64,000 bases of DNA from positions 2,634 to 66,633 of the forward strand of contig DASWHF010000018.1 of NCBI GenBank assembly GCA_036393295.1, read 5' to 3'. Positions 1 through 64,000 of this stretch are shown here, piece by piece. Numbering within the stretch: the stretch's first letter is position 1; the number at the start of each line of letters is the position of its first letter. Origin of the DNA: Acidiferrobacterales bacterium. GTDB lineage: Bacteria > Pseudomonadota > Gammaproteobacteria > Acidiferrobacterales > UBA6901. The position numbers were made by a program, and so were the translations under genes. The notes below the pieces were generated by a model. It was not told the origin of the DNA, did no database searches, and saw only the letters and a list, made by a program, of their open reading frames with translations.

Positions 1-1
1 G

Positions 2-508
2 GCGCTGTTCGCCGAGATGTACGGCTTTCCGTTGACGATCTACCTGATGTCCGGCTGGCTGCAGAGCCGCTATCCCGGCGTGGACTGGCTGGCGCACGAC
101 TCCGGCCATCTTCTGGAGATGCTGTTCGGTTGGCGGACCAACCCGCACTTCGGACCGTTTCATCTGCTGAGCATGGTCTTCATCGGCGGCGGATTCATCC
201 TGCTCGCGAGCGCCTGGCGGGTGCTGTATGCGGCGCAGCGCGGCCACCGCCTGGCGACGACCGGGCCGTATGCCCGTATCCGGCACCCGCAGTACGTCGC
301 CTTCGTGTTCATCATGTTCGGATTCCTGCTGCAGTGGCCGACGCTGCTGACGCTGGCGATGTTTCCAGTGCTGACGTTCATGTACCTGCGCCTGGCGCGC
401 CGCGAAGAGCGCGAGGTGGCGGCCGAGTTCGGCGCGGCGTACCGCGAATACGCGGGACGCACACCGGCCTTTGTTCCGTGCCTCGGCGCAGGCCGGACCG
501 CGGCATGA
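2..508 (+). CDS. ICMT/PEMT-family membrane methyltransferase, 5' end outside window
   Basis: Frame of ORF 17..508 stays open to nt 2. Multi-TM protein. C-terminal RIRHPQYVAFV...EEREVAAEFGAAYREYAGRTPAFVP fits the isoprenylcysteine/phospholipid methyltransferase signature. Confidence 0.6.
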   Translation, partial: ALFAEMYGFPLTIYLMSGWLQSRYPGVDWLAHDSGHLLEMLFGWRTNPHFGPFHLLSMVFIGGGFILLASAWRVLYAAQRGHRLATTGPYARIRHPQYVAFVFIMFGFLLQWPTLLTLAMFPVLTFMYLRLARREEREVAAEFGAAYREYAGRTPAFVPCLGAGRTAA

Positions 509-638
509 CTGCGGCGCAAGGGATATTGGATGCATTGTCATTCACGAAAGGCGACCCGGCTCTCCGGTACACGTGGCCGGAGGTGGGTCAACTCTTGGAT
601 ATCGGTTTACCGCGTCATGAAGCGGTTATCACTCGGTC

Positions 639-1886
639 TTGCGACCCTCCTGGTTCGTGGTCGCGATGGGGTACGGCGTGGTGTTGCCGGTGCCGCCCTT
701 TTCTCTTGCGCGGATGCTGGAGCAGCCGTCGAATGCGGCCGTCGCCTGGCATACCGGCCCGCTCACCGGCGTTTACCTGCTGGCGCTGTTTGTGTCCGCG
801 CCGGTTTGGGGCAGGATTTCCGACCGCCTCGGCCGGCGGAAAGTGCTCTTGTTCGGACTCGCCGGCTTCAGCGGCGCCATGCTCGCATTTGCGCTTTTGC
901 CGGGTCTCGAGTTCGCGTACGGCGCACGTGCGTTGGCCGGCGTATTCGCCGCGGCGGTGATTCCCACGGTATTCGCCTTGACCGGCGATCGCCAGGCGCG
1001 GAGCGAACGCGCGCAGACCTTTGCCTGGCTGTATGCGGCGAACGCGCTCGGCTTCCTGTCCGGCCCGGCGTTGAGCGCCGGGTTGGTGCCCAACGACCCG
1101 CTTAGCGCGGCGCCCACGGTCGCCGCCGACACGCTTGCGTGGCCGTTCTATGTCGTGGCCTTGCTGGGTGAGTCCGTGTGGTATGGCGCCTTCCGCGGGC
1201 TGCCGCAACCGCGCCTGCGGCGCTCCAGCGCGCACGCGCCGCGACCCGCCACGCCATCGCTTCCTGGCCTGTTGGCATTGTCGCTGCTGGTGATGTTCGG
1301 TTTGGGCAGTTTCGAAGTGGCGATCGCCTTGCAGGGGCGGCAGGTGTTGAATCTCGGTCCACGCGAGATCGGGATCATGTTCGCCGAGTGCAGCCTGATT
1401 ATGGTCCTCGCGCAGGTCTTCGTGCTCGCTCCGCTCATCAGGCGTACCGGCGGCCGGGCGCTGCTTGTGCCGGCCCTGCTCGCGATGACCATCGGCCTCG
1501 TGTTGCTGCCATTCTCCGTGCGCTATGACGCGCTGCTGCTGGCGGTGGCCTTGATCGCCGGGGTGACCGGTCTTCTGATCCCGGCGTTGGCCTACCTGGT
1601 GTCGCTCGCCGCCGGTGCGGGGCAGGGTGCCACCTTCGGTCTCCAGACCGCGGTCGCGAGTCTCGGCCAGGGTGTGGGCTCGGTCGCCGCCGGCTGGCTG
1701 TTCACGTTGTCCGTGAAGGCGCCGTTCTGGATCACCGCCGGTCTGCTCGAGGGGTCGCTCGATCGGGCGCTGCTGGCCCAGGCCCAGGCGCTCGGGGTCG
1801 AGGTCCGGTTCAACAGCCGGATGGAGCGCATCGCGGGGCAGGGCGTGCTCGCGGTCGGCCCGCGCGCGGCGGACGCGGCACGGTGA
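639..1886 (+). CDS. MFS transporter (~370 aa of transporter) whose frame runs on into an oxidoreductase fragment
   Basis: TTG-start ORF. Hydrophobic repeats with the MFS loop motif GRISDRLGRRKVLL. From about nt 1749 the sequence changes character to LDRALLAQAQALGVEVRFNSRMERIAGQG, which is soluble FAD-enzyme-like. Confidence 0.6.
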   Translation: MRPSWFVVAMGYGVVLPVPPFSLARMLEQPSNAAVAWHTGPLTGVYLLALFVSAPVWGRISDRLGRRKVLLFGLAGFSGAMLAFALLPGLEFAYGARALAGVFAAAVIPTVFALTGDRQARSERAQTFAWLYAANALGFLSGPALSAGLVPNDPLSAAPTVAADTLAWPFYVVALLGESVWYGAFRGLPQPRLRRSSAHAPRPATPSLPGLLALSLLVMFGLGSFEVAIALQGRQVLNLGPREIGIMFAECSLIMVLAQVFVLAPLIRRTGGRALLVPALLAMTIGLVLLPFSVRYDALLLAVALIAGVTGLLIPALAYLVSLAAGAGQGATFGLQTAVASLGQGVGSVAAGWLFTLSVKAPFWITAGLLEGSLDRALLAQAQALGVEVRFNSRMERIAGQGVLAVGPRAADAAR

Positions 1887-2440
1887 AGAGCTGCATGTTC
1901 ACCGGGTTCAAGCAGGAACGGCAATACGTGCAGCGCACCGTCTCCGCGTTCGAGCATCTGGTTGGACTGCGGATGCGCAATGCCCGAGCGCACGGCGGTG
2001 TCGGCAATCTGCGGCTGCCGGTCACCGCCCTGTCCGGCGGGCACCCGGTGGCCGGCGAGCAGGCCGGTTTCCAGGATGCGTTGTGGGGGTTCGGCATGCG
2101 TTACGCCCTGGCCTCGGGGGTGCTCGCGGCACGCAGCATGCTCGGCGGCGGCGACTACGATCGCGCCTGGCGCCGCGCGTTCGGCGCCACCCAGTCGGCC
2201 TCGATCGTGAATCGTGCCATCTTCGGCAGGCTGGGCAATCGCGGCTATCGATGGCTGCTGCGGATGCAGGGGCGCCACGGCGATGCGCGGGCGTTGCTGC
2301 ACCGCATCTATCGGCCCACGCTATTCAGGCGCTTGCTGCTGCCCTGGGCGCGGTGGACCTACCGGAGTCGACGGCAGGACGCGAGTTGCGACCACATCGA
2401 TTGCGAATGTATTTGGTGTCGAATGGGAGGCCATGCGTGA
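1749..2440 (+). pseudogene. FAD-dependent oxidoreductase (geranylgeranyl-reductase-like) remnant lacking its N-terminal FAD-binding domain
   Basis: The tail of ORF 639..1886 plus ORF 1883..2440 (GHPVAGEQAGFQDALWGFGMRYALASGVLAARSML) resembles the middle and C-terminal parts of the family. No GxGxxG N-terminus is present. The frame changes near 1880. Confidence 0.5.
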
Positions 2441-3112
2441 GCGGCGACGCATTGTGCCCGGTGCTGTGGACCGGCCAGGAAACCTGCCACGACAGGCAAG
2501 GCCAGGAAATCGCCTGCGCCGGCAGCGGTCAGGATGCCGAAACCCGGCGCGGTCGCAACTGGCCGGCACCGCGTTTCGAAGTGAAGGGCAACACGGTGCT
2601 GGACCGGCTCACCGGACTGGTATGGAGCCGCAACGCGAATCTGGCCGAGTATCCGCTGAATTGGCGTGAGGCCCTCGACTTTGTCGCCGAGCTCAATCGG
2701 CGCGCGGCATTCGGGGTATCCGATTGGCGCCTGCCGAACTGGCGCGAACTGCGATCGCCTCACCGGGCTGTACTGGCGCTCCGAGGCGGAGCTCGGCGGG
2801 GCAGTCTCCTGGGAGGCGGCGCTGACGGCCGTCCAGGCGCTCAACAGACGTTTCGCCGAGCCGGGCTGGCGACTACCCACCATCACGGAGCTCGAGTCGC
2901 TGGCCGATTGCTCGATCCACACTCCGGCGCTACCGTTACACCATCCGTTCCGGAGCGTACAGGACGTCTATTGGTCCTCGACCACCAGCCTCTACGAACC
3001 AGACTGGGCCTGGGCCCTGTATCTCGACAAAGGGGCGGTCGGCGTCGGGCAGAAGCGGCAGGTGCGGTTTCACGTTTGGGCGATGAGCCAACAGCTGCCG
3101 CGTGAGCGATAG
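2407..3112 (+). pseudogene. DUF1566 (Lcl C-terminal domain) protein, frameshifted/rearranged near 2755
   Basis: Frame 1 from ATG 2407 reads CPVLWTGQETCHDRQGQEIACAGSGQDAE...RFEVKGNTVLDRLTGLVWSRNA...DWRLPNWRELRS. Frame 2 continues LTGLYWRSEAELGGAVSWEAAL...GWRLPTITELESLAD...VYWSSTT...AWALYLDKGAVG. Confidence 0.55.
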
Positions 3113-3129
3113 GAGGTATTGGGCAGGGT

Positions 3130-4266
3130 GTGGACATGTTCCAGTTGATCTATCGTCAGGTGACCTACGACCGCATCCGCGTGTTGCTGACCTGTGGCAC
3201 GATCGCGGCCGTGGTGGCGGTGATCCTGACGCTCGAAGGCTTCCGCGAGGGCTTGTATGCGCAGCTGCGTGCGGCGGTGCTGGAGCGCGGTGCCGATCTG
3301 GTGCTGACCCAGACCGGTGTTGCGAACATGATGGCGGCACGCTCGGTCATCCCGCAGCTGGCGCGCGCCCAGGTCGAGGCGGTCGATGGCGTCGACCAGG
3401 CCTATCCCATGACCACCCTGCCGGTGATTTTCGACCATGCGGGACGCCGCACGCCGGTCTTTCTGCTGGTCTACGATGTCGCCGGCGGCCCGTCACGCCT
3501 GATCGAGGGCGCGCGCATTTCGGCACGGCGGCAGATCGTAATCGACGAATCGTTGGCGGACCGTTACGCCCTGAAGCCCGGCGACGATTTCGAGATCTCC
3601 GGGTTTCGGTTCTCGATCGCCGGTGTGTCGATCGGCACGGCGGCGATGTTCACACCGTTCGCGTTCATCACTTATGACGACCTGATCGATTTCTATCTCG
3701 AATCCGAGCTGGTCGCCGACATCACGACTTTTCCGCTGCTGAGCTTCCTGCTCGTCGAGCTGCGCCCCGGCGCCGACATCGCACGCGTGGCGCAGGCGAT
3801 AGAGTCAAAGGTCGCATCGGTCGATGTCTTCCAGCCGGCGGCACTCGCCACCAATGACGAGAACCTCGGCCGCGCGCTGTTCGGGCCGATCCTGGGATTT
3901 CTCGTGGCCATCGGCTATGTCATCGGCGTGCTGGTGGTCGGCATCTTCATGTTCGCGGCGGTCAACGCCCGCATCCGGGGCATTGGCGTGATGCGCGCGC
4001 TCGGCATCACCCAGCTTGAGCTGGCGCGCCTGGTGGTCGCGGAGGCGGTGCTGCTGATGTTGCTGGCCCTGCCGGTCGGCGTGATCCTGGCCCAGGGCCT
4101 GGCGGCGCTCATTCAATGGATGTCGCCGCTGTACCGGGTATTGCCGGTCGAGTCCGTGCCGTTGGCGCGCACCGCGGTCGCGGCCCTGGGGTTCGCGCTG
4201 CTCGGCTCGCTGTTGCCGGTGCGCGCCACCGCCATGCTGGATCCCGGCATCGTGTTCCGGAGCTGA
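3130..4266 (+). CDS. ABC transporter permease, FtsX/MacB-like
   Basis: N-terminal TM, then a ~230-aa extracytoplasmic domain, then three C-terminal TMs with the FtsX-like segment RALGITQLELARLVVAEAVLLML. Confidence 0.7.
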   Translation: MDMFQLIYRQVTYDRIRVLLTCGTIAAVVAVILTLEGFREGLYAQLRAAVLERGADLVLTQTGVANMMAARSVIPQLARAQVEAVDGVDQAYPMTTLPVIFDHAGRRTPVFLLVYDVAGGPSRLIEGARISARRQIVIDESLADRYALKPGDDFEISGFRFSIAGVSIGTAAMFTPFAFITYDDLIDFYLESELVADITTFPLLSFLLVELRPGADIARVAQAIESKVASVDVFQPAALATNDENLGRALFGPILGFLVAIGYVIGVLVVGIFMFAAVNARIRGIGVMRALGITQLELARLVVAEAVLLMLLALPVGVILAQGLAALIQWMSPLYRVLPVESVPLARTAVAALGFALLGSLLPVRATAMLDPGIVFRS

Positions 4267-4267
4267 T

Positions 4268-4597
4268 ATGTGGCGCTGGACGTGGAAGAGTCTGCTCGAC
4301 GAACCGCTCGGCCTGCTGGGCAGCGCGGCCGGCGTGGCGAGCGCCTTTGTGCTGGTGATCTTCTTCGAAGGATTGTTTGCCGGCGAGTCCGGCCAGATCG
4401 TGTCCTATCTGCGTCACGCTGGTGCGGACGTGTGGGTCGCGCAGCCCGGTGTGTCCAACATGCACATGGCCAGCTCCTTTGTTCCGGACTGGAAGCAGGC
4501 GCAGATCGAGCGCATCCCGGGTGTGCGACGTGTCACCCCGACCCAGAGAAGGGAGATGGCGATGAAAACCGCTGCAGCGACGGCAAGCTGTCGCTAA
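4268..4597 (+). pseudogene. Truncated paralogous FtsX-type permease (N-terminal ~91 aa only)
   Basis: MWRWTWKSLLDEPLGLLGSAAGVASAFVLVIFFEGLFAGESGQIVSYLRHAGADVWVAQPGVSNMH parallels the N-terminus of the upstream permease. Similarity stops near nt 4541 and the ORF ends in unrelated residues. Confidence 0.55.
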
Positions 4598-5106
4598 CCG
4601 CGGTTCCTGGCAGTCTGACGGCTTGTGCGCTTTACGCGCTGGCGCGGGCTTTGGTCGATGGTCTCGATGATCGGACAACCCTCCGCGGTCGCCCGGCAGA
4701 GATTGAGCAGGAGCTGCAGTTCATTCCGCAGCGTCGTGATCTCTTTCAGGCGCGCCTGGACCTCTTCAAGCTTCGCGGCGGTGAGCGCGCGCACGCCCCG
4801 GCGGGCGCGTTGCGGGTCCTCGCGCATCGTCAGCAGCTTGCCGATCTCCGCCAGGCTGAAGTTCATGGTCTGTGCGCGTTGAATGAACTTGAGGCGCGAG
4901 ATGTCGCGCTCCGTGTACAAACGGATCCCCGAGGACAGACGGTTCACCCGCGGCAGCAGGCCGAGCTTTTCGTAATAGCGCAGGGTGTCGGCCGACAGTC
5001 CCGTCAGGCGACTGACGTCGCCGATGCGATAACGGGTCTTGCCGTCCGGCGCTGCCCGCCCGCGCGCCGGCGCGCGATCAATAGCGGATGATGAAGAAGT
5101 ACTCAT
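4594..5106 (-). CDS. MerR-family metal-sensing transcriptional regulator (ZntR-like N-terminus, CueR-like C-x6-CPIIE metal loop)
   Basis: YRIGDVSRLTGLSADTLRYYEKLGLL...RLYTERDISRLKFIQRAQTMNFSLAEIGKLL is the HTH and dimerisation helix. The C-terminus reads LCRATAEGCPIIETI. The start overlaps the upstream gene's 3' end by 29 nt. Confidence 0.8.
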   Translation of the reverse strand: MSTSSSSAIDRAPARGRAAPDGKTRYRIGDVSRLTGLSADTLRYYEKLGLLPRVNRLSSGIRLYTERDISRLKFIQRAQTMNFSLAEIGKLLTMREDPQRARRGVRALTAAKLEEVQARLKEITTLRNELQLLLNLCRATAEGCPIIETIDQSPRQRVKRTSRQTARNRG

Positions 5107-6382
5107 TGAGCAAATACGCTCCCGTGATGACCAGCGTCACGCCCGCCGCGATCTCAACCGCCTTCTGATGGCGCGACAGCACCTGCAAGGATTCCAGCCA
5201 GCCCATGCTCCATGCGCCCAGCAGGATCGGAATACTGCGCCCGAGCGCGAAGGCGAGCAACAGCGCAAAACCGAAGGACACCGATCCGATTCCGGCGCTG
5301 GCGGTGAGCGCCACCAACAGGGCCGGGGTGCAGAACGGACAGACGGCGACCGTGAACGGAATCCCGAGCAGGAACGCGCCCCAGGCCCCGGTGGCCCGTT
5401 TGGCCGGCAGCGACACCCACGGCAGCCGCAGCGTGAGCCAGCCCGGCCAGAGCAGACCGAGCAGGATCAACACGGGCCCGAGAAGCAGGCCCCAGTGCCG
5501 GCCCAGGGCGCGCTGCACCCAGTCTCCGCCCAGCGCCGCGGCGATTCCCAGCGCCACGTGGGTGGCGATCATGCCGGCGACGAAGGCGCCGCCCAGCAGC
5601 ACCGCGCGGCGCTCCCCGCGGGACCGCGTCACATAGGCCAGGACCACCGGTATGGACGCGAACGACACCGGGTTGAAGCTGAACACGAAGCCGGCGAGGA
5701 AGCCGAGCCCGACGCCCAACAGGCTCGCTTCCTGCAAGGCCGCGCGCAGCGTGCCCGGGGTGACATCGAGCGCCGCGACCAGCAGGTACAAGGCCGCCCC
5801 GACCAGCAGCGCCGCCGTCAGATACGGGCTGGCCTTGGCCGCGCGCGCGAGCAGCTCGCGGCCCGCGGAATCCACGCCGCGGAACGACGCGAACACCATG
5901 GGCAGGGTGAACAGGGTGGCGAACAGGAATCCGGCCGCGGCGGCGAGCGCGAGGGAATCGACCGTTGCGGCGACGCCCGCGACCACGGCGAACAACGGCA
6001 GCGTGCATGCCGGCAAGGTCAGGCCCAGGCGCAGCGCATCCGCCAGCCGGTCGCCGCCGGGGAGGACGCGATGGAACTCCAGGTGCGGCACCGGAAGGTA
6101 GGCGAAGCGCGACACGAGGTAGACGGTGGCCATCGCGGCCAGGATCACGCTCGGGACATAGGCACCCCAGGCCGGCACGGGGGCGAGCGCCACGATCAGC
6201 ATCAGCAGCCCGATGCACAACGCGCTTCGGGCGAGCCACACCGACAGCAGACCCGCGCAGCACCGGGTGCGTGGCAGTCTGTGTGAGCGCACCGAGAACA
6301 GCGTGTGGGTGGCGACGGTGCACGGCTCGAAGAACGCCAGCGCGCCGAGCAGGCCCGCGGTCGTCAGGAGCAGGGCGCTCAT
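5078..6382 (-). CDS. CcdA/DsbD-family thiol-disulfide transmembrane protein, apparent tandem duplication of the domain
   Basis: Start MSALLLTTAGLL at 6382 forms an ATGA overlap with the thioredoxin gene's stop. About 12 predicted TMs. Cys motifs are FEPCTVA and LPACTLP in the first half and VAVCPFCTPALL in the second. The rest of track ORF 5078..6883 is upstream read-through. Confidence 0.7.
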   Translation of the reverse strand: MSALLLTTAGLLGALAFFEPCTVATHTLFSVRSHRLPRTRCCAGLLSVWLARSALCIGLLMLIVALAPVPAWGAYVPSVILAAMATVYLVSRFAYLPVPHLEFHRVLPGGDRLADALRLGLTLPACTLPLFAVVAGVAATVDSLALAAAAGFLFATLFTLPMVFASFRGVDSAGRELLARAAKASPYLTAALLVGAALYLLVAALDVTPGTLRAALQEASLLGVGLGFLAGFVFSFNPVSFASIPVVLAYVTRSRGERRAVLLGGAFVAGMIATHVALGIAAALGGDWVQRALGRHWGLLLGPVLILLGLLWPGWLTLRLPWVSLPAKRATGAWGAFLLGIPFTVAVCPFCTPALLVALTASAGIGSVSFGFALLLAFALGRSIPILLGAWSMGWLESLQVLSRHQKAVEIAAGVTLVITGAYLLNEYFFIIRY

Positions 6383-6663
6383 GCGCCGGCCCCCGGCGGA
6401 GCGGCGTCCAGCCGCGCCCTCAGCAGCTTGCGCAGCCGGTTCGTCGACGGCAGCCCCGCGAACACCAGCTCTCCGTCGATCGCGATCGCCGGGGTCGTCA
6501 ACACGCCCAGTTCGACGGCGTGGTCGATCTCTTCCAGCACGTTGACCTCGCGCCAGTCGATGCGGCCGCCGCCGACCTCTTCGGCGATCCGGCGCAGGAG
6601 CGCTTTCGCGTGGCCGCACTTGCTGCAGCCCGGAGAGGAGAATACTTCCACCTTGATGGCCAT
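6379..6663 (-). CDS. Thioredoxin-fold (glutaredoxin-like) small protein
   Basis: MAIKVEVFSSPGCSKCGHAK... has a CxxC motif at the N-terminus of a ~90-aa thioredoxin-like fold. GGAG lies 9 nt upstream of the ATG. Confidence 0.7.
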   Translation of the reverse strand: MAIKVEVFSSPGCSKCGHAKALLRRIAEEVGGGRIDWREVNVLEEIDHAVELGVLTTPAIAIDGELVFAGLPSTNRLRKLLRARLDAAPPGAGA

Positions 6664-6710
6664 GACTGTTCGACTCCGCTATTAGAAATGCATTCGCGTG
6701 CTCAGGCGGA

Positions 6711-6741
6711 AGTCTACAACCTGGAGCCGACTCCAGGTAAA
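6711..6741 (-). promoter_or_regulatory. MerR-type long-spacer promoter/operator for the trx-ccdA-regulator operon
   Basis: The minus strand reads CTTTACCTGGAGTCGGCTCCAGGTTGTAGACT. The -35 and -10 (TAGACT) are separated by 19-20 bp containing the perfect 8-bp dyad ACCTGGAG-N4-CTCCAGGT. It closely resembles my memory of the E. coli zntA operator (CTGGAGTCGACTCCAG). Confidence 0.5.
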
Positions 6742-6775
6742 GCCCGGTGTCCGGCCGGCCGTGCCGCAATAAGGC

Positions 6776-7343
<568 letters not shown>

Positions 7344-7412
7344 GCGCGGCGGCCTGCCCGGGCCGCGTCGCACCGTCCTCGATGTGGAGATCAACGCAAG
7401 ACGAACTGCGAG

Positions 7413-7721
7413 TCACAGCCTGCCGTATTCCGCGACCGGCGTGACCCAGTAGACTCCGCGACCCGTTACCCCGCTGCGGCCCGCGCGCAGCGCCTTCAGC
7501 ACCGCCGCGACGTCGCCGTCGTCCAGCACCAGGTCGACGCGCACGTGCGGCGTATAGCCGACCACGCGGTCGCGCGCCGAGAGCTTGGGGTCGCGCTCGT
7601 CCTGTGTGCCGTGGCCCTCGACCGGCGTGAAGGTGAAGCCGTTGATCCGGTCCAGCCCGCGCAGCAGGTCGGCGAGCGCCAGTTGACGGTCGGCGTTGAC
7701 GATGAGTGTCAGCTTTTTCAT
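7413..7721 (-). CDS. Small DUF3240/PII-like protein commonly found downstream of czcA-type genes
   Basis: 102 aa starting MKKLTLIVNADRQLALADLLRGL.... The start overlaps the czcA stop by 4 nt. The family assignment is from memory only. Confidence 0.5.
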   Translation of the reverse strand: MKKLTLIVNADRQLALADLLRGLDRINGFTFTPVEGHGTQDERDPKLSARDRVVGYTPHVRVDLVLDDGDVAAVLKALRAGRSGVTGRGVYWVTPVAEYGRL

Positions 7722-10700
7722 GGCGTGTCTCCGGAAGTGCGTCGCGACGGCCGCTCGGCGCGCGACATCAGCCAGGCGTAGAGAGTCGGAAGCAAAAGCA
7801 GGGTGAGCGCGGTCGACGTGACCAGGCCGCCGATCACCACCACCGCCAGCGGTCGCTGCAGCTCCGAGCCGGGGCCGGTGGCGAGCAGCATCGGCACCAG
7901 GCCGAGCGAGGCGATGAGGGCGGTCATGAGCACCGGACGCAGCCGGCGCTCGGCGCCTTCCTGCACCGCCTGGAGCACGCTGCGCCCGGCGTCGCGCAGT
8001 TGATTGAAATACGCGACCATCACCACGCCGTTCAGCACCGCCACCCCGAACAGGGCGGTGAAGCCGACCGAGGCCGGCACCGAGAGGTACAGCCCCGACG
8101 CGTACAGGCTGAGCACGCCGCCGATCAGCGCGAACGGAATGTTCAGCAGGATCAGCCCGGCCTGGGACAGGGAGCGAAAGGTGGTGAACAACAGCGCGAA
8201 GATCAGCGCGATCGATACCGGCACCACCAGCCCGAGGCGCGCCGCGGCGCGCTGCTGGTTCTCGAACTGCCCGCCGTACTCCAGGTAGTATCCCCGCGGA
8301 AGCCCGATCTCGCGCGCGATCGCCGCCCGCACGTCGGCGACGAATCCCACCACGTCTCTCCCCTCCACGTTGACCTGCACGACCGCCAGCCGCTTGCCGG
8401 CCTCGCGCGTGATCTGCACCGGCCCGTCCACCTCGCGGACATCGGCCAGCAGCGCGAGCGGCACCTTGGCGCCGCCCGGCGCCTCGACCGGCAGGCGGGC
8501 GAGGGCCGCCGGTGTGGTGCGCGCCGCTTCCGGGAATCGCAGCAGCACGCCGGTGCGGCGCGCCGGCTCGACCACCTCGGTGACGACGCGGCCGCCGACC
8601 GCGGTCTCGACCAGCCGGTTGATGTCCTCGGCCCGTATCCCGTAACGCGCGATCCGCGCCGCGCGGATCTCGATCTGGAGATAGCGCTGGCCGAGCAGCG
8701 GCGGGCGCACGATGTCGACCGCGCCGCGCACCTTGCTGGCCATCTGCTCGATGCGCTTCGACACGGTCTCCAACACCGCCAGATCGTCGCCGTAGAGCTT
8801 GATGGCGAGCGCCGCGCGCACGCCCGACAGCATCTCGGAGACGCGCATGTCGATCGGCTGAGTGAACGCCAGCTCGATGCCGTCGAATGGTTCGATCTGG
8901 GCGCGCAGCGCCTCCTGGAACTCGCCAAGACTGCGCGTCCATTCGGCGCGCGGCCGGGTCTGGATGAAATTGTCGGTCTGGTAGAGGCCCATCGGATCGA
9001 GCCGCAGTTCGTCGGCGCCGGTGCGCGACACCACGCCCGTGACCTCGGGCAACGCCATCATCGCCCGATGATAAACCGCGTCCGCGTCGAGCGAGGCCTC
9101 CAGGGTGATGTCCGGCTGTTTCTCAATAATGATCACGGTCGTGCCTTCGTCCATGACCGGCATGAACTCGCGCCCGATGAACGGGAACAACGCGGCCGCC
9201 AGCGCGAGCGCCGCCAGCGCGCCGCCGATCGCGGTTCGGCGGTGCCGGAGCGCCCAGCGCATGGCCGGCAGGTAGACGCGCTTGAGCGCGGCCAGCACCC
9301 GGTCCTCGCGATGGTGCCCTGTGCCCCGCATCAGCAGGCTGGCGAGCACCGGGATGACGGTGAGCGACAGCAGCAGCGACCCGGTCAGCGCCAGGCAGAG
9401 GGTGAGCGCGAGCGGCCCGAACATCTTGCCCTCGAGCCCGCTCAGTGCGAACAGCGGCAGGAACACGATGACGATGATCAGTATGCCCGCCAGCACCGGC
9501 ACGCCGACCTCGCTGGCGGCGCGATAGACCAGGTGCAGCCGGCCGACGCCCTTCGGCGCCTGCGCGAGCTGGGTGTGGATGTTCTCGACCACCACGACGG
9601 CCGCGTCGACCAGCAGGCCGATGGCGATGGCCAGCCCGCCGAGCGACATGAGATTCGCCGAAATGCCGAACAGCCGCATCATCAGGAAGGTGAACAGCAC
9701 CGACAACGGCAGGATCAGGGCCACGGTCAGCGCCGCGCGCAGGTTGCCGAGCAGCACGACGAGCACGATCAGCACCAGCACTACCGCCTCGCCCAGCACA
9801 GTCTCGACGGTGCGGACGGCCGACTCGATGAGCTCGGCGCGATCGTAGAACGGTACGATACGCACGCCTTCTGGCAGCGCCGGCGCGAGCGCCGCCAGCT
9901 CGCGCTTCACGCCCTCGACGGTTGCGCGTCCGTTCGCGCCCTTGCGCAGCAGCACCAGGCCGGTCGTGACCTCGCCCCGGGCATCGGCGGTCACGGCGCC
10001 GTAGCGGGTGAGGGCGCCGAGGCGCACGTCCGCGACGTCGCGCACCAGGACGGGCGCGCCGGCGCGCGTCGCCACCACCACCCGGCCGATGTCGTCCGGG
10101 TTGCGCAGCACGCCGACGGTGCGCACCAGCAGCGTCCGGTCGGCGCGATTGATGCGGTCGCCGCCGGCATTGCGGTTGCTTTCCGCGAGCGCCCGTTCGA
10201 GATCGTCGAGGCCGAGGCCGTGGCGGGCCAGTCGTTCCGGCTGCGCCCGGACCTCGAAGGCGCGCACCTCGCCGCCGAGCGAGTTCACGTCGGCGACGCC
10301 CGCCACGGCGCGCAGCCGTGGGCGGATCACCCAATCCTGGAGCGTGCGGCGTTCGGCGTTGCTCAGGGCACCGCCCTCGATGCGATACATGTAGATCTCG
10401 CCCAAGGGTGTGGTGATCGGCGCCAGCACCGGTTCGACCTCACCCGGCAGGGCGTCGCGCACTTGGCTCAGGCGCTCGGCCACCTGCTGGCGCGCCCAGT
10501 AGATGTCGGTGCCGTCCTCGAACCAGACGGTCACCAGGCCGAGCGCGTACTTGTTGAGCGAGCGCAACGCGGTCTGGCGCGGCAGGCCCTGCATTTCCAG
10601 CTCGATCGGGAAGGTGATGCGTTGCTCGACCTCTTCGGGCGTCATGCCCGGCGCCTTGATGGTGATCTGCACCTGCGGGGTGTAGATGTCGGGGAAGGCG

Positions 10701-10810
10701 TCGATCGGCAGGGTGCGATACGCCCACAGCCCGCCGGCGATCACCGCCACGGCGACGAGCAGCATCATGAGGCGCTGCACCAGCGCAAAGCGGATGAGCG
10801 CGGCGATCAT
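7718..10810 (-). CDS. czcA: Heavy-metal efflux RND transporter, CzcA/CusA family
   Basis: 1030 aa from MIAALIRFALVQRLMMLLVAVAVIAGGLWAYRTLPIDAFPD. Typical HME-RND architecture throughout. The upstream 122 codons of the track ORF are arginine-rich read-through. Confidence 0.9.
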   Translation of the reverse strand: MIAALIRFALVQRLMMLLVAVAVIAGGLWAYRTLPIDAFPDIYTPQVQITIKAPGMTPEEVEQRITFPIELEMQGLPRQTALRSLNKYALGLVTVWFEDGTDIYWARQQVAERLSQVRDALPGEVEPVLAPITTPLGEIYMYRIEGGALSNAERRTLQDWVIRPRLRAVAGVADVNSLGGEVRAFEVRAQPERLARHGLGLDDLERALAESNRNAGGDRINRADRTLLVRTVGVLRNPDDIGRVVVATRAGAPVLVRDVADVRLGALTRYGAVTADARGEVTTGLVLLRKGANGRATVEGVKRELAALAPALPEGVRIVPFYDRAELIESAVRTVETVLGEAVVLVLIVLVVLLGNLRAALTVALILPLSVLFTFLMMRLFGISANLMSLGGLAIAIGLLVDAAVVVVENIHTQLAQAPKGVGRLHLVYRAASEVGVPVLAGILIIVIVFLPLFALSGLEGKMFGPLALTLCLALTGSLLLSLTVIPVLASLLMRGTGHHREDRVLAALKRVYLPAMRWALRHRRTAIGGALAALALAAALFPFIGREFMPVMDEGTTVIIIEKQPDITLEASLDADAVYHRAMMALPEVTGVVSRTGADELRLDPMGLYQTDNFIQTRPRAEWTRSLGEFQEALRAQIEPFDGIELAFTQPIDMRVSEMLSGVRAALAIKLYGDDLAVLETVSKRIEQMASKVRGAVDIVRPPLLGQRYLQIEIRAARIARYGIRAEDINRLVETAVGGRVVTEVVEPARRTGVLLRFPEAARTTPAALARLPVEAPGGAKVPLALLADVREVDGPVQITREAGKRLAVVQVNVEGRDVVGFVADVRAAIAREIGLPRGYYLEYGGQFENQQRAAARLGLVVPVSIALIFALLFTTFRSLSQAGLILLNIPFALIGGVLSLYASGLYLSVPASVGFTALFGVAVLNGVVMVAYFNQLRDAGRSVLQAVQEGAERRLRPVLMTALIASLGLVPMLLATGPGSELQRPLAVVVIGGLVTSTALTLLLLPTLYAWLMSRAERPSRRTSGDTP

Positions 10811-12081
10811 GGCGTCGCCTCCGGGGTCAATACCGAACGTCCGGCGGCCGCGCGCAGATTCGCGGCGGCGAGCGCACTCGCGCCGAGCAACTCGAGATGA
10901 CGCGCCTGGGTGTCGAAATAGAGGTTGTTGGCATCCACCAGCGCGAGCAGGTCGGCCTCGCCCACGGCGAAGGCGCGACGCGTGAGATCGAGAAGTTCGC
11001 GCGCGGGAACGAGCAGCGTGGTGTGCAGGCGTGCGAGCTGCTCGGTGAGCCGCGCCAGCTCCGCATGGCTGCGGCGCAGGCGCGTCACGGCGTCGCGCTC
11101 GCGCGCGGTGAGGTCCGCCTGTGCGCCCAGGGCCAGGGCGCGTGTGGCGTCGACCGGGCCGCGGTTCAGATTCCACAGCGGGACCTGCACCGTCAGCGCG
11201 ATGCCGGTGACGTCGCGGCGCGCGCCGTTGAGCACGTCGCGCTCGCGAAACACCCCGACCTCGGGATCGGCGAAGCGCTGCGATTCGGCGACGGCGATCG
11301 CGGCGCGTGCCGCATCGCGCTCGTGGCGCGCGGCTTCGAGCGCCGGGTGCACGGCGAGATCGCGTTCGAGGGCGGCAAGCCCGGGGAACGCTGCGGGCGC
11401 GACCAGCGGCGCGACGTCGATCGGCGCGTCGGCGGGAAGATCCAACAAGGCGCGGAATTCGATCGCCGCCTGATCGTGGTCGCGCTGCGCCGCGAGCACG
11501 GCCTGCTGCGCCTCTTCGGCGAGAATCGCGACCCGCCGGCGCTCGAGCGGGGGAAGGTAGCGCACCAGGGGGTCGCGCCGGCCGGCGCCGCCGCCGGCGT
11601 AGGTCTTGGTCAGCGCGAGCCTGTCCTGGGCGAGATCACGGCGCGCCGCCGCGAGTTGCAGGGCGTGAAACGCGGCTGCGGCCCGTTGTTCGAGCTCGAG
11701 CTGGCGATGGCGGCGGCTCGCCTGTGCGGCGCGCAGCGCGGCTTCGGCCGCGGCCCCCTGACGCGCCAGACGTCGCAGCGGCAGCGGCTGGCTGAGCCCG
11801 GCGCGCGTGAGATCGGTGCCGCCTTGGCCGTCTTCCTGGCCGAGCTTGTCGTCGGCGCGCAGATCGACACTCGGGTTGGGCCAGCTCTCCGCCTGGCGCA
11901 ACGCGGCGGCGCGCGCCTCGACGTCGGCCGCGGCGGCGTGTTGCTCGGGGGCCACGTCCAGCGCGCGCCGGGTTGCGGACCGGAGCGTCCAGCTCGCGGG
12001 TTCAGCCGCCGCGGGTGGTGGCAAGGGCGCGGCGGCGATCCACGCCGCGAGCGCCGTGGAAACGGCAATTGTACGATTCAC
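10807..12081 (-). CDS. czcC: Outer-membrane efflux protein (TolC/CzcC family)
   Basis: 424 aa with a signal peptide (MNRTIAVSTALAAWIAAAP) and two OEP-type coiled-coil/beta repeats. Its stop overlaps the czcA ATG as ATGA. Confidence 0.8.
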   Translation of the reverse strand: MNRTIAVSTALAAWIAAAPLPPPAAAEPASWTLRSATRRALDVAPEQHAAAADVEARAAALRQAESWPNPSVDLRADDKLGQEDGQGGTDLTRAGLSQPLPLRRLARQGAAAEAALRAAQASRRHRQLELEQRAAAAFHALQLAAARRDLAQDRLALTKTYAGGGAGRRDPLVRYLPPLERRRVAILAEEAQQAVLAAQRDHDQAAIEFRALLDLPADAPIDVAPLVAPAAFPGLAALERDLAVHPALEAARHERDAARAAIAVAESQRFADPEVGVFRERDVLNGARRDVTGIALTVQVPLWNLNRGPVDATRALALGAQADLTARERDAVTRLRRSHAELARLTEQLARLHTTLLVPARELLDLTRRAFAVGEADLLALVDANNLYFDTQARHLELLGASALAAANLRAAAGRSVLTPEATP

Positions 12082-12184
12082 CAGTCAATCCTCCGCGCGC
12101 GGCCGTGAGGCCGCATCCAGAGAGGGCAGGAGCGCGCACGAGCAGCTTGCTCGCGCAGCAGCTTATCGGGTCAACGTGGGGGAA

Positions 12185-12574
12185 CTAGCGCGGCGGTGCG
12201 CGCAACGGCGGGCGCAGGCGCAGGCTGACCGACGGAAGCAGGACGCATCCGTGCACCGTGGCGAACCGGTTTGCCGGTCCGTGTGGCAACAAGATCAGGC
12301 CGATGGATGCGAGAATCGCGATCAGCGCGCCCGCGACGAGCACCTTGACCAAGGCCAGGTTGAGCGGCACATGCCGGTCGCCCGGCTGATCGTCGCCGTC
12401 ATCGGTTGCGAAGAAGTGGCTTTCCAGGTGCACGGCGGTGGCATGCGCATGGTCCGTATCGGGCGCGTGCGGCGCGTGCAGGCACACGCGCAGTCCCGGG
12501 CCGAGCAGCAGGGCGAGCAGGGCGGTGATCAGAAAACGGCGCTTGGCGCGACGTGTTCGCAGACGACTGAGCAT
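12185..12574 (-). CDS. Small His-rich membrane protein, putative metal-binding accessory protein
   Basis: N-terminal TM, then a HAPHAPDTDHAHATAVHLESH stretch, then a second TM. It heads the czc operon. No family was recognised. Confidence 0.35.
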   Translation of the reverse strand: MLSRLRTRRAKRRFLITALLALLLGPGLRVCLHAPHAPDTDHAHATAVHLESHFFATDDGDDQPGDRHVPLNLALVKVLVAGALIAILASIGLILLPHGPANRFATVHGCVLLPSVSLRLRPPLRAPPR

Positions 12575-12744
12575 TGCCGCAGTATAGGGGGGGCCGGCGG
12601 CCTTGAACAGATTGGCGACAGGCGGCGCGTGATCGTCCCGTCCCGGAGCTTTCTATTAAAGCGCGTTCAACTTACGACCGCGAGCGTGAGACCCGCAGAG
12701 CGCCGCCCGGACATCCCAAAGGGTCTTCTCTATAGGCAGACATA

Positions 12745-13009
12745 GGCAGACCGAAAATCTCCCGCCAGAGGACTTAATAGAGGACTTTTAGTTCGCCCAA
12801 CAACTGGGGCGGGCTGGGCATTGACGCTACCGACTTAATTAATACGTATAATGTATATTATGTAAAATAATAAAAAGCACCCATATCAGTACGCTAGCCA
12901 TTTCCGGTTGGCCCTTCGTCGTTCCACCCAAAAGTCCCCCGTTTCCACCCAAAAGCACCCCAGGGTCGCGGTCAACGAGAGCGCTTCGGCAGGAGATTTT
13001 CGGTCAGCC
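12745..13009. repeat. 18-bp inverted repeat pair bounding an AT-rich ~230-bp segment (possible element relic)
   Basis: GGCAGACCGAAAATCTCC (12745-12762) against GGAGATTTTCGGTCAGCC (12992-13009) is 17/18 complementary. A direct duplication TAGGCAGAC/TAGGCAGAC lies at the left end. Confidence 0.4.
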
Positions 13010-13292
13010 TGAGCCGTCCAGCACGGGCTGTCTGAAAAGCCCTCTGCGGACCTCACGCTCAGCAATAATTGCTTGTATCTTCCCTCGCCACTCTTGGCGA
13101 TGATTTTACACATCCATGCCAACGAATCAGCTAAAGCAGCATCGTCATCGAGGCGTGATCGATATACTCGATCAGCCATCTTGTCCAGGGTAGCTCTTTC
13201 TATAATGTCCGGGCCGTCGCCCAATGAGTTACTTTTGGGTGGAGTTGCCGCCCACTGAGGGACATTTGGGTGGCGAAGTTTGCACCCAAATG
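12922..13292. repeat. Array of five copies of a ~13-bp motif tCCACCCAAA(A/T)G: two on one strand at the left, two inverted plus one direct at the right
   Basis: The copies are at 12922-12935, 12943-12956, 13231-13244 (inverted), 13263-13273 (inverted) and 13282-13292. Confidence 0.45.
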
Positions 13293-13397
13293 CCTCTCAT
13301 CACCGATCCATCGGGACAACAGTCTATGGATAAAATCGCTTACGTTAACTCCTGTTGGGGGTGTTTCGGGTGGAATGACGGCTCCATGAGTGGCTTT

Positions 13398-14456
13398 CTA
13401 GTCCACTCCTGCCTTCCCTTCCCGGCGCGCGCCCGGTTCGATATCCAATCGCGTGCAGGCACCCGCGGCGGCCGTGTGCACATGCACCGGCAGAAATCGC
13501 GTTAGCAGCCAGAGGACAGTCTGCGCGTGGGCGGACAGGTCGCGCACCAGGAAACTTGACCGGCCATGCGCGAGCGCGGCGTAAACCGGGATCTGATCGG
13601 CGGCATGGATGTCGAGCGTGGCGCCGGCGCGGATTTCCGCGCGCAGCGCCTGTGCGGCGTTCTCGGCGATGCGCTCCGCGGCGATGCCGCGTTGGGCTAC
13701 CTCGGACCCGCCGAGCAGCGCCTGTCCGCAATGCGCCCACAGCACGATCGCACCGCCCTGCCCGACGGCTTGTGACCGATCTAGCACGAGTTGTTCAACT
13801 TCGACAGGCGCCAGATCGGACAGCGCCTGCACCGCGGTCTGATGCATGCGCATTGCGATATGCGCCGGCAGGTTCGCTACATGAACAATGCCGCGGATTT
13901 CCTCTGGCGCGCCCGCCGCCTCCAGTCGAAGCGGACCTAGCCGGCCCGGCCACACCTCCGCCGTAATCTCGCCGCCGCCCCGCGGGTAGTAACCGCGGCG
14001 CAGCAGCGTCAGCTTGACGTCCGCCCCCATGCGCGCGAGCAGTGGCAAGAAGACGAATCGCAGATAGTCGAACGGCGGTGCGCCCCGAACGTCGGTGCCG
14101 CCGATCAGATGGATACGAATCGGCGTGCTGCAGAACAGCGCCGCCGGGAGCAGCGCCTGTAGCACCAGCGTCACGCTGCCCGCCGTCCCCACGTCGAAAC
14201 GAAACTCGCCGCCACGGAGCTGCCCGGGACGAAAGGTAAGCGTCTGCGATCGCAGTTCCAGCCCGTCGGTCTGGGCGCCGCACAGCGTGGCGACGGCCTT
14301 CACCGCCGTGAGATGTTGCGGGGCCAGGCCCGGGGGTCTGCGGCGTGCCCGGATGTCGTGAATCCGCACCGCCTGGCCCGTGATGGCGGACAAGGCGCAG
14401 GCCGTGCGCAGCAACTGCCCCCCGCCTTCGCCGTATGCGCCGTCTAGGTCGAGCAT
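13398..14456 (-). CDS. rtcA: RNA 3'-terminal phosphate cyclase
   Basis: MLDLDGAYGEGGGQLLRTACALSAITGQAVRIHDIRARRRPPGLAPQHL...HAADQIPVYAAL is full-length RtcA-like (352 aa). Confidence 0.85.
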   Translation of the reverse strand: MLDLDGAYGEGGGQLLRTACALSAITGQAVRIHDIRARRRPPGLAPQHLTAVKAVATLCGAQTDGLELRSQTLTFRPGQLRGGEFRFDVGTAGSVTLVLQALLPAALFCSTPIRIHLIGGTDVRGAPPFDYLRFVFLPLLARMGADVKLTLLRRGYYPRGGGEITAEVWPGRLGPLRLEAAGAPEEIRGIVHVANLPAHIAMRMHQTAVQALSDLAPVEVEQLVLDRSQAVGQGGAIVLWAHCGQALLGGSEVAQRGIAAERIAENAAQALRAEIRAGATLDIHAADQIPVYAALAHGRSSFLVRDLSAHAQTVLWLLTRFLPVHVHTAAAGACTRLDIEPGARREGKAGVD

Positions 14457-14748
14457 GGCCCGGGCGTCATCCGGCGCGCCCGGGAAGCCGTCGGCCGGCC
14501 GGGGAATACGGCGTGGATCTCCCGTGCAAACTCATTGGGCGATGTATCCTTGATCTAATGACCATGCCGCTAGACAGCGCGGCTCGCCAGCTTGTATTAA
14601 ACCTACAAAACTTGCATCATTAAACAATCAGTTATCGGCCTCGGCGTCTCCGCCATGACGGCCCCGGGAACTGGTGTGGCGATGGCGCGTATTTTGCATG
14701 GATTTTGCGTCTCAAATTAAGGGCAACAGAGCCTCGAGCGGAGTTCCC

Positions 14749-15432
14749 ATGGCAAAAAAGATCCCTGAAATTTACCAGCACATCGCCATCATCATCCTGG
14801 TGACCCTGATGGCCATCGGCGCCAATCTGCCCGATGAAATCAGCAAGGGTCTGGGGATCAACAAGAACTACCTGCTCATCGGCCTGATCGCGATCGTGAC
14901 GGTGTCGCTGGTGCGCTATCTCAAGTTCACGCTGATACTGGTGATCGCCATCCTGGCGGTCGGCGCCAATCTGCCCGAGAGCATCGCCAACGAGCTGGGA
15001 GTGAGCACGCAGGTCATGTTCTTCGCGCTGGTGGCGATGGTGGTGGTGTCGTTCATGAATTTCGTCCTGCACCTGCCGAAGGGCGTCAAGCCCATCAAGC
15101 AGATCAACAGCGCGCACGGCGCGCGCGCCCTGTGTCAGGCCGCGTACAAGGGCCACGCTTCAATGGTGTATTCACTGATCAGCGCGGGCATCAATCCCAA
15201 CTATTCCGACGAGCGCGGCAACGTCCCGCTGGTGGTGGCGGCCTCGCAGGGGCGCGCGCTGGTGGTGAAGCTGCTGCTCGACAACGGCGCGGACGTGAAC
15301 GTCAAGGACGGTTCCGGCAAGACGGCGATGCAGGCCGCCGCCGAAGGCGGCTTCAACCAGACGGTGGTGCTGCTCAAGAACGCCGAGCTCAAGTCCCTGG
15401 GCGGCGGCGCGGCCACGCCGGCGGCGGGATGA
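14749..15432 (+). CDS. Membrane protein with internally duplicated GANLP(D/E) TM module and C-terminal ankyrin repeats
   Basis: ATG at 14749 follows GAGCGGAG. Two ~45-aa hydrophobic repeats each carry (A/V)GANLP(D/E). The ankyrin part reads GHASMVYSLISAGINPNYSDERGNVPLVVAASQGRALVVKLLLDNGADVNVKDGSGKTAMQAAAEGG. Confidence 0.7.
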   Translation: MAKKIPEIYQHIAIIILVTLMAIGANLPDEISKGLGINKNYLLIGLIAIVTVSLVRYLKFTLILVIAILAVGANLPESIANELGVSTQVMFFALVAMVVVSFMNFVLHLPKGVKPIKQINSAHGARALCQAAYKGHASMVYSLISAGINPNYSDERGNVPLVVAASQGRALVVKLLLDNGADVNVKDGSGKTAMQAAAEGGFNQTVVLLKNAELKSLGGGAATPAAG

Positions 15433-15668
15433 GACCCTGCCCTGCCGCTAAACGACGGAAATGGTGCCCCGAGCCGCTATCACAACATCCGCCGCGTAGT
15501 TGGCGGTCTGGGTCCACGCCTTCAACGTGTTTGGGTTTGCCCTCCCAGAACGGGACAGTCGCCAAAAGTAACCGCACGTGCGTGATGTGCAGATTGGACG
15601 CTGTGAAACTCTGCAATGGTGCCCGGGGCCGGACTCGAACCGGCACGGGGTTGCCCCCGAGGGATTTT

Positions 15669-16378
15669 CTTACCCGCTACGGCTTTCGCCGCCGCGTTCC
15701 GTGAAGAACGCATTTTGTGGTCTGGACTTTCTCTTTTCCCTAGGCTAGTTTTCACCAGCCCTTAGGTAGGGGCCGTTAAGTCTCTACACTTTCCCAAAGC
15801 TGGAGCGATACAGGGACGATCGTGAAGCTCCGAAAGTATTCCGCCATGCAGCTCAAGCTGGCGGTGAAGACCGCCACATCGCTGAGGCAGGTTTTGCAGA
15901 AGCTCAACGTCGCCCCGTACGGCGGCAATTACGACGTTCTCAAGAAAGCCATTCGGCACTTCGATCTCGATACGTCGCATTTCGTCGGTCAAGCATGGAG
16001 CAAGGGGAGGAAGCTCGCGCCGCGATGGCCGATCGAACGCTATCTCAACAATTCGCGCCCCGTACAGTCCAACAGACTCAGGCGCTGGCTGTTGCGTGAT
16101 GGCATCCTTGAACATCGCTGCTCGTTCTGCCGCCGAACACGATGGCTCAACCGGCCTATTCCCCTCGAGCTTGATCACATCAACGGGAACAACAAGGACA
16201 ACAGGCTGGAAAACCTCCGTCTCTTGTGTCCCAACTGCCACGCGTTCACTCCAACATACCGCAATAGAAAGCGGTCTCGGGCTTAGCTCGGGATTGTCAC
16301 CGCCATGACGCGCTGAGATTCCCCCGAATTTGACCCCATTCATGCCAGGGGTTTCCCGCCTGGATGCTCAAATTACTT
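15669..16378 (-). mobile_element. Group I intron (IC3-like, tRNA-Leu(UAA) type) with an ORF insertion
   Basis: It follows U34 and ends in G. The 5' part reads AAGUAAUUUGAGC...GGCGGGAAACCCCUGGCAUGAAUGGGGUCAAAUUCGGGGGAAUCUCAGCGCG. The 3' part reads GUGUAGAGACUUAACGGCCCCUACCUAAGGG...GUAAG. These match remembered core segments of the Azoarcus tRNA-Ile and cyanobacterial tRNA-Leu introns (GUCAAAUUCGG, GUGUAGAGACU, ACCUAAGG). The non-ORF core is about 245 nt. Confidence 0.8.
15822..16286 (+). CDS. HNH homing-type endonuclease encoded antisense within the intron
   Basis: The C-terminal ELDHINGNNKDNRLENLRLLCPNCH is a clear HNH motif, with CSFC...CPNCH as a zinc-finger-like pair. GTG at 15822 (ATG at 15846 is an alternative). 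The stop lies inside the intron hairpin CUCGGGCUUAGCUCGGG. Confidence 0.85.
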   Translation: MKLRKYSAMQLKLAVKTATSLRQVLQKLNVAPYGGNYDVLKKAIRHFDLDTSHFVGQAWSKGRKLAPRWPIERYLNNSRPVQSNRLRRWLLRDGILEHRCSFCRRTRWLNRPIPLELDHINGNNKDNRLENLRLLCPNCHAFTPTYRNRKRSRA

Positions 16379-16453
16379 AAGTCCCTTGCGTCTACCTATT
16401 TCGCCACCCGGGCAATCGGGAAGGCACTGCAACATTATACCGAAATGCGAAAC

Positions 16454-16527
16454 TGGAGGCTGGGGTCGGAATCGAACCGGCGTCCACGGCTTTGCAGGCC
16501 GCTGCATAACCACTCTGCCACCCAGCC
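16454..16527 (-). tRNA. cysT: tRNA-Cys(GCA)
   Basis: Reverse complement GGCTGGGTGGCAGAGTGGTTATGCAGCGGCCTGCAAAGCCGTGGACGCCGGTTCGATTCCGACCCCAGCCTCCA. Anticodon loop is CT-GCA-AA. Confidence 0.9.
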
Positions 16528-16651
16528 GGGATGTCACAAAAAGACAGGGAAAGCGTCGCGCTTCCCCTCGGGGCCGTCGCCCGGATCGGCGCCCCGCCTG
16601 CTCGCCGGTCGGCATTACGGCGGGCGGCGACGGCCGGCCCGAACAGAAGTC

Positions 16652-16726
16652 TGGAGCGGGAAACGAGATTCGAACTCGCGACCCCAACCTTGGCAAGGTT
16701 GTGCTCTACCACTGAGCTATTCCCGC
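16652..16726 (-). tRNA. glyW: tRNA-Gly(GCC)
   Basis: Reverse complement GCGGGAATAGCTCAGTGGTAGAGCACAACCTTGCCAAGGTTGGGGTCGCGAGTTCGAATCTCGTTTCCCGCTCCA. Confidence 0.9.
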
Positions 16727-16777
16727 GCTAAAGGCTGGGTATTGTAAACGCGGTCACTGGACTGTCAAGCGCGCGCC

Positions 16778-17368
16778 TTAAGGCCCGCGGGGCGGGCGCG
16801 ACAGCACCGGCCAGGCGGCCTTGAGATAGACCGCCATGGACCAGAGCGTGAGCCCCGCGGCCAGGTACAGCAGGATCTCGCCGATCTTGACCACCGGCAG
16901 GCCCCACAGCGGCTGGCGGTAGAGCATGAAGGGGATCGCCACCATCTGGCCGATGGTCTTGAACTTGCCGATGATCGACACCGCGACACTGGCGCGGCTG
17001 CCGAGCTCGGCCATCCATTCACGCAGCGCCGAGATGGTGATCTCGCGGCCGATGACGATCAGTACCACGATCGCGAACAGGCGCGGGTCGATCACCTGCG
17101 CCTGCACCCGCGGGTCGGCCGCCAGCAACACCAGGGCGGCGGCCACCATCAGCTTGTCGGCGACCGGGTCGAGGAAGGCCCCGAACGGCGAGGTCTGGTT
17201 CAGGCGCCGTGCCAGGTAGCCGTCCAGCCAGTCGGTGAGCGCGGCCAGCACGAACAGCACGGTGGTCAACAGCGGCGCCCAACCGTACGGCAGGTAATAC
17301 GCCACGATGAAGACCGGAATCAATACGATACGCAGCGAGGTCAGGACATTGGGCGCGTTCCAGAGCAC
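16778..17368 (-). CDS. pgsA: CDP-diacylglycerol--glycerol-3-phosphate 3-phosphatidyltransferase
   Basis: NVLTSLRIVLIPVF...ALTDWLDGYLARRLNQTSPFGAFLDPVADKL carries the CDP-alcohol phosphatidyltransferase motif. Synteny uvrC-pgsA-tRNAs matches E. coli. Confidence 0.9.
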   Translation of the reverse strand: MLWNAPNVLTSLRIVLIPVFIVAYYLPYGWAPLLTTVLFVLAALTDWLDGYLARRLNQTSPFGAFLDPVADKLMVAAALVLLAADPRVQAQVIDPRLFAIVVLIVIGREITISALREWMAELGSRASVAVSIIGKFKTIGQMVAIPFMLYRQPLWGLPVVKIGEILLYLAAGLTLWSMAVYLKAAWPVLSRPPRGP

Positions 17369-17370
17369 GA

Positions 17371-19230
17371 TTATTCTTCCGCTGCGTGAAAACTGGCGTA
17401 AATGCGCCGGGCCAGATCGGCGCTGATGCCCGGCACGCGCGTCAGGTCCTCGACGCCGGCGCGCGCCACCTCCTGCATGCCGCCGAGATGCTTGAGCAAG
17501 GCCTGGCGGCGCTTGTCACCGACGCCCGGGATGTCCTCGAGGCGCGAGCGCACGCGCGTTCGGCCGCGGCGCTGGCGATGTCCGGTGATCGCGAAGCGGT
17601 GGGCCTCGTCGCGGATCTGTTGAATCAAATGCAGGGCCGGCGAGTCGGCGGGCAGTATAGTGGCCGCGGCCGCGCCGGACAAGAACAACTGTTCCCTGCC
17701 CGGCTTGCGCTCGACCCCCTTGGCCACCGCCACCAGCCGTACGCCCTCCACCCCCAGCTCGGTCAATATCTTCTCGGCGGTATGCAGCTGGCCCTTGCCG
17801 CCATCGATCAGGATCAGATCGGGCAGCGGCCGCTCCGGGAGCGTCGCCGCCTTGTCGTCGGGTACGCGCCGGTAACGGCGCTCCAGCGCCTGGGCCATCG
17901 CCGCGTAGTCGTCGCCGGCCGCGACCTGCTCGATGTTGAAGCGCCGGTAGTCGCTCTTGAGCGGCCCGTCGGGCCCGAACACCACGCACGACGCCACGGT
18001 CGCTTCGCCCTGGGTGTGGCTCACGTCGAAGCACTCGATGCGTTCCGGCAGTTCCTCCAGTCCGAGCGCCTCGGCGAGCGCCTCGAAGCGGTTGCGCAGG
18101 CTGGCGCGATCGTTGAGCAAGCGACGCAGCGCGTCGCGTGCGTTCACCGCCGCCAGGCTTACCCAGCGACGGCGCAGGCCGCGCGCCGCGCTCACCAGCT
18201 GCACGCGCCGCCCGGCCTGGGTGCTCAAGACCGACTGCAGCAGTGCCTGGTCCGGCACCGCGTGGCTGAGATACACCGCCGGCGGCACCTGGCGGTCGCG
18301 CGCCGCGCCCTCGGCCAGATAGAACTGCGCCAGGAAGGCGCCCAGCACCGCCGCCGGCGCCTCCTCGGCGCCGATGCGCGGGAAGAAGTTCTTGTTGCCG
18401 AGATTGCGGCCATTGCGGATGAAGGTCATGCTGACGCAGGCCGCGCCCTGCTCCAGGTCCAGCGCCAGGATATCGGCGTCGCCGCCCTCGCCGCTCACCG
18501 ACTGGCGCTCCTGCACCCGGCGCAACGCCGCGATACGGTCGCGGTAGCGCGCCGCGGTCTCGTAGTCCTGACGCGCGGCGGCGGCCTCCATGCGCGCCAC
18601 CATCTCCCCGGTCACTGCCTGGCTGTGGCCGTCCAGGAACATCACCGCGTGGCGCACATCCTCGGCATAGCTGGCGGCGTCGATATAGCCGACGCAGGGC
18701 GCGGTGCAGCGCTTGATCTGGTACTGCAGGCAGGGGCGCGAGCGGTTGCGGAACACACTGTCCTCGCACTGCCGGATCGGAAAGACCTTCTGCAGCAGAT
18801 TCAGGCTCTCGCGCACGCTGTACGCCGACGGGTACGGCCCGAAGTAGCGACCGCCCGCGCGGCGCGCGCCGCGATGGAAACCCAGGCGCGGGAATTCGTG
18901 GTCGGAGAGATGGATATAAGGATAACTCTTGTCGTCCCGCAGCGCGATGTTGTAGCGCGGCTTGAGCGTCTTGATGAGGTTGCTCTCGAGCAGCAGCGCC
19001 TCGGCCTCGGTGTGCGTGACCGTCACCTCGATGCCGGCCACCTGGGTGAGCATGTGCGCGATGCGTCCGCCGGCCGGCCGCTTTTGGAAATAGCTCGCCA
19101 CGCGCTTGCGCAGATCGCGCGCCTTGCCGATGTACAGCGGTTTGCCGTCGGCGTCGAGCATCCGGTACACGCCCGGCGCGCCGGACAGCGTCTGGGCATA
19201 GGTCTTGGGGTCGAAGGCGGGCTGACTCAT
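17371..19230 (-). CDS. uvrC: Excinuclease ABC subunit C
   Basis: 619 aa from MSQPAFDPKTYAQTLSGAPGVYRMLDADGKPLYIGKARDLRKRVASYF (GIY-YIG domain) to the C-terminal HhH. The ATG overlaps the upstream gene's stop (ATGA at 19227-19230). Confidence 0.95.
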   Translation of the reverse strand: MSQPAFDPKTYAQTLSGAPGVYRMLDADGKPLYIGKARDLRKRVASYFQKRPAGGRIAHMLTQVAGIEVTVTHTEAEALLLESNLIKTLKPRYNIALRDDKSYPYIHLSDHEFPRLGFHRGARRAGGRYFGPYPSAYSVRESLNLLQKVFPIRQCEDSVFRNRSRPCLQYQIKRCTAPCVGYIDAASYAEDVRHAVMFLDGHSQAVTGEMVARMEAAAARQDYETAARYRDRIAALRRVQERQSVSGEGGDADILALDLEQGAACVSMTFIRNGRNLGNKNFFPRIGAEEAPAAVLGAFLAQFYLAEGAARDRQVPPAVYLSHAVPDQALLQSVLSTQAGRRVQLVSAARGLRRRWVSLAAVNARDALRRLLNDRASLRNRFEALAEALGLEELPERIECFDVSHTQGEATVASCVVFGPDGPLKSDYRRFNIEQVAAGDDYAAMAQALERRYRRVPDDKAATLPERPLPDLILIDGGKGQLHTAEKILTELGVEGVRLVAVAKGVERKPGREQLFLSGAAAATILPADSPALHLIQQIRDEAHRFAITGHRQRRGRTRVRSRLEDIPGVGDKRRQALLKHLGGMQEVARAGVEDLTRVPGISADLARRIYASFHAAEE

Positions 19231-19940
19231 GCCGGTTTGGACGGTTTGCGCGGGGCGGCGTTCAACAGCGTCTCGATGCGCGCGAACACCCGGTGGAACA
19301 TCGGCTCGGTCAGGCGGCGCGTCTGGGTGTTGTAGCGGCTGCAATGATAGGAATCCACCAGTCGCCGTCCGCCCGGCAGCGCATGCACGGCGCCGTGGGC
19401 GAAGCGGTGATCGGCCTGGCGCAGGTCGAGGGCGCGCAGCACCGCCTGATGGGCGATGGCGCCGAGTGCCAGCACCACGGCGTCCGGCGGCAGCGCGGCC
19501 AGCTCCTGGCGCAGATAGCCGTTGCAGCCGCGCACCTCGGCCGGCGTCGGCTTGTTCTGCGGCGGCAGGCATTTGACGGCGTTGGTGATGCGGCATTGCC
19601 GGAGCTTGAGGCCATCGTCGCGGGCCACCGATTCCGGCCGGCTGGCGTAGCCGAAGCGGTGCAGCGTCGCGTACAGCAGGATGCCGGCATGGTCGCCGGT
19701 GAACGGCCGGCCGCTGCGATTGGCGCCGTGCAGGCCGGGCGCGAGCCCGACGATCAGCAGCCGCGGCCGCACCGCCCCGAAGGGCGCCACCGGTCGCGCG
19801 TGATAGTCGGGGTATTCGCGCCGCACACCCACCAGGTGGCGCGCCAACCGCGGGCATTGCGCGCAATCCGGGTCAAACGCGCTCACGGCGGCGTGCCTCG
19901 CAACGATGCCGTGACGGCAGCACGCGGCTTCCGGCCACAA
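19227..19940 (-). CDS. Uracil-DNA glycosylase superfamily protein (family 4/5-like)
   Basis: LLIVGLAPGLHGANRSGRPFTGDHAGILL...NAVKCLPP...VLALGAIAH. The start is uncertain; GTG at 19886 (VSAFDPDCAQCPRL) is plausible. Confidence 0.7.
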   Translation of the reverse strand: MWPEAACCRHGIVARHAAVSAFDPDCAQCPRLARHLVGVRREYPDYHARPVAPFGAVRPRLLIVGLAPGLHGANRSGRPFTGDHAGILLYATLHRFGYASRPESVARDDGLKLRQCRITNAVKCLPPQNKPTPAEVRGCNGYLRQELAALPPDAVVLALGAIAHQAVLRALDLRQADHRFAHGAVHALPGGRRLVDSYHCSRYNTQTRRLTEPMFHRVFARIETLLNAAPRKPSKPA

Positions 19941-20100
19941 ACGTAAACTTTAATAATATTCAATAACAATTTGTTTTATATATGAAAAGTAATATGTTTC
20001 CGAGGGGCCGATTCGCCGCCATTGGTCTGCGTGACATATCGGCGTAAGCCGTAACTTTACGGCGGTGGACGTTTTGGATAAAGCGCTTGAAAAGGGTGGA

Positions 20101-20163
20101 TTAGCCACGGGGGACACGGGGGAGATAATGTTCGCCAAGCAATTCCCCGTGTCCCCCGTGGCA
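20101..20163. repeat. GC-rich long-hairpin repeat, copy 1 (19-bp arms)
   Basis: ttaGCCACGGGGGACACGGGGGAG-loop-CCCCGTGTCCCCCGTGGCa, about 43 nt downstream of the speD stop. Confidence 0.6.
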
Positions 20164-20205
20164 GATATGAACTTTCGCGGCGCCTGGTCGCAAGCGCCGG
20201 CGCGA

Positions 20206-21102
20206 CTACTTCGAGATATTGGTGCCGTTGAAGATCTCCAGCACCTCGCGGCTGAGGCGCTGGGTCACGGTCTTTTTGTCCGGCGGGGTGAGGTCGGCCT
20301 CGGTGATGCCGAACAGGTAATTATTGAGATTGAAATCCCGGAGCATCATCTTGGTATGAAAGATGTTTTCCTGGTAGACATTGACGTCGATGGCGTGGAA
20401 GCGGTTGAGCGTCGGCTTGTCGATGAAGTTCTGGATCGAGTTGATCTTGTGGTCGATGTAATGCTTGACGCCGCGCACGTCGCGGGTGAAGCCGCGCACC
20501 CGGTAGTCGATCACCACCACGTCCGATTCGAAGGTGTGGATGAGGTAGTTCAAGGCGCGCAACGGCGAGATCTTGCCGCAGGTCGAGACGTCGATGTCGG
20601 CACGGAAGCTGCTGATGCCGTTGTCCGGATGGCTCTCCGGGTAGGTGTGCACCGTGATGTGGCTCTTGTCGAGATGCGCGACCACCGCCTCCGGCAGCGG
20701 GCCGGGCGCCTCGGGGTTGAGCGGCTCCTCGACGATCGGCTGCTCGGAGATCAGCATGGTGACGCTCGCCCCTTCCGGGTCGTAGTCCTGGTGGGCGATG
20801 TTGAGGATGTTCGCGCCGATGATGGTGGCGACCTCGGTCAGGATGGCGGTCAGGCGCTCGGCGTTGTAGGCATCGTCGATGTAGGCGATGTATTCCTTCT
20901 GGGCACGCTCGCTCTGCGCATAGCAGATATCGTAGATATTGAAGCTCAGCGTCTTGGTCAGGTTGTTGAAGCTTTCCAGCTTGAGCTTCTTCAGGGGTTG
21001 AATCAGATCGGCCAACGCTCGCGTTCTCCCAAATCGGTCATACCGCCGTATATAAAGTCGTCTTGTAGGCCAGATGGCGGGCGAATGCAATATCCCGATC
21101 AA
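20206..21102 (-). CDS. speD: S-adenosylmethionine decarboxylase proenzyme (E. coli SpeD type)
   Basis: [25 protein letters not shown]...[17 protein letters not shown] (self-cleavage K-S site)...[14 protein letters not shown] is collinear with my memory of E. coli SpeD. The true start is probably internal (TTG near 21015, or the codon before KKLKL). Confidence 0.9.
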
Positions 21103-22118
21103 GCCACATTGTGCACCAGGCTCAAGGCCTGCTGGTAGCCGGCGTCGGCCAGCAGCTGCTGCCGGCTCACCGGAAGCCGGCCGTGCAAGCGCACCAGGCG
21201 CAGGTGCGACACCGGGTTGTCCTGAATGCGCAGGCCGTCCAGCAGCGTGTCGGCGGCCGGCGGATCGTTGCAGGCCAGCACCATGTCGCAGCCGGCGTCG
21301 AGCGCCGCCGCGGCGCGCGCCACCATGTCGCCGGCCCCCTTGGCGCCTTCCATGGACAGATCGTCGCTGAAGATAACCCCCTGAAATCCCAGGCGTCCGC
21401 GCAGCACTTCCTTGAGCCAGAAGCGCGAGAAGCCGGCCGGCCGCGGATCGACGCGCGTGTAGACCACGTGCGCCGGCATGACGGCGGCCAGGCCGTAGTG
21501 GATCATGCGCTCGAACGGCACGATGTCCTGCAGAAGGATGTCCTCGAACTCGCGCTCGTCCACCGGCATCGCGACATGCGAGTCGGCGGCGATGCTGCCG
21601 TGGCCCGGAAAATGCTTGCCGGTGGCGGCCATGCCGGCGTCGTGCATGCCGCGCATATAGGCGTGGGCGAGGTCCGCGACCGCCTCCGGATCCGAGTGGA
21701 AGGCGCGGTCGCCGATCACCGTGCTGACGCCGCGGTTCAGGTCCAGCACCGGCGCGAAGCTGAAATCCACCCCGACCGCGCGCAGCTCACGCGCCATCAG
21801 CCAGCCACAGGCCTCGGCCAGGCGCAGCGCGCGCTTGCGGTTTTCGTCGTAGTGCTCGCCGAGCAGCGCCGCCGCGGGCAGCGCGGTGAATCCCGGGCGG
21901 AAGCGCTGCACGCGCCCGCCCTCGTGATCGACCGCGACCAGCAGCTGCGGGTCGCGCAGCGCGTGGATCTCGCGCACCAGCCGCTCGACCTGCCCGGGCG
22001 AGTCGTAGTTGCGCGTGAACAGGATGACGCCGCCGACCAGCGGATGGCGCAGGCGCTCGCGCTCCTCGGCGACGAGCTCGAGCCCGGCGACGTCCAGCAT
22101 GACGGGGCCGAGGCTCAT
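21099..22118 (-). CDS. nagZ: Beta-N-acetylhexosaminidase
   Basis: 339 aa from [38 protein letters not shown]...KHFPGHG...[11 protein letters not shown] (GH3 NagZ motifs). The start overlaps the upstream stop. Confidence 0.9.
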
Positions 22119-22603
22119 GCGCCCTCCGCGAGGATCTGCACGCGCGTGCCGACCGGCACGCGCTCGAACAGTTCGATGACTTCGTCGTTGCGCATCTTGA
22201 TGCAGCCGTGCGAGCTGGGCACGCCCATCGGGTCCTCGTCCGGGCAGCCGTGGATATAAATGTAGCGGCGCATGGTATCGACCCGGCCGAGGCGGTTGCG
22301 GCCGGCTTCGAGCCCGCTCAGCCACAGGATGCGCGTCAGTATCCAGTCGCGGCGGGGAAAGCGGGCGCGCAGCGCCGGGGAGTAGATCTCGCCGGTCGGG
22401 CGCCGCGACACCAGCACCGCGCCGGCCGGCAGCCCGGCGCCGATCTTGGCGCGGATCACGTGCCAGCCGCGCGGCGTCTGCTCGCTGCCGTTCAATTCGC
22501 CGACACCCTTCGCGGCGGTCGCCACCCGGTAGCGACCGAGCACCGCGCCGCCGGCGTCGTGGAGGGTCAGGGTCTGGCTGGGCACGTCGACGTGTATATG
22601 CAT
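22115..22603 (-). CDS. L,D-transpeptidase (YkuD domain) family protein
   Basis: [33 protein letters not shown] is the YkuD catalytic H...C motif. Confidence 0.8.
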
Positions 22604-22612
22604 GCGGCGCTA

Positions 22613-23989
22613 TTATGCCCGCGCATCCCGCACAAACAAGGCCAGCGCCTCGACGTGGCTGGTCTGCGGGAACATGTCCAGCGCCCCGGCCGCCTCCAGG
22701 CGGTAGCCCTTGACGTGCACCAGCAGTTCGCTGTCGCGCGCCAGGGTGGCGGGGTTGCAGGAGACATAAAGGATGCGCCGCGGGCCGCCGCCGTCGTCGG
22801 GCAGATGTTTGACCGCCTCCATGGCCCCGGTGCGCGGCGGGTCCAGCAGCCAGAGCGTGAAGCGCTCGCCGCCCCAGGGTGCGGCCCCCTCTTCCGCGTA
22901 GAGATCGGCGGCGCCGAACTCGACATTGCCGATGCCGTTCAGCCGGGCGTTGTCCCAGGCACGCGCCACCAGCCCGGCGTCGGCCTCCAGTCCCAGCACG
23001 CGTCCGGCGCGCCGGGCCAGCGGCAGCGTGAAATTGCCGATACCGCAGAACAGGTCCAGCACCCGGTCCTCCGGCGCCGGCGCCAGCAGCTCCAGGGCGC
23101 GATTGACCAGCCGCCGGTTGATCTCGCCATTGACCTGGATGAAATCCGTCGGCTGGAAGCGCAGCGTGAGGTCGTGGTCCGGCAACCGGTAACTCAAGGG
23201 CGGCGCCGGCTGCGGCCACAGCGGTTCGATGGCGTCGGGCGCGCCACCTTGTAGATGGATCTGCACCGAATGCGTCGCGCCGAAGGCGCGCAGCGCGGCG
23301 CGGTCGGCGTCGGTGAACGGCTCCAGGTGGCGGAACACCAGCGCGGCCTGCGGCTCCTCGGCGCCGTCGCCGACCGCGACCTCGATCTGCGGCACACGGT
23401 TCGGGCAGCTCAGGGACGCAATGAGATCGCGCAGGGCCGGCAGCAGCGCGGCGACCCGCGGGTGCAACACCTCGCAGGACTGAAGCGGCGTGATGTAGGA
23501 TTTGCGCTTCTCACGGAACCCGACCAGCACCCCGCCCTTCTTCTCGACCAGCCGCGCCCCGAGCCGGGCGCGGCGGCGATAGCCCCAGGCCGGGCCGGTC
23601 AGCGGCTCGAGCCAGCGCTCCGGCTCGACCTTGCCGATGCGTTCCAGGTCGTCACGCAACACCTGCTGCTTGGCCGGCAGCTGCGCCGCGCTCGCCAGGT
23701 GCTGCAGGCTGCAACCGCCGCACACGCCGAAGACCGGGCAACGCGGCACGACCCGGTCCGGCGACGCCGCCAGCACCTCCAGCACGCCGCCGGTATCGTA
23801 GCGGCGCTTCTTGTCGTGATAACGGAAGCGCACCGTCTCGCCCGGCAGCGCGCCGTCGATGAACACCGCCTTGCCGTCGACATGGGCGACGCCGATGCCG
23901 TCGTGGTTGAGCGATTCGACGCGGGCGACCGCGGTGTCGCCCTTCTTGGTCGTTACCGTGGCGGATTTTGGAGATTGCGATTGCATCAT
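22613..23989 (-). CDS. rlmD: 23S rRNA (uracil1939-C5)-methyltransferase
   Basis: N-terminal TRAM domain, an Fe-S cysteine cluster ([16 protein letters not shown]), and a C-terminal SAM methyltransferase with [15 protein letters not shown] and DPPRTG. Confidence 0.85.
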
Positions 23990-24025
23990 TGAAGTGGTGC
24001 CGTGGGGTGCGGAAAATCGAATTCT

Positions 24026-24108
24026 GCCACGGGGGTCACGGGGGACACGGGGAGTAACATTGTTTAACCATTATTTCTCCCCGTGTCCCCCGTGCTCCCC
24101 GTGGCTAA
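24026..24108. repeat. GC-rich long-hairpin repeat, copy 2 (29-bp arms, inverted relative to copies 1 and 3)
   Basis: GCCACGGGGGTCACGGGGGACACGGGGAG-22-nt AT-rich loop-CTCCCCGTGTCCCCCGTGCTCCCCGTGGCtaa. The TAG stop of the exonuclease gene lies in its terminal ctaat. Confidence 0.6.
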
Positions 24109-24884
24109 TCACTCACCTTCCAAGCCTTGAGAAACGCCTGTAAGTGTGCGCGGTTCTCGGAATTCAGCAAATCGCGCACGCGTGCGATTTCCCCGTCGTA
24201 GCCGGCCGGCTCCAAATGGCCGCGGATCAGCTCGAAGCGCAGCCAGATCAGATAGGTATTGAGCACGTCGGTCTCGCAGTAGTCGCGGATCGCCTGGAGG
24301 TTGCCGGCCTGGTACTGCTCCCAGACCTGCGAACCGTGCATGCCGAGCTTGCCGGGCAGCCCCAGCATCTGCGCGATCTCGTCGAGCGGCGCGCAGGCGC
24401 GCGGCTGGTAGCCGGCCAGCACGTCCATCAGGTCGGTGTGGCGCGCATGGAAGCGGCTCAGGTAATTGTTCCATTTGAAGTCGCGATCGTCGTCGCCGGT
24501 GTCCCAGTAGCGCGGCGCGGCGACGCCGTGCCGGAGCGCGCGGTAATGCAGAACCGGCAGATCGAAGCCGCCGCCGTTCCAGGTCACCAGCGTCGGCGTG
24601 TACTTGTCGATGCCGTCGAAGAAGCGCCGGATCAGCTCGGCCTCGCCGGCCTCGATCTCGCCCAGCGACCAGACCTTGAGCGCGTCGCCGCTGCGCAACA
24701 CCGCCGAGATCGCCACCACGCGGTGCAGATGATGGCGCAGGAACTCCGAGCCGCCGCTCTCCTCGCGGCGCTTGTGGAACATCACCTTGGCGACGTCGTC
24801 GTCGTTCAGGTCCGCAAGCCCGTAGAGCCGCCGGCCGGTGGCGACGTCGGGGACGGTTTCGATATCGAAGACGAGTGTGTTCAT
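24105..24884 (-). CDS. Predicted 3'-5' exonuclease (PolB-exonuclease-like / RNase H fold)
   Basis: MNTLVFDIETVPD (ExoI DxE)...LVTWNGGGFDLPVL (ExoII)...YCETDVLNTYLIWLRF (ExoIII). Confidence 0.65.
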   Translation of the reverse strand: MNTLVFDIETVPDVATGRRLYGLADLNDDDVAKVMFHKRREESGGSEFLRHHLHRVVAISAVLRSGDALKVWSLGEIEAGEAELIRRFFDGIDKYTPTLVTWNGGGFDLPVLHYRALRHGVAAPRYWDTGDDDRDFKWNNYLSRFHARHTDLMDVLAGYQPRACAPLDEIAQMLGLPGKLGMHGSQVWEQYQAGNLQAIRDYCETDVLNTYLIWLRFELIRGHLEPAGYDGEIARVRDLLNSENRAHLQAFLKAWKVSD

Positions 24885-24900
24885 GTTTTGAAGTTTAGGG

Positions 24901-24985
24901 ATTAGCCACGGGGGTCACGGGGGACACCGGGAATGATTTGGTTTTGACCGGATTACCCCCGCTTCCCCCGTGCCCCCCGTGGCAA
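24901..24985. repeat. GC-rich long-hairpin repeat, copy 3
   Basis: attaGCCACGGGGGTCACGGGGGACACCGGGAATG-loop-CCCCCGCTTCCCCCGTGCCCCCCGTGGCaaa, lying between the exonuclease start and the cysM stop. Confidence 0.6.
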
Positions 24986-24991
24986 AATTAA

Positions 24992-25882
24992 TCATTCCGG
25001 AAACACACCGGTCGAGAGGTAGCGGTCGCCGCGGTCGCAGACAATGGCGACGATCACGGCGTTTTCAATTTCAGCCGAAAGCTCGAGGGCGCTGTGCACG
25101 GCGCCGCCGGACGAGATGCCGCAGAAGACGCCCTCCTCCGCCGCCAGCCGCCGGGTCATGGTTTCGGCCTGCGGCTGCGAGACCTCCATGACGCGGTCGA
25201 CGCGCTTGGGGTCGTAGATCTTCGGCAGGTAGGCCTGTGGCCAGCGGCGGATGCCGGGGATGGACGCGCCCTCGGTCGGATGCACGCCGACGATCTGAAC
25301 GTTCGGATTCTTCTCCTTGAGATAACGCGACACGCCCATGATCGTGCCGGTCGTGCCCATGGCGCTGACGAAATGCGTGATGCGACCTTCGGTATCGTGC
25401 CAGATCTCCGGGCCGGTGCCGAGGTAGTGCGCGGCCGGGTTGTCGGGGTTGGCGAACTGGTCCAGCACCCGGCCGCGGCCCTCGGCCTGCATCGCCAGCG
25501 CCCGGTCGCGCGCCTCCTCCATGCCGCCCTGCTTCGACACCAGAATGATCTCGGCGCCGAAGGCCTTCATGGTGGCGCGGCGCTCGGCGCTCATGTGCTC
25601 GGGCATGATCAGGACCATTTTATAACCCTTGATCGCGGCGGCCATGGCCAGCGCGATGCCGGTGTTGCCGCTGGTGGCCTCGATCAGCGTATCGCCGGGC
25701 TTGATCTCGCCGCGCGCCTCGGCGGCACGGATCATGTTGAGCGCCGGCCGGTCCTTGACCGAGCCGGCCGGATTATTGCTTTCGAGCTTGACCAGCACGA
25801 CGTTCGACGTCGCGCCCGGCAGGCGCTGCAGGCGCACCAGCGGGGTGTTGCCGACGAAGTCCTCGAGCGTGCGGGTGTGCAT
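24992..25882 (-). CDS. cysM: Cysteine synthase B
   Basis: GNTPLVRL...LESNNPAGSVKDRPAL (PLP lysine)...ATSGNTGIALAM...GTTGT. 296 aa, CysM-like length. Confidence 0.85.
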   Translation of the reverse strand: MHTRTLEDFVGNTPLVRLQRLPGATSNVVLVKLESNNPAGSVKDRPALNMIRAAEARGEIKPGDTLIEATSGNTGIALAMAAAIKGYKMVLIMPEHMSAERRATMKAFGAEIILVSKQGGMEEARDRALAMQAEGRGRVLDQFANPDNPAAHYLGTGPEIWHDTEGRITHFVSAMGTTGTIMGVSRYLKEKNPNVQIVGVHPTEGASIPGIRRWPQAYLPKIYDPKRVDRVMEVSQPQAETMTRRLAAEEGVFCGISSGGAVHSALELSAEIENAVIVAIVCDRGDRYLSTGVFPE

Positions 25883-25906
25883 GGCGGAATTGTACTGGAC
25901 GTCCCC

Positions 25907-27640
25907 TCAGCCTGCATCCGGATCCTGAATCTCCACCGCCACCAGCTGCACGGCGCGCGCGCCCTGGTACTCATTGACAGCCAGGCGATATGCCACGCGC
26001 ACGCGCCGCCCGCAAAGCTCGCGCCCCGTCGCCTGGTTGAAGGCAATCGCATCGAGCGTGCGGCCCTCGGGATGGCGCAGCTGCAGCTTCAGGTGTTTGT
26101 CGCCGACAACCCGCGCCGCCAGCACCTCGAACTCGCCGTCGAACAGCGGCTCGGGGAAGCCCTGGCCCCAGGGGCCGGCGGTGCGCAGCAGCTCCGCCAG
26201 GCCCAGGTCCAAATCGCCAGCGGCGAGCTCGCCGTCGCTGGTGAGCTGGCCGTGCAGCGCCTCCGCGCCCAGGTGGCGGCCGACCTCGTCGGCGAAGGCC
26301 GCGCTGAACGCGGGGAGCTTGTCGGCGTCCAGGCTCAGGCCCGCCGCCATCGCGTGCCCGCCGAACTTTTGCAGCAGGGCCGGATGGCGCGCGGCCACGG
26401 CATCGAGCACGTCGCGGACATGCACGCCCGGCACCGAGCGCGCCGAGCCCTTGAGCGAACCGTCACCAGCCGGCGCGAAGGCGATTACCGGCCGGTGCAC
26501 GCGCTCCTTGATGCGTGCGGCCAGGATGCCGATCACGCCCTGGTGCCAGGCCGGGTCGTAGAGGCACAGGCCGCGCGGCAGTTCGCCGTCGAGATGCAGG
26601 GCATCGAGCAGGCCGAGCGCCTGGGCCTGCATCCCGGCCTCGATGGCGCGGCGCTCGCGATTGAGCCGGTCGAGGCGTCCGGCCATCTCCTGCGCGGCCG
26701 CCGGGTCTTCGCTGAGTAGGCAGGCGATGCCGAGCGACATGTCGGTCAGGCGCCCGGCGGCGTTGAGGCGCGGCCCCAGCACGAAGCCGAGATCGGTCGC
26801 GCTCAGGTGCCCGGGCGCACGCCCGGCGACCGCCAGCAGCGCGCGGATGCCGGCGCAGGCCTGGCCGCGGTTGATGCGCGCCAGGCCCTGCGCGACCAGG
26901 ATGCGGTTGTTGCGGTCGAGCGGCACGACGTCGGCGACCGTGCCGAGCGCCACCAGATCGAGCCACTGGGCGAGATTCGGTTCGGCGACGTTCCGTTCGT
27001 CGAACCAGCCGCGCTCACGCAGCCGCGCGCGCAGCGCCAGCATCACGTAGAAAATCACGCCGACCCCGGCGAGATGCTTGCTCGCGAAGCGGTCGCCCGG
27101 CTGGTTGGGGTTGACGATGGCATCCGCCGCCGGCAGCACGGCGCCGGGCAGATGGTGGTCGGTGATCAGGACCCGCATGCCGCGCGCGCGGGCCGCCGCC
27201 ACGCCGTCCAGGCTGGAAATTCCGTTGTCGACCGTGATCAGCAGCTCGGGCCGGTGCTCGGCCGCGACCGCGACGATCTCGGGGGTCAGCCCGTAGCCGT
27301 ACTCAAAGCGGTTCGGCACCACGTAGTCCACTCGGGCCGCACCCAGGGTGCGCAGGGCGCGCACCGCCAGCGCGCAGCTGGTGGCGCCGTCGGCGTCGAA
27401 GTCGGCGACGATCAGTATGCGCCGGACGTATCGCAGCGCGTCCTCGAGCAGCGTCACCGCGGCGTCGATGCCCAGGAGTCCCTGCGGCGGCTCCAGCCGG
27501 TCGAGGCCGCGCGCGAGCTCGGCGGCCGAGGTGAGCCGGCGCGTCAGGTACAGGCGCTGCAGCACCGGGTGCAGGTCCGGCGGAAGATCGTGCGCGACCG
27601 CGTCCAGCGTGCGCCGGACGATCCGGCGTGCGCCGCTCAC
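25907..27640 (-). CDS. recJ: Single-stranded-DNA-specific exonuclease RecJ
   Basis: ILIVADFDADGATS, VPNRFEYGYGL, ITVDNGISS, VLITDHH and GGHAMAAGL are collinear with my memory of E. coli RecJ. GTG at 27640 overlaps the upstream stop (GTGA). Confidence 0.9.
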   Translation of the reverse strand: MSGARRIVRRTLDAVAHDLPPDLHPVLQRLYLTRRLTSAAELARGLDRLEPPQGLLGIDAAVTLLEDALRYVRRILIVADFDADGATSCALAVRALRTLGAARVDYVVPNRFEYGYGLTPEIVAVAAEHRPELLITVDNGISSLDGVAAARARGMRVLITDHHLPGAVLPAADAIVNPNQPGDRFASKHLAGVGVIFYVMLALRARLRERGWFDERNVAEPNLAQWLDLVALGTVADVVPLDRNNRILVAQGLARINRGQACAGIRALLAVAGRAPGHLSATDLGFVLGPRLNAAGRLTDMSLGIACLLSEDPAAAQEMAGRLDRLNRERRAIEAGMQAQALGLLDALHLDGELPRGLCLYDPAWHQGVIGILAARIKERVHRPVIAFAPAGDGSLKGSARSVPGVHVRDVLDAVAARHPALLQKFGGHAMAAGLSLDADKLPAFSAAFADEVGRHLGAEALHGQLTSDGELAAGDLDLGLAELLRTAGPWGQGFPEPLFDGEFEVLAARVVGDKHLKLQLRHPEGRTLDAIAFNQATGRELCGRRVRVAYRLAVNEYQGARAVQLVAVEIQDPDAG

Positions 27641-28698
27641 CGGAATGCCGTCAGACGGCGCCGCCGGCGCCACCAGCGGCGCAGCACCCCCGGCGCGGCG
27701 GCAAAACCGTGCTGCGCATCGGGCCACAGATTCAGCGCCGCCAGATCACCCGCCTGCAAGGCGACACTGAGCGGTACGATCCAATCGCGCTCCAGGGCGG
27801 TGAGCGCCTCGACCCAGGCCTCGGTCTCGCCGTAGGCGGCCGCCGCCTGTGCCGGGTCGAGAACCACGAGATGTTCGCCCGACCCGCCGAGCGCCGCCAG
27901 CAGCGCGGTGACATCGGCCGGCACGGCCCCGCTGGGAATGTTCGCCAGGCGCGCCAGCCCGAGCGCCACCGGGTCACCGCCCCAAATCCGGGTCCAGGTG
28001 CCGGCGTCGATTTCCGGCAGCCGGCCGGCACCCCAGAACCACAGGCTGTTGATCGGCAGGAGCCCGCGCGCCTCGCGCTCGCTGTTGATGCCGGAGGTGT
28101 GCAACAGGATTTGCGTCTCGTTGAGCAGCGTGTGCCAGGCCTTGGCGTCCGGTCCGGCCGGCAGGAACGGGTGGATGTCCCGCCCGGCGGCGGCGAGCGG
28201 CGGCACGGTGGCAATGACGGTCGCCTGCGGCGCCCTGAGATACCAGCGCAGCGGATGCCGTACCTCGAGCTGCCAACCCTCGTCGGCATAGTTCTCCAGG
28301 ATCTCGGCGGCCAGCCGTTCAGCCTCGGCGGCCGTGATCTTGAGCGCGCCGCCCTCGGTCAGTATCAGCCCGCCGCCAGCCGGTTCGAGGTGCACCGGGT
28401 CGGCGCGCAGCCAGAAGCCGTCGTCGCGCTCGCCGCCGTCCGCCAGGCGGCTGACCGCGGCGGCCGGAAAATCCCCCTCCGGCGGCCGCGCGATGCCGAA
28501 CAGGCCGAACAGACAGGCCGTGAGCGAGCCGTCGTGCCCTCCGCCTGTGGACCGCGGCTTGAGCCGGTCGGAACGCCCCAGCAGCCTCTCCAGGGCCGGC
28601 AGACGGGGGATGGCCTTAGGCGGAACTCGGGAGTTGAAAAGCCCTGGGACCACCAGGGTCAGGGAGGGCTTGCCGGGGCCGGCCGGGTGGTCGGACAT
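27637..28698 (-). CDS. Conserved hypothetical protein (no domain recognised)
   Basis: A 353-aa ORF with coding-like composition, translationally coupled to recJ. I recognised no family motifs. Confidence 0.5.
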   Translation of the reverse strand: MSDHPAGPGKPSLTLVVPGLFNSRVPPKAIPRLPALERLLGRSDRLKPRSTGGGHDGSLTACLFGLFGIARPPEGDFPAAAVSRLADGGERDDGFWLRADPVHLEPAGGGLILTEGGALKITAAEAERLAAEILENYADEGWQLEVRHPLRWYLRAPQATVIATVPPLAAAGRDIHPFLPAGPDAKAWHTLLNETQILLHTSGINSEREARGLLPINSLWFWGAGRLPEIDAGTWTRIWGGDPVALGLARLANIPSGAVPADVTALLAALGGSGEHLVVLDPAQAAAAYGETEAWVEALTALERDWIVPLSVALQAGDLAALNLWPDAQHGFAAAPGVLRRWWRRRRRLTAFR

Positions 28699-28797
28699 TG
28701 TGTGGACAGGTTCCTGTTTTGGGGCAAACTATACCCTGGTCGGCGCGGTCGAAAAAGCAGTACTTTGAATAGTAATGAACTCTGCGTCACTTCGAAG

Positions 28798-29859
28798 ATG
28801 GAGACAGCCATGACCACTCGAACGCCACTCGCAGTCGCCGGACTGTGCACCGTATTGTTCCTGGGCGATCTCTCCGGCGTGCCGGCGGCACGCGCGGCAC
28901 AGGAGTATGAGAAGAAACCCGCCCCCACCCAGTTCGAGCACCCGCCCTGGTTCAAGACCTCGTTCCTCTATCTGCGCGACGATGTCGCCGCCGCCCGCGC
29001 CGGCAACAAGCGGCTCATCCTGTACATCGGCCAGGACGGCTGCCCCTATTGCAAGGAGCTGATGGAGAACAACTTCAGTCAGAAAGCGATCGTCGATTAC
29101 ACGCGCAGGCATTTCGACGTTCTGGCGATCAACATGTGGGGCGACGCCGAGGTGACCGATTTCGACGGTCGCGTCGTCACCGAGAAGCGCTTCGCCGAGC
29201 AGCTCGACGTCAAGTATACGCCGACCCTGCTGTTCTTCGACGAGCAGGGCAAGGTGGTGCTGCGCGTGAACGGGTATTTTCCCCCGCACCAGCTCATGGC
29301 CGCCCTCGAGTACGTCGCCGGGGGCCATGAAACGTCCGGCGGCTTCCGCGAGTTCTACGCGAAGAAATCCCCGCCGCCGGCGAGCGGCCGGCTGCACACC
29401 CGGCGGCAGTTCCTGAAGCCGCCGTTCGCGCTCGCCGGGCGCGGCAGCGGCAAGCCGCTGCTGGTGCTGTTCGAGCAGAAGGTCTGCGGCGGTTGCGACT
29501 TCCTCCACCGGACGATATTCGAGAACCCGGAATCGCGCGCGCTCCTGCAGCGTTTCGATGTCGCGCAGCTGGACATGTGGAGCGACACGCCGGTGACCAC
29601 CCCCGCGGGCGAGACCACCACCGCGCGCGCGTGGGCGCGCGACCTCGGCCTGGTGTACGCGCCGTCGGCGGTGTTATACGGCGCCGACAACCGCGAGGTG
29701 CTGCGCGTCGAGGCGATGCTCAAGACCTTCCATGTCCAGTCGGTCATGGACTACGTGGCCTCCAACGCCTATCGGGAGCAGCCCAACCTGCAACGCTATA
29801 TCGACGAGCGTGCCGGCGCGCTGCGCGCCCAGGGCGTCCAGATCGATCTCTGGAACTGA
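28798..29859 (+). CDS. Secreted double thioredoxin-fold protein (Thioredoxin_7/SoxW-like)
   Basis: Signal peptide (TTRTPLAVAGLCTVLFLG...ARA), then two thioredoxin-like halves with GQDGCPYCKEL and EQKVCGGCDFL. Alternative ATG at 28810. Confidence 0.6.
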   Translation: METAMTTRTPLAVAGLCTVLFLGDLSGVPAARAAQEYEKKPAPTQFEHPPWFKTSFLYLRDDVAAARAGNKRLILYIGQDGCPYCKELMENNFSQKAIVDYTRRHFDVLAINMWGDAEVTDFDGRVVTEKRFAEQLDVKYTPTLLFFDEQGKVVLRVNGYFPPHQLMAALEYVAGGHETSGGFREFYAKKSPPPASGRLHTRRQFLKPPFALAGRGSGKPLLVLFEQKVCGGCDFLHRTIFENPESRALLQRFDVAQLDMWSDTPVTTPAGETTTARAWARDLGLVYAPSAVLYGADNREVLRVEAMLKTFHVQSVMDYVASNAYREQPNLQRYIDERAGALRAQGVQIDLWN

Positions 29860-29902
29860 CTCCCCCCCCCCTCTTGACAGGGCTATATAAGTAACCCACA
29901 AT

Positions 29903-29925
29903 TTAGTTATTCAACTAACTTAGTT
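29903..29925 (+). promoter_or_regulatory. Candidate TetR operator (palindrome TTAGTT-ATTC-AACTAA plus a third TTAGTT half-site)
   Basis: The perfect 6-bp inverted repeat lies 11 nt upstream of the tetR-family ATG. TTGACA is at about 29873. Confidence 0.3.
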
Positions 29926-29935
29926 TCATTCATTT

Positions 29936-30499
29936 ATGACGAGCTCGGAAACCAACAAGCGCGCACGCCTGCTGGAAGCAGCAAACACGCTGATACATAA
30001 ACAAGGATTCAACCAGACCACCCTGGCGGACATCGCCCGGCAAGCCGATGTTCCGTTGGGCAACGTTTACTACTACTTCAAAACCAAGGAAGACATCGGT
30101 GAGGCAGTGATTGAACAGCGTACCGAATTTTATCGCGTCCTGATGACCGCTTGGGAAAAGTCCCCTGATCCGAAAAAACGGATTTTAGCGCTGATTCAAA
30201 TGGTGGCTGATCAGCGCGACATACTGTCACACAGCGGCTGCCCCGTCGGCAGTCTCTGCCAGGAGCTGCACAAGGATGGCGGGCCGCTCGCCGACAAGGC
30301 CGCGACCTTGCTTGCGGCCATCCTGTCATGGTCGGAACAGCAATTTAATCTGCTCGGCAAGGGGCGACAGTCCGCCGATCTCGCCTTGCATCTGGTTTCA
30401 GTGCTGCAAGGGGCCAGCCTGTTAACGCATACCTTCCATCAACCGGATCTGATCGCGCGAGAAACAACACGACTTCGGGAATGGGTGGAGGCGATGTGA
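29936..30499 (+). CDS. TetR/AcrR-family transcriptional regulator
   Basis: RARLLEAANTLIHKQGFNQTTLADIARQADVPLGNVYYYFKTKEDI is the canonical TetR HTH. Confidence 0.8.
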   Translation: MTSSETNKRARLLEAANTLIHKQGFNQTTLADIARQADVPLGNVYYYFKTKEDIGEAVIEQRTEFYRVLMTAWEKSPDPKKRILALIQMVADQRDILSHSGCPVGSLCQELHKDGGPLADKAATLLAAILSWSEQQFNLLGKGRQSADLALHLVSVLQGASLLTHTFHQPDLIARETTRLREWVEAM

Positions 30500-30536
30500 T
30501 GACCTATAACAACAATCCGATTGCCCGGAGGAGACA

Positions 30537-31568
30537 ATGAACGTGAACAAAAAGATTCGAGTATTGGTAACGGGTGCGACGGGTTTCTTGGGCGGCAACA
30601 TACTCCGAGCCATGGCGGCGCAGCCTGGGGTGGAACCGGTCGCTGCCTGCCGTCGGCGCGAGCAATTGCCGCGGAATTTCCAGGGCGAGACGCGGATTGG
30701 GAACTTGATGGACGCGTCCTATCGACGCGAGGTGGTGAAGGAAGTCGATGTCATTTGCAGCGCTGGCAACTGGGCATCCATGTGGAACCACAGGGAACTG
30801 GAACGCCAGCGCTTCTTTGAGCCGGCCCGCGATCTGATCGAACAGGCAATTCGGCAGGGCGTCAAACGCTTTATTCAAACGAACACGGTCGTCATCGGCG
30901 CGGTCGCGAAAGACGAAAAACCCCTGGATGATTTCTCGCGAACAACACATACCGGCTTCTGGCCGCATCTCGACTGTCTGATCGATCTCGACCGGTACAT
31001 GCGCGACAACAGCACTCGTGGCACGCAGATGGTGACCATGCGCCTCGGCCATTTTATCGGTACCGGCAATCGCCTGGGCATGTTGCCGGCGCTGGTGCCG
31101 CGACTGAAGACATACCTGGTGCCGTGGCTGGCCGGCGGGCGCAAACGTCTGCCGTTGGTGGCTGACACCGACCTCGGCAAGTCCTTTGCCCTGGCGACCA
31201 TCGCCGACGGTTTGAATGATTATGAGTCGTTCAATATCTGCGGCGCGGAATTCCCGACGCTGCGCGAAGTCGTGCAATTCATCGCCGTGGAAGCCGGTGT
31301 TCCCACACCGCTCTACAGCGTCCCCTACCCGGCCGGTTACGCCTTCGGCTGGCTGATGGAAACGCTCAAACCCATCCTTCCGGGATCGTCACCGTTTCTC
31401 ACGCGCTCCATCGTGCGCCTGTGCGAAAACTGGGTTTGTTCCAACGATTACGCGCGCAGGAAATTGCAGTACCTGCCCAAAAAGGACTGGCGAACGGCGG
31501 TGCGTGAACATCTGGCCGATCTCAAGGCGGAAGGTTATCCGTGGCCGCGCCTGTGCCAGCCGGGCTGA
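30537..31568 (+). CDS. NAD-dependent epimerase/dehydratase (extended SDR) family protein
   Basis: IRVLVTGATGFLGGNILRAM Rossmann motif; about 340 aa. Confidence 0.75.
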   Translation: MNVNKKIRVLVTGATGFLGGNILRAMAAQPGVEPVAACRRREQLPRNFQGETRIGNLMDASYRREVVKEVDVICSAGNWASMWNHRELERQRFFEPARDLIEQAIRQGVKRFIQTNTVVIGAVAKDEKPLDDFSRTTHTGFWPHLDCLIDLDRYMRDNSTRGTQMVTMRLGHFIGTGNRLGMLPALVPRLKTYLVPWLAGGRKRLPLVADTDLGKSFALATIADGLNDYESFNICGAEFPTLREVVQFIAVEAGVPTPLYSVPYPAGYAFGWLMETLKPILPGSSPFLTRSIVRLCENWVCSNDYARRKLQYLPKKDWRTAVREHLADLKAEGYPWPRLCQPG

Positions 31569-31608
31569 CCGAATCATCAAGACGTCCCAACCCGAACAGG
31601 AGACAAAC

Positions 31609-32241
31609 ATGTCCAGCGTAACTGAAATGTCGTCCAACCGGCTTCCTCAAGACCTGCTGCAGAAACACGGCGCCGCACTCGACGCCTGGTTCGACGATCG
31701 CCTCGCCAAGAAGCTGAAAGAGGTGGACGAGAATAAGACGCCTTCGCTCGCCATCATCGCCACCAAGGGTACAATGGACTGGGCCTATCCCCCGTTCATT
31801 CTCGCCTCAACCGCATCGGCGCTGGGTTGGGACGTGTCTGTCTTCTTTACGTTTTACGGGCTCGAACTACTCAAAAAGGAACTCAATCTCCAGGTCAGCC
31901 CGCTGGGCAACCCCGGCATGCCGATGAAAATGCCGTTCGGGCCGAAGTGGTTCCAGGGCATCAACTGGAATATCCCGAACGCGGTCATGGCCAGCGTGCC
32001 CGGTTTCGAGAAGCTGGCCACGGGCCTGATGAAGAAGACGGTCAAGAATAACGGGGTCGCTTCGATCGAGGAGCTGCGCGACGTGTGCGTCGAGGCCGGC
32101 GTCAACCTGGTCGCATGCCAGATGACGGTCGACCTGTTTGGCTACACGCGCGACGATTTTATCCCCGCGGTCAAGGACTGGATCGGCGCGGCCAGCTTCC
32201 TGCCGGTGGCGCAGCAATCCGACGTGTGCCTGTTCATCTAG
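31609..32241 (+). CDS. DsrE/DsrF-like (COG2210 peroxiredoxin-like) family protein
   Basis: AGGAG lies 7 nt upstream of ATG 31609. LAIIATKGTMDWAYPPFILASTASALGWDVSVFFTFYGL...LVACQMTVDLFG is typical of this family as I remember it. Confidence 0.6.
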   Translation: MSSVTEMSSNRLPQDLLQKHGAALDAWFDDRLAKKLKEVDENKTPSLAIIATKGTMDWAYPPFILASTASALGWDVSVFFTFYGLELLKKELNLQVSPLGNPGMPMKMPFGPKWFQGINWNIPNAVMASVPGFEKLATGLMKKTVKNNGVASIEELRDVCVEAGVNLVACQMTVDLFGYTRDDFIPAVKDWIGAASFLPVAQQSDVCLFI

Positions 32242-32272
32242 ACACGGAGCGCGCGGCCGCAGCACGCGTTCT

Positions 32273-32425
32273 GAATATCCGTTTACCAGCCGGTATGCCA
32301 CCGTAGACGGTATAGGTCTGCATTATTTCGACGAGGGGTGGGGTCCGCCGATCTGCTTGATGCACGGAAACACGACCTGGCGCTATCTATGGGATAAGTA
32401 CCAAGCCAGGCGCATGTGGTTTTAA
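32273..32425 (+). pseudogene. Alpha/beta-hydrolase (haloalkane-dehalogenase-like) N-terminal stub
   Basis: YPFTSRYATVDGIGLHYFDEGWGPPICLMHGNTTWRYLW matches the family's N-terminal strand and HGxP oxyanion region. It has no start codon and stops after about 50 aa, just before the transposase gene. Confidence 0.5.
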
Positions 32426-32448
32426 ATAATCACATCAAGGAGGACGCC

Positions 32449-33153
32449 ATGGCAAGAAAGATGCGATTCAGCATTATCGGTGTACCGCAACATGTTGTTC
32501 AGCGCGGAAATAATCGGGGCGCTTGTTTTTTCGCGGTAGATGATTATCTGGTGTACCTGGATAATCTCATGGAATGTGCACAAGGTTCAGAATGTGAAAT
32601 CCATGCCTATGTACTGATGGCCAACCATGTGCATCTATTGGTCACGCCCCATGCCGGAAATGGAGTTTCAGTGATGATGCAAGCATTGGGGCGGCGGTAT
32701 GTCCGTTACGTCAATCTGGAATACCGCCGTACGGGAACCTTGTGGGACGGGCGGTATAAGGCGTGCCTGGTGGATCCCGAACGGTATTTCCTGACCTGTA
32801 GTCGCTATATCGAGCTGAATCCCGTGCGCGCGGCTTTAGTCAAGAGCCCCACCGATTATCGATGGTCGAGCTATCGGTGCAACGCCAGTGGTGAGACGAC
32901 AATGGTGATTATTCCCCACGGGGAATATCTTCAGCTGGGAACAACACCGTCTAAGCGACAATCGGCTTATCGTGAACTGTTTCGACAACAAATAGATGAG
33001 ATGCAGCTACACGAAATACGCGACGCCTTGAATCAGGAGTTGGTGCTGGGAGCCGAAGAGTTCAAAAATCACATAGAAAAATTGTTCGCGAAAAAAGTGC
33101 GGCCCGGGAAACCGGGACGTCCATCCACGCCGAGCGCGAACAGATTATATTAA
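32449..33153 (+). CDS. IS200/IS605-like Y1 (HUH) transposase, REP-associated tyrosine transposase (RAYT)-like
   Basis: AAGGAGGA RBS. GVPQHVVQRGNNRGACFF...YVLMANHVHLLVTP (HUH)...CSRYIELNPVRAALV (catalytic Tyr helix)...YRWSSY. Confidence 0.8.
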   Translation: MARKMRFSIIGVPQHVVQRGNNRGACFFAVDDYLVYLDNLMECAQGSECEIHAYVLMANHVHLLVTPHAGNGVSVMMQALGRRYVRYVNLEYRRTGTLWDGRYKACLVDPERYFLTCSRYIELNPVRAALVKSPTDYRWSSYRCNASGETTMVIIPHGEYLQLGTTPSKRQSAYRELFRQQIDEMQLHEIRDALNQELVLGAEEFKNHIEKLFAKKVRPGKPGRPSTPSANRLY

Positions 33154-33283
33154 GGAAAATTGTTCTCTGACCCCCATTTTTTTAAAAGTTTTGGTATTAC
33201 AATATTTCCCGCTGCATAGCAGTGCGCAGAAAATCATTTGGTTCGTCGTAGTTACAGTGAATGAAATCTAACAGGAGGATTCA

Positions 33284-33562
33284 ATGAAGAAGATACTTCT
33301 GATTTTAGGTGTATGTCTGGCCGGGTTAACCAGCCCTGCTTTTGCTGCCAGTGGACTCGGATGTAATGTGTGGGGACCGGTAAGCACCGTCGTTATTAGC
33401 AATAGTGGGTCGACTAGCCAGCTGCTGGCCATCATTAATGGCTATGCATGTATTGTAAGTGGCGCCACCAGTAGCTTGACACCGATGGTTGGGATTCTCG
33501 CAACCGCACAGGCCAATGGTAAACAGGGCTACCTGACAGACAATGTTGCCTCACTCCAATAA
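33284..33562 (+). CDS. Small secreted Gly/Ser/Thr/Ala-rich protein, unknown function
   Basis: Strong RBS (ACAGGAGGATTCA-ATG), signal peptide MKKILLILGVCLAGLTSPAFA, a ~70-aa mature part with 2 Cys, and a strong terminator downstream. Confidence 0.45.
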   Translation: MKKILLILGVCLAGLTSPAFAASGLGCNVWGPVSTVVISNSGSTSQLLAIINGYACIVSGATSSLTPMVGILATAQANGKQGYLTDNVASLQ

Positions 33563-33596
33563 ATACCTGTAACGCTTATCACTGGGAACCTCTGCA

Positions 33597-34283
33597 GTGA
33601 CGCCTGTCACTGGAGCCCTGATGGTACAGGGCTCCAGTGATTTCACCGCGAAGGTCCCTGTATTTAGGGAAATCGCGTGGCGTAAGTCGTTGTGTCACGT
33701 GGTTCATTATTCTGTGCATTGGTTAATATTGGGGGCGGAGGCGTTGAAGACGTTCAATGTTGCACCGACTATCGTGGTATTTATTCTCGGGGTTACTGCC
33801 GGGGCTGTCGTGACTCAGTTAAGCGGTACCTCGGCCCAACCGGTAACCGCGATTGATCAACAAGCGATATCCGGCACGCCGCACGCACTGGTCGCACGCT
33901 TTGACCAGATGGAAGTGCGACTGGGCGAACTAACGGTGATGCTGGATCGAGTCGATGACCGAATCGGCAGAATAATGCGGCCGGTGTATGAAAACCAGTT
34001 GTCGTCGAATGCTCCGGATGGCAGTGACATACGCGAGGACGACACGTTATCGAAATCAGTAATGGCCGCAGGACAGTTCGAAGAAATAAAAAATCGCTTG
34101 TTCAATTCCCTGCATGATCCTGCTACCAACTTCGTGACATTGATGCAATCCAACGAGATGCGTTCATTGTCTAGAGAACAGCAAGATGAGGTAATGCGGG
34201 AAGTCGCCGCGCGACTAGACTCGGGGCAATTACGCAAAGAACAATTCTTGCCGGGTTACCGACCAAAAAGTGGGGCAAAGTAA
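33597..34283 (+). CDS. Hypothetical membrane-anchored protein (start uncertain, probably near 33750)
   Basis: One TM (APTIVVFILGVTAGAVVTQL) followed by a charged, helical ~150-aa region. The first 45 nt of the track ORF are the terminator hairpin, so the real start must be downstream. Confidence 0.4.
   Translation: MTPVTGALMVQGSSDFTAKVPVFREIAWRKSLCHVVHYSVHWLILGAEALKTFNVAPTIVVFILGVTAGAVVTQLSGTSAQPVTAIDQQAISGTPHALVARFDQMEVRLGELTVMLDRVDDRIGRIMRPVYENQLSSNAPDGSDIREDDTLSKSVMAAGQFEEIKNRLFNSLHDPATNFVTLMQSNEMRSLSREQQDEVMREVAARLDSGQLRKEQFLPGYRPKSGAK
33607..33643 (+). terminator. Rho-independent terminator-like hairpin
   Basis: Perfect 14-bp stem TCACTGGAGCCCTG / CAGGGCTCCAGTGA with a 6-nt loop, followed by TTT. 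Confidence 0.55.
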
Positions 34284-34611
34284 AAATCGAAATCACGGAG
34301 GGGCATTGCGCCATAAGTTATTTATCAAGCGCTGACTGGGCCATGAACTAGGCGTCCCCCAGCGCCTTCCGCGGGCGGCCGAACCGGCAGCGGCTGCATC
34401 GACGCGCGCCTGGCGTCCGGATCGACCTCTGGAGCCGGCCCATCCCTCCCCGCCCGACGGTTCCGGGCGGCCCGCCGGCGGTCTTTCCCGGCCGCGGCGG
34501 GCCCTCCATCCCGCCGCGGATCGCCTAAACTAAGACATGACAGACCCATAATACCCGGGGGGACCCGGGGCGGGCCCCCGCCCCGGCCACGACGAGCATC
34601 GACAATCGACC

Positions 34612-36588
34612 ATGAGCGGCAAGATCGAAAACCTGGCCGACCGCCGGCGCGCCCGTGAGGGCGGCGAGACGGATTTCGCGGGGCAGGTCGACCGCTACCG
34701 GCGCTGGCGCGACGGCCTGACCGAGACGATCGCCGAGTACCAGTCCTGGCGCGAGCGCCAGGGCCTGGCCGAGGGCGCCGAGGACCTCCGCATCTACGAC
34801 CTGCTCGAGGCGCTGCGCGCCGACAAGCTGGTGGTCGCCCTGGTCGGCGAGTTCTCGCGCGGCAAGACCGAGCTGCTCAACGCCATCTTCTTTCCCGAAC
34901 ATCAGCAGCGCCTGCTGCCGTCCGACGTCGGGCGCACCACCATGTGCCCGACCGAGCTGCTGTGGAACGAGAAGGACGGTGCCTGCCTGAAGCTGCTGCC
35001 GATCGAGACGCGCAAGACCGCGCTCAGCATCGCCGAGTACAAGCGCACGCCGATCCACTGGAGCACGCTGCACATCCTCAAGCAGAACTCGCCCGAGGAG
35101 ATCCGCGAGCTGTTCGCGGAGGTGACGCGCACCAAGACGGTGAACCGGCGCGAGGCCGAGGAGCTCGGCCTGGGCGACTACCTGCGTCAGCTCGGTGAGC
35201 CCGCCGCCGGCGGCAGCGTCGAGATTCCCGTATGGCGGCATGCCGTCATCAGCTTTCCGCATCCGCTGCTCAAGCAGGGCCTGGTGGTGCTCGATACACC
35301 GGGCCTCAACGCCCTCGGCGCCGAGCCCGAGCTGACGCTCAACATGCTGCCGGGCGCGCACGCCGTGCTGTTTCTCCTGGCGGCCGACACCGGCGTGACG
35401 CGCACCGATCTCGACATCTGGAGCAACCACGTCGTCACCGCCCGCGGCCGCCGCCAGGGCGGCCTGCTGGTGGTGCTGAACAAGATCGACGCCCTGTGGG
35501 ACGGGCTCACGGACGACAAGGCGATCGCGCGCAGCCTGCAACGCCAGGCCGACGAGACCGCCCATGCCCTGCAGGTGCCGGTCAGCGAGATCTTCCCGGT
35601 CTCGGCACAGAAGGGCCTGCTCGCCAAGATCCGCGGCGACCAGGCGCTGCTGGCGCGCAGCGGCCTGCCGGCGCTCGAGGCCAAGCTCGCCGAGGAGATC
35701 ATTCCGGCCAAGCACGAGCTGGTGCGGCGGCGCATCCTCAACGAAATCAGCGGGCGCGTCGAGTCGAGCCGCGGCCTGCTCGGCGCCAAGCTCGACGAGA
35801 TCAACAAGCAGCACGCCGAGCTCAAGGCGCTAGGCGGCCAGAACCTCGATGCGATACGCCGCCTGACCGAGACCATGCGCGCGGAGAAGCAGCGTTACGA
35901 CAAGGAGGTCGAGGGCTTTCAGGTCACCCGCAACGCCTTGGGCGGCCAGGCCAAGACCCTGCTCGAGCACCTCAGCCTCGCGAGCATCGATCAGCTCATC
36001 AAAAAGACCCGTCGCGACATGCGCGACAGCTGGACGACCGCCGGCCTCAAGAACGGCATGGCGACGTTCTTCGCCGGCGCCGTCGGGCGCATGGACAAGG
36101 TCGCGGCCCAGGGCGGCGAAATCCGCCGTTCGATCGGCGACATCTATGCGCGCCTGCATCAGGAATACGGCATGACCGCGTTGCGCCCGACCATCCTGTC
36201 GCTGGTGCCCTACCTGGCCGAGCTGAAGAAGCTCGAGACCCAGGCCGAGCAGTTCCGCGACAGCCCGCTCACGGTGATGACCGAGCAGGAGTTCGTGATC
36301 CGCAAGTTCTTCATCGCCCTGGTGAGCCAGGTGCGCAGCCTGTTCGACGAGTGCAACGCCTACGTCAAAGGCTGGTTCCAGGACACGATGGCGGCGGTGT
36401 CGACGCAGATCGAGGGGCACCGGCAGCAGATCGAGGCCAAGCTCGCCGACCTGCGCGGCCTGCACGAGAACCTCGACAGCCTCGGCGAGCGTCTTGCCGA
36501 GCTCGAGGCCGAGCGCCAGCGCCTGTCGCAACAGCTGGCCGAGATGGACCAGTTGCTGGAGCGCATCCACGCGCCGATGACGCCGTGA
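34612..36588 (+). CDS. Bacterial dynamin-like GTPase
   Basis: G1 GEFSRGKTELLNAIF, G3 LDTPGLNA, G4 VLNKID, followed by a long helical stalk with coiled-coil heptads. 658 aa. Confidence 0.8.
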   Translation: MSGKIENLADRRRAREGGETDFAGQVDRYRRWRDGLTETIAEYQSWRERQGLAEGAEDLRIYDLLEALRADKLVVALVGEFSRGKTELLNAIFFPEHQQRLLPSDVGRTTMCPTELLWNEKDGACLKLLPIETRKTALSIAEYKRTPIHWSTLHILKQNSPEEIRELFAEVTRTKTVNRREAEELGLGDYLRQLGEPAAGGSVEIPVWRHAVISFPHPLLKQGLVVLDTPGLNALGAEPELTLNMLPGAHAVLFLLAADTGVTRTDLDIWSNHVVTARGRRQGGLLVVLNKIDALWDGLTDDKAIARSLQRQADETAHALQVPVSEIFPVSAQKGLLAKIRGDQALLARSGLPALEAKLAEEIIPAKHELVRRRILNEISGRVESSRGLLGAKLDEINKQHAELKALGGQNLDAIRRLTETMRAEKQRYDKEVEGFQVTRNALGGQAKTLLEHLSLASIDQLIKKTRRDMRDSWTTAGLKNGMATFFAGAVGRMDKVAAQGGEIRRSIGDIYARLHQEYGMTALRPTILSLVPYLAELKKLETQAEQFRDSPLTVMTEQEFVIRKFFIALVSQVRSLFDECNAYVKGWFQDTMAAVSTQIEGHRQQIEAKLADLRGLHENLDSLGERLAELEAERQRLSQQLAEMDQLLERIHAPMTP

Positions 36589-36601
36589 GCCGATTTACGC
36601 C

Positions 36602-36623
36602 GCAGGCGGGACGTCCCGCCTGC
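36602..36623 (+). terminator. Perfect GC palindrome downstream of the dynamin gene (terminator-like, weak T tract)
   Basis: GCAGGCGGGAC/GTCCCGCCTGC, 14 nt after the stop codon. Confidence 0.45.
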
Positions 36624-36658
36624 CCGCAATTTGTCATTGCGTCTTAGCGTCGGACTCC

Positions 36659-36786
36659 CTTAGAGCACCTAACAAAATGAGAAACGGGTGTAGGGTGCGT
36701 CCCACGCACCGCTTAATATTTCGGTGCGCAGGGCGCACCCTACGGTTCGGCGTTGAATGCGAAGTCATTTTGTTAGGCGCTCTTAG
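36659..36786. repeat. 128-bp MITE-like element with 22-bp terminal inverted repeats
   Basis: CTTAGAGCACCTAACAAAATGA ... TCATTTTGTTAGGCGCTCTTAG. An internal second dyad is GTAGGGTGCGTCCCACGCACCG / CGGTGCGCAGGGCGCACCCTAC. The right TIR contains the cheB stop codon. Confidence 0.5.
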
Positions 36787-37874
36787 TGCTTCCGCGCCTG
36801 CGGCTCCGCGCGCCCGAGGGCGGCCCAGTGCTCGATGCGCGGCGCGATACGGTCCAGCGGCAGGACTTCCTGTACGCCGCCCAGGCGGATCGCCTGGTCG
36901 GGCATGCCGAATACCACGCAGGTCTCCTGGTTCTGCGCGACGGTCATCGCGCCGCGCGCACGCAGCGTGCGCAGCCCGCGCGCGCCGTCGTCGCCCATGC
37001 CGGTCAGGATCACGCCCAGTGCGCGGCTGCCCGCCGCCTGGGCCACCGATTCGAACAACACGTCCACCGACGGCCGATGGCGGTTGACCGGCGGCGCGTC
37101 GTAGACCTCGACGAAATAACCAAGCGCGTCGCGCCGGACCGCCATGTGCAGGCCGCCGGGTGCGACCAGCGCGCAGCCGACGCTCAAACGGTCGCCGTCG
37201 CGGGCCTCGTGGACCTCGACCGCGCTCGACTGGTTGAGGCGATCGGCGAACAGCGTCGTGAACTTCGGCGGCATGTGCTGGACGATGGCAATCCCCGGCG
37301 TGTCGGCCGGCAGGGCGTCGAGCAGCTGCTTGATCGCCTGGGTGCCGCCGGCCGAGGCGCCGATCGCGACCACCGCGCTGCTGTGCAGGCGCGGGCCGCT
37401 GCGCTTTTCGGGAGGCCGCAATGCCGGCGCCGGCGGCGGCTCGAGGCGCAGGCGCGACATCGCCGCGGCGCGCACCTTGCTGCGGATCTCGTCGGCGAGG
37501 TCGTCGATCCGGGTGAGCGGCAGGTTGCGCGGCTTGGCGACGAAATCGACCGCGCCCAGGTCGAGCGCGCGCAGCGTCGCCTGCGCGCCGCGCTCGGTCA
37601 GCGACGAGATCATCACCACCGGCATGGGCCGCAGCCGCATCAGGCGCTCGAGAAAGGTGATGCCGTCCATGCCCGGCATCTCGATGTCGAGCGTCAGCAC
37701 ATCGGGGTTGTGCTGCTTGATTTTCTCGCGCGCGATGAACGGGTCGGCGGCGATGCCCACCACCTCGAAGCCGTCGCTCTCCTCCAGGATGCGCGTCAGC
37801 AGCTGGCGCATCAGCGCCGAGTCGTCCACGATCAGCACCCGGATCTTTCCCTGCCGTTTCATGCCCGCTCCCAT
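36783..37874 (-). CDS. cheB: Chemotaxis response regulator protein-glutamate methylesterase
   Basis: An N-terminal REC domain (IRVLIVDDSALMRQLL...DVLTLDIEMPGMDG) plus a C-terminal CheB methylesterase domain (IGASAGGTQA, GMGDDGA). Confidence 0.9.
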   Translation of the reverse strand: MGAGMKRQGKIRVLIVDDSALMRQLLTRILEESDGFEVVGIAADPFIAREKIKQHNPDVLTLDIEMPGMDGITFLERLMRLRPMPVVMISSLTERGAQATLRALDLGAVDFVAKPRNLPLTRIDDLADEIRSKVRAAAMSRLRLEPPPAPALRPPEKRSGPRLHSSAVVAIGASAGGTQAIKQLLDALPADTPGIAIVQHMPPKFTTLFADRLNQSSAVEVHEARDGDRLSVGCALVAPGGLHMAVRRDALGYFVEVYDAPPVNRHRPSVDVLFESVAQAAGSRALGVILTGMGDDGARGLRTLRARGAMTVAQNQETCVVFGMPDQAIRLGGVQEVLPLDRIAPRIEHWAALGRAEPQARKH

Positions 37875-37895
37875 CGTCGCCGTCCCGGCCGGCCG

Positions 37896-38462
37896 TTAGA
37901 ACAGCGTCGCATCGCCGTCCAGCGGCTTGCGCTTCAGGCTGATCATGTACACCATTTCCTCCTGCGCGGTGCGCTCGGCCTCGGTCTGGCCGAGTCGCTT
38001 CATCAGCACCTTGCCGGTATGCGTATGGAACAGCACGCGGCGCGGCTGGTAACCGCCCAGGTCCTCCTTGATGACCGGGATGCGCTCGGTTTCGAGGAAC
38101 TGGCGGACAAAGCTGATATTGCGCTGCGGAACCCCGTCGAGCGACTCGCGGATGCGCAGCACGTGCCCGCCGCCGAACACCTTGGCCTGAAAGCGCTGGC
38201 GCGCGGCGCCTGCCTTCATCAGCTCGTTGATAAGCAGCTCCATCGCATACACGCCGTAGCGGGTGCTGACCGGATTGTCGGGGTCCGACCCGTCCGGCAG
38301 CATGAAATGATTCATGCCGCCGATGCCGGTCACCGGATCGTACAGACAGGCGGCGATGCACGACCCGAGAACGGTGTCGATCAGCAGCGGCGTACGGCTG
38401 ACGTGCAGCCCACCGATATGGATGGCGACACGCGGCAGGCCGTCCTGGTTCGGCAGCAGCAT
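37896..38462 (-). CDS. cheD: Chemoreceptor glutamine deamidase
   Basis: LIDTVLGSCIAACLYDPVTGIGGMNHFMLP is the CheD catalytic Cys-His region. Confidence 0.85.
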   Translation of the reverse strand: MLLPNQDGLPRVAIHIGGLHVSRTPLLIDTVLGSCIAACLYDPVTGIGGMNHFMLPDGSDPDNPVSTRYGVYAMELLINELMKAGAARQRFQAKVFGGGHVLRIRESLDGVPQRNISFVRQFLETERIPVIKEDLGGYQPRRVLFHTHTGKVLMKRLGQTEAERTAQEEMVYMISLKRKPLDGDATLF

Positions 38463-38465
38463 GCC

Positions 38466-39344
38466 TCAGGCCCCCCGCGACGGCGCGGCGGCGGCGCTGT
38501 GGCAGCGGTAAATGCTGTGCCCGACCGGATAGAAGCCGCAGTCGATGCCGTGCAGCGACTCGGAATGGCCGAGCATGAGGAAGCCGTCGGCCCGCAGCAT
38601 GCGCGCGAAGCGCCGGAACAGCCTTTGCTGCGTCGGCTTGTCGAAGTAGATGACCACGTTGCGGCAGAAGATGACGTCGAAGGGACGGGTCATCGGCCAC
38701 GGGTCCTGCTGCAGATTCAGGTGACGGAAGCGCACCAGCTCGCGCACCGACGGCTTCACGCGGATTTGTCCTTCGTGGTCGCCGCGGCCGCGCAGGAAGT
38801 AACGCTGCAGCCACGGCTCCGGCAGCCGGGCCGCATGCTCGGCGCTATAAATACCCTGCTCGGCGCGGTCCAGCACCCGGGTATCGATATCGGTGGCGAG
38901 GATGCGCACGTCCATCAGTCCGGCGTTCGGGATCGCGTCGAGCACGGTCATGGCGATCGAATAGGCCTCCTCGCCGGTCGAGGTGCCGGCGCTCCAGATA
39001 CGCAGCCGCTGGCGCAGCCCGCCGTTCAGGGCCTGGCGGAAGTACGGCAGCACGCTGTCCGCCAGGAAGCTGAAGTGGTGGGCCTCGCGCAGAAACTCGG
39101 TCTTGTTCGTGGTGATCGCGTTGATCAGCTCACGCAGCTCGTGACCGTCCGGATCGTTGTCCGTCACCAGGCGGTAGTAGTCGCTGAAGCTCGTGAGCCG
39201 GTGGTGGCGCAGGCGCTTGCCGAGGCGCGAGCACACCAAGGCGCGCTTGTGCTCCGACAGCGCGATGCCGGTGTGCTCGTGGATGAGCTTGCGGAAGCGC
39301 TCGAACTCGGCGTCGCTGATCGCGTCCTGGGATTGCACGAACAT
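38466..39344 (-). CDS. cheR: Chemotaxis protein methyltransferase
   Basis: N-terminal helical domain, then LRIWSAGTSTGEEAYSIAM (SAM-binding), then FDVIFCRNVVIYFD. Confidence 0.9.
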   Translation of the reverse strand: MFVQSQDAISDAEFERFRKLIHEHTGIALSEHKRALVCSRLGKRLRHHRLTSFSDYYRLVTDNDPDGHELRELINAITTNKTEFLREAHHFSFLADSVLPYFRQALNGGLRQRLRIWSAGTSTGEEAYSIAMTVLDAIPNAGLMDVRILATDIDTRVLDRAEQGIYSAEHAARLPEPWLQRYFLRGRGDHEGQIRVKPSVRELVRFRHLNLQQDPWPMTRPFDVIFCRNVVIYFDKPTQQRLFRRFARMLRADGFLMLGHSESLHGIDCGFYPVGHSIYRCHSAAAAPSRGA

Positions 39345-39403
39345 GGGTCGATCTCGTTCTTGTCACCGGGCGCGTGGGGCGGTCGCCTGGAGGGGTTGGC
39401 GAA

Positions 39404-41116
39404 TCAGAACTCCGTCCAGTCGTCGTTGCGTTCCGGCTTGCCGCTGGCCGCCGCCTTGCGCGGGCGCAGCACGTGCACCGAAGACGGGCGCGCGGGCTGC
39501 GGCGCGGGGGGCGTTGCCCGTGGGTCCGGCGCCGCATCCGGCTCCGCGGTGGCGGACGGCGCCGCCCCGGTGTCGAGCCGGAAGCCCTTGACCGAGTCGT
39601 ACAAGGCCGCCGCCTGTTGCTCCAGGGCCTGGGCGGCGGCCGACATCTCCTCGACCATCGCGGCGTTCTTTTGCGTGACCTGGTCCATCTGGACGATCGC
39701 GCGGCTCACCTGCTCGATGCCGCCGCTCTGCTCGGACGAGGCCGCCGAGATGTCGCCCGAGATGTCGGTGACCTTTTCAACGCTGGCGACGATCTCGGAC
39801 ATGGTCTTGCCGGCGCGCTCGACCAGCGCGCCGCCGCTCTCGACGTTCTGCACCGAGTTCTTGATCAGCAGCTTGATCTCCTTGGCGGCCTCGGCGCTGC
39901 GCTGCGCGAGGCTGCGCACCTCGGCCGCCACCACCGAGAATCCGCGCCCCTGCTCGCCGGCGCGCGCCGCCTCGACCGCCGCGTTGAGCGCCAGGATGTT
40001 GGTCTGGAAGGCGATGCCGTCGATGACGCCGATGATGTCGACGATCTTCTTGGAGCTGTCGCTGATGGCCGACATGGTGCGCACTACCTCGTGCACGACA
40101 TCGACGCCGTCGCCGGCCACGTTGCGGGCGTTGACCGCGAGTTGGTTGGCCTCTTCGGCGTGTTCGGCGTTCTGGCGCACCGTCGAGGTCAGCTCCTCCA
40201 TGCTGGCCGCCGTCTCTTCGAGGAACGACGCCTCCTCGTGGGTGCGCTGCGACAGCTCGACGTTTCCCGCCGAGATCTCACCGGCCGCCTGGCGGATGTG
40301 GCTGGCGCCGTCGCGGACACCGTGGACCACGCGCCCGAGACTCTCGTTCATGGTCTTGAGCGCGGCCATCAGGCGGCCGATCTCGTCGCGCGACTTGACC
40401 TCGATGCGGCTCGACAGGTCGCCGTGCGAAATGCGCGTCGCCACGTCGACGGCGCGGCCGATCGACGTGACGATGTCGTAGCCGACCTTGAGCGAGACCA
40501 CGAGCAGCAGGAAGACGATAACGCCGGATGCCGACAGCGCGATCAGGAGTATGGTGCGGCTGTCGGCCTTGTGGTTCTCATACGTGGTCAGCACCGCGGT
40601 CTTCTCGACCTCCATCAGCCCGCCGATCGGAATGACGATGCGGTTCTGGAGCGCCGACCAGTCGTTGCCGAGTATCGCGGCGATCGCCGGTTTGCGCTCG
40701 CCGCGATAGGCGGCCTCGAGCTTGTCCAGGAATGCACGCAGCGCCGGCATCTCGGCCTCGATCCGGGCAATCGCCGTCTCGCTGAGCTCGCTGCGCTCGT
40801 TGACGGCGGTGCGCGTGCGGTAGTCGGACCACAGGCTGGGAATCTGCTCGCGCGCCATCTGGACGTCGAGCGTGTTGTCGGCGGCGGACGACTGGTCGAG
40901 CAGATAGGTCGCCATGCGCAGCCGCAGATCGCGCAGCTCGCCGTCGATCTCGGTGAGCAGCGACACCGGGACCACGCGCTGCTCGTAAACCGCGGACAGC
41001 GAACCGGAGGCGCCGGTCAGGCCGAAGAACAGCAGGCCGGCGAGCGCCAGCATGCCGACGATGCTCAGCCCCGCACCGAAGAACAGCCGCTGCTTGATGC
41101 TGATGTTCTTTGTCAT
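39404..41116 (-). CDS. Methyl-accepting chemotaxis protein (2 TM, periplasmic 4-helix-type domain, HAMP), C-terminal DWTEF pentapeptide
   Basis: Signalling hairpin [33 protein letters not shown]. It ends ...NDDWTEF. Confidence 0.9.
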   Translation of the reverse strand: MTKNISIKQRLFFGAGLSIVGMLALAGLLFFGLTGASGSLSAVYEQRVVPVSLLTEIDGELRDLRLRMATYLLDQSSAADNTLDVQMAREQIPSLWSDYRTRTAVNERSELSETAIARIEAEMPALRAFLDKLEAAYRGERKPAIAAILGNDWSALQNRIVIPIGGLMEVEKTAVLTTYENHKADSRTILLIALSASGVIVFLLLVVSLKVGYDIVTSIGRAVDVATRISHGDLSSRIEVKSRDEIGRLMAALKTMNESLGRVVHGVRDGASHIRQAAGEISAGNVELSQRTHEEASFLEETAASMEELTSTVRQNAEHAEEANQLAVNARNVAGDGVDVVHEVVRTMSAISDSSKKIVDIIGVIDGIAFQTNILALNAAVEAARAGEQGRGFSVVAAEVRSLAQRSAEAAKEIKLLIKNSVQNVESGGALVERAGKTMSEIVASVEKVTDISGDISAASSEQSGGIEQVSRAIVQMDQVTQKNAAMVEEMSAAAQALEQQAAALYDSVKGFRLDTGAAPSATAEPDAAPDPRATPPAPQPARPSSVHVLRPRKAAASGKPERNDDWTEF

Positions 41117-41175
41117 GCCGCGCTACCTCCCCTGCCCTGGATCATTCACTTTTTGCCGCCCGCGCCACACCACGC

Positions 41176-42528
41176 TCAGAACTCCTCGAAACCGCGGGTC
41201 CGCCCGGCGGCGATCGCGGCGCCACGCGCCGGCGCCGCCGGCCGGACCGTACGTTCGCCGCCAGACGCCAGCGCGACGACCTCGGCGGCCGGCGCCGCCG
41301 GCTCGCGCGCCGGCGCGTCGACGCGGAAGCGCGCGAGCAACGCGCGCAACCGCTCGGCCTGATCGGCGAACGACTGGCTGCTGCCCGACAGCTCCTCCAC
41401 CTGGGCGGCGGTGTTCTGCGCCACGCCGTCCATCTGGACGATGGCGCGATTGACCTGATCGATGCCGGAGGCCTGCTCGCGGCTGGACGTGCTGATCTCG
41501 CCGATGATGCCGGTCACGCGCTTGACGCTGGCGGCGATCTCCTCGAGCGTCAGGCTCGAGGTGTTGACCAGGTGGGTGCCGTCCTGGATCTTGTCGACGC
41601 TGTCCTGGATCAGCGCCTTGATCTCCTTGGCGGCCGCGGCGCTGCGCTGGGCGAGATTGCGCACCTCGGTGGCCACCACCGAGAAGCCGCGACCGTGCTC
41701 GCCGGCGCGCGCCGCCTCGACCGCCGCGTTCAGCGCCAGCAGATTGGTCTGGAAGGCGATGCCGTCGATGACCCCGGTGATCTCGGCGATGCGGCCGCTG
41801 CTGGTGGTGATGAGGTCCATGGAGCGCTTGATCGACGACGCCATGACCATGCCCTCGTTGGCCTGCTGGCTGGACTCGTTGGCCAGCCGGTCGGCCTGGC
41901 CGGCGTTGTCGGCGTTCTGCTTGACCGTGCTGGTCATCTCCTCCATCGACGCGGCGGTCTCCTCCAGCGAGCTGGCCTGCTCCTGGGCCGAGGCCGACAG
42001 GCTTTCGGAGGCGGACGACAACTCCTGCGAGCCGACCGCCACGGCGTCGGCCGCGGACTGGACCTCGCGCACGATCTGCTGGAGCTCGTCCATCAGGACG
42101 TTGAATGCTCCACAGGCCTGGCCGAGCTCGTCGCGGCTGGTGACGTGCAGCGACGCCGTGAGATCGCCTTGCGCCGCGCGCTGCAGGGCGCGCTCCAGCC
42201 GCCCGAGCGGTCCGGTGATGGTGCGCACGAAGTACCAGCCGAGCAGCAGCATCAGCGGCAGCGCTCCGATCATGACGCCGATGGTCACGCCGCGCGCGCT
42301 GTCGTGAGCGCGGCGCACCTTGTCGAACGCCGCGTCGTGGCGGACGCGGTCGGCGCCGAGACTCGCCTCGCTCTGCGCCGCGACGTGGGCGCTCTCGGCG
42401 AAGCTCATGATCTTGCCCATGCTGTGCAGGCCGAGCAGCCCGCCGGCCAGCAGCGCCACGTACACCAGGATCGCCGCACCGAGCAGCTTGGTGCGCAGTT
42501 GGATGCCTTTGCCGTAGAACATTTCCAT
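41176..42528 (-). CDS. Methyl-accepting chemotaxis protein (short sensing domain), C-terminal GFEEF pentapeptide
   Basis: Start MEMFYGKGIQLRTKLL at 42528. [33 protein letters not shown]. It ends ...RGFEEF. Confidence 0.9.
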   Translation of the reverse strand: MEMFYGKGIQLRTKLLGAAILVYVALLAGGLLGLHSMGKIMSFAESAHVAAQSEASLGADRVRHDAAFDKVRRAHDSARGVTIGVMIGALPLMLLLGWYFVRTITGPLGRLERALQRAAQGDLTASLHVTSRDELGQACGAFNVLMDELQQIVREVQSAADAVAVGSQELSSASESLSASAQEQASSLEETAASMEEMTSTVKQNADNAGQADRLANESSQQANEGMVMASSIKRSMDLITTSSGRIAEITGVIDGIAFQTNLLALNAAVEAARAGEHGRGFSVVATEVRNLAQRSAAAAKEIKALIQDSVDKIQDGTHLVNTSSLTLEEIAASVKRVTGIIGEISTSSREQASGIDQVNRAIVQMDGVAQNTAAQVEELSGSSQSFADQAERLRALLARFRVDAPAREPAAPAAEVVALASGGERTVRPAAPARGAAIAAGRTRGFEEF

Positions 42529-42565
42529 CGTTACCACCCTTGCGCGTCGCCGCGCCAGAACCGCC

Positions 42566-43072
42566 TCAGGACCCCAGTGCCTCCGGCGTCGCGCCGATGA
42601 TCGCCTCAGGGTTGACCAGTTTGTCGATGTCGAGCAGGACCAGCAGTTGTTCGTCCTTCTGCGCCAGCCCGAGGATGAACTCTCGGCCCTCGCGTCCCTC
42701 GTAGTCCGGCGCCGCACAGTGCCGATCGGGCGGCACGTCGATCACGTCCTGCACCGCGTCGACCACCAGCCCGGCGAGGCGGCCGCGGACGTTCACCACG
42801 ACGATGACGGTGAGCTCGTTGTACTCGCTCTCGTCCAGACCGAAGCGCAGCCGCAGGTCGATGATCGGCACGATTGTGCCGCGCAGATTCAACACGCCCT
42901 TGACGTGGCGCGGGCTGTTCGGGATCGGCGTGACGCGATCCCAGACCCGGATCTCCTGGACCTTGAGAATGCCGATGGCGTACTCCTGCTCACCGAGCCG
43001 GAAGGTCAGATACTGGCTGTCGCCACCCAGGGCTTCCAGGTCGTCGTGTATCGGGGCCGTGGCCGTGATCAT
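42566..43072 (-). CDS. cheW: Chemotaxis coupling protein CheW
   Basis: QYLTFRLGEQEYAIGILKVQEIR...VKGVLNLRGTIVPIIDLR is a CheW domain. The start overlaps the cheA stop. Confidence 0.9.
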   Translation of the reverse strand: MITATAPIHDDLEALGGDSQYLTFRLGEQEYAIGILKVQEIRVWDRVTPIPNSPRHVKGVLNLRGTIVPIIDLRLRFGLDESEYNELTVIVVVNVRGRLAGLVVDAVQDVIDVPPDRHCAAPDYEGREGREFILGLAQKDEQLLVLLDIDKLVNPEAIIGATPEALGS

Positions 43073-45171
43073 TGCAAGTGCCCTCCAGTTGTCCCGGCAT
43101 CCGTTCGGTTGTTCAGTTCGCCGGCATCGCCGCGCTCCGCACCGCCGCGGTAGCCGTGGGCGGCATAGCTGCGGGCATGCGCCGCCTGCACCAGGCTGGC
43201 GGCGTCGAGGATCAGCGCCACCGCGCCGTCGCCGAGGATGGTCGCGGCGGCGATGCCGTCGACGCGCTGGTAGTGCGCGGCGAGATTCTTGATCACCACC
43301 TGCTGCTGGCCGAGCAGCTCGTCGACGAACACGCCGGCGCGCCGGCCGTCGGCCTCGATCACCACGAGGATGCCGTCGGCCAGGCTGGGGGCGCGCGCCG
43401 CGACGTTGAAGACCTCGTGCAGCCGCACCAGCGGCAGAAATTCGTCGCGCAGCGCGAACATCTCCGGGCCGCCGGCGGCGCGGCTCACTTGCGCGTCGGT
43501 CAGGCAGATCGACTCGGCGATGTTGACCAGCGGAATGATGTAACTCTGCTCGCCGACCTGCACGCTCAGGCCCTCCAGGATGGCCAGCGTCAGCGGCAGG
43601 CGCAGGGTGAAGCGCGTGCCCCGCCCGGGCTCGGACTCGACCTCGACGCTGCCGCCGAGGCTCTGGATGTTGTTGCGCACCACGTCCATGCCGACGCCGC
43701 GCCCGGAGATGTCGCTCACCACTTCGGCGGTCGACAGCCCGGGAAGGAAAATCATCGCGTCGATCTCGGCCGGTGTCGGCGTCGCGTCGGGTGCCAACCG
43801 CCCGAGGCGCCGGGCCCTGGCCAGGATACGGTCGCGCGGCAGGCCGGCGCCGTCGTCGGACAGCTCGATAATGACGTTGCCGCCCTTCTGCTGGGCATGC
43901 AGCGCGATCGTGCCGGTCTCGGACTTGCCGGCGGCCACGCGCTGCGCCGGCGGCTCGATGCCGTGGTCGATGCTGTTGCGCACCAGGTGCAGCAGAGGAT
44001 CGCTGATGCGCTCGATGACCGTCTTGTCGAGCTCGGTGCGCTCGCCCGCCAGCGTGAGCCGCACGCGTTTGCCGAGCTGGGCGGCGGTATCGCGCGCCGC
44101 GCGCGGCAGGCGGTTGAATACGAAGCCGATCGGCAGCATGCGGATGCTCATCACGCTCTCCTGCAGATCGCGGGTATTGCGCTCCAGTTGCGCGACGCCG
44201 GCCTGCAGGCGCGCCAGCTTGTCGGGGGCGAAGTCGTTGGCGGTCTGCGTCAGCATCGCCTGGGTGATGACCAGCTCGCCGACCATGTTGATCAGCGCGT
44301 CGACCTTGGCGATGCCGACGCGGATCGATCCGACCGCGGCGGCACCGGTTTCCGCCGGTGTCGTGTCAGCGGACGAGCTGTCCGGCGCGCGACGCTCGGC
44401 GGCGGCCGGCGGCCGGCTGCGCGCCAGCGGTGCCAGCGTCAGGTCACAGTCGCCCAGCACCCATTCGAAGGCGTCGGTGACCTGGGCGCGCGAAGCGGCG
44501 GTCTCGAGACGCAGCTGCCAGCTCAGGTGGCAGACGGCCGGATCGAAACCCTCCCAGTCGGGCAAGGCCGAGATATCGGTACGCGCCGTCAGCCGCCCGA
44601 GCCCGGCGAGCTCGCGAAAGATGCGCAGCGGGTCGTTGCCGTTGGCGAGCAGGCCCGGACCCGGCCGGAAGCCGATCTCCCAGCCGGGGCCGCCGCCCGC
44701 GTCCCGGTCGGCCGGCGCTGGTGCGTCGCGCCCGGTGGCCGCGACCCCGGCCGCCGCCAGCAACGTCTCGACCTCGTCGCGCAGCCGGTGCGCGGTCGAT
44801 TGCTCGCCGGCGCGTGCCGCGGTGCGGCCGGCGCTGGCCGCCTGGATCATGGCGCGCAGCTGGTCCACGGCGCGCAACAACAGCGCGATGACCCGGGCGT
44901 CGATCGGCAATTCCCCGGCGCGCAGCGCGTCCATCAGCGTCTCCAGGGCATGGGCAAACTCGGCGATCTCGCCGTAGCCGAAAGTGCCGCTTGCGCCCTT
45001 GATCGAGTGCACGGCACGGAACAGCGTGTTGAGCGTCTCGGCCTCGACCTGGGCGCCCGAGCCCTCGCCGATCGCCTGCTCCAGGCTCAGCAGCTCGGTC
45101 TCCATGTCGGCCAGACCCTCGAGGCTTTCCTCGAAGAAGGTCTGGTGGAACTGGCGGATATCGATGGGCAT
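43069..45171 (-). CDS. cheA: Chemotaxis histidine kinase CheA
   Basis: Hpt (LFRAVHSIKGASGTFG), dimerisation domain, HATPase (DDGAGL, GRGVGMDVV), and a C-terminal CheW-like domain. Confidence 0.95.
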   Translation of the reverse strand: MPIDIRQFHQTFFEESLEGLADMETELLSLEQAIGEGSGAQVEAETLNTLFRAVHSIKGASGTFGYGEIAEFAHALETLMDALRAGELPIDARVIALLLRAVDQLRAMIQAASAGRTAARAGEQSTAHRLRDEVETLLAAAGVAATGRDAPAPADRDAGGGPGWEIGFRPGPGLLANGNDPLRIFRELAGLGRLTARTDISALPDWEGFDPAVCHLSWQLRLETAASRAQVTDAFEWVLGDCDLTLAPLARSRPPAAAERRAPDSSSADTTPAETGAAAVGSIRVGIAKVDALINMVGELVITQAMLTQTANDFAPDKLARLQAGVAQLERNTRDLQESVMSIRMLPIGFVFNRLPRAARDTAAQLGKRVRLTLAGERTELDKTVIERISDPLLHLVRNSIDHGIEPPAQRVAAGKSETGTIALHAQQKGGNVIIELSDDGAGLPRDRILARARRLGRLAPDATPTPAEIDAMIFLPGLSTAEVVSDISGRGVGMDVVRNNIQSLGGSVEVESEPGRGTRFTLRLPLTLAILEGLSVQVGEQSYIIPLVNIAESICLTDAQVSRAAGGPEMFALRDEFLPLVRLHEVFNVAARAPSLADGILVVIEADGRRAGVFVDELLGQQQVVIKNLAAHYQRVDGIAAATILGDGAVALILDAASLVQAAHARSYAAHGYRGGAERGDAGELNNRTDAGTTGGHLQ

Positions 45172-45175
45172 GGCC

Positions 45176-45538
45176 TTAGCCGAGCACCTTCTTGACCACG
45201 TTGAGCAGCTGCTCGGGATTGAAGGGCTTGACGATCCAGCCGGTCGCCCCGGCGGCGCGGCCCTCCTGGCGTTTGGCCTCCTGCGACTCGGTGGTGAGCA
45301 TCAGGATCGGCGTATAGCGGTAGTCCGGCAGCGCGCGCAGCGACTTGACCAGCGTGATGCCGTCCATGTTCGGCATGTTGATATCCGCGATCACCAGGTC
45401 GACCTTGTTGCCCTGGGCGAGCTTGAGCGCGTCCTGGCCGTCACAGGCCTCGATCACGCTGTGTCCGATGCTGTTCAGGGTGAAGCTGATCATCTGGCGC
45501 ATGGAGGCCGTGTCGTCTACGGTCATGATGGTTGCCAT
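45176..45538 (-). CDS. cheY: Chemotaxis response regulator CheY
   Basis: 120-aa single REC domain: IMTVDDTASMR...DLVIADINMPNMDG...IVKPF. Confidence 0.9.
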   Translation of the reverse strand: MATIMTVDDTASMRQMISFTLNSIGHSVIEACDGQDALKLAQGNKVDLVIADINMPNMDGITLVKSLRALPDYRYTPILMLTTESQEAKRQEGRAAGATGWIVKPFNPEQLLNVVKKVLG

Positions 45539-45551
45539 CGGGCATTACCTC

Positions 45552-46931
45552 CTAAAACAATTCCACTGCCGGCCCGTCATCGGACTTGGGCGTGCCGGAT
45601 TGTTGGCGGGCTGTGCGCGCCGGCCCGTCCGCCGGGCGATATTCGGTTTCCAGCTCGTGGCCGTCCTCGGCGCGCGCCGACCACAGCTTGTCGCTCGGCA
45701 GGCGCGTCAACAGGCCCTGATCGATGCTGCGGGTCTCCTGCATGAGCTCGGTGAGCGTGCGGCGCAGCTCCTCCATGTCGCCCAGCATCCCGGTGAGCTT
45801 CTGGCTGGTGATGTCCTGGAACTGCAGCGAAATGATCACGTTCTCCACGTCCTTGGCGATCTCCTTGCTGATGGTGTTGATGCGGCCGACGGTCTCGGCG
45901 ACCTCGCGGTTCTTGGATTCGAGCGACGAGGTGAGCTTGACGACCTCGTCCTTGATGCGGAAGGCCTGCTGCTTGTCCTCGGCCGACAGCGAGCGCATGT
46001 TGCCGTAGGTCTTGTTGAGGCCGTCCTTCACGCCGCGCAAGTGCTCGCGAATGCGATTGCTGAACTCGTGCGAGCGCTGGCTGAGCTTGCGCACCTCCTG
46101 GGCGACCACCGAGAACCCGCGGCCGAACTCGCCGACGCGCGCCGCCTCGATGTCGGCGTTGAGCGCCAGCAGGCTGGTCTGGTCGGCGAGCTTTTCCACG
46201 TCGAGCACGAAGCCGTCGATCGCCTGGGCGCGCGACTGCACGCCGTCGAGCTCGCGCACCATCTGCACCGACAGGTTGGCGACGCGCACCACCTCGTCGG
46301 CCATCTTGTTGAGGCGCTCGTCCGAGACCTCGATGAAATCGCGCAGCGACTGCGGCGCGCCGTCCATCGACGCCGCGCCCTGGGTGCCTTCGAGCAACTC
46401 CATGGCCTCGCGCGCCTGCACGGTCGCCTTGTTGATGATCGCCTGAAAGCTGCTGGCGATGGTCTGGGCGGCCTGTTCGGTGAGCTGGATGACCGAGTAA
46501 ATCTGCTTGCGCAGCGCCAGCGCCGCGTCGCTCTGCTGCTGGGCGACCTGCATCCAGCGGCGCAGCAGCTCTTCGAGGCGGCGGCGCTGGGTGTCGGCCG
46601 CCATGCCGTGCAGGATCTCCTCGACCGGCCTGATCTCGGGCGCCCGGCCGGCCTGGGCGATCAAGGCGTCGATCTCGTCGTCGACCGCGGCCGGCGGCGC
46701 GAGCTCGCGCGTCGGGTGATCCTCGTCCAGGCTGCCCAGGCGGCGCCCGTAGAGCACCAGCAGCACCACCCCGAGCGCGGTGCCGAAGCCGCTGGCCAAC
46801 GCCACCCACCAGGGCACGAAGGCCAGGGTCAGGCTCCAGGACAGGACCACCACCACAATCACCCACAAATAGCCGCGCGACCACGGCAGCGGGGTCACGG
46901 GCAGCTTGCTGAGACCCGGGATCGCGCTCAT
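45552..46931 (-). CDS. Methyl-accepting chemotaxis protein lacking a periplasmic sensor domain (two adjacent TMs)
   Basis: Start [10 protein letters not shown] at 46931 (ATGA overlap with the STAS gene). [33 protein letters not shown]. Confidence 0.85.
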
Positions 46932-47248
46932 GCGTCCGCGCGGCCCCCCACGCCGAGCGCCTCCGCCAGACCCAGCAGGGCGGCGCCGGCGGCGACATTC
47001 GGATGCACCCGCGACCAGCGCAGGCCGAGCCCGCGGCGCCGGGCGGCGGCGGCGAAGGCCGCCAGGAGCTGCAGCGCCGCGCCATCGACGCGGCCGGTGT
47101 CGCCGGCATCCAGCTCGATCGGGCGTCCGGCGGCGAGCGCCGTATCCAGTTCCGCGCGCAGGGCCGCGGCCGAGGCGATATCCACGGACGAAGCCAGGAC
47201 CACACGGGTCGCCTCTGCAGCTGCCTTCACTGGTCTGCGTTCCTTCAT
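46928..47248 (-). CDS. STAS-domain (anti-sigma-antagonist-like) protein heading the che operon
   Basis: [50 protein letters not shown] is a typical STAS/SpoIIAA-like pattern. Start taken at MKERRP. Confidence 0.7.
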
Positions 47249-47497
47249 TTCGTCGAACCTGGGGCCGCCCGGGGCCGGCGCTCCGGATCGATCGGGGCGG
47301 TCCCATCGCCGGGGCGTAAACATTAGTAAATTATGATTAATTAATTAATCATCGGCGGGCGTCGGTTAAATACTAGACCAACGCCCTGCTGTAACTAGGT
47401 TTAGCAACAGCCGTGCCAAAGTCACGGAAACCACGAAGGTTTTCGCCCCGTGGGGCGAAATCAGGTGCAAATCAAGCGATTGGCCCGACGGCGCGGT

Positions 47498-48781
47498 TTA
47501 GCGCGCGTAGATGAGGTTGGGCAGCCAGAGGGAGATGGCGGGGACGTAGGTGACGATCATGAGCACGACCGTCACCACCAGTATCCACGGCGCGGCCGCC
47601 TTGGTCACGTCGGTCAGCCCCATTCTGGCCAGGCCGCTGGCGACGTAAAGATTGAGCCCGACCGGCGGGGTGATCATGCCGAGCTCCATATTGACCACCA
47701 TGATGATGCCGAGATGGATGGGGTCGATGCCGAGCTGCACGGCGACCGGCAGGAACAGCGGCGCCAGGATCAGGATCACCGAGGTCGGTTCCATGAAATC
47801 GCCGGCGAAGAACAGCAGCACGTTGACGAACAGCAGGAACATCCACGGTGTCAGGCCCTGATCGATGATCCACTGGGCCATCTGCTGCGGAATATTCTCG
47901 AAGGTCAGCAGATACGAGAACAGAATCGCGTTGGTGATGATGTACAGCAGCATGGCGCTCATGTTGGCCGCCACCCGCAGGACCCGCGGCGTGTCCTTGA
48001 ACGGCAGATCGCGGTAGATGAACACCGCGACCACGAAGGCGTAGACCGCGCTCACCGCCGCCGCCTCGGTCGGCGTGAAGACGCCGCCGTAGATGCCGCC
48101 CAGCACGATGACGATCAGCATCAGCCCCCAGATTGAATCGCGGAACGATTCCCAGACCTCGCGCGCGCTCGCGCGCGGCAGGGTGGGAAAACCGCGCCGG
48201 CGCGCGACCAGGTAGGTCGTCAACATCAGCGCGCCCGACATGAGGATGCCCGGCACCACGCCGGCGGCGAACAGCTTGCCGACGCTTTCGCTGGTGCTGA
48301 CCGCGTAGATGATCATGACGATCGACGGCGGGATCAGGATGCCGATCGAGCCGGAGGTAGCCAGGACGCCGACGGAGAATTTCTTGGTATAGCCGTGCTT
48401 GACCATCGCCGGCAGCATGATCGAGCCGATCGCCACCACCGTCGCCGGACTGGAACCGGACACCGCGGCGAAGAAAGTGCAGGACAGCACCGCCGCCATC
48501 GCCAGGCCGCCGCGCATCCAGCCGACCAGGGCGACGGCGAAGCGGATGATGCGCGCCGCCACGCCGCCCTCGGTGAGGAAGGCCCCGGAGAGAATGAAGA
48601 ACGGCACCGCCATCACCGCGAAGTTGTCGAGGCCGGTGAACAGCCGTTGGCTGACGATCTCGATCGGGATGTCCGCAACCGTGAACAGGAACACCAGCAC
48701 CGCCATGCCGAGCGCGATCGAAATCGGCGTGCCGGTCAGCAGCAACAGGAACAGCACGCCGAAGATGATGAGTCCGGTCAT
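47498..48781 (-). CDS. dctM: TRAP transporter large permease
   Basis: 427 aa from MTGLIIFGVLFLLLLTGTPISIALGMAVLVFLF. Multi-TM DctM pattern. The start overlaps the dctQ stop. Confidence 0.85.
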   Translation of the reverse strand: MTGLIIFGVLFLLLLTGTPISIALGMAVLVFLFTVADIPIEIVSQRLFTGLDNFAVMAVPFFILSGAFLTEGGVAARIIRFAVALVGWMRGGLAMAAVLSCTFFAAVSGSSPATVVAIGSIMLPAMVKHGYTKKFSVGVLATSGSIGILIPPSIVMIIYAVSTSESVGKLFAAGVVPGILMSGALMLTTYLVARRRGFPTLPRASAREVWESFRDSIWGLMLIVIVLGGIYGGVFTPTEAAAVSAVYAFVVAVFIYRDLPFKDTPRVLRVAANMSAMLLYIITNAILFSYLLTFENIPQQMAQWIIDQGLTPWMFLLFVNVLLFFAGDFMEPTSVILILAPLFLPVAVQLGIDPIHLGIIMVVNMELGMITPPVGLNLYVASGLARMGLTDVTKAAAPWILVVTVVLMIVTYVPAISLWLPNLIYAR

Positions 48782-49284
48782 TCCGGCACCTCGCCCTCGG
48801 CATAATGGTGGCCGGGAAGCTTGCCGGTACGCAGGTAATGCAGCATGACCTGCAGGAAGCGGTAACACATGAGCGCCGACCCGAGCGGCACGGCCAGGTA
48901 GATCACCCACATCGGCCATTCCAGGTCCGGGGAGACCTGGCCGGTGTCATGTATGAACAGCACGAACCGGGTGCCGAGCACCGCGATGACCGCCGTGAAG
49001 AACGCACCCAGCGACAGCCCGGTAACCACGGCCACCCGCTGCCAGCGGTCGCGCAGCTTGCGCACCAGCACGTCGACGCCGACGTGGATGCCGGTGCGCA
49101 CGCCGTAGGCAGCGCCGAACTTGGCCATCCAGATGAACAGGTAAATGGTGAGTTCCTGCGCCCAGCTGATGCCGGCGCCGGTGGTGTAGCGCAGCGCCAC
49201 GGCGACGAAGGTGATCACCGTCGCCGCCCCCATGAGGGCGGCGATCAGCGACTCTTCCAGCCGATCGACGAGGCGGTTGAGCAC
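48778..49284 (-). CDS. dctQ: TRAP transporter small permease
   Basis: GTG at 49284 (VLNRLVDRLEESLIAALMG), 8 nt after the dctP stop. Four TMs, 168 aa. Confidence 0.7.
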   Translation of the reverse strand: MLNRLVDRLEESLIAALMGAATVITFVAVALRYTTGAGISWAQELTIYLFIWMAKFGAAYGVRTGIHVGVDVLVRKLRDRWQRVAVVTGLSLGAFFTAVIAVLGTRFVLFIHDTGQVSPDLEWPMWVIYLAVPLGSALMCYRFLQVMLHYLRTGKLPGHHYAEGEVPE

Positions 49285-49292
49285 GCCCGCGC

Positions 49293-50300
49293 TTACTTCC
49301 GGTCCTGCGCGATCCCGGCGGCCACCGCGTTGATAGCGTCGATGTTGTCCTTGCCGACGACGCCCTCGAACTCCTTGTGCACCGGCAGCAGCTTGGCGCG
49401 CCATTGCGCGCGCTCGGTGTCGGTGAGCTCGTGCACGGTGGTGGTGCCGGCGGCGCGCACCTTGGCGAGCGAATCGTCGTTCTCCTGCTGGGCGATCTCG
49501 CGTTCGTACCGGGTGGCCTCCTGCATGGCCGCCGCCAGCGCGGCGCGCACCTCGCCCGGCAGGTTCTCCCAGAATTTCTTGTTCACGATCACCGCGTAGC
49601 CGAGATAGCCGTGGCCGGAGAGCGTCAGGTGCTTCTGCACCTCGTGCATCTTCTGCGTGTAGAGATTGGAGATCGGGTTCTCGGTGCCGTCCACGACGCC
49701 CTGTTGCAGCGCCGAGTAGACTTCGCTGAACGCCATGACCTGCGGGTTGGCGCCGAGCGCCTTCATCTGCGCCTCCAGCACCTTCGACGACTGGATACGC
49801 AGCTTCAGGCCCTTGAAGTCCTCGAGCTTGCGCAGCGGCCGGTTGGCGCTCATGTGTTTGAAGCCGTTGTCCCAGTAGGCCAGGCCGATGATGCCCTTGG
49901 TCTCGAGCTTGGCGAACAGCCGCCGGCCGACGTCGCCGTCCATGACCGCGTACAGCGTCGCCTTGTCGGGGAAGATGTACGGCAGGTCGAAGACCTCGAA
50001 CTCGCGCGCACCCAAGGGCCCGAACTTGGACAGCGACGGCGCCAGCATGTGCACCGCGCCGAGCTGCAGGGCCTCGATCTCCTCGCGGTCCTTGTAGAGC
50101 TGGCTGTTGGGATAGACCTCGACCCGGACCCGACCCTGGGTCCTGGCCTCGGCCAGCTGCTTGAACTTTTCAGCGGCCTTGCCCTTGGGGGTATTGGGCG
50201 CGACCACGTGGCTGAATTTGATCACGATCGGATCGGCCGTGAGGCCGAGACCGGGGAACAGCGCGGCCAGCATCACCAGCACCATTGCGCGGAGTTTCAT
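49293..50300 (-). CDS. dctP: TRAP transporter periplasmic solute-binding protein (DctP family, C4-dicarboxylate type)
   Basis: Signal peptide, then IKFSHVVAPNTPKGKAAEKFKQLAE...YWDNGFKHM...VVDGTENP. Confidence 0.85.
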   Translation of the reverse strand: MKLRAMVLVMLAALFPGLGLTADPIVIKFSHVVAPNTPKGKAAEKFKQLAEARTQGRVRVEVYPNSQLYKDREEIEALQLGAVHMLAPSLSKFGPLGAREFEVFDLPYIFPDKATLYAVMDGDVGRRLFAKLETKGIIGLAYWDNGFKHMSANRPLRKLEDFKGLKLRIQSSKVLEAQMKALGANPQVMAFSEVYSALQQGVVDGTENPISNLYTQKMHEVQKHLTLSGHGYLGYAVIVNKKFWENLPGEVRAALAAAMQEATRYEREIAQQENDDSLAKVRAAGTTTVHELTDTERAQWRAKLLPVHKEFEGVVGKDNIDAINAVAAGIAQDRK

Positions 50301-50448
50301 GACCGCCTCCTGTCGTCGGGTTTATCCGGGAAACCGTTCAAGGCCGGCACCAGATTAATACGACGCCCGCCGGGCCGCCAGCCATACGCTAAACCATGGA
50401 TGCGCGCGGGAGTTCTGATCTGGATCAATAATGCCGCGCGGCCGCGCG

Positions 50449-51072
50449 TCACGGCGGATCGGGCAGGCGGCGGAGCTTGCGGTAGTCCTTGGGGAGGGTG
50501 AACAGCGCCGGATCGGGCGTCTCGAGGCGGATATTGCGCAGCTCGTTGACCCAGCCGTCGGCCGACTCTTCATAAGTGACGATCCCGAGCTGCGGGTCGA
50601 AGCGGTGAATGGCGAGGCCCAGACGATCCTGCCGGCATTCCCAGATCTCGAGATCGCGTCCGCCGAACGACCGCGTGCCCAGCCGCTGGCTTCGCGCAAA
50701 GCCCGGACAGGGCCGCGGCGCCAGCAGCTGGCTGCGCCCCAGGCCGGGTAACTCGGTGGTCTCGAGACTGCGGTCGGGGACGAGCGGCGCGTAGCGGCGC
50801 TGCCCGGGGTCGAGCAGCCAGGCCCGGGCCGAGTCGAATCGCAGGATCGCCGCCAGACCGCGATGCGTGCCCGGATAGTCGAAGCGCATGCCGCGCTCGC
50901 GGTCGACGTGAAGGCGCGTGACGCTGATGTCCTCCGGATCGCCGCGCTGGTAGACCACCCAGTCGGCGCTCAGCGACGGGCCCGGCCACGGGGTGCGCCG
51001 GCCCTCGGAAACGCCGGCACAGGCACTGAGTGCGAGCAGCGCGGCGAGACCGAAACTCTGATAAACCGTCAA
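50449..51072 (-). CDS. Hypothetical lipoprotein
   Basis: Lipobox LLALSAC after a short signal peptide. No domain recognised. Confidence 0.45.
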   Translation of the reverse strand: MTVYQSFGLAALLALSACAGVSEGRRTPWPGPSLSADWVVYQRGDPEDISVTRLHVDRERGMRFDYPGTHRGLAAILRFDSARAWLLDPGQRRYAPLVPDRSLETTELPGLGRSQLLAPRPCPGFARSQRLGTRSFGGRDLEIWECRQDRLGLAIHRFDPQLGIVTYEESADGWVNELRNIRLETPDPALFTLPKDYRKLRRLPDPP

Positions 51073-51076
51073 AACG

Positions 51077-52225
51077 TCAATCCTTCGGCATGTGATCCAG
51101 GATCGCCTTCTTCACTTGCGCGAGCTCGGCGGCGATCTTGAGCATCGTGCCGGTGCTCTGCTGGATGGCGATGTCCGGGTCCTTGAGGCCGTGCCCGGTG
51201 AGCGTGCACACCACGCTCGATCCGGACGGGATCTTTCCGCTTTCGATGTCGCGCATCGCGCCGGCGAGCGAGGTCGCCGAGGCCGGTTCGCAGAATACGC
51301 CCTCCTGTTCGGCGAGCAGTTTCTGGGCGGCCAGTATCACCTCATCGGTGCATTCGTCGAACCAGCCGCCGGACTCCTTGATGACTTTCCAGGCCTGGTC
51401 CCAGGACTGCGGGTGGCCGATGCGGATGGCGGTGGCGACGGTCTCGGGATTGTCGACCATCTTGCCGCGCAGGAACGGCGCGCTGCCCGCCGCCTGATAG
51501 CCGACCATCTTCGGGCGGTTGCCGACGATCGCGCCGCCGGCGAACTTGCACTTGCCGCCGCAGTAGGCGCAGGCGTCGGTGACATGCGCGCCCGAGGCCG
51601 AGGAGTACTCGCAGTAGCCGATCCAGTGGGCAGTGATGTTGCCGGCGTTGCCGACCGGCAGGCAGTGATAATCGGGGGCGCGCCCCAGCTCCTCGACGAT
51701 CTCGAAGGCGGCGGTCTTCTGACCCTGCAGGCGGTAGGGATTGATCGAGTTCACGATCGTGACCGGCGCCTGCGCGGCCACGTCCTTGACCAGTTGCATG
51801 CCGGCGTCGAAGTTGCCCCGGATCTGCAGCACCACCGCGCCGTGGATCATCGCCTGGGCTAGCTTGCCGAGCGCGATCTTGCCGTCGGGAATGACCACGA
51901 AGCAGGTGATGCCGGCGCGCGCCGCGTAGGCGGCGGCGGCCGCCGAGGTGTTGCCGGTCGAGGCGCAGATGATGGCACGGCTGCCCTCCTCCACCGCCTT
52001 GGTCACCGCCATGGTCATGCCGCGGTCCTTGAACGAGCCGGTGGGGTTGAGGCCCTCGTACTTGACGTAGATGTCGACCTTGTCGCCGAAGCGGCGCGGC
52101 AGATTGTTGAGCCGGATGAGCGGCGTCGCGCCCTCGCCCAGGCTGATGATGCGCGTGTCGTCGTGCACCGGCAGGCGGTCGCGGTATTGTTCGATGAGAC
52201 CGGTGTAGCGGTTGCGGAATGGCAT
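51077..52225 (-). CDS. thrC: Threonine synthase (short form)
   Basis: LNPTGSFKDRGMTMAV (PLP lysine), CASTGNTSAAAAAYAA and VGNAGNITA are collinear with my memory of B. subtilis ThrC, apart from a Cys-rich insertion. Confidence 0.9.
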   Translation of the reverse strand: MPFRNRYTGLIEQYRDRLPVHDDTRIISLGEGATPLIRLNNLPRRFGDKVDIYVKYEGLNPTGSFKDRGMTMAVTKAVEEGSRAIICASTGNTSAAAAAYAARAGITCFVVIPDGKIALGKLAQAMIHGAVVLQIRGNFDAGMQLVKDVAAQAPVTIVNSINPYRLQGQKTAAFEIVEELGRAPDYHCLPVGNAGNITAHWIGYCEYSSASGAHVTDACAYCGGKCKFAGGAIVGNRPKMVGYQAAGSAPFLRGKMVDNPETVATAIRIGHPQSWDQAWKVIKESGGWFDECTDEVILAAQKLLAEQEGVFCEPASATSLAGAMRDIESGKIPSGSSVVCTLTGHGLKDPDIAIQQSTGTMLKIAAELAQVKKAILDHMPKD

Positions 52226-52252
52226 ATTCAGACCTTTATGAAATACAACGGC

Positions 52253-53575
52253 TCACTTCCAATCCCGGTTGAGATGCTCCAGCCGGATACGCATGACCCG
52301 GCCGTTGATGGTGCTCAAATCCTCGATGCGCGCGATCGCGGCGTTCATATACTTCTCGCGCACGCGGTGGGTGAGCATGATGATCGGCACCTCGCTCTCG
52401 CCGGCCGCCGGCTCCTTCTGGATGATGGCCTCGATGCTGATGCCCTGGTCGCCGAGGATGCGGGTGACGTCCGCCAGCACGCCCGGCCGGTCGTGGGCCT
52501 GCATGCGCAGGTAATAGCTGGTCTCGACCTCGTCCATGCCCAGGATCGGCAGGTCGGAAAGCGCATCGGGCTGGAAGGCCAGGTGCGGCACGCGGTTGTT
52601 CGGGTCGGTGGTCAGGGTGCGCACCACGTCGACGACATCGGCGACCACCGCCGAGGCGGTCGGCTCGGCGCCGGCGCCGGCGCCGTAGTACAGGGTCGGG
52701 CCGACGGCGTCGCCCTTCACCAGCACCGCGTTCATCACGCCGTCGACGTTGGCGATCAGGCGGCGCGCCGGAATCAGCGTCGGGTGCACGCGCAGCTCGA
52801 CGCCCTGCTCGGTGCGGCGCGCGATGCCGAGATGCTTGATGCGGTAGCCAAGCTCGCCGGCGTAGGCCACGTCGAGACGGGTGATGCGCGTGATGCCCTC
52901 GGTATAGGCCCTGGCGAACTGCAGCGGCACGCCGAAGGCGATCGCCGCCAGTATCGTGAGCTTGTGCGCCGCGTCGATGCCCTCGACGTCGAAGCTCGGA
53001 TCGGCCTCGGCATAGCCCAGGCGCTGGGCCTCGGCCAGTACGTCGGCGAAGTCGCGGCCGTGCTCGCGCATTTCGGTGAGGATGAAATTGCCGGTGCCGT
53101 TGATGATGCCGGCCACCCACTCGATGCGGTTGCCGGCCAGCCCTTCGCGGATGGTCTTGATGATCGGAATGCCGCCGGCCACGGCGGCCTCGAAGGCGAC
53201 CATCACCCCCTGCTGCTGGGCGCGCTCGAAGATCTCGTTGCCGTGCACGGCAATCATCGCCTTGTTGGCGGTCACCACGTGCTTGCCGTTGGCGATCGCC
53301 TTGAGCACCAGCTCGCGCGCCGGCTCGTAGCCGCCGATGAGCTCGATGACGACATCGAGCTCCGGATTGTTCACGACCTCGAACGGATCCTGGGTCAGAC
53401 GAATGCCCTCGGTCGGGCAGTTGCGCGGTTTGTTCAGGTCGCGCGCCGAGGCATGCACGATGCGGATCTCACGCCCCGCGCGCCGCGTGATCTCAGCGGC
53501 ATTGCGGCTGAGCACGTTCACGGTGCCGCTGCCGACGGTGCCGAGACCCAGTATGCCGATCTTGACGGGTTTCAA
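52253..53575 (-). CDS. hom: Homoserine dehydrogenase
   Basis: MKPVKIGILGLGTVGSGT (NAD binding), a central catalytic domain, and a C-terminal ACT domain (YYLRMQAHDRPGVLADVTRILGD). Confidence 0.9.
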   Translation of the reverse strand: MKPVKIGILGLGTVGSGTVNVLSRNAAEITRRAGREIRIVHASARDLNKPRNCPTEGIRLTQDPFEVVNNPELDVVIELIGGYEPARELVLKAIANGKHVVTANKAMIAVHGNEIFERAQQQGVMVAFEAAVAGGIPIIKTIREGLAGNRIEWVAGIINGTGNFILTEMREHGRDFADVLAEAQRLGYAEADPSFDVEGIDAAHKLTILAAIAFGVPLQFARAYTEGITRITRLDVAYAGELGYRIKHLGIARRTEQGVELRVHPTLIPARRLIANVDGVMNAVLVKGDAVGPTLYYGAGAGAEPTASAVVADVVDVVRTLTTDPNNRVPHLAFQPDALSDLPILGMDEVETSYYLRMQAHDRPGVLADVTRILGDQGISIEAIIQKEPAAGESEVPIIMLTHRVREKYMNAAIARIEDLSTINGRVMRIRLEHLNRDWK

Positions 53576-53585
53576 GGAATCCTCG

Positions 53586-54800
53586 CTATTTCGCTTGCGG
53601 AAGCGCGGCGTCGCCGCGCTCCTTGCGGAACATCTCTTTGATGGAGCGCACCGCCTGGCGGGTGCGGTGCTCGTTCTCGATCAGGCTGAAGCGCACGTAC
53701 TCGTCGCCGTACTCGCCGAAGCCGATGCCCGGCGACACCGCCACCTTGGCCTCGCTCAGCAGTCGCTTCGAGAACTCCAGCGAGCCGAGCTGCCGGTACT
53801 GGGGCGGAATGCGCGCCCAGACGAACATCGTCGCCTTCGGGATGTCGACCATCCAGCCGGCACCGTGCAGACCGTGGCACAGCGCGTCGCGGCGCTTCTG
53901 GTAGCGCAGCCGGATCTCCTCGACGCAGTCCTGCGGACCCTCGAGCGCCAGGATCGAGGCCACCTGGATCGGCGTGAAGGTGCCGTAGTCGAAATACGAC
54001 TTGAGCCGCCCGAGCGCCGCCACCAGCGTCGGGTTGCCGCACATGAAGCCGACCCGCCAGCCCGGCATGTTGTAGCTCTTGGACAGCGTGAAAAACTCGA
54101 CGGCGATGTCCTTGGCGCCCGGCACCTGGAGTATGGACGGCGCCGTGTAGCCGTCGAACACGATGTCGGCATACGCGAGATCGTGCACCACCCAGATATC
54201 GTGCTCCTTGGCGACTGCGATCACCTTCTCGAAGAAATCCAGTTCGACGCATTGGGCGGTCGGGTTGGCGGGGAAATTCAGCACCAGCATCTTCGGCTTG
54301 GGCCAGGCATTGCGGATCGCCTTCTCCAGCTCGCCGAAGAAATCGCCGTCCGGCACCAGCGGCACGTGGCGGATGTCGGCGCCGGCGATCACGAAGCCAT
54401 AAGGGTGGATCGGATAGCTCGGGTTCGGCACCAGTACGGCGTCGCCGCGGTCGACGGTGGCCAGCGCCAGGTGCGCGAGCCCCTCCTTGGAGCCGATGGT
54501 GACGATGGCCTCGCTGTCCATGTCCAGGTCGACGTCGTAGCGGCGCTTGTACCAGGCGCAGATCGCGCGCCGCAGGCGCGGAATGCCGCGCGACACCGAG
54601 TAGCGATGGGTATCCGGGCGCTGCGCGGCCTCGCACAGCTTGTCGACGATGTGCCGGGGCGTGGGCTCATCGGGGTTGCCCATGCCAAAATCGATGATGT
54701 CCTCGCCGCGCTTACGCGCCTGCGCCTTGAGATCGTTGACGATATTGAACACATAGGGCGGCAGGCGCGCGATGCGGGAGAATTGATCCGTAGGGTTCAT
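53586..54800 (-). CDS. Class I PLP-dependent aminotransferase (AlaC/aspartate aminotransferase-like)
   Basis: IDFGMGNPD...NPSYP...NFPANPT...[13 protein letters not shown] (PLP lysine motif SKxxxxxGxR). Confidence 0.85.
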
Positions 54801-54971
54801 GGCAACTCACCGGGCCGGCGGCAATTCCCGGCGGGATGCAAATCCTTGTAAAATAGGGCGTTGCGAAAGTTGGAAAACATACTGGCGCGGCGCGAGACTG
54901 TCAATCTTTACCGCGGCTATTATAGCCGGCACGCGCCGCCGGCCCTACTGCCGGCGCTACTGGAGGAGCCC

Positions 54972-55349
54972 ATGAGAATGCATCTGGAGACCGGTGACGG
55001 GCGCAACGTCATCCGTCAGTACGGCTCCGGCCAGGTCACGGTCAACCGCGAGGTCTACCAGACCAGTATCGTGGTGCTGCCGGAGACGCTGATCACCGAC
55101 TGGCAGCCCACCGCCTTCAGCGCCCTGACGCCGGAGCACTTCGAGCGGCTGGCGGCACTGAGACCCGAGGTCCTGCTGCTCGGCACCGGGGCGCGCTTGC
55201 GCTTCCCGCGCCCGGAGATCACCCGCGCCGTGGTCGAGGCTGGAATCGGCTTCGAGGTCATGGACACGGCTGCCGCCTGCCGGACTTATAATATACTGAT
55301 GAGCGAGGGTCGCCAGGTCGCCGCGGCCTTGTTGATGATAGAAACCTGA
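54972..55349 (+). CDS. Mth938-like (DUF498/NDUFAF3-like) domain protein
   Basis: GGAGGAG RBS before ATG 54972. A 125-aa protein: ...VLLLGTGARLRFPRPEI...GIGFEVMDTAAACRTYNIL. Confidence 0.6.
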   Translation: MRMHLETGDGRNVIRQYGSGQVTVNREVYQTSIVVLPETLITDWQPTAFSALTPEHFERLAALRPEVLLLGTGARLRFPRPEITRAVVEAGIGFEVMDTAAACRTYNILMSEGRQVAAALLMIET

Positions 55350-55444
55350 GCCGCCTCCCGCGACCCAAGGCACTCAGCGCGGCGAACGGCGAATCGACGG
55401 TCCGCTTGCCGCCGGTGGCCACCGCCCGGCCGGGGACCGCGCGG

Positions 55445-56506
55445 TCATTCCAGCGAGTCGTAGGAGTAGCCGTTCTTCTCCATCAGCACCCGCAGCCGGC
55501 GCAGGGCTTCGACCTGGATCTGACGGACACGCTCGCGCGTCACGCCGATGTCGGCGCCGACCTCCTCGAGGGTGGCGCTCTTCCGGCCGTTCAGGCCGAA
55601 ACGGCGCTCGAGCACCTCGCGCTGCTTGTCGTTGAGCTCATGCAGCACCGCCTGGATCTGCTCGAGCAGTGCCTTGTCGAGCAGCGACTTCTCCGGATCG
55701 AGGGTGCGCTCGTCGGCGATGGCGTCGAGCAGCGAGCGGTCCGGGTCGCTGTCGAGCGGCGCGTCGACCGAGGCGATGCGCTCGTTCAGGCCGAGCATCG
55801 CCTTGACGTCCTCGATCGGCTTGTCGAGCAGCGTGGCGACCTCCTCCGGCGTCGGCTCGTGGTCCATCTTCTGCGACAGGTAACGGGCGGCGCGCAGGTA
55901 GATGTTGATTTCCTTGAGCACGTGCACCGGCAGGCGGATGGTGCGCGTCTGGTTCATGATGGCGCGCTCGATGGTCTGGCGGATCCACCAGGTCGCATAG
56001 GTCGAGAAGCGGAAGCCGCGCTCCGGATCGAACTTCTCGACGGCGCGGATCAGGCCGAGATTGCCCTCCTCGATCAGATCCAGCAACGCCAGGCCGCGGT
56101 TCATGTAGCGCCGCGCGATCTTCACGACCAGGCGCAGATTGCTTTCGATCATGCGCTTGCGCGCCGCCTCGTTGCCCTTGCGGGCGAGGCGCGCGAAGTA
56201 CACCTCTTCCTCGGCGGTGAGCAGCGCGGAAAATCCGATTTCCTTGAGGTACAGGCGGGTGGCGTCGGCCTGCAGGGCGGAGTCGGCGACATCGGCGGTT
56301 TCGCGCTTTTCGACCTCGCGCGCCGGGCGCCGGACGGCGTCGGATTCGACAGCGTCGCCGGTCTCATCCGGCGCGGCATCGAGAACGGCCTCGTCGCGCT
56401 CCTCCTCTTCCTCTTCCTCGACCGGCAGCGCGTCGGTCTCGGGCTCATCGATATCGGACCGTGGTTCCGTGGTCTTGGTGTCGGGCGATTTCTTCCGGCG
56501 TGCCAT
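55445..56506 (-). CDS. rpoS: RNA polymerase sigma factor RpoS
   Basis: Sigma-70 regions 1.2-4: [71 protein letters not shown]. Immediately downstream of nlpD. Acidic N-terminal extension. Track start TTG at 56512; ATG at 56506 is preferred. Confidence 0.85.
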
Positions 56507-56512
56507 GTTCAA

Positions 56513-57256
56513 TCACAACTTCGGCAGATATTTCAGTGGATCGATTGGAGCACCGTTGCGCCGGATCTCGAAATGCAGCTTGACCTGATCGGTGCCGGTG
56601 CTTCCCATTTCCGCGATTTTCTGCCCGCGCTTGACACTCGCACCTTCCTTCACCAGGATCCGGTCGTTGTGGGCGTAAGCGCTCAGAAATTCGTCGTTAT
56701 GCTTGACGATGATAAGCTGTCCGTATCCGCGAAGTCCACTCCCCCGATACACCACACGACCGTCGGCCGCCGCCGCGACCGTTTGTCCGCGCGCGCCGCC
56801 GATATCCAGGCCGCCGTTGCCCGATGCCAGGATGCGCCCACGCGTCGGCCACGCCCACGGACCGAAGCCGGCGGCGCCGCCGGCCGGCGCGCGGGCGGCG
56901 GCCGATGGCCTCGGGGCCGGCGTGGCGGCCTTCGGCGCCGGCGCCGCAGCGGTCGCGCGCGGTGTCGGCGTCGGTGGCCTGGCCGCCGCCGCGGGCGGTG
57001 GGAACAGGCGCAGCTTCTGGCCGGGACGGATGATATAGGGCGGCGCGATCCGGTTCCAGGCGGCGAGCTCGCGATAGTCGCGCCCCGACTCCCAGGCGAT
57101 GCTGAACAAGGTGTCGCCGCGCATCACGGTGCGGAACTCCGATTCCGGATAGCGCATCGGCGTCGCCTGGTCGCTGACCTGGACCGGCGGCCGGTTGCCG
57201 CCGCAGGCGCTCAGGATCGCGAGCGCCAAGACCCACAACCAGCGCCGCGCCGTCAC
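56513..57256 (-). CDS. nlpD: Murein hydrolase activator NlpD (LysM + degenerate M23 peptidase lipoprotein)
   Basis: Lipobox LAILSAC, LysM (VMRGDTLFSIAWESGRDYRELAAWNRI), a Pro/Ala-rich linker, and an M23 domain (GLDIGGARGQTV...VKHNDEFLSAYAHN). Confidence 0.85.
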   Translation of the reverse strand: MTARRWLWVLALAILSACGGNRPPVQVSDQATPMRYPESEFRTVMRGDTLFSIAWESGRDYRELAAWNRIAPPYIIRPGQKLRLFPPPAAAARPPTPTPRATAAAPAPKAATPAPRPSAAARAPAGGAAGFGPWAWPTRGRILASGNGGLDIGGARGQTVAAAADGRVVYRGSGLRGYGQLIIVKHNDEFLSAYAHNDRILVKEGASVKRGQKIAEMGSTGTDQVKLHFEIRRNGAPIDPLKYLPKL

Positions 57257-57278
57257 TCGCCGAACTGCCCTGCCGCCG

Positions 57279-57938
57279 TCATGCCGGCTCGTCGCGTACC
57301 AGCGGTACGAAGGTCACCAGATCGAGGCGCTCGGTGCTGAGGTCATGTTCGCCCCGCGTGACGAGCAGCAGTTCCTGGGCGCGCCCGCCGCCGATCGGAA
57401 TCACCATGTGCCCACCCGGCTTGAGCTGGGCCAGCAGCGCCGGCGGAATCTCGCCCGGCGCCGCGGTGACCAGGATGCCGTCATACGGCGCAAAGTCCGG
57501 CCAGCCGTCGCCGCCGTCGGCCTGCCGCAGGCGGAAATTACGATAGCCGAGATCCTGCAGGCGCCGCCGCGCCTGCTGCAGCAGCGGATCGAGCCGCTCC
57601 ACGGAATAGACCTGATCGACCAGCGCGCACAGGATCGCCGTCTGGTAACCGGAGCCGGTGCCGATCTCGAGGACCCTTTCGGGCCGGCCGCCGGCCAGCA
57701 GCGCCTCGGTCATGCGCGCGACGATATACGGCTGCGAGATGGTCTGGCTCATGCCGATCGGCAAGGCGGTGTCCTCGTAGGCGCGGGTTGCGAGCGCCTC
57801 GTCGACAAACAGATGGCGCGGGATGTTGAGCATGGCCGCCAGCACGCGCTCGTCGCGGATCCCCTCCTCGCGCAGCCGCCGAATAAGGCGTTCGCGTGTG
57901 CGCTGCGAGGTCATGCCGATGCCCTGGAACACGCTCAT
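57279..57938 (-). CDS. pcm: Protein-L-isoaspartate O-methyltransferase
   Basis: [19 protein letters not shown]...[16 protein letters not shown]...[13 protein letters not shown]. The start overlaps the surE stop. Confidence 0.9.
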
Positions 57939-58693
57939 GCCCCGACGCCTCCCTTGCCCAGCCAGGAGGCCACCTGATCGAGCGCCGCGTAGCGCGTCAA
58001 GTCGACCTGCAGCGGCGTGATCGAGACGACACACCGCCGCACCGCATGAAAGTCGGTGCCGGGGCCGGCGTCGGCCTCGGCGCCCGGTGCCCCGACCCAG
58101 TAGATCGGATTGCCGTGCGGATCGGCGGCACGCACCACCGGCTCGGCCTTGTGCCGATGGCCCAGGCGCGTCGCCTCGTAGCCGGCGATGGCGTCGAGCG
58201 CCACGTCCGGCACGTTGACGTTCAAAATGGTATCGGCCGGCAGCGGATCGCTCTGCAGGCGTTCGAGCAGCTTCAGCACGACCGCGGCCGCGGTCGCGTA
58301 GTGCCGGCCGTCCTTGCCGACCAGCGAGACGGCGATCGCCGGCAGTCCCATGTTACGCCCCTCCATGGCCGCCGCCACCGTGCCGGAATAGATCACGTCG
58401 TCGCCGAGATTGGCGCCGCGATTGATGCCGGCGATCACCATGTCCGGCTCGGCCGGCAGGAGCCCCGTGATCGCCAGGTGCACGCAATCGGTCGGGGTGC
58501 CGTCGACGTAGTAGAACCCGTTGGCGCCCTGCTGGACGCGCAACGGCCGGGTCAAGGTGAGGGAATTGCTGGCACCGCTGCGATCGCGTTCCGGCGCCAC
58601 GACATCCACCTCGGCATGGCGCCGGAGGGCCTCCGCCAGGCAGGCCAGGCCGGGCGCCAGGTAGCCGTCGTCGTTGCTCAGCAATATTCGCAT
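57935..58693 (-). CDS. surE: 5'/3'-nucleotidase SurE
   Basis: [16 protein letters not shown]...[10 protein letters not shown]...[24 protein letters not shown]. Confidence 0.9.
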
Positions 58694-58801
58694 GACGCGC
58701 GGAAGATACAGAAAACCGGGAGGGAAACCAATAGATTGCGCTTCCGATCGGCGTCCGGGCCGGCCGGGCGCGTGCCGCGTCAGTCCGGGGTGCGTACCGC
58801 G

Positions 58802-60571
58802 TCAGCGATCAGGTCGTTTGGGCGGCGCGGCCGCGCCCTGCCGGTAACCGCGCCACAGTCCTTCGAAAAAGTGGCGGGCATTGATGCCCAGCGTGCGGGT
58901 GCGGTAACCGCCCTCCTGCACGACCAGCGTCGGCAGGCCGACGGCCCCGATCGCGTCGCCGTTGCGCTCGAAGTCCGGGGACTTGAGCGGCCAGGAGCCG
59001 GTCGGATCGCCCTTGGCCGTGTCCAGGCCCAGGCACAGCACCAGGAACTGCGGCTTGTAGTCCTTGATGCGCTTGAGCGCGCGCGTGAGCGTGGCCTGGT
59101 AGCGCTCGACGGTGATCTGCTCGGGCAGCGGATAATTGACGTTATAGCCCTCGCCGGCGCCGCGCCCGCGCTCGTCCTCGAACCCGCTGAAGTGCGGATA
59201 GACGTAATTCGGATGGCCGTGCAGCGAAAGCGTCAACACATCGGCACGTTCGTAAAAAATCTCCTGAGTGCCGTTGCCGTGGTGATAGTCGATGTCGAGC
59301 ACCGCGACGCGGCCGATCTGGCTGAGATAATTGGCCGCGACCGCGGCGGAGTTGAAGTAACAGAAGCCGCCGAACGCGCGGCGTTCGGCGTGGTGCCCGG
59401 GCGGCCGCACCAGCGCATAGGCGAAGTGCCGGCCGGCGGCGATCAGCTCGGCGCCGGTCATGGCGCAATCCACCGCGCGCCGCGCCGCCAGGTAGGCGTT
59501 GTGATTGAGCGGCGTGAACGGGTCGATGCAGTAATAGCCGGCGCGCAGCGGCATGCTCTTCGGCGGCCGCGCGGTATTGCGGACCGGAAAGACCTCGGGA
59601 TAGATGGACTTGCCGGGCGGCATGCCGACGCAGGCATTGCGCAGATAGCTCACGTAATCCTTGTCGTGCACGGCGGTGATGTACTTCTCGGCGAAGGATT
59701 TCGGCTCGACGGTCTTGAACAAGGTGGTCTTCTGGAGCTCCTTGAGGATCGAGGCGGCGCGCACCGGCGCCTCCAAATAGCCGCGCTCGCGCACGTGATG
59801 GATCTCGTGCTTGTCGTTGACGATCAGCGCGATCGGCTGGCTGACGGACTCGGCCGGCAGCGCGCGCGGGAAGCCGCGGCGCGTGTAGCGCGGCGCGCGC
59901 AGCACCACCGGGTCGTCCTGGAACGAGGTGACCACGGCGGCGATGTACTCGGGCGTGCACAGGTCACCGTACTTGCGCTCGAGGATGGCGCGCACGATCC
60001 GGCGCGCGGTGTCGCGCCCGAGCTGCACGTCGCGTCCCAGGCCGTCGAACATCAGATAGTACAGATTCAGATCGTTCGGTTTCACCGGCATGGTGTAGGC
60101 GTTGTTGACGATCGGCCGCACCCCGTAGCGCTCGTAGAAGCGCATCCGGGCGACCGCCTGCTTGAGGATCGCCGGATCGGGATTGAGGTGCGGCTCGTCG
60201 GCGCGGCACTCGAAGAAGATGCCGATCGCCTCGAGCGACAACGCCTCCTCGCGCAGCCGCTCGTACAGCACGCTGCCGATACCGCCGCCGGTCTTGCCGG
60301 GCGCCGCCGACAGCAGGTCCAGGTAGCAGCACTTGAGATCGGCCATGTGCAGCAGCAGGGCGAACCCCTTGACGTTCGCCTGCGTGTCCTCGGCCACGAA
60401 CAGGATCGACCGGTACTTGAAGCGCAGCGGGTCCTCGAGCTGGCGCGGCAGCCGGTCGATGTCCTCCTGGCGGATAGTCGGGAATTGGCGCGGCAGGATC
60501 TCGGCGACCTGGGCAAGGGCGTGGCGATTGGCCGGCGAGGTGGTGTCGTGGATTTTTCTGATGCGGAACAA
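58802..60571 (-). CDS. Fusion protein: N-terminal GNAT-like acetyltransferase domain + C-terminal histone-deacetylase (HDAC/AcuC/acetylpolyamine amidohydrolase) domain
   Basis: The C-terminal half has RPPGHHA, DIDYHHGNGTQ and EGGY (zinc deacetylase motifs). The N-terminal ~200 aa has a GNAT-like LLSAAPGKTGGGIGSVLYERLREEA segment. The start is uncertain; TTG at 60571 after GGGGAAAG is proposed. Upstream track codons are Arg/Cys-rich read-through. Confidence 0.75.
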   Translation of the reverse strand: MFRIRKIHDTTSPANRHALAQVAEILPRQFPTIRQEDIDRLPRQLEDPLRFKYRSILFVAEDTQANVKGFALLLHMADLKCCYLDLLSAAPGKTGGGIGSVLYERLREEALSLEAIGIFFECRADEPHLNPDPAILKQAVARMRFYERYGVRPIVNNAYTMPVKPNDLNLYYLMFDGLGRDVQLGRDTARRIVRAILERKYGDLCTPEYIAAVVTSFQDDPVVLRAPRYTRRGFPRALPAESVSQPIALIVNDKHEIHHVRERGYLEAPVRAASILKELQKTTLFKTVEPKSFAEKYITAVHDKDYVSYLRNACVGMPPGKSIYPEVFPVRNTARPPKSMPLRAGYYCIDPFTPLNHNAYLAARRAVDCAMTGAELIAAGRHFAYALVRPPGHHAERRAFGGFCYFNSAAVAANYLSQIGRVAVLDIDYHHGNGTQEIFYERADVLTLSLHGHPNYVYPHFSGFEDERGRGAGEGYNVNYPLPEQITVERYQATLTRALKRIKDYKPQFLVLCLGLDTAKGDPTGSWPLKSPDFERNGDAIGAVGLPTLVVQEGGYRTRTLGINARHFFEGLWRGYRQGAAAPPKRPDR

Positions 60572-63232
60572 ACGGCTTTCCCCGGTCGGCCGGCCCCGAT
60601 CCGCGGGGCGCGCTGCGCGCCCATAATAGGGGCTGCGCGCCGCACCTGACAACCCGGCCGGGGCCAATGCCGCCAGACTGGCCCGTAGTTTGCATCTACA
60701 CTTGGAGTATCGGCAGGGAACGCACCGACCGAGGGCTCGGGCGGACCAGCTTCTCCAGGAATATCGAATCCGGCGCCACCGGAGCACCGTCACCGAAGTC
60801 CGGTGAGTGCCACGTGGGCGCCGCTGCCCAGGCCGAAACCGCCTTGTCGAGCACTGCAGCCAGACCGGACCCCAGCGACCGCACACCGGCGCGTACCGAC
60901 CAGGTGCTGGCCGAGCAACTGCGTTTGATCTTCTCGCAGGCGCCGGCGGCGCTGCTCATCACCTGCTTCAGCATTGCAACCGTGCTGACGCTGCTTTGGC
61001 GGGTCACGCCGCATACGCCGCTCATCGCCTGGGGCGGGTTTGCGCTCGCCGTTACCGCCGGCCGTTTCCTGCTGGTCGAGCTCTACCGCCGGCGCCGGCC
61101 GTCGGCGGCGGCGCGCGTCTGGCTGCGCCGTTACCTGGCCGGCGCGGCCGCCGGCGGCTCGGTGTTCGGCGCGGCCGCGGCCCTGATCCCCCTGACGCCG
61201 TCGCCGGCCCACCAGGTGCTGCTGATCTTCGTGATCGGCGGCATGGCCGGCGGCGCCATCTCATCGATGAGCGCTATCCTGCCGGCCTATATCAGCTTCG
61301 CGCTGCTGGCCATCGTGCCGCTGGTCGCGGCCATGCTGCACCAGGGCGGCGAAGTGTACTCCGCCATCTCCATCCTGCTGGCGCTGTACGCGGTGTTCAT
61401 GATCGGCGCCGCGCGCCAGGTGAATCGCAGCGTCCTGCGCTCCCTCGGCCTCGCCTTCGACAACGACCAACTGGTCACGACGCTGTCGGCGGCCCACGCC
61501 CAGGCCGAGACCATCAACCGCGACCTGCAGGAGGCCGTGCACCAACAGCGCCTGGCGCGCGAGGCGCTGTTCCAGGAGAAGGAGCGCGCCCAGGTGACGC
61601 TCGAGTCCATCGGTGACGCGGTGATCACCACCGACGTGAACGGCAGGATCGACTACCTCAATCCGGTGGCGGCCTCCCTGACCGGCTGGTCGCAGGACGA
61701 GGCGCGCGGCCGGCACTTGGACGAGATCCTGCGGCTGGTCGATGAGTCGACCGACGGCGCCATCGACGCGGTGTTCCAGCGCTGCCTGAGCCTCGATCCG
61801 CGCGACCGCGTCTGCGGCGAGACCCTGGTGGTGCACCGCGACGGCGACACCCGGCACGCCATCGAGATCACCGCCTCGGCGATCCGCGACCGTGCCGGCG
61901 CGATCGCCGGCAGCGTGCTGGTATTCCACGACGTCACCGAGCTGCGCGGGCTGGCGCGGCAGATGAGCTACCAGGCGAGCCACGACGCGCTCACCGGCCT
62001 GATCAACCGCCGCGAGTTCGACGCGCGCCTGGAGGCCGCGCTCGCCGCGGTGCGCCAGCACGGCCGGCATCACGCGCTCATGTACATCGACCTCGACCAG
62101 TTCAAGATCGTCAACGACAGCTGCGGCCACCTCGCCGGCGACGAGCTGCTCAAGCAGCTCGCCGAGCTGCTGCAGGCGACGATCCGCGACAACGACGTCC
62201 TGGCGCGCCTCGGCGGCGACGAGTTCGGCGTGCTGCTCCAGGGCTGCACGCTCGACAACGCGCTGCCGATCGCCGAGAAGCTGTTGCGGATCGTGCACGA
62301 GTTCCATTTCGTCTGGGAGGGCCGGAGCTTCGACGTCGGCATGAGCATCGGCCTGGTGCCGCTGACCGCCGACCTGCACGACCGCGCCGAGCTGCTGCGC
62401 GCCGCCGACGCCGCCTGCTACGTCGCCAAGGACGAGGGCCGCAACCGCATCCACGTCTATCTGCGCGACGACCAGACCATCGCCCAGCGCCACGGCGAGA
62501 TGCAATGGCTGCAACGCATCAAGCAGGCGCTGGCCGAGGACGAGTTCGAGCTGCACTACCAACCGGTGGTGCCGATCGACGCCGGCGGCGGCCTGCCCTC
62601 GCACTGCGAGGTCCTGCTGCGGATGCGCGACGCCGGCGGCCGCCTCATTCCACCGTTGACCTTCCTGCCGGCCGCCGAGCGCTACCAGCTGATGCCGCAG
62701 ATCGATCGCTGGGTGGTGAGCAAGGTGCTGGGCACCCTGAGCGCCGGCGGCTCGGTGCTGGGCGACTATGACATCTGCGCCATCAACCTCTCCGGCCAGT
62801 CGCTGGGCGACGAGGATTTTCTGGATTTCGTGCTGCTGGAGCTGGCCGAGGCCGGATTGGCGCCGGAACGTCTGTGCTTCGAGATCACCGAGACCGCGGC
62901 GATCGCCAATTTCCAGCGCGCCAGCCAGTTCGTCACGCGGCTGCGCGCGATGGGCTGCCGTTTCGCGCTCGACGACTTCGGCTCGGGCCTGAGCTCGTTC
63001 GGCTATCTCAAGAGCCTGCCGGTGGACTACCTCAAGATCGACGGGCGCTTCGTGCGCGACATCGTCGACGATCGGACCGACCGCACCATGGTCGAGGCGG
63101 TCAACCGCATCGGCCATGTCATGGGCAAACAGACCATCGCCGAGTTCGTCGAGAACGACGCGATTCTCGCGCTGCTGCGCGAACTGGGCGTCGATTACGC
63201 CCAGGGCTACGGCATCGCCATGCCGCAGCCGG

Positions 63233-64000
<768 letters not shown>

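What the first reader, a model, noticed from the sequence alone, without database searches (positions are those of the whole stretch)
15617..16413. tRNA-Leu(UAA) split by a 710-nt group I intron in a high-GC proteobacterium
At first sight only a 3' tRNA-Leu fragment is present at 15617-15668. The missing 5' half (GCCCGGGTGGCGAAATAGGTAGACGCAAGGGACTT) lies 710 nt upstream on the same strand, at 16379-16413. Joining the halves gives a perfect 87-nt tRNA-Leu with anticodon loop CUUAAAA.

The break falls after U34 and the intervening sequence ends in G. This is the same position and the same boundary rules as the cyanobacterial and plastid tRNA-Leu(UAA) group I intron.

The intervening RNA carries segments that match the IC3 intron core as I remember it from the Azoarcus and Anabaena introns: AAGUAAUUUGAGC, GGGAAACC, GGGGUCAAAUUCGGGGG, GUGUAGAGACUUAACGGC, ACCUAAGG.

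As far as I know, the classic bacterial tRNA introns are tRNA-Leu and tRNA-fMet in cyanobacteria, tRNA-Ile in Azoarcus and tRNA-Arg in Agrobacterium. An ORF-bearing tRNA-Leu(UAA) intron in the conserved pgsA-glyW-cysT-leuZ locus would therefore be notable. Standard tRNA finders may miss or truncate this gene.
Basis: partly seen in the sequence, partly recalled or inferred. Interest (0 to 1): 0.85.

Follow-up and report, generated by a model that had tools for sequence, protein, structure and literature searches.

The report
Mobile self-splicing intron in tRNA-Leu gene
A leucine tRNA gene of an uncultured gammaproteobacterium is split by a real self-splicing group I intron, of a kind already reported in this bacterial group, and the intron carries an intact HNH DNA-cutting enzyme gene written on the opposite strand, a layout I found in many bacteria but in no paper I could search.

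Summary
On the minus strand, 16413-16379 plus 15668-15617 join into a perfect 87-nt tRNA-Leu(UAA). The 710 nt between them (16378-15669) sit after U34 and end in G.

The insert is a genuine compact, Azoarcus-like (IC3-type) group I intron.
- Rfam's Intron_gpI model misses it, because a 461-489-nt insertion fills the P6 loop.
- A profile built only from ORF-less relatives hits both halves of it (E 8e-28 and 4e-29). Those relatives do hit Intron_gpI.
- Across 35 homologous introns, 96% of consensus pairs form and 38 of 63 pairs covary. The window keeps 62 of 63 pairs.

The ORF (15822-16286) lies on the plus strand, antisense to the intron. It encodes an intact 154-aa HNH endonuclease under purifying selection. 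Its phage relatives are free-standing genes wedged inside tRNA arrays.

This is not a rarity. The same intron with the same antisense HNH occurs at the same uvrC-pgsA-tRNAGly-tRNACys locus in many gammaproteobacterial assemblies. It is also in cultured Salinisphaera sp. PC39 and in Acidobacteriota. ORF-less tRNA-Leu(UAA) introns occur in several phyla and were already reported in Gammaproteobacteria.

The new element is the antisense HNH cargo. It would give this classically "immobile" intron a plausible means of homing. Interest is moderate.

The parts
16379..16413 (-). tRNA-Leu(UAA) 5' exon (35 nt, ends at U34)
   Evidence: The exon is identical or nearly so in all relatives.
15669..16378 (-). 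Group I intron, 710 nt. It starts AAGUAAUUUGAGC and ends ...GGGUAAG (terminal G, omega-G).
   Evidence: ARAGORN -i, nhmmer halves, covariation.
15617..15668 (-). tRNA-Leu(UAA) 3' exon (52 nt: A35-A36, long variable arm, encoded CCA)
   Evidence: The exon-exon anticodon stem covaries between sequences (col 2/315: GC 29, CG 5, AU 1).
16266..16378 (-). Ribozyme 5' half. P1 (16381-16377 with 16371-16367, U34.G wobble at the splice site). P2 with GAAA loop (16366-16341). P3 5' strand (16337-16332). P4 (16327-16322 with 16293-16288). P5. P6 5' strand (16281-16277).
   Evidence: nhmmer profile positions 1-120, E 8e-28. Helix coordinates. Pair counts.
15805..16265 (.). Insertion in the P6 terminal loop. 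It is absent from ORF-less relatives and carries most of the HNH gene.
   Evidence: This is the gap between the two nhmmer hits. The P6 region is 472-489 nt in ORF-bearing introns and 9-47 nt in most ORF-less ones.
15822..16286 (+). HNH endonuclease gene, 154 aa, GTG start, antisense to the intron. The stop codon TAG is the complement of CUA in the conserved core motif GAGCUAAG. The last codons overlap the P6 5' strand.
   Evidence: phrog_10822 E 5.8e-45. 7506 homologues. Intact in 11 of 11 introns, with pN 0.20-0.33 and pS 0.79-0.98.
15669..15804 (-). Ribozyme 3' half. P6 3' strand (15797-15793). P7 5' strand (15784-15779). P3 3' strand (15774-15769). P8 with CCUAAG...UAGGG receptor-like motif (15768-15736). 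P7 3' strand (15728-15724). P9.0 (15721-15719 with 15674-15672). P9a (15712-15693). P9b with GAAA loop (15692-15679).
   Evidence: nhmmer profile positions 116-254, E 4.4e-29..
16454..16726 (-). Upstream tRNA-Gly(GCC) and tRNA-Cys(GCA) of the same cluster
   Evidence: The same Gly-Cys-Leu order is seen in L002, L023, L083, L114 and L128.
16741..16768 (-). Promoter-like site TTGACA-16-TACAAT just upstream of tRNA-Gly. It is a candidate promoter of the tRNA cluster.
   Evidence: 11 of 12 match; consensus scan only.

Best explanation
This is the leuZ-equivalent tRNA-Leu(UAA) gene of an uncultured gammaproteobacterium. It is interrupted between U34 and A35 by a compact IC3-type group I intron that carries a homing-endonuclease gene.

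Inferred mechanism of splicing. The gene is transcribed on the minus strand, probably together with tRNA-Gly and tRNA-Cys. The intron RNA folds into P1-P9. Exogenous guanosine attacks at the U34.G wobble pair of P1. The terminal G then docks in P7 and the exons are ligated into an 87-nt tRNA.

The P6 loop holds, on the opposite strand, an intact 154-aa HNH endonuclease gene that must be transcribed from its own plus-strand promoter. The protein most likely nicks or cuts intron-less tRNA-Leu(UAA) genes near the insertion site, so that recombinational repair copies intron and gene into them (homing).

Shown here: exon and intron boundaries, homology to group I introns, a conserved and covarying ribozyme fold, an intact ORF under purifying selection, and recurrence in many genomes. 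Inferred: actual self-splicing, how the antisense gene is expressed, and endonuclease activity and target.
For: Boundaries and tRNA.

Group I identity:
- ORF-less homologues hit Rfam RF00028 (L077 62.8 bits, above the gathering score of 50; eight others E 4e-9 to 6e-4).
- A profile built from 17 ORF-less introns hits the window's two halves at E 8e-28 and 4e-29, in the correct order and on the correct strand.
- RNAalifold recovers P1-P6, P8 and P9 on its own.
- With P7 and P9.0 added, 96.2% of cells pair, against 29-44% when partners are slid. 38 of 63 pairs change on both sides, and 0 of 500 shuffles reach this.
- The U.G pair at the splice site is invariant in 35 of 35 sequences. The window keeps 62 of 63 pairs.

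Functional tRNA: the exons are conserved, and the anticodon stem, which is split between the exons, shows compensatory change.

HNH gene:
- Pfam HNH_3 and HNH score just below cut-off. phrog_10822 matches at E 5.8e-45 over the full length.
- D118, H119, N131, H140 and the cysteines C100, C103, C136 and C139 are invariant.
- All 11 intron copies are intact, with saturated synonymous and low non-synonymous change.
- Phage homologues sit between tRNA genes in 4 of 4 cases inspected.

Signs of mobility:
- ORF-bearing and ORF-less introns occur in related hosts at the same locus.
- Decayed ORF remnants are seen in L069 and L113.
- HNH identity (63-76%) exceeds that of the housekeeping PgsA (50-70%) in the same host pairs and does not correlate with it (r = 0.09).
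- The intron and HNH region is 53-58% G+C in a 65-72% G+C context.
Against: - The window itself has no Rfam Intron_gpI hit. This is explained by the insertion, but the direct test on an insert-deleted sequence could not be run.
- P7 is invariant, so it gets no covariation support.
- No convincing plus-strand promoter or strong ribosome-binding site was found for the HNH gene.
- The protein model has no significant match to a solved structure.
- No RNA data are available.
- Whether a second tRNA-Leu(UAA) gene exists in this genome is unknown. None lies in the 64-kb window.
Confidence: 0.85

Rival explanations
1. The ribozyme is real, but the HNH gene is not this intron's homing endonuclease. 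It could be a selfish free-standing-type gene that merely lodges in the harmless P6 loop, possibly targeting another site. It could also be a domesticated protein with another role.
For: The closest phage relatives are free-standing genes between tRNA genes, not intron-borne. The gene is on the antisense strand and so is uncoupled from intron expression. One relative (L113) carries a remnant in the opposite orientation, which suggests the cargo can flip independently of the ribozyme.
Against: The gene always sits at the same place in the same intron of the same tRNA gene, in Gammaproteobacteria and in Acidobacteriota. The family's association with tRNA genes fits a tRNA-gene target. Intact, decayed and absent states are all seen, as expected for a homing cycle.
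Confidence: 0.12
2. The gene is a dead tRNA-Leu pseudogene disrupted by a decaying mobile element. Another gene supplies tRNA-Leu(UAA).
For: The Rfam model does not hit the window. Default tRNA finders see nothing here. The rest of the genome cannot be inspected.
Against: 62 of 63 consensus ribozyme pairs are intact in the window. The exons give a flawless tRNA. The same interrupted gene is kept at the conserved Gly-Cys-Leu locus in hosts whose PgsA is only 50-60% identical, with compensatory changes in the ribozyme and in the split anticodon stem.
Confidence: 0.02
3. The arrangement is an artefact of metagenome assembly, a chimeric contig that joins a tRNA gene to foreign DNA.
For: The window comes from a metagenome assembly (ENA ERZ27256989, contig k141_2841364).
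Against: The same architecture appears in independent assemblies from ENA, NCBI, JGI and Logan, and in the isolate genome of Salinisphaera sp. PC39.
Confidence: 0.01

Closest known systems
[quoted passage not shown]
   Same: Both are compact introns in a tRNA anticodon loop (205 nt in Azoarcus; PMC13168695). The scan motif GAARGTGTAGAGACTWRACGGC was designed to cover both the window and my remembered Azoarcus sequence, but no Azoarcus locus was among the 120 returned. Both have GAAA loops on P2 and P9. The window's P8 carries a CCUAAG...UAGGG receptor-like motif. That the Azoarcus intron has the matching receptor arrangement is from memory.
   Different: The host tRNA and insertion position differ (Leu UAA after U34). 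The window intron has extra P9a/P9b elaboration and a 461-489-nt P6 insertion with a protein gene. The Azoarcus intron has no ORF.
[quoted passage not shown]
   Same: The tRNA and the insertion point (between U34 and A35) are identical. Both have a U.G pair at the 5' splice site and a terminal G.
   Different: From memory, the classical intron has no ORF and a different core sequence around P7 (GGUGCAGAGACUCGACGGG), so my motif would not match it. No classical cyanobacterial tRNA-Leu intron was retrieved or compared, so orthology between the two intron lineages was not tested.
Reported gammaproteobacterial tRNA-Leu(UAA) introns
   Same: Same host class, same tRNA and same intron kind. [quoted passage not shown] Maribeggiatoa' BOGUAY and Ca. 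Thiomargarita nelsonii. A 231-nt intron in subsurface isolate D0715 was reported by Vepritskiy et al., J Bacteriol 2002 (from memory; the paper is not held in the library).
   Different: Those introns are short, so ORF-less (the Thiomargarita gene spans 353 nt). The window's intron carries an HNH gene.
I-Ssp6803I in the Synechocystis tRNA-fMet intron
   Same: It is an endonuclease gene inside a bacterial tRNA group I intron. Homologues turned up in my scan in tRNA(CAU) introns of several phyla (PDB 2OST at E 5e-66, PF11645).
   Different: It belongs to the PD-(D/E)XK family, lies in sense orientation, and is inserted in the 5' part of the intron rather than P6.
Phage intron HNH nicking endonucleases (I-HmuI, I-BasI, I-TwoI, I-PfoP3I)
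   Same: These are HNH enzymes encoded in group I intron loops that nick near the intron insertion site (PMC3428280). The Twort nrdE-I2 endonuclease also lies in P6 (PMC4853749).
   Different: In those enzymes the HNH motif lies nearer the N-terminus (PMC3428280), the genes are, as I recall, on the sense strand, and the host genes are protein-coding. Here the HNH domain is C-terminal, the ORF is antisense and the host gene is a tRNA. Similarity is limited to the HNH motif.
Antisense homing-endonuclease genes in nuclear rDNA group I introns (Didymium Dir.S956-2)
   Same: The endonuclease gene is on the strand opposite to the ribozyme, in a peripheral helix (PMC3679873).
   Different: That case is eukaryotic nucleolar rDNA with a different endonuclease family (His-Cys box, from memory) and eukaryotic expression signals. 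I found no bacterial precedent in the searchable literature.

Membership tests
Group I intron (Rfam RF00028 Intron_gpI) | Significant covariance-model match | tested here: inconclusive
   The window has no hit at E<=10. ORF-bearing relatives L083 and L023 also have none at the gathering threshold. ORF-less homologues do hit: L077 at 62.8 bits (gathering score 50), eight others at E 4e-9 to 6e-4. The insert-deleted window sequence could not be given to the tool.
Group I intron | P1 helix formed by the 5' exon end and an internal guide sequence, with a U.G wobble at the splice site | tested here: met
   CUUAA (16381-16377) pairs with UUGAG (16371-16367). The U.G pair is present in 35 of 35 sequences.
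Group I intron | Intron ends in G (omega-G) | tested here: met
   The intron ends ...GGGUAAG before AAAAUCCC. The G is invariant in all aligned introns.
Group I intron | Conserved core P3-P4-P5-P6 and P8-P9 helices supported by covariation | tested here: met
   96.2% of cells pair. 38 of 63 pairs change on both sides. Slid controls give 29-44%. The window keeps 62 of 63 pairs.
Group I intron | P3/P7 pseudoknot with a G-binding P7 that carries a bulged nucleotide | tested here: inconclusive
   G(A)GACU (15784-15779) can pair with AGUCC (15728-15724) in all 35 sequences. Every column is invariant, so there is no covariation either way. P3 does covary (3 of 6 pairs).
Group I intron | Guanosine-dependent self-splicing | not testable with these tools
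   This needs in vitro transcription and splicing, or RNA data.
IC3 subgroup (tRNA-type compact introns) | Compact core without P5abc or P2.1, insertion in a tRNA anticodon loop, GNRA loops on P2 and P9 with receptor motifs | tested here: met
   The core is about 220-250 nt once the P6 cargo is removed. GAAA loops lie at 16355 (L2) and 15687 (L9b), and P8 carries CCUAAG...UAGGG. PMC11835236 notes that IC3 lacks P5a-d. No subgroup-specific model was available, so this assignment rests on anatomy.
Cyanobacterial/plastid tRNA-Leu(UAA) intron lineage | Same insertion site (U34/A35) | tested here: met
Cyanobacterial/plastid tRNA-Leu(UAA) intron lineage | Common descent of the intron core with the cyanobacterial intron | not tested
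   No classical cyanobacterial tRNA-Leu intron was retrieved or compared. From memory, its core would not match the scan motif.
HNH homing endonuclease | HNH (beta-beta-alpha-metal) motif with conserved His and Asn and zinc-binding Cys pairs | tested here: met
   Pfam HNH_3 23.7 bits (cut-off 24.8) and HNH 21.1 bits (cut-off 21.4). phrog_10822 'HNH endonuclease' E 5.8e-45. D118, H119, N131, H140, C100, C103, C136 and C139 are invariant in 34 sequences.
HNH homing endonuclease | Encoded within a self-splicing intron and optional among related alleles | tested here: met
   The gene lies in the P6 loop. ORF-bearing, ORF-decayed (L069, L113) and ORF-less introns are all found.
HNH homing endonuclease | Site-specific cleavage or nicking of the intron-less allele | not testable with these tools
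   This needs a protein expression and cleavage assay.

The most novel reading that the evidence does not exclude
[quoted passage not shown] In Gammaproteobacteria and Acidobacteriota it has a widespread and so far undescribed mobile form. That form is driven by an HNH endonuclease encoded antisense in P6, from a protein family specialised on tRNA genes (its phage members sit inside tRNA arrays). Antisense placement may be a general solution for HNH genes in bacterial tRNA introns. Two further HNH types, seen in tRNA-Leu(CAA), tRNA-Leu(CAG) and tRNA-Arg(CCU) introns, are also antisense, while the PD-(D/E)XK genes are all sense. The P6 stem may allow the cargo to invert.
Probability: 0.4. Interest if true: 0.65.

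Novelty: new variant of a known kind. Interest (0 to 1): 0.5.

Why it matters
The tRNA-Leu(UAA) intron is the textbook "ancient" bacterial and plastid intron. Whether it spreads laterally has been argued for decades, and no mobility gene has been found in it. An intact, selected endonuclease gene inside this intron makes lateral spread directly testable. It occurs across two phyla, and its divergence is uncoupled from that of the hosts. A cultured carrier (Salinisphaera sp. PC39) is available for the experiments.

There is also a practical point. Standard annotation misses these tRNA genes and labels the endonuclease as a stray "HNH endonuclease", so tRNA-Leu(UAA) will look absent from many genomes.

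Tried and rejected
- Direct Rfam scans of the window, 6 kb and then 831 nt at E<=10, gave no Intron_gpI hit. They gave only a weak LOOT RNA match over P8-P9, which I attribute to shared tetraloop and receptor modules.
- A PDB sequence search with the HNH protein gave only chance-level hits to hydroxylamine oxidoreductase.
- The AlphaFold model has pLDDT 79.8 and pTM 0.47. Foldseek against the PDB gave nothing at E<0.001. The weak top hits were HNH nucleases (EcoKMcrA, Cap5) and winged-helix domains.
- NCBIfam gave only a far sub-threshold IscB match.
- The sigma-70 scan found no plus-strand promoter for the HNH gene. My own scan found a recurring but weak TAGGCA-16-TACACT (8 of 12) formed by the antisense of P8 and P7. 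It lies in conserved core sequence that ORF-less introns share, so I count it only as a hypothesis.
- I could not retrieve Vepritskiy et al. 2002 or Rudi et al. 2002; neither is held.
- Nine literature searches found no description of antisense HNH genes in bacterial tRNA introns (paper text read). Absence from this library is not proof of novelty.
- ARAGORN's intron boundaries were off by two bases for L002 and L005, which it called Ser and Phe. I corrected them by exon alignment.
Full report
**1. Observation**

On the minus strand, 16413-16379 reads GCCCGGGTGGCGAAATAGGTAGACGCAAGGGACTT and 15668-15617 reads AAAATCCCTCGGGGGCAACCCCGTGCCGGTTCGAGTCCGGCCCCGGGCACCA. ARAGORN folds the joined 87 nt into a canonical class II tRNA-Leu(taa). 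With its intron option it finds the gene in the genomic sequence with a 710-nt intron at position 36.

Default ARAGORN and the Rfam tRNA model report only the neighbouring tRNA-Gly(GCC) and tRNA-Cys(GCA).

The locus is uvrC-pgsA-tRNAGly-tRNACys-tRNALeu, all on the minus strand. A strong promoter-like site, TTGACA-16-TACAAT, lies before tRNA-Gly.

The window is a metagenome contig (ENA ERZ27256989). Its UvrC is closest to MAGs named Acidiferrobacterales, Gammaproteobacteria and Sulfuricaulis. Flanking DNA is 65-72% G+C, and the intron region is 53-58%.

**2. Is it a group I intron?**

The reason is a large insertion.

I scanned one genome per bacterial species for the core motif GAARGTGTAGAGACTWRACGGC. 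In 109 of them ARAGORN places the motif inside an intron-split tRNA gene. About 39 of these are tRNA-Leu(UAA), with introns of either 213-377 nt or 678-698 nt.

- ORF-less tRNA-Leu(UAA) introns from Gammaproteobacteria match Rfam Intron_gpI. L077 scores 62.8 bits against a gathering score of 50. L080, L011, L073, L043, L048, L086, L128 and L024 score 48-31 bits (E 4e-9 to 6e-4).
- The ORF-bearing relatives L083 and L023 fail at the gathering threshold, as the window does.
- A profile HMM built only from 17 ORF-less introns hits the window twice on the minus strand. 16386-16266 matches profile positions 1-120 (E 8e-28). 15804-15661 matches positions 116-254 (E 4e-29).

The two halves of the ribozyme are thus both present, in order, and separated by 461 nt at the tip of P6. 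Outside the insertion the window is 74% identical to the Rfam-passing L077 and 78% identical to L043.

**3. Structure**

I aligned 35 tRNA-Leu(UAA) introns with the long P6 interiors masked. On this alignment RNAalifold alone recovers these elements:
- the anticodon stem split between the exons;
- P1;
- P2 with a GAAA loop;
- P3, P4, P5, P6 and P8;
- two P9 hairpins, one with a GAAA loop.

I then added the P7 pseudoknot and P9.0 and counted pairs:
- 96.2% of cells form standard pairs, against 29-44% when partners are slid by 1-3 columns.
- 38 of 63 pairs change on both sides, 324 cells in all.
- None of 500 shuffles reaches any measure.
- The U.G pair at the 5' splice site is present in 35 of 35 sequences, and the last intron base is always G.
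- P7 is invariant, so it is compatible but untested.

The window keeps 62 of 63 consensus pairs. Helix coordinates are in the parts list.

The anatomy is that of the Azoarcus-type IC3 introns: a core of about 220-250 nt, no P5abc, GAAA loops on P2 and P9, and a CCUAAG...UAGGG receptor-like motif in P8. No subgroup-specific model was available, so the subgroup is inferred from anatomy.

**4. The cargo**

The only long ORF supported by homologues is on the plus strand, 15822-16286, antisense to the intron.
- It encodes 154 aa with a C-terminal HNH motif. Pfam HNH_3 and HNH score just under cut-off. phrog_10822 matches over the full length at E 5.8e-45.
- The alignment of 34 homologues keeps D118, H119, N131, H140 and two CxxC pairs invariant.
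- The GTG start aligns with ATG in the relatives.
- The stop codon TAG is the complement of CUA in the conserved core motif GAGCUAAG. The last codons overlap the 5' strand of P6.

The predicted structure has a helical N-terminal domain and a small beta-beta-alpha C-terminal domain. It has no significant match to a solved structure.

All eleven intron-borne copies examined are intact. Against the window they show pN 0.20-0.33 with synonymous sites saturated (pS 0.79-0.98), which means purifying selection.

The family is large: 7506 clusters at E<=1e-3. The best 120 are 152-224 aa long, most of them exactly 154 aa, and 62-75% identical. All five I looked up lie in the same intron next to pgsA-uvrC.

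**5. Relatives elsewhere**

The same intron with the antisense HNH gene occurs in:
- Gammaproteobacteria MAGs (L023, L088);
- the isolate Salinisphaera sp. PC39 (L083);
- Acidobacteriota, mainly Pyrinomonadaceae (L044, L106, L107).

Phage genomes hold full-length homologues at 40-51% identity. In the four I inspected, the gene is free-standing and wedged between tRNA genes, on the same strand as the tRNAs and 0-1 nt from, or overlapping, the next tRNA gene. These are Citrobacter phage Maleficent, Rhodococcus phage Dorin, Gordonia phage GodonK and Escherichia phage EcSzw-2. The family as a whole is therefore associated with tRNA genes, which fits a tRNA-gene target.

**6. Signs of mobility**

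- ORF-less and ORF-bearing introns sit at the same Gly-Cys-Leu locus in related hosts.
- L069 keeps decayed N- and C-terminal remnants of the ORF. L113 keeps a C-terminal remnant (CPNCHVLTDNYRGKN) in the sense orientation, between 9-bp inverted stem arms. This suggests the loop can invert.
- Among seven gammaproteobacterial carriers, HNH identity (63-76%) is higher than identity of the adjacent housekeeping PgsA (50-70%). The two are uncorrelated (r = 0.09).

This pattern fits repeated lateral homing better than strict vertical descent. Stronger constraint on the endonuclease is not excluded.

**7. How it most likely works**

The pre-tRNA is made from the minus strand. The ribozyme splices itself out through the classical two-step guanosine-initiated pathway and releases tRNA-Leu(UAA).

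The HNH gene must be expressed from the plus strand. No convincing promoter was found. An intrinsic-terminator-like hairpin on the plus strand at 15694-15711 is the complement of P9a followed by a T run. It would block read-through from upstream, so a promoter between 15712 and 15821 is the best guess.

By analogy with intron HNH enzymes, which nick near the insertion site (PMC3428280), the protein would nick or cut intron-less alleles, and repair would copy the intron in. Splicing, expression and cleavage are all inferred.

**8. Comparison with what is known, and novelty**

- Bacterial group I introns lie mainly in tRNA and rRNA genes (PMC3984707).
- tRNA-Leu(UAA) introns in Gammaproteobacteria are already on record (PMC4853749; Vepritskiy et al. 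2002 from memory). The intron as such is not new.
- As far as I recall, I-Ssp6803I is the only characterised endonuclease of a bacterial tRNA intron. It is a sense-strand PD-(D/E)XK enzyme. I found its homologues in tRNA(CAU) introns of several phyla.
- Antisense endonuclease genes are documented for nuclear rDNA introns (PMC3679873).
- In nine searches and several papers read, including a 2025 intron and endonuclease database paper (PMC11835236), I found no report of an HNH gene, antisense or otherwise, in a bacterial tRNA-Leu(UAA) intron.

I rate it a new variant of a known kind, of moderate interest.

**9. Limits**

- The taxonomic sample is capped at 120 loci.
- ARAGORN's calls for other tRNAs are unverified.
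- Novelty rests on a library that lacks most subscription journals.
- No RNA or biochemical evidence exists.

Noticed in passing
L012, L038, L071, L078 (tRNA-Leu CAA/CAG introns) and L085 (tRNA-Arg CCU intron, Phormidesmis MAG): Other long tRNA group I introns also carry antisense ORFs with HNH motifs. One type is zinc-ribbon plus HNH. L085 matches PF13391 HNH_2 at E 1e-7. Apart from the motif they are unrelated to the window's protein, and they are inserted in the 5' part of the intron rather than in P6. L038 looks truncated. In this sample every HNH cargo is antisense.
   Followed up: partly
L017, L039, L047, L058, L060, L094 (tRNA CAU introns), L059 (tRNA-Leu CAA intron), L010 (remnant): Sense-strand ORFs of 149-192 aa are close homologues of I-Ssp6803I (PDB 2OST at E 5e-66; PF11645 at E 1.5e-50). 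The hosts include Nitrospirota, Chloroflexota, Rhodothermales, Methylomirabilota, Desulfococcaceae and a gammaproteobacterium. This endonuclease is therefore far more widespread than its single characterised example.
   Followed up: partly
L009-L128 (genome scan): The Azoarcus-type core motif lies inside predicted intron-split genes for many tRNAs: Met/Ile CAU, Leu CAA/CAG/AAG, Arg CCU/UCU, Thr CGU, Gln, Gly UCC, Lys, Asn, Phe, Pro and even SeC (L120). The hosts include Saccharibacteria, Gracilibacteria, Planctomycetota, Chloroflexota, Acidobacteriota, Nitrospirota and Bacteroidota. The anticodon calls come from ARAGORN's intron mode and were not verified.
   Followed up: no
L113 (Planctomycetia MAG), P6 region of its 282-nt tRNA-Leu(UAA) intron: A remnant of the HNH C-terminus (CPNCHVLTDNYRGKN, 81% identical to L106) lies in the sense orientation, bounded by a perfect 9-bp inverted repeat that forms the P6 stem. 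The P6 cargo may be invertible by recombination between the stem arms.
   Followed up: partly
window 15660-15768 (minus); L077 2831-2938: There are sub-threshold matches to Rfam LOOT RNA (RF03000) over P8-P9 of the intron: 21.2 bits in the window and 32.7 bits (E 1e-4) in L077. Both RNAs have a CCUAAG...UAUGG-type receptor followed by GAAA-capped hairpins. This may be modular resemblance or a real relationship between LOOT and the 3' domains of group I introns.
   Followed up: no
window 15694-15711 (plus): A terminator-like hairpin with a T run lies on the plus strand. It is the complement of ribozyme helix P9a plus the J9 A-run. It would stop read-through transcription entering the HNH gene from upstream.
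   Followed up: no
window 16546-16568 (minus): A terminator-like hairpin (10-bp stem, then GTCTTTTTGT) lies between tRNA-Gly and tRNA-Cys. A TATAAT box lies at 16439-16434, 21 nt before tRNA-Leu. The three tRNAs may therefore not form a single simple operon.
   Followed up: no
window 13398-14456 (minus) and 14749-15432 (plus): On the 3' side of the tRNA-Leu gene lie an RNA 3'-terminal phosphate cyclase homologue (PF01137, PF05189) and an ankyrin-repeat membrane protein. This side of the locus is not conserved among carriers, unlike the uvrC-pgsA side.
   Followed up: no

What the first reader, a model, noticed from the sequence alone, without database searches (positions are those of the whole stretch)
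15822..16286. HNH endonuclease gene sits inside the intron but on the opposite strand
The only convincing ORF in the intron (ELDHINGNNKDNRLENLRLLCPNCH) is on the plus strand, antisense to the tRNA operon. It replaces the distal part of a peripheral hairpin. Its stop codon lies in CUCGGGCUUAGCUCGGG, the P6-equivalent by analogy with Azoarcus. About 245 nt of ribozyme core remain.

Antisense homing-endonuclease genes in group I introns are rare. This one would need its own promoter inside the intron 3' region, and its transcription would collide with tRNA operon transcription. The minus-strand ORF 15762..16343 is a shadow of this gene.
Basis: seen in the sequence. Interest (0 to 1): 0.7.

Follow-up and report, generated by a model that had tools for sequence, protein, structure and literature searches.

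The report
Backwards HNH gene inside tRNA-Leu intron
A self-splicing intron in a bacterial leucine-tRNA gene carries, on the opposite DNA strand, an intact gene for an HNH DNA-cutting enzyme, and the same backwards arrangement turns up in hundreds of bacterial species and some phages, apparently undescribed.

Summary
On the minus strand, tRNA-Leu(UAA) (16413..15617) is the third gene of a tRNA-Gly/Cys/Leu operon next to pgsA. It is split after U34 by a 710-nt group I intron (16378..15669). The terminal loop of P6 holds a 154-codon HNH endonuclease gene on the plus strand (15822-16286). Its TAG stop lies in the conserved P4'/P6 core.

The plus-strand frame is under strong purifying selection (dN/dS 0.05-0.2). 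The minus-strand ORF is a GC-driven shadow, open in only 2 of 67 loci. The ribozyme helices P3, P4, P6, P8 and P9 covary across 76 loci; P7 is canonical but invariant.

The gene belongs to a large uncharacterised family: 7,506 protein clusters, 473 species genomes and 177 phage contigs. The family is tied to tRNA-Leu(UAA) genes and occurs in four states:
- free-standing beside intron-less tRNA-Leu genes, mainly in phage tRNA arrays;
- free-standing beside ORF-less introns;
- sense in P6;
- antisense in P6, in about 70 of the 80 bacterial loci examined.

The best reading is a mobile group I intron driven by an antisense homing endonuclease. Cleavage, splicing and the promoter are inferred, not shown. 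I found no description in the searchable literature. The known antisense precedents are eukaryotic. I rate it a new variant of a known kind.

The parts
16741..16768 (-). Promoter-like site of the tRNA-Gly/Cys/Leu operon (TTGACA-16-TACAAT, 11 of 12 matches)
16652..16726 (-). tRNA-Gly(GCC), first gene of the operon
16454..16527 (-). tRNA-Cys(GCA), second gene of the operon
16379..16413 (-). tRNA-Leu(UAA) 5' exon, ending at U34 (GCCCGGGUGGCGAAAUAGGUAGACGCAAGGGACUU)
   Evidence: acceptor and anticodon stems are 100% canonical across 76 loci
15669..16378 (-). Group I intron of 710 nt, resembling the Azoarcus/Anabaena (IC3-type) tRNA introns by recalled sequence. It is inserted between U34 and A35, and the omega-G is at 15669.
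   Evidence: Rfam RF00028 scores above its gathering cutoff in ORF-less homologues
16277..16378 (-). 5' ribozyme half: P1 (with U.G at the splice site), P2, P3 5' strand, P4, P5, P4', and P6 5' strand (CCCGAG, 16281-16276)
15822..16286 (+). HNH endonuclease gene of 154 aa, with a GTG start and a TAG stop. It is antisense to the intron and fills the P6 terminal loop. The N-terminal part is a three-helix domain and the C-terminal part is a zinc-finger HNH domain.
16284..16286 (+). Stop codon TAG, the complement of C16286-U16285-A16284 in the invariant GAGCUAAGCC. U16285 pairs with A15790 in P6.
15812..15816 (+). Shine-Dalgarno-like AGGGA, 5 nt before the GTG start
   Evidence: read directly from the sequence
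15762..15790 (+). Candidate weak promoter for the HNH gene: TTAGGT-N17-TACACT, the complement of the P8 5' strand, P3', P7 and J6/7. This is inferred only.
   Evidence: it does not pass the sigma-70 scan
15669..15798 (-). 3' ribozyme half: P6 3' strand (UUUGGG, 15798-15793), J6/7, P7, P3', P8, P7', P9a, and P9 with a GAAA loop
15617..15668 (-). tRNA-Leu(UAA) 3' exon (AAAAUCCCUCGG...GGGCACCA)
15762..16343 (-). 193-aa minus-strand ORF, a non-coding shadow of the HNH gene
15694..15711 (+). Terminator-like hairpin on the plus strand (the complement of P9a) followed by ATTTTGTGG. It lies between the upstream plus-strand gene and the HNH gene.

Best explanation
The locus is a composite mobile element.

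**The intron.** A self-splicing group I intron interrupts the anticodon loop of tRNA-Leu(UAA). This is the same U34|A35 site as the classic cyanobacterial and plastid tRNA-Leu intron. It is transcribed from the strong tRNA-Gly/Cys/Leu operon promoter and removes itself from the pre-tRNA.

**The enzyme gene.** The terminal loop of helix P6 carries, on the opposite strand, a gene for a small two-domain HNH endonuclease.

**Proposed mechanism (inferred).**
- The enzyme recognises and nicks or cuts intron-less tRNA-Leu(UAA) genes around the anticodon-loop site.
- Repair from the intron-bearing allele then copies the intron and the endonuclease gene together. This is homing.
- The resident allele is immune because the intron splits the recognition site.
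- Antisense placement separates the two products. The ribozyme is made at tRNA levels with no ribosomes running through it.
- The endonuclease mRNA comes from a weak promoter in the complement of the ribozyme's 3' domain and is further damped by head-on tRNA transcription.

**Shown here:** gene, strand, position in P6, purifying selection, ribozyme covariation, and the family-wide linkage to tRNA-Leu(UAA) genes in four configurations.

**Inferred:** cleavage specificity, homing, splicing activity, promoter, and transcriptional interference.
For: **Anatomy.**

**A real coding gene on the plus strand.**
- Codon-position differences are 0.31, 0.21 and 0.62.
- dN/dS is 0.05-0.22 in 18 close pairs.
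- The opposite-strand ORF is closed in 65 of 67 loci (all).

**HNH identity.**

**A functional-looking ribozyme.**
- P3, P4, P6, P7, P8 and P9 are about 100% canonical across 76 loci, with compensatory changes in all but the invariant P7.
- The G before the 3' exon is kept in all five sequences of the alignment.
- ORF-less homologues pass the Rfam Intron_gpI cutoff.

**Conserved arrangement.**
- In 4 of the first 5 distinct loci, the HNH gene lies opposite to pgsA and uvrC in the same tRNA operon.
- About 70 of the 80 best species genomes have it antisense in P6.

**Linkage to the tRNA-Leu(UAA) gene itself, rather than to the intron.**
- Free-standing copies abut intron-less tRNA-Leu(UAA) genes (L084 and L086; many phage contigs).
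- Others abut ORF-less intron alleles (L017, L030, L053, L061, L062, L070).
- Sense-in-P6 versions also exist (L085, L087, L088, L130, L131, L138).

**Signatures of a homing-endonuclease life cycle.**
- Some copies are pseudogenised or have mutated active sites (L038, L040, L058, L075, L078).
- Spread across phyla includes an Acidobacteriota clade nested among Gammaproteobacteria, a cyanobacterium and phages.
- Contigs from the same soil and sediment metagenomes skip exactly the 710-nt intron, or 483 nt of the P6 insert.

**Transcription.** Metatranscriptome contigs cover the whole element in a related marine locus.
Against: - No biochemical or strand-specific RNA evidence exists. The metatranscriptome contigs are unstranded, and one ends exactly at the tRNA 5' end. 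It could therefore be unspliced pre-tRNA rather than HNH mRNA.
- No plus-strand sigma-70 site passes the scan.
- The candidate -35 element varies between TTAGGC, TCAGGC and GTAGGC. Only 32 of 67 loci have an SD-like motif.
- Strong, long-lasting purifying selection and fixed synteny within Gammaproteobacteria are more than a simple gain-decay-loss cycle predicts.
- The Pfam HNH scores fall just under the curated cutoffs, and the structural matches are weak (Foldseek E >= 0.05).
Confidence: 0.8

Rival explanations
1. The endonuclease has been domesticated or repurposed. On this view the HNH gene is kept by selection for a host or intron benefit rather than for homing. It might act as a splicing helper (maturase), or as a weapon against incoming phage or competitor DNA that carries intron-less tRNA-Leu(UAA) genes. 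Its antisense RNA might tune tRNA-Leu maturation.
For: - dN/dS of 0.05-0.2 persists over deep divergence, with the length fixed at 154 aa.
- Synteny is stable in the pgsA-proximal operon across many gammaproteobacterial lineages.
- Phage tRNA arrays often carry intron-less tRNA-Leu(UAA) genes, which would be natural targets.
Against: - Decayed copies exist.
- Transfer across phyla and into phages fits a selfish element.
- The ribozyme core is complete and covaries without any sign of protein dependence.
- ORF-less alleles of the same intron persist.
Confidence: 0.12
2. The HNH gene is a lodger that uses the P6 loop only as a safe harbour. On this view it is a free-standing selfish gene that travels with tRNA-Leu by hitch-hiking and cuts a site other than the intron insertion site. 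Intron and endonuclease would then not form one homing unit.
For: - The family is often free-standing next to intron-less tRNA-Leu(UAA) genes, or beside ORF-less introns.
- More distant relatives sit beside other tRNAs (tRNA-Met, tRNA-Leu(UAG)). This resembles the free-standing endonucleases known from phage tRNA regions.
Against: - In bacteria the overwhelmingly common state is inside P6, with ORF ends fitted to the stem and the stop codon inside the core.
- That state has crossed phyla as a unit: the Acidobacteriota, cyanobacterial and phage copies are all antisense in P6.
Confidence: 0.06
3. The coding gene is really the 193-aa minus-strand ORF (15762..16343) in the sense orientation, or neither ORF is real.
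For: The minus-strand ORF is long and uninterrupted in the window.
Against: - It has no family match.
- It is closed in 65 of 67 related loci, and open only where GC content is 57%.
- The substitution pattern follows the plus-strand frame.
- 7,506 homologues of the plus-strand product exist.
Confidence: 0.01

Closest known systems
[quoted passage not shown]
   Same: It has the same host gene and the same U34|A35 insertion site. The core has the same motifs: AAUCCCGAGCUAAGCC in P4'/P6, GUGUAGAGACU in P7, a CCUAAG...UAGGG segment in P8 that resembles the 11-nt tetraloop receptor, and a GAAA loop in L9. The comparison with the Azoarcus and Anabaena sequences is from my memory.
   Different: Those introns are about 200-350 nt long and carry no ORF. 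Here P6 holds a 477-nt insert encoding an endonuclease on the other strand. The third P6 pair is U-A rather than C-G, and the U supplies the middle base of the TAG stop codon.
I-DirII, an antisense homing endonuclease gene in a Didymium iridis nuclear rDNA group I intron (Johansen et al. 2006, as described in PMC3073962)
   Same: The endonuclease gene lies inside a group I intron of a highly transcribed structural-RNA gene. It is on the antisense strand and must use its own promoter.
   Different: I-DirII is eukaryotic and nuclear. [quoted passage not shown] The present case is bacterial, in a tRNA gene, and encodes an HNH enzyme. No promoter has been shown.
I-Ssp6803I in the Synechocystis tRNA-fMet intron (Bonocora and Shub 2001, cited in PMC3984707)
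   Same: [quoted passage not shown]
   Different: From memory, I-Ssp6803I is a PD-(D/E)xK enzyme encoded on the intron (sense) strand. The host is a different tRNA.
Free-standing endonucleases of phage tRNA regions and 'collaborative homing' (T4 SegB, PMC13096335; T4 mobE with the defunct I-TevIII, PMC2790892; the cyanophage psbA intron with the free-standing F-CphI, and the T5 HNH enzymes F-TflI/II/IV, both from memory)
   Same: Relatives of this protein are free-standing in phage tRNA arrays, directly beside tRNA-Leu genes. Some sit beside an ORF-less intron-bearing allele. That is the arrangement proposed as the precursor of composite mobile introns.
   Different: Here the same protein family is also found inside the intron, in both orientations. 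SegB is a GIY-YIG enzyme. None of the named enzymes is a detectable close homologue, and the search of solved structures returned only McrA at E = 0.53.
Intron-encoded HNH endonucleases of phage (I-HmuI and I-TevIII, both from memory; I-PfoP3I, PMC3428280)
   Same: They share the HNH catalytic motif and are encoded in a peripheral loop of a group I intron. They are probably nicking or cutting enzymes.
   Different: Those are sense-strand ORFs in introns of protein-coding phage genes. The present protein has a different N-terminal three-helix domain, and no solved structure is significantly similar to it.

Membership tests
Group I intron (Rfam RF00028; resembles the IC3-type tRNA introns) | Match to the family covariance model | tested here: inconclusive
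   The window itself gives no RF00028 hit because the 477-nt insert splits the model. The ORF-less homologues L061 (56.7 bits) and L017 (53.7 bits) exceed the gathering score of 50. An HMM built from those two hits both halves of the window intron at E of about 1e-33.
Group I intron (Rfam RF00028; resembles the IC3-type tRNA introns) | Conserved P3-P9 core with base-pair covariation, including the P3/P7 pseudoknot | tested here: met
   Across 76 loci:
- P3 is canonical in 75-76 of 76 loci at each pair, with AU, GC, UA and CG seen at one pair.
- P4 shows GC and UA alternatives.
- P6 shows many pair types.
- P7 is 76/76.
- P8 and P9 are rich in compensatory changes.
Group I intron (Rfam RF00028; resembles the IC3-type tRNA introns) | [quoted passage not shown] | tested here: met
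   P1 is CUU|AAG / UUUGAG, with U.G in 74 of 76 loci. The intron ends ...GGGUAAG|AAAAUCC, and this G is conserved in the five-locus alignment.
Group I intron (Rfam RF00028; resembles the IC3-type tRNA introns) | Self-splicing activity | not testable with these tools
   No spliced or unspliced reads could be assigned to this organism. The RNA contigs from a related locus are unstranded.
HNH endonuclease superfamily (PF01844 / PF13392) | Profile match above the curated threshold | tested here: inconclusive
   HNH_3 scores 23.7 bits against 24.8, and HNH scores 21.1 against 21.4. PHROG 10822 'HNH endonuclease' matches at 5.8e-45 over residues 2-152. Many homologues carry a precomputed PF13392 assignment.
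HNH endonuclease superfamily (PF01844 / PF13392) | Catalytic D-H...N...H residues and the two Cys pairs of the zinc finger | tested here: met
   C100, C103, D118, H119, N131, C136, N138, C139 and H140 are invariant in 22 sequences.
HNH endonuclease superfamily (PF01844 / PF13392) | Beta-beta-alpha-metal fold | tested here: inconclusive
   The model has strands at 116-119 and 132-135 and a helix at 137-140, with pLDDT above 87 in that region. The best Foldseek hits are HNH proteins (McrA 6ghc, Gme HNH nickase 4h9d, Cap5), but E >= 0.05.
Homing endonuclease gene of a mobile intron (functional class) | Encoded within, or immediately beside, a self-splicing intron at a conserved host site | tested here: met
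Homing endonuclease gene of a mobile intron (functional class) | Patchy distribution: ORF-plus, ORF-minus and intron-minus alleles, decayed copies, and horizontal transfer | tested here: met
   - ORF-less and intron-less alleles.
- Pseudogenes.
- Spread across phyla and into phages.
Homing endonuclease gene of a mobile intron (functional class) | Site-specific cleavage of the intron-less allele and gene conversion | not testable with these tools
   This needs purified protein and crosses.
Antisense intron-encoded endonuclease genes (I-DirII type) | Own promoter and a transcript on the antisense strand | tested here: inconclusive
   - Only a weak -10-like TACACT is present, in 67 of 70 antisense loci, 10-42 nt before the start codon. 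The -35 element is poor.
- No site passes the sigma-70 scan.
- One metatranscriptome contig starts about 6 nt after TACACT in L027, but it is unstranded.

The most novel reading that the evidence does not exclude
This single HNH family may preserve every stage of how a free-standing endonuclease and an ORF-less ribozyme merge into a mobile intron. The stages seen are:
- beside an intron-less tRNA-Leu gene;
- beside an ORF-less intron;
- inside P6 in the sense orientation;
- inside P6 in the antisense orientation.

The gene may have moved in and out of P6 repeatedly. The antisense state would be the stable end-point in bacteria because the ribozyme core itself supplies the gene's expression signals. 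One P6 base pair, changed from C-G to U-A, supplies both the middle base of the TAG stop and the final T of a -10 element (TACACT). Opposite-strand placement would also shield the ribozyme from ribosomes and keep endonuclease levels low.
Probability: 0.3. Interest if true: 0.8.

Novelty: new variant of a known kind. Interest (0 to 1): 0.62.

Why it matters
Bacterial tRNA group I introns are textbook examples of ORF-less, apparently immobile ribozymes. The one well-known exception is the tRNA-fMet intron that encodes I-Ssp6803I.

Here the classic tRNA-Leu(UAA) intron turns out to carry an endonuclease gene in hundreds of species across Gammaproteobacteria, Acidobacteriota, a cyanobacterium and phages. 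Standard tRNA and Rfam scans do not see it, so these genomes appear to lack tRNA-Leu(UAA).

The antisense orientation is a bacterial counterpart of a rare eukaryotic solution, I-DirII. It addresses the problem of expressing a protein from inside a highly transcribed, untranslated RNA gene.

Free-standing, sense and antisense states coexist in one family. That makes the 'collaborative homing leads to a composite mobile intron' model directly testable by phylogenetics and simple crosses.

There are two practical consequences:
- Genome annotation could be improved by recognising split tRNA-Leu genes and by not calling the shadow ORF.
- The family is a new, compact (154 aa) and possibly very specific DNA endonuclease scaffold.

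Tried and rejected
- ARAGORN and Rfam, at both the gathering and E-value thresholds, find neither the tRNA-Leu nor the intron in the window. I worked around this with ORF-less relatives.
- No RNA-seq exists for the window's organism. Only soil and sediment DNA metagenomes hold it.
- RNA runs found with L004 and L018 held only conserved tRNA words.
- Metatranscriptome contigs for L027 cover the element but carry no strand information. They show no splice joint that can be assigned to that organism. The 'skips 710' joint in X73 carries 18 foreign letters and comes from another organism's intron-less tRNA.
- The sigma-70 scan finds no plus-strand promoter.
- I first took the final T of TACACT to be a promoter adaptation, because it correlates with ORF presence. 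That position is one side of a covarying P6 base pair (U-A, G-C or C-G), so the correlation has a structural explanation and is not independent evidence for a promoter.
- The Foldseek search of the PDB and the search of solved structures gave no significant relative.
- Six literature searches found no report of an HNH gene, sense or antisense, in a bacterial tRNA-Leu intron. The Hausner et al. review does not contain the words 'antisense' or 'HNH'.
- The NJ tree is distance-based and has no support values. The 'multiple moves in and out of P6' reading is therefore tentative.
- I saw a partial resemblance between the exon junction (GGGAUUUUAAGUCCC, reverse complement) and the P6 3' strand with J6/7 (GGGAAAGUG). 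It is too weak to count as evidence that the endonuclease gene invaded at a target-like site.
Full report
**1. What is at the coordinates**

The plus strand carries a 154-codon ORF at 15822-16286. It starts with GTG, preceded by AGGGA 5 nt upstream, and ends with TAG.

Several results identify it as an HNH protein:
- Pfam HNH_3 and HNH hit the C-terminal 30 residues just under their curated cutoffs: 23.7 against 24.8 bits and 21.1 against 21.4 bits.
- PHROG 10822, annotated 'HNH endonuclease', matches nearly the whole protein at 5.8e-45.
- In an alignment of 22 homologues, the two Cys pairs and the D-H...N...H residues are invariant.
- An AlphaFold2 model has mean pLDDT 84.8. It shows an N-terminal three-helix domain (residues 8-46), a linker, and a C-terminal strand-strand-helix element as expected for an HNH fold.
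- Foldseek finds only weak matches, the best being other HNH proteins (McrA, the Gme HNH nickase, Cap5). No solved structure is a sequence relative; the best hit is McrA at E = 0.53.

**2. The host gene and the intron**

The minus strand reads, in order:
- a strong promoter-like site, TTGACA-16-TACAAT, at 16768-16741;
- tRNA-Gly(GCC) and tRNA-Cys(GCA);
- a tRNA-Leu(UAA) gene whose 5' exon (16413-16379) ends at U34 and whose 3' exon (15668-15617) begins at A35.

A 710-nt intervening sequence separates the two exons. pgsA and uvrC lie upstream. From my own knowledge, this is the E. coli-like order pgsA, glyW, cysT, leuZ.

ARAGORN and Rfam miss both the tRNA-Leu and the intron in the window. The intervening sequence is nevertheless a group I intron:
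- Its ORF-less homologues in other genomes pass the Rfam Intron_gpI gathering cutoff: L061 at 56.7 bits and L017 at 53.7 bits.
- An HMM built from only those two sequences hits the 64-kb window at just two places. These are 16413..16277 (model positions 1-138, E = 7e-33) and 15798..15619 (model positions 144-313, E = 4e-33).
- The break falls in the P6 terminal loop.

Across 76 related loci with the ORF excised, I counted base pairs for helices defined by homology:
- P3, P4, P6, P7, P8, P9 and the tRNA stems are essentially 100% canonical.
- All of these except the invariant P7 show many compensatory changes. One P3 pair is AU in 55 loci, GC in 11, UA in 5 and CG in 3.
- The U.G wobble at the 5' splice site is present in 74 of 76 loci.

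The G before the 3' exon is kept in all five sequences of the alignment. The ribozyme looks fully functional in sequence. Splicing itself was not tested.

**3. How the ORF sits in the fold**

The P6 stem strands are CCCGAG (16281-16276) and UUUGGG (15798-15793). They bracket a 477-nt insert.

The ORF's last five codons and its stop are the complement of the P6 5' strand, the P6 internal loop and the first P6 pairs. TAG is the complement of C16286-U16285-A16284 within the invariant GAGCUAAGCC. The start codon lies 24 nt from the P6 3' strand.

The P6 stem differs between loci but stays paired. Examples are CCUUAAUGC/GCAUUAAGG, CCUGAG/CUUGGG, UUCCGG/CCGGAA and CUGAUAU/AUAUCAG. The ORF boundaries are therefore defined by the intron fold.

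**4. Which strand codes**

Among 67 antisense-type loci:
- Mean pairwise differences at codon positions 1, 2 and 3 of the plus frame are 0.31, 0.21 and 0.62.
- Eighteen pairs with unsaturated synonymous change give dN/dS of 0.05-0.22.
- The opposite strand is free of stops across the gene in only 2 of 67 loci. These are the window and L083, both with 57% GC.

The 193-aa minus-strand ORF has no family match.

**5. Distribution**

The protein has 7,506 homologous clusters in the metagenome-scale protein collection. Most of the best 120 are exactly 154 aa and 62-75% identical. In five distinct contigs fetched through three homologues, the gene lies opposite to the same split tRNA-Leu. Four of the five have the same tRNA-Gly/Cys/Leu operon beside pgsA and uvrC; L005 does not.

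A scan of one genome per GTDB species found 473 genomes with a relative. The best 80 include:
- many Gammaproteobacteria (Ca. Muproteobacteria and Sulfuricaulis are the closest at 75% identity; also Salinisphaera sp. PC39, Thioalkalispiraceae, Porticoccaceae, Thiotrichales, Steroidobacteraceae);
- a large Pyrinomonadaceae/Blastocatellia (Acidobacteriota) group;
- the cyanobacterium Alkalinema;
- an Armatimonadetes MAG and others.

I located the two intron halves in each locus by nhmmer and the ORF by translation. The counts are:
- About 70 of 80 are antisense in P6, like the window. In the Acidobacteriota copies the ORF runs 7-13 codons further across P4'.
- Three are sense in P6 (L085, L087, L088; 48-50% identity).
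- Five have an ORF-less intron with the HNH gene free-standing 50-240 nt beyond the tRNA 3' end, on the opposite strand (L017, L053, L061, L062, L070).
- One has the HNH gene upstream and divergent (L030).
- Two have the gene free-standing beside an intron-less tRNA-Leu(UAA) (L084, L086).

Five copies are decaying. L038, L040 and L058 have in-frame stops. L075 and L078 have mutated catalytic or zinc-binding residues.

In a distance tree, the free-standing cases fall at several places inside the gammaproteobacterial antisense clade. The Acidobacteriota form one clade nested among Gammaproteobacteria. The tree is neighbour-joining without support values, so this is suggestive only.

**6. Phages**

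IMG/VR holds 177 relatives. In the best 80, the gene is nearly always directly beside a tRNA-Leu(UAA) gene in a phage tRNA array. It lies upstream, downstream, convergent or divergent relative to that gene. The other states also occur:
- ORF-less intron plus a free-standing gene;
- antisense in P6 (L092, L093, L103);
- sense in P6 (L130, L131, L138);
- one sense insertion in a different loop (L115).

More distant relatives sit after tRNA-Met genes. In the cultured Citrobacter phage Michonne, a relative at 44% identity lies 2 nt before tRNA-Leu(UAG). All are annotated only as 'HNH endonuclease' or 'hypothetical protein'.

The unifying feature of the family is therefore linkage to a tRNA-Leu(UAA) gene. 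This is what is expected if that gene is the enzyme's target.

**7. Expression**

This is the weak point.
- The sigma-70 scan finds nothing on the plus strand upstream of the ORF.
- The best candidate is TTAGGT-N17-TACACT (15762-15790), which is the complement of the ribozyme's P8, P3' and P7 region.
- TACACT is present in 67 of 70 antisense loci, 10-42 nt before the start codon, most often 14-15 nt.
- The -35 position varies, and only 32 of 67 loci have an SD-like motif.

The final T of TACACT and the middle base of the TAG stop are the two sides of one covarying P6 base pair. The pair is U-A in ORF-bearing introns, G-C or U-A in the ORF-less ones, and C-G in L088. From memory, it is also C-G in Azoarcus and Anabaena. 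The conservation therefore has a structural explanation and is not independent evidence for a promoter.

Other observations bear on expression:
- A plus-strand terminator-like hairpin at 15694-15711 would limit read-through from the upstream plus-strand gene.
- The free-standing copy in L061 has a canonical TATAAT 22 nt before its ATG.
- Two marine metatranscriptomes contain contigs covering the whole element of L027. One runs from 3690 to 4591 and ends exactly at the tRNA 5' end.
- In a third run a contig begins about 6 nt after that locus's TACACT.
- These contigs are unstranded. They show only that the region is present in RNA.

**8. Community-level polymorphism**

The soil and sediment DNA metagenomes that hold the window sequence also hold other contigs. 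One joins 15666 to 16377, skipping exactly the 710-nt intron. Another joins 15795 to 16279, skipping 483 nt of the P6 insert. They may come from other species. They do show that intron-less targets and ORF-less introns with near-identical flanks coexist with the full element.

**9. Interpretation**

The most economical reading is a mobile group I intron whose homing endonuclease gene is encoded antisense in P6. The intron makes the insertion harmless to the tRNA and protects the resident allele. The endonuclease targets intron-less tRNA-Leu(UAA) genes.

Antisense placement uncouples the endonuclease from the very strong tRNA promoter and keeps ribosomes off the ribozyme. Head-on transcription probably keeps enzyme levels low.

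The strongest rival is domestication, because purifying selection is strong and synteny is stable. Decayed copies, transfer across phyla and into phages, and surviving ORF-less alleles argue for a selfish element that is still active.

**10. Novelty**

Six full-text searches found no description of an endonuclease gene in a bacterial tRNA-Leu intron.
- The review of bacterial group I introns does not contain the words 'antisense' or 'HNH'.
- ORF-less tRNA-Leu(UAA) introns in gammaproteobacteria are known (PMC4853749).
- Antisense endonuclease genes are known from eukaryotic nuclear rDNA, for example I-DirII (PMC3073962). The search results also point to mitochondrial examples, which I did not read.

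The literature tool does not cover most subscription journals, so an earlier report cannot be excluded. I rate this a new variant of a known kind, of moderate to high interest. The wider pattern, one family in all four configurations, is more interesting than the single locus.

Noticed in passing
window 15463-15476 (minus strand): GGCTCGGGGCACCA repeats 12 of 14 bases of the tRNA-Leu 3' end (GGCCCCGGGCACCA, 15630-15617), about 140 nt downstream of the gene. It may be a remnant of a duplication or an integrase att-like scar.
   Followed up: no
L005, around 3585-3600, compared with L004: L005 has the same HNH protein and intron as L004. Its sequence diverges inside the tRNA-Leu acceptor stem (GCCCG|CTTGG against GCCCG|GGTGG). 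MFS transporter genes replace tRNA-Cys, tRNA-Gly and pgsA. This is either an assembly chimera or a real rearrangement that would disable the tRNA.
   Followed up: partly
window 16285 and 15790 (P6 pair); loci L017, L030, L061, L062, L088: One P6 base pair covaries: U-A in ORF-bearing introns, G-C in four ORF-less ones, and C-G in L088 (and, from memory, in Azoarcus and Anabaena). The U gives the middle base of the antisense TAG stop, and the A gives the last T of the -10-like TACACT. A single ribozyme pair thus supplies two plus-strand signals.
   Followed up: partly
L115 507-1350 (IMG/VR phage contig): A relative at 42% identity sits in the sense orientation between the P1 region and P3 of a tRNA-Leu intron. 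That is a different peripheral loop from P6.
   Followed up: no
L159, L161, L162, L164, L168 (phage contigs); L169 (Citrobacter phage Michonne gp141): More distant relatives (33-44% identity) lie 220-300 nt after tRNA-Met(CAU), or 2 nt before tRNA-Leu(UAG), in phage tRNA arrays. Sister lineages may target other tRNA genes.
   Followed up: partly
L039, L041, L044-L052, L057, L059, L066-L069, L072-L074 (Acidobacteriota): The ORFs are 161-167 aa. The reading frame runs 7-13 codons further than in Gammaproteobacteria, across the P4' strand of the ribozyme core. The overlap between protein-coding and catalytic RNA sequence is therefore larger.
   Followed up: partly
L038, L040, L058, L075, L078: These copies have in-frame stop codons or mutated catalytic or zinc-binding residues, inside introns that otherwise look intact. 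They are decaying endonuclease genes.
   Followed up: partly
window 15666->16377 and 15795->16279 (DNA metagenome runs X3, X4): Contigs from the same soil and sediment samples skip exactly the 710-nt intron, or 483 nt of the P6 insert. Intron-less and ORF-less alleles with near-identical flanks are present in the community, but cannot be assigned to the same species.
   Followed up: partly
window 15694-15711 (+): A terminator-like hairpin followed by a T-rich tail lies on the plus strand. It is formed by the complement of intron helix P9a, between the upstream plus-strand gene and the HNH gene.
   Followed up: no
window 14674-15432 (+): The upstream plus-strand ORF (252 aa) looks like a membrane protein with C-terminal ankyrin-like repeats, read by eye from the translation. 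It ends 185 nt before the tRNA-Leu 3' end and is convergent with the tRNA operon.
   Followed up: no
L080 3809-4569 (Alkalinema sp., cyanobacterium): The classic cyanobacterial tRNA-Leu(UAA) intron here also carries the antisense HNH gene in P6 (59% identity to the window protein).
   Followed up: partly
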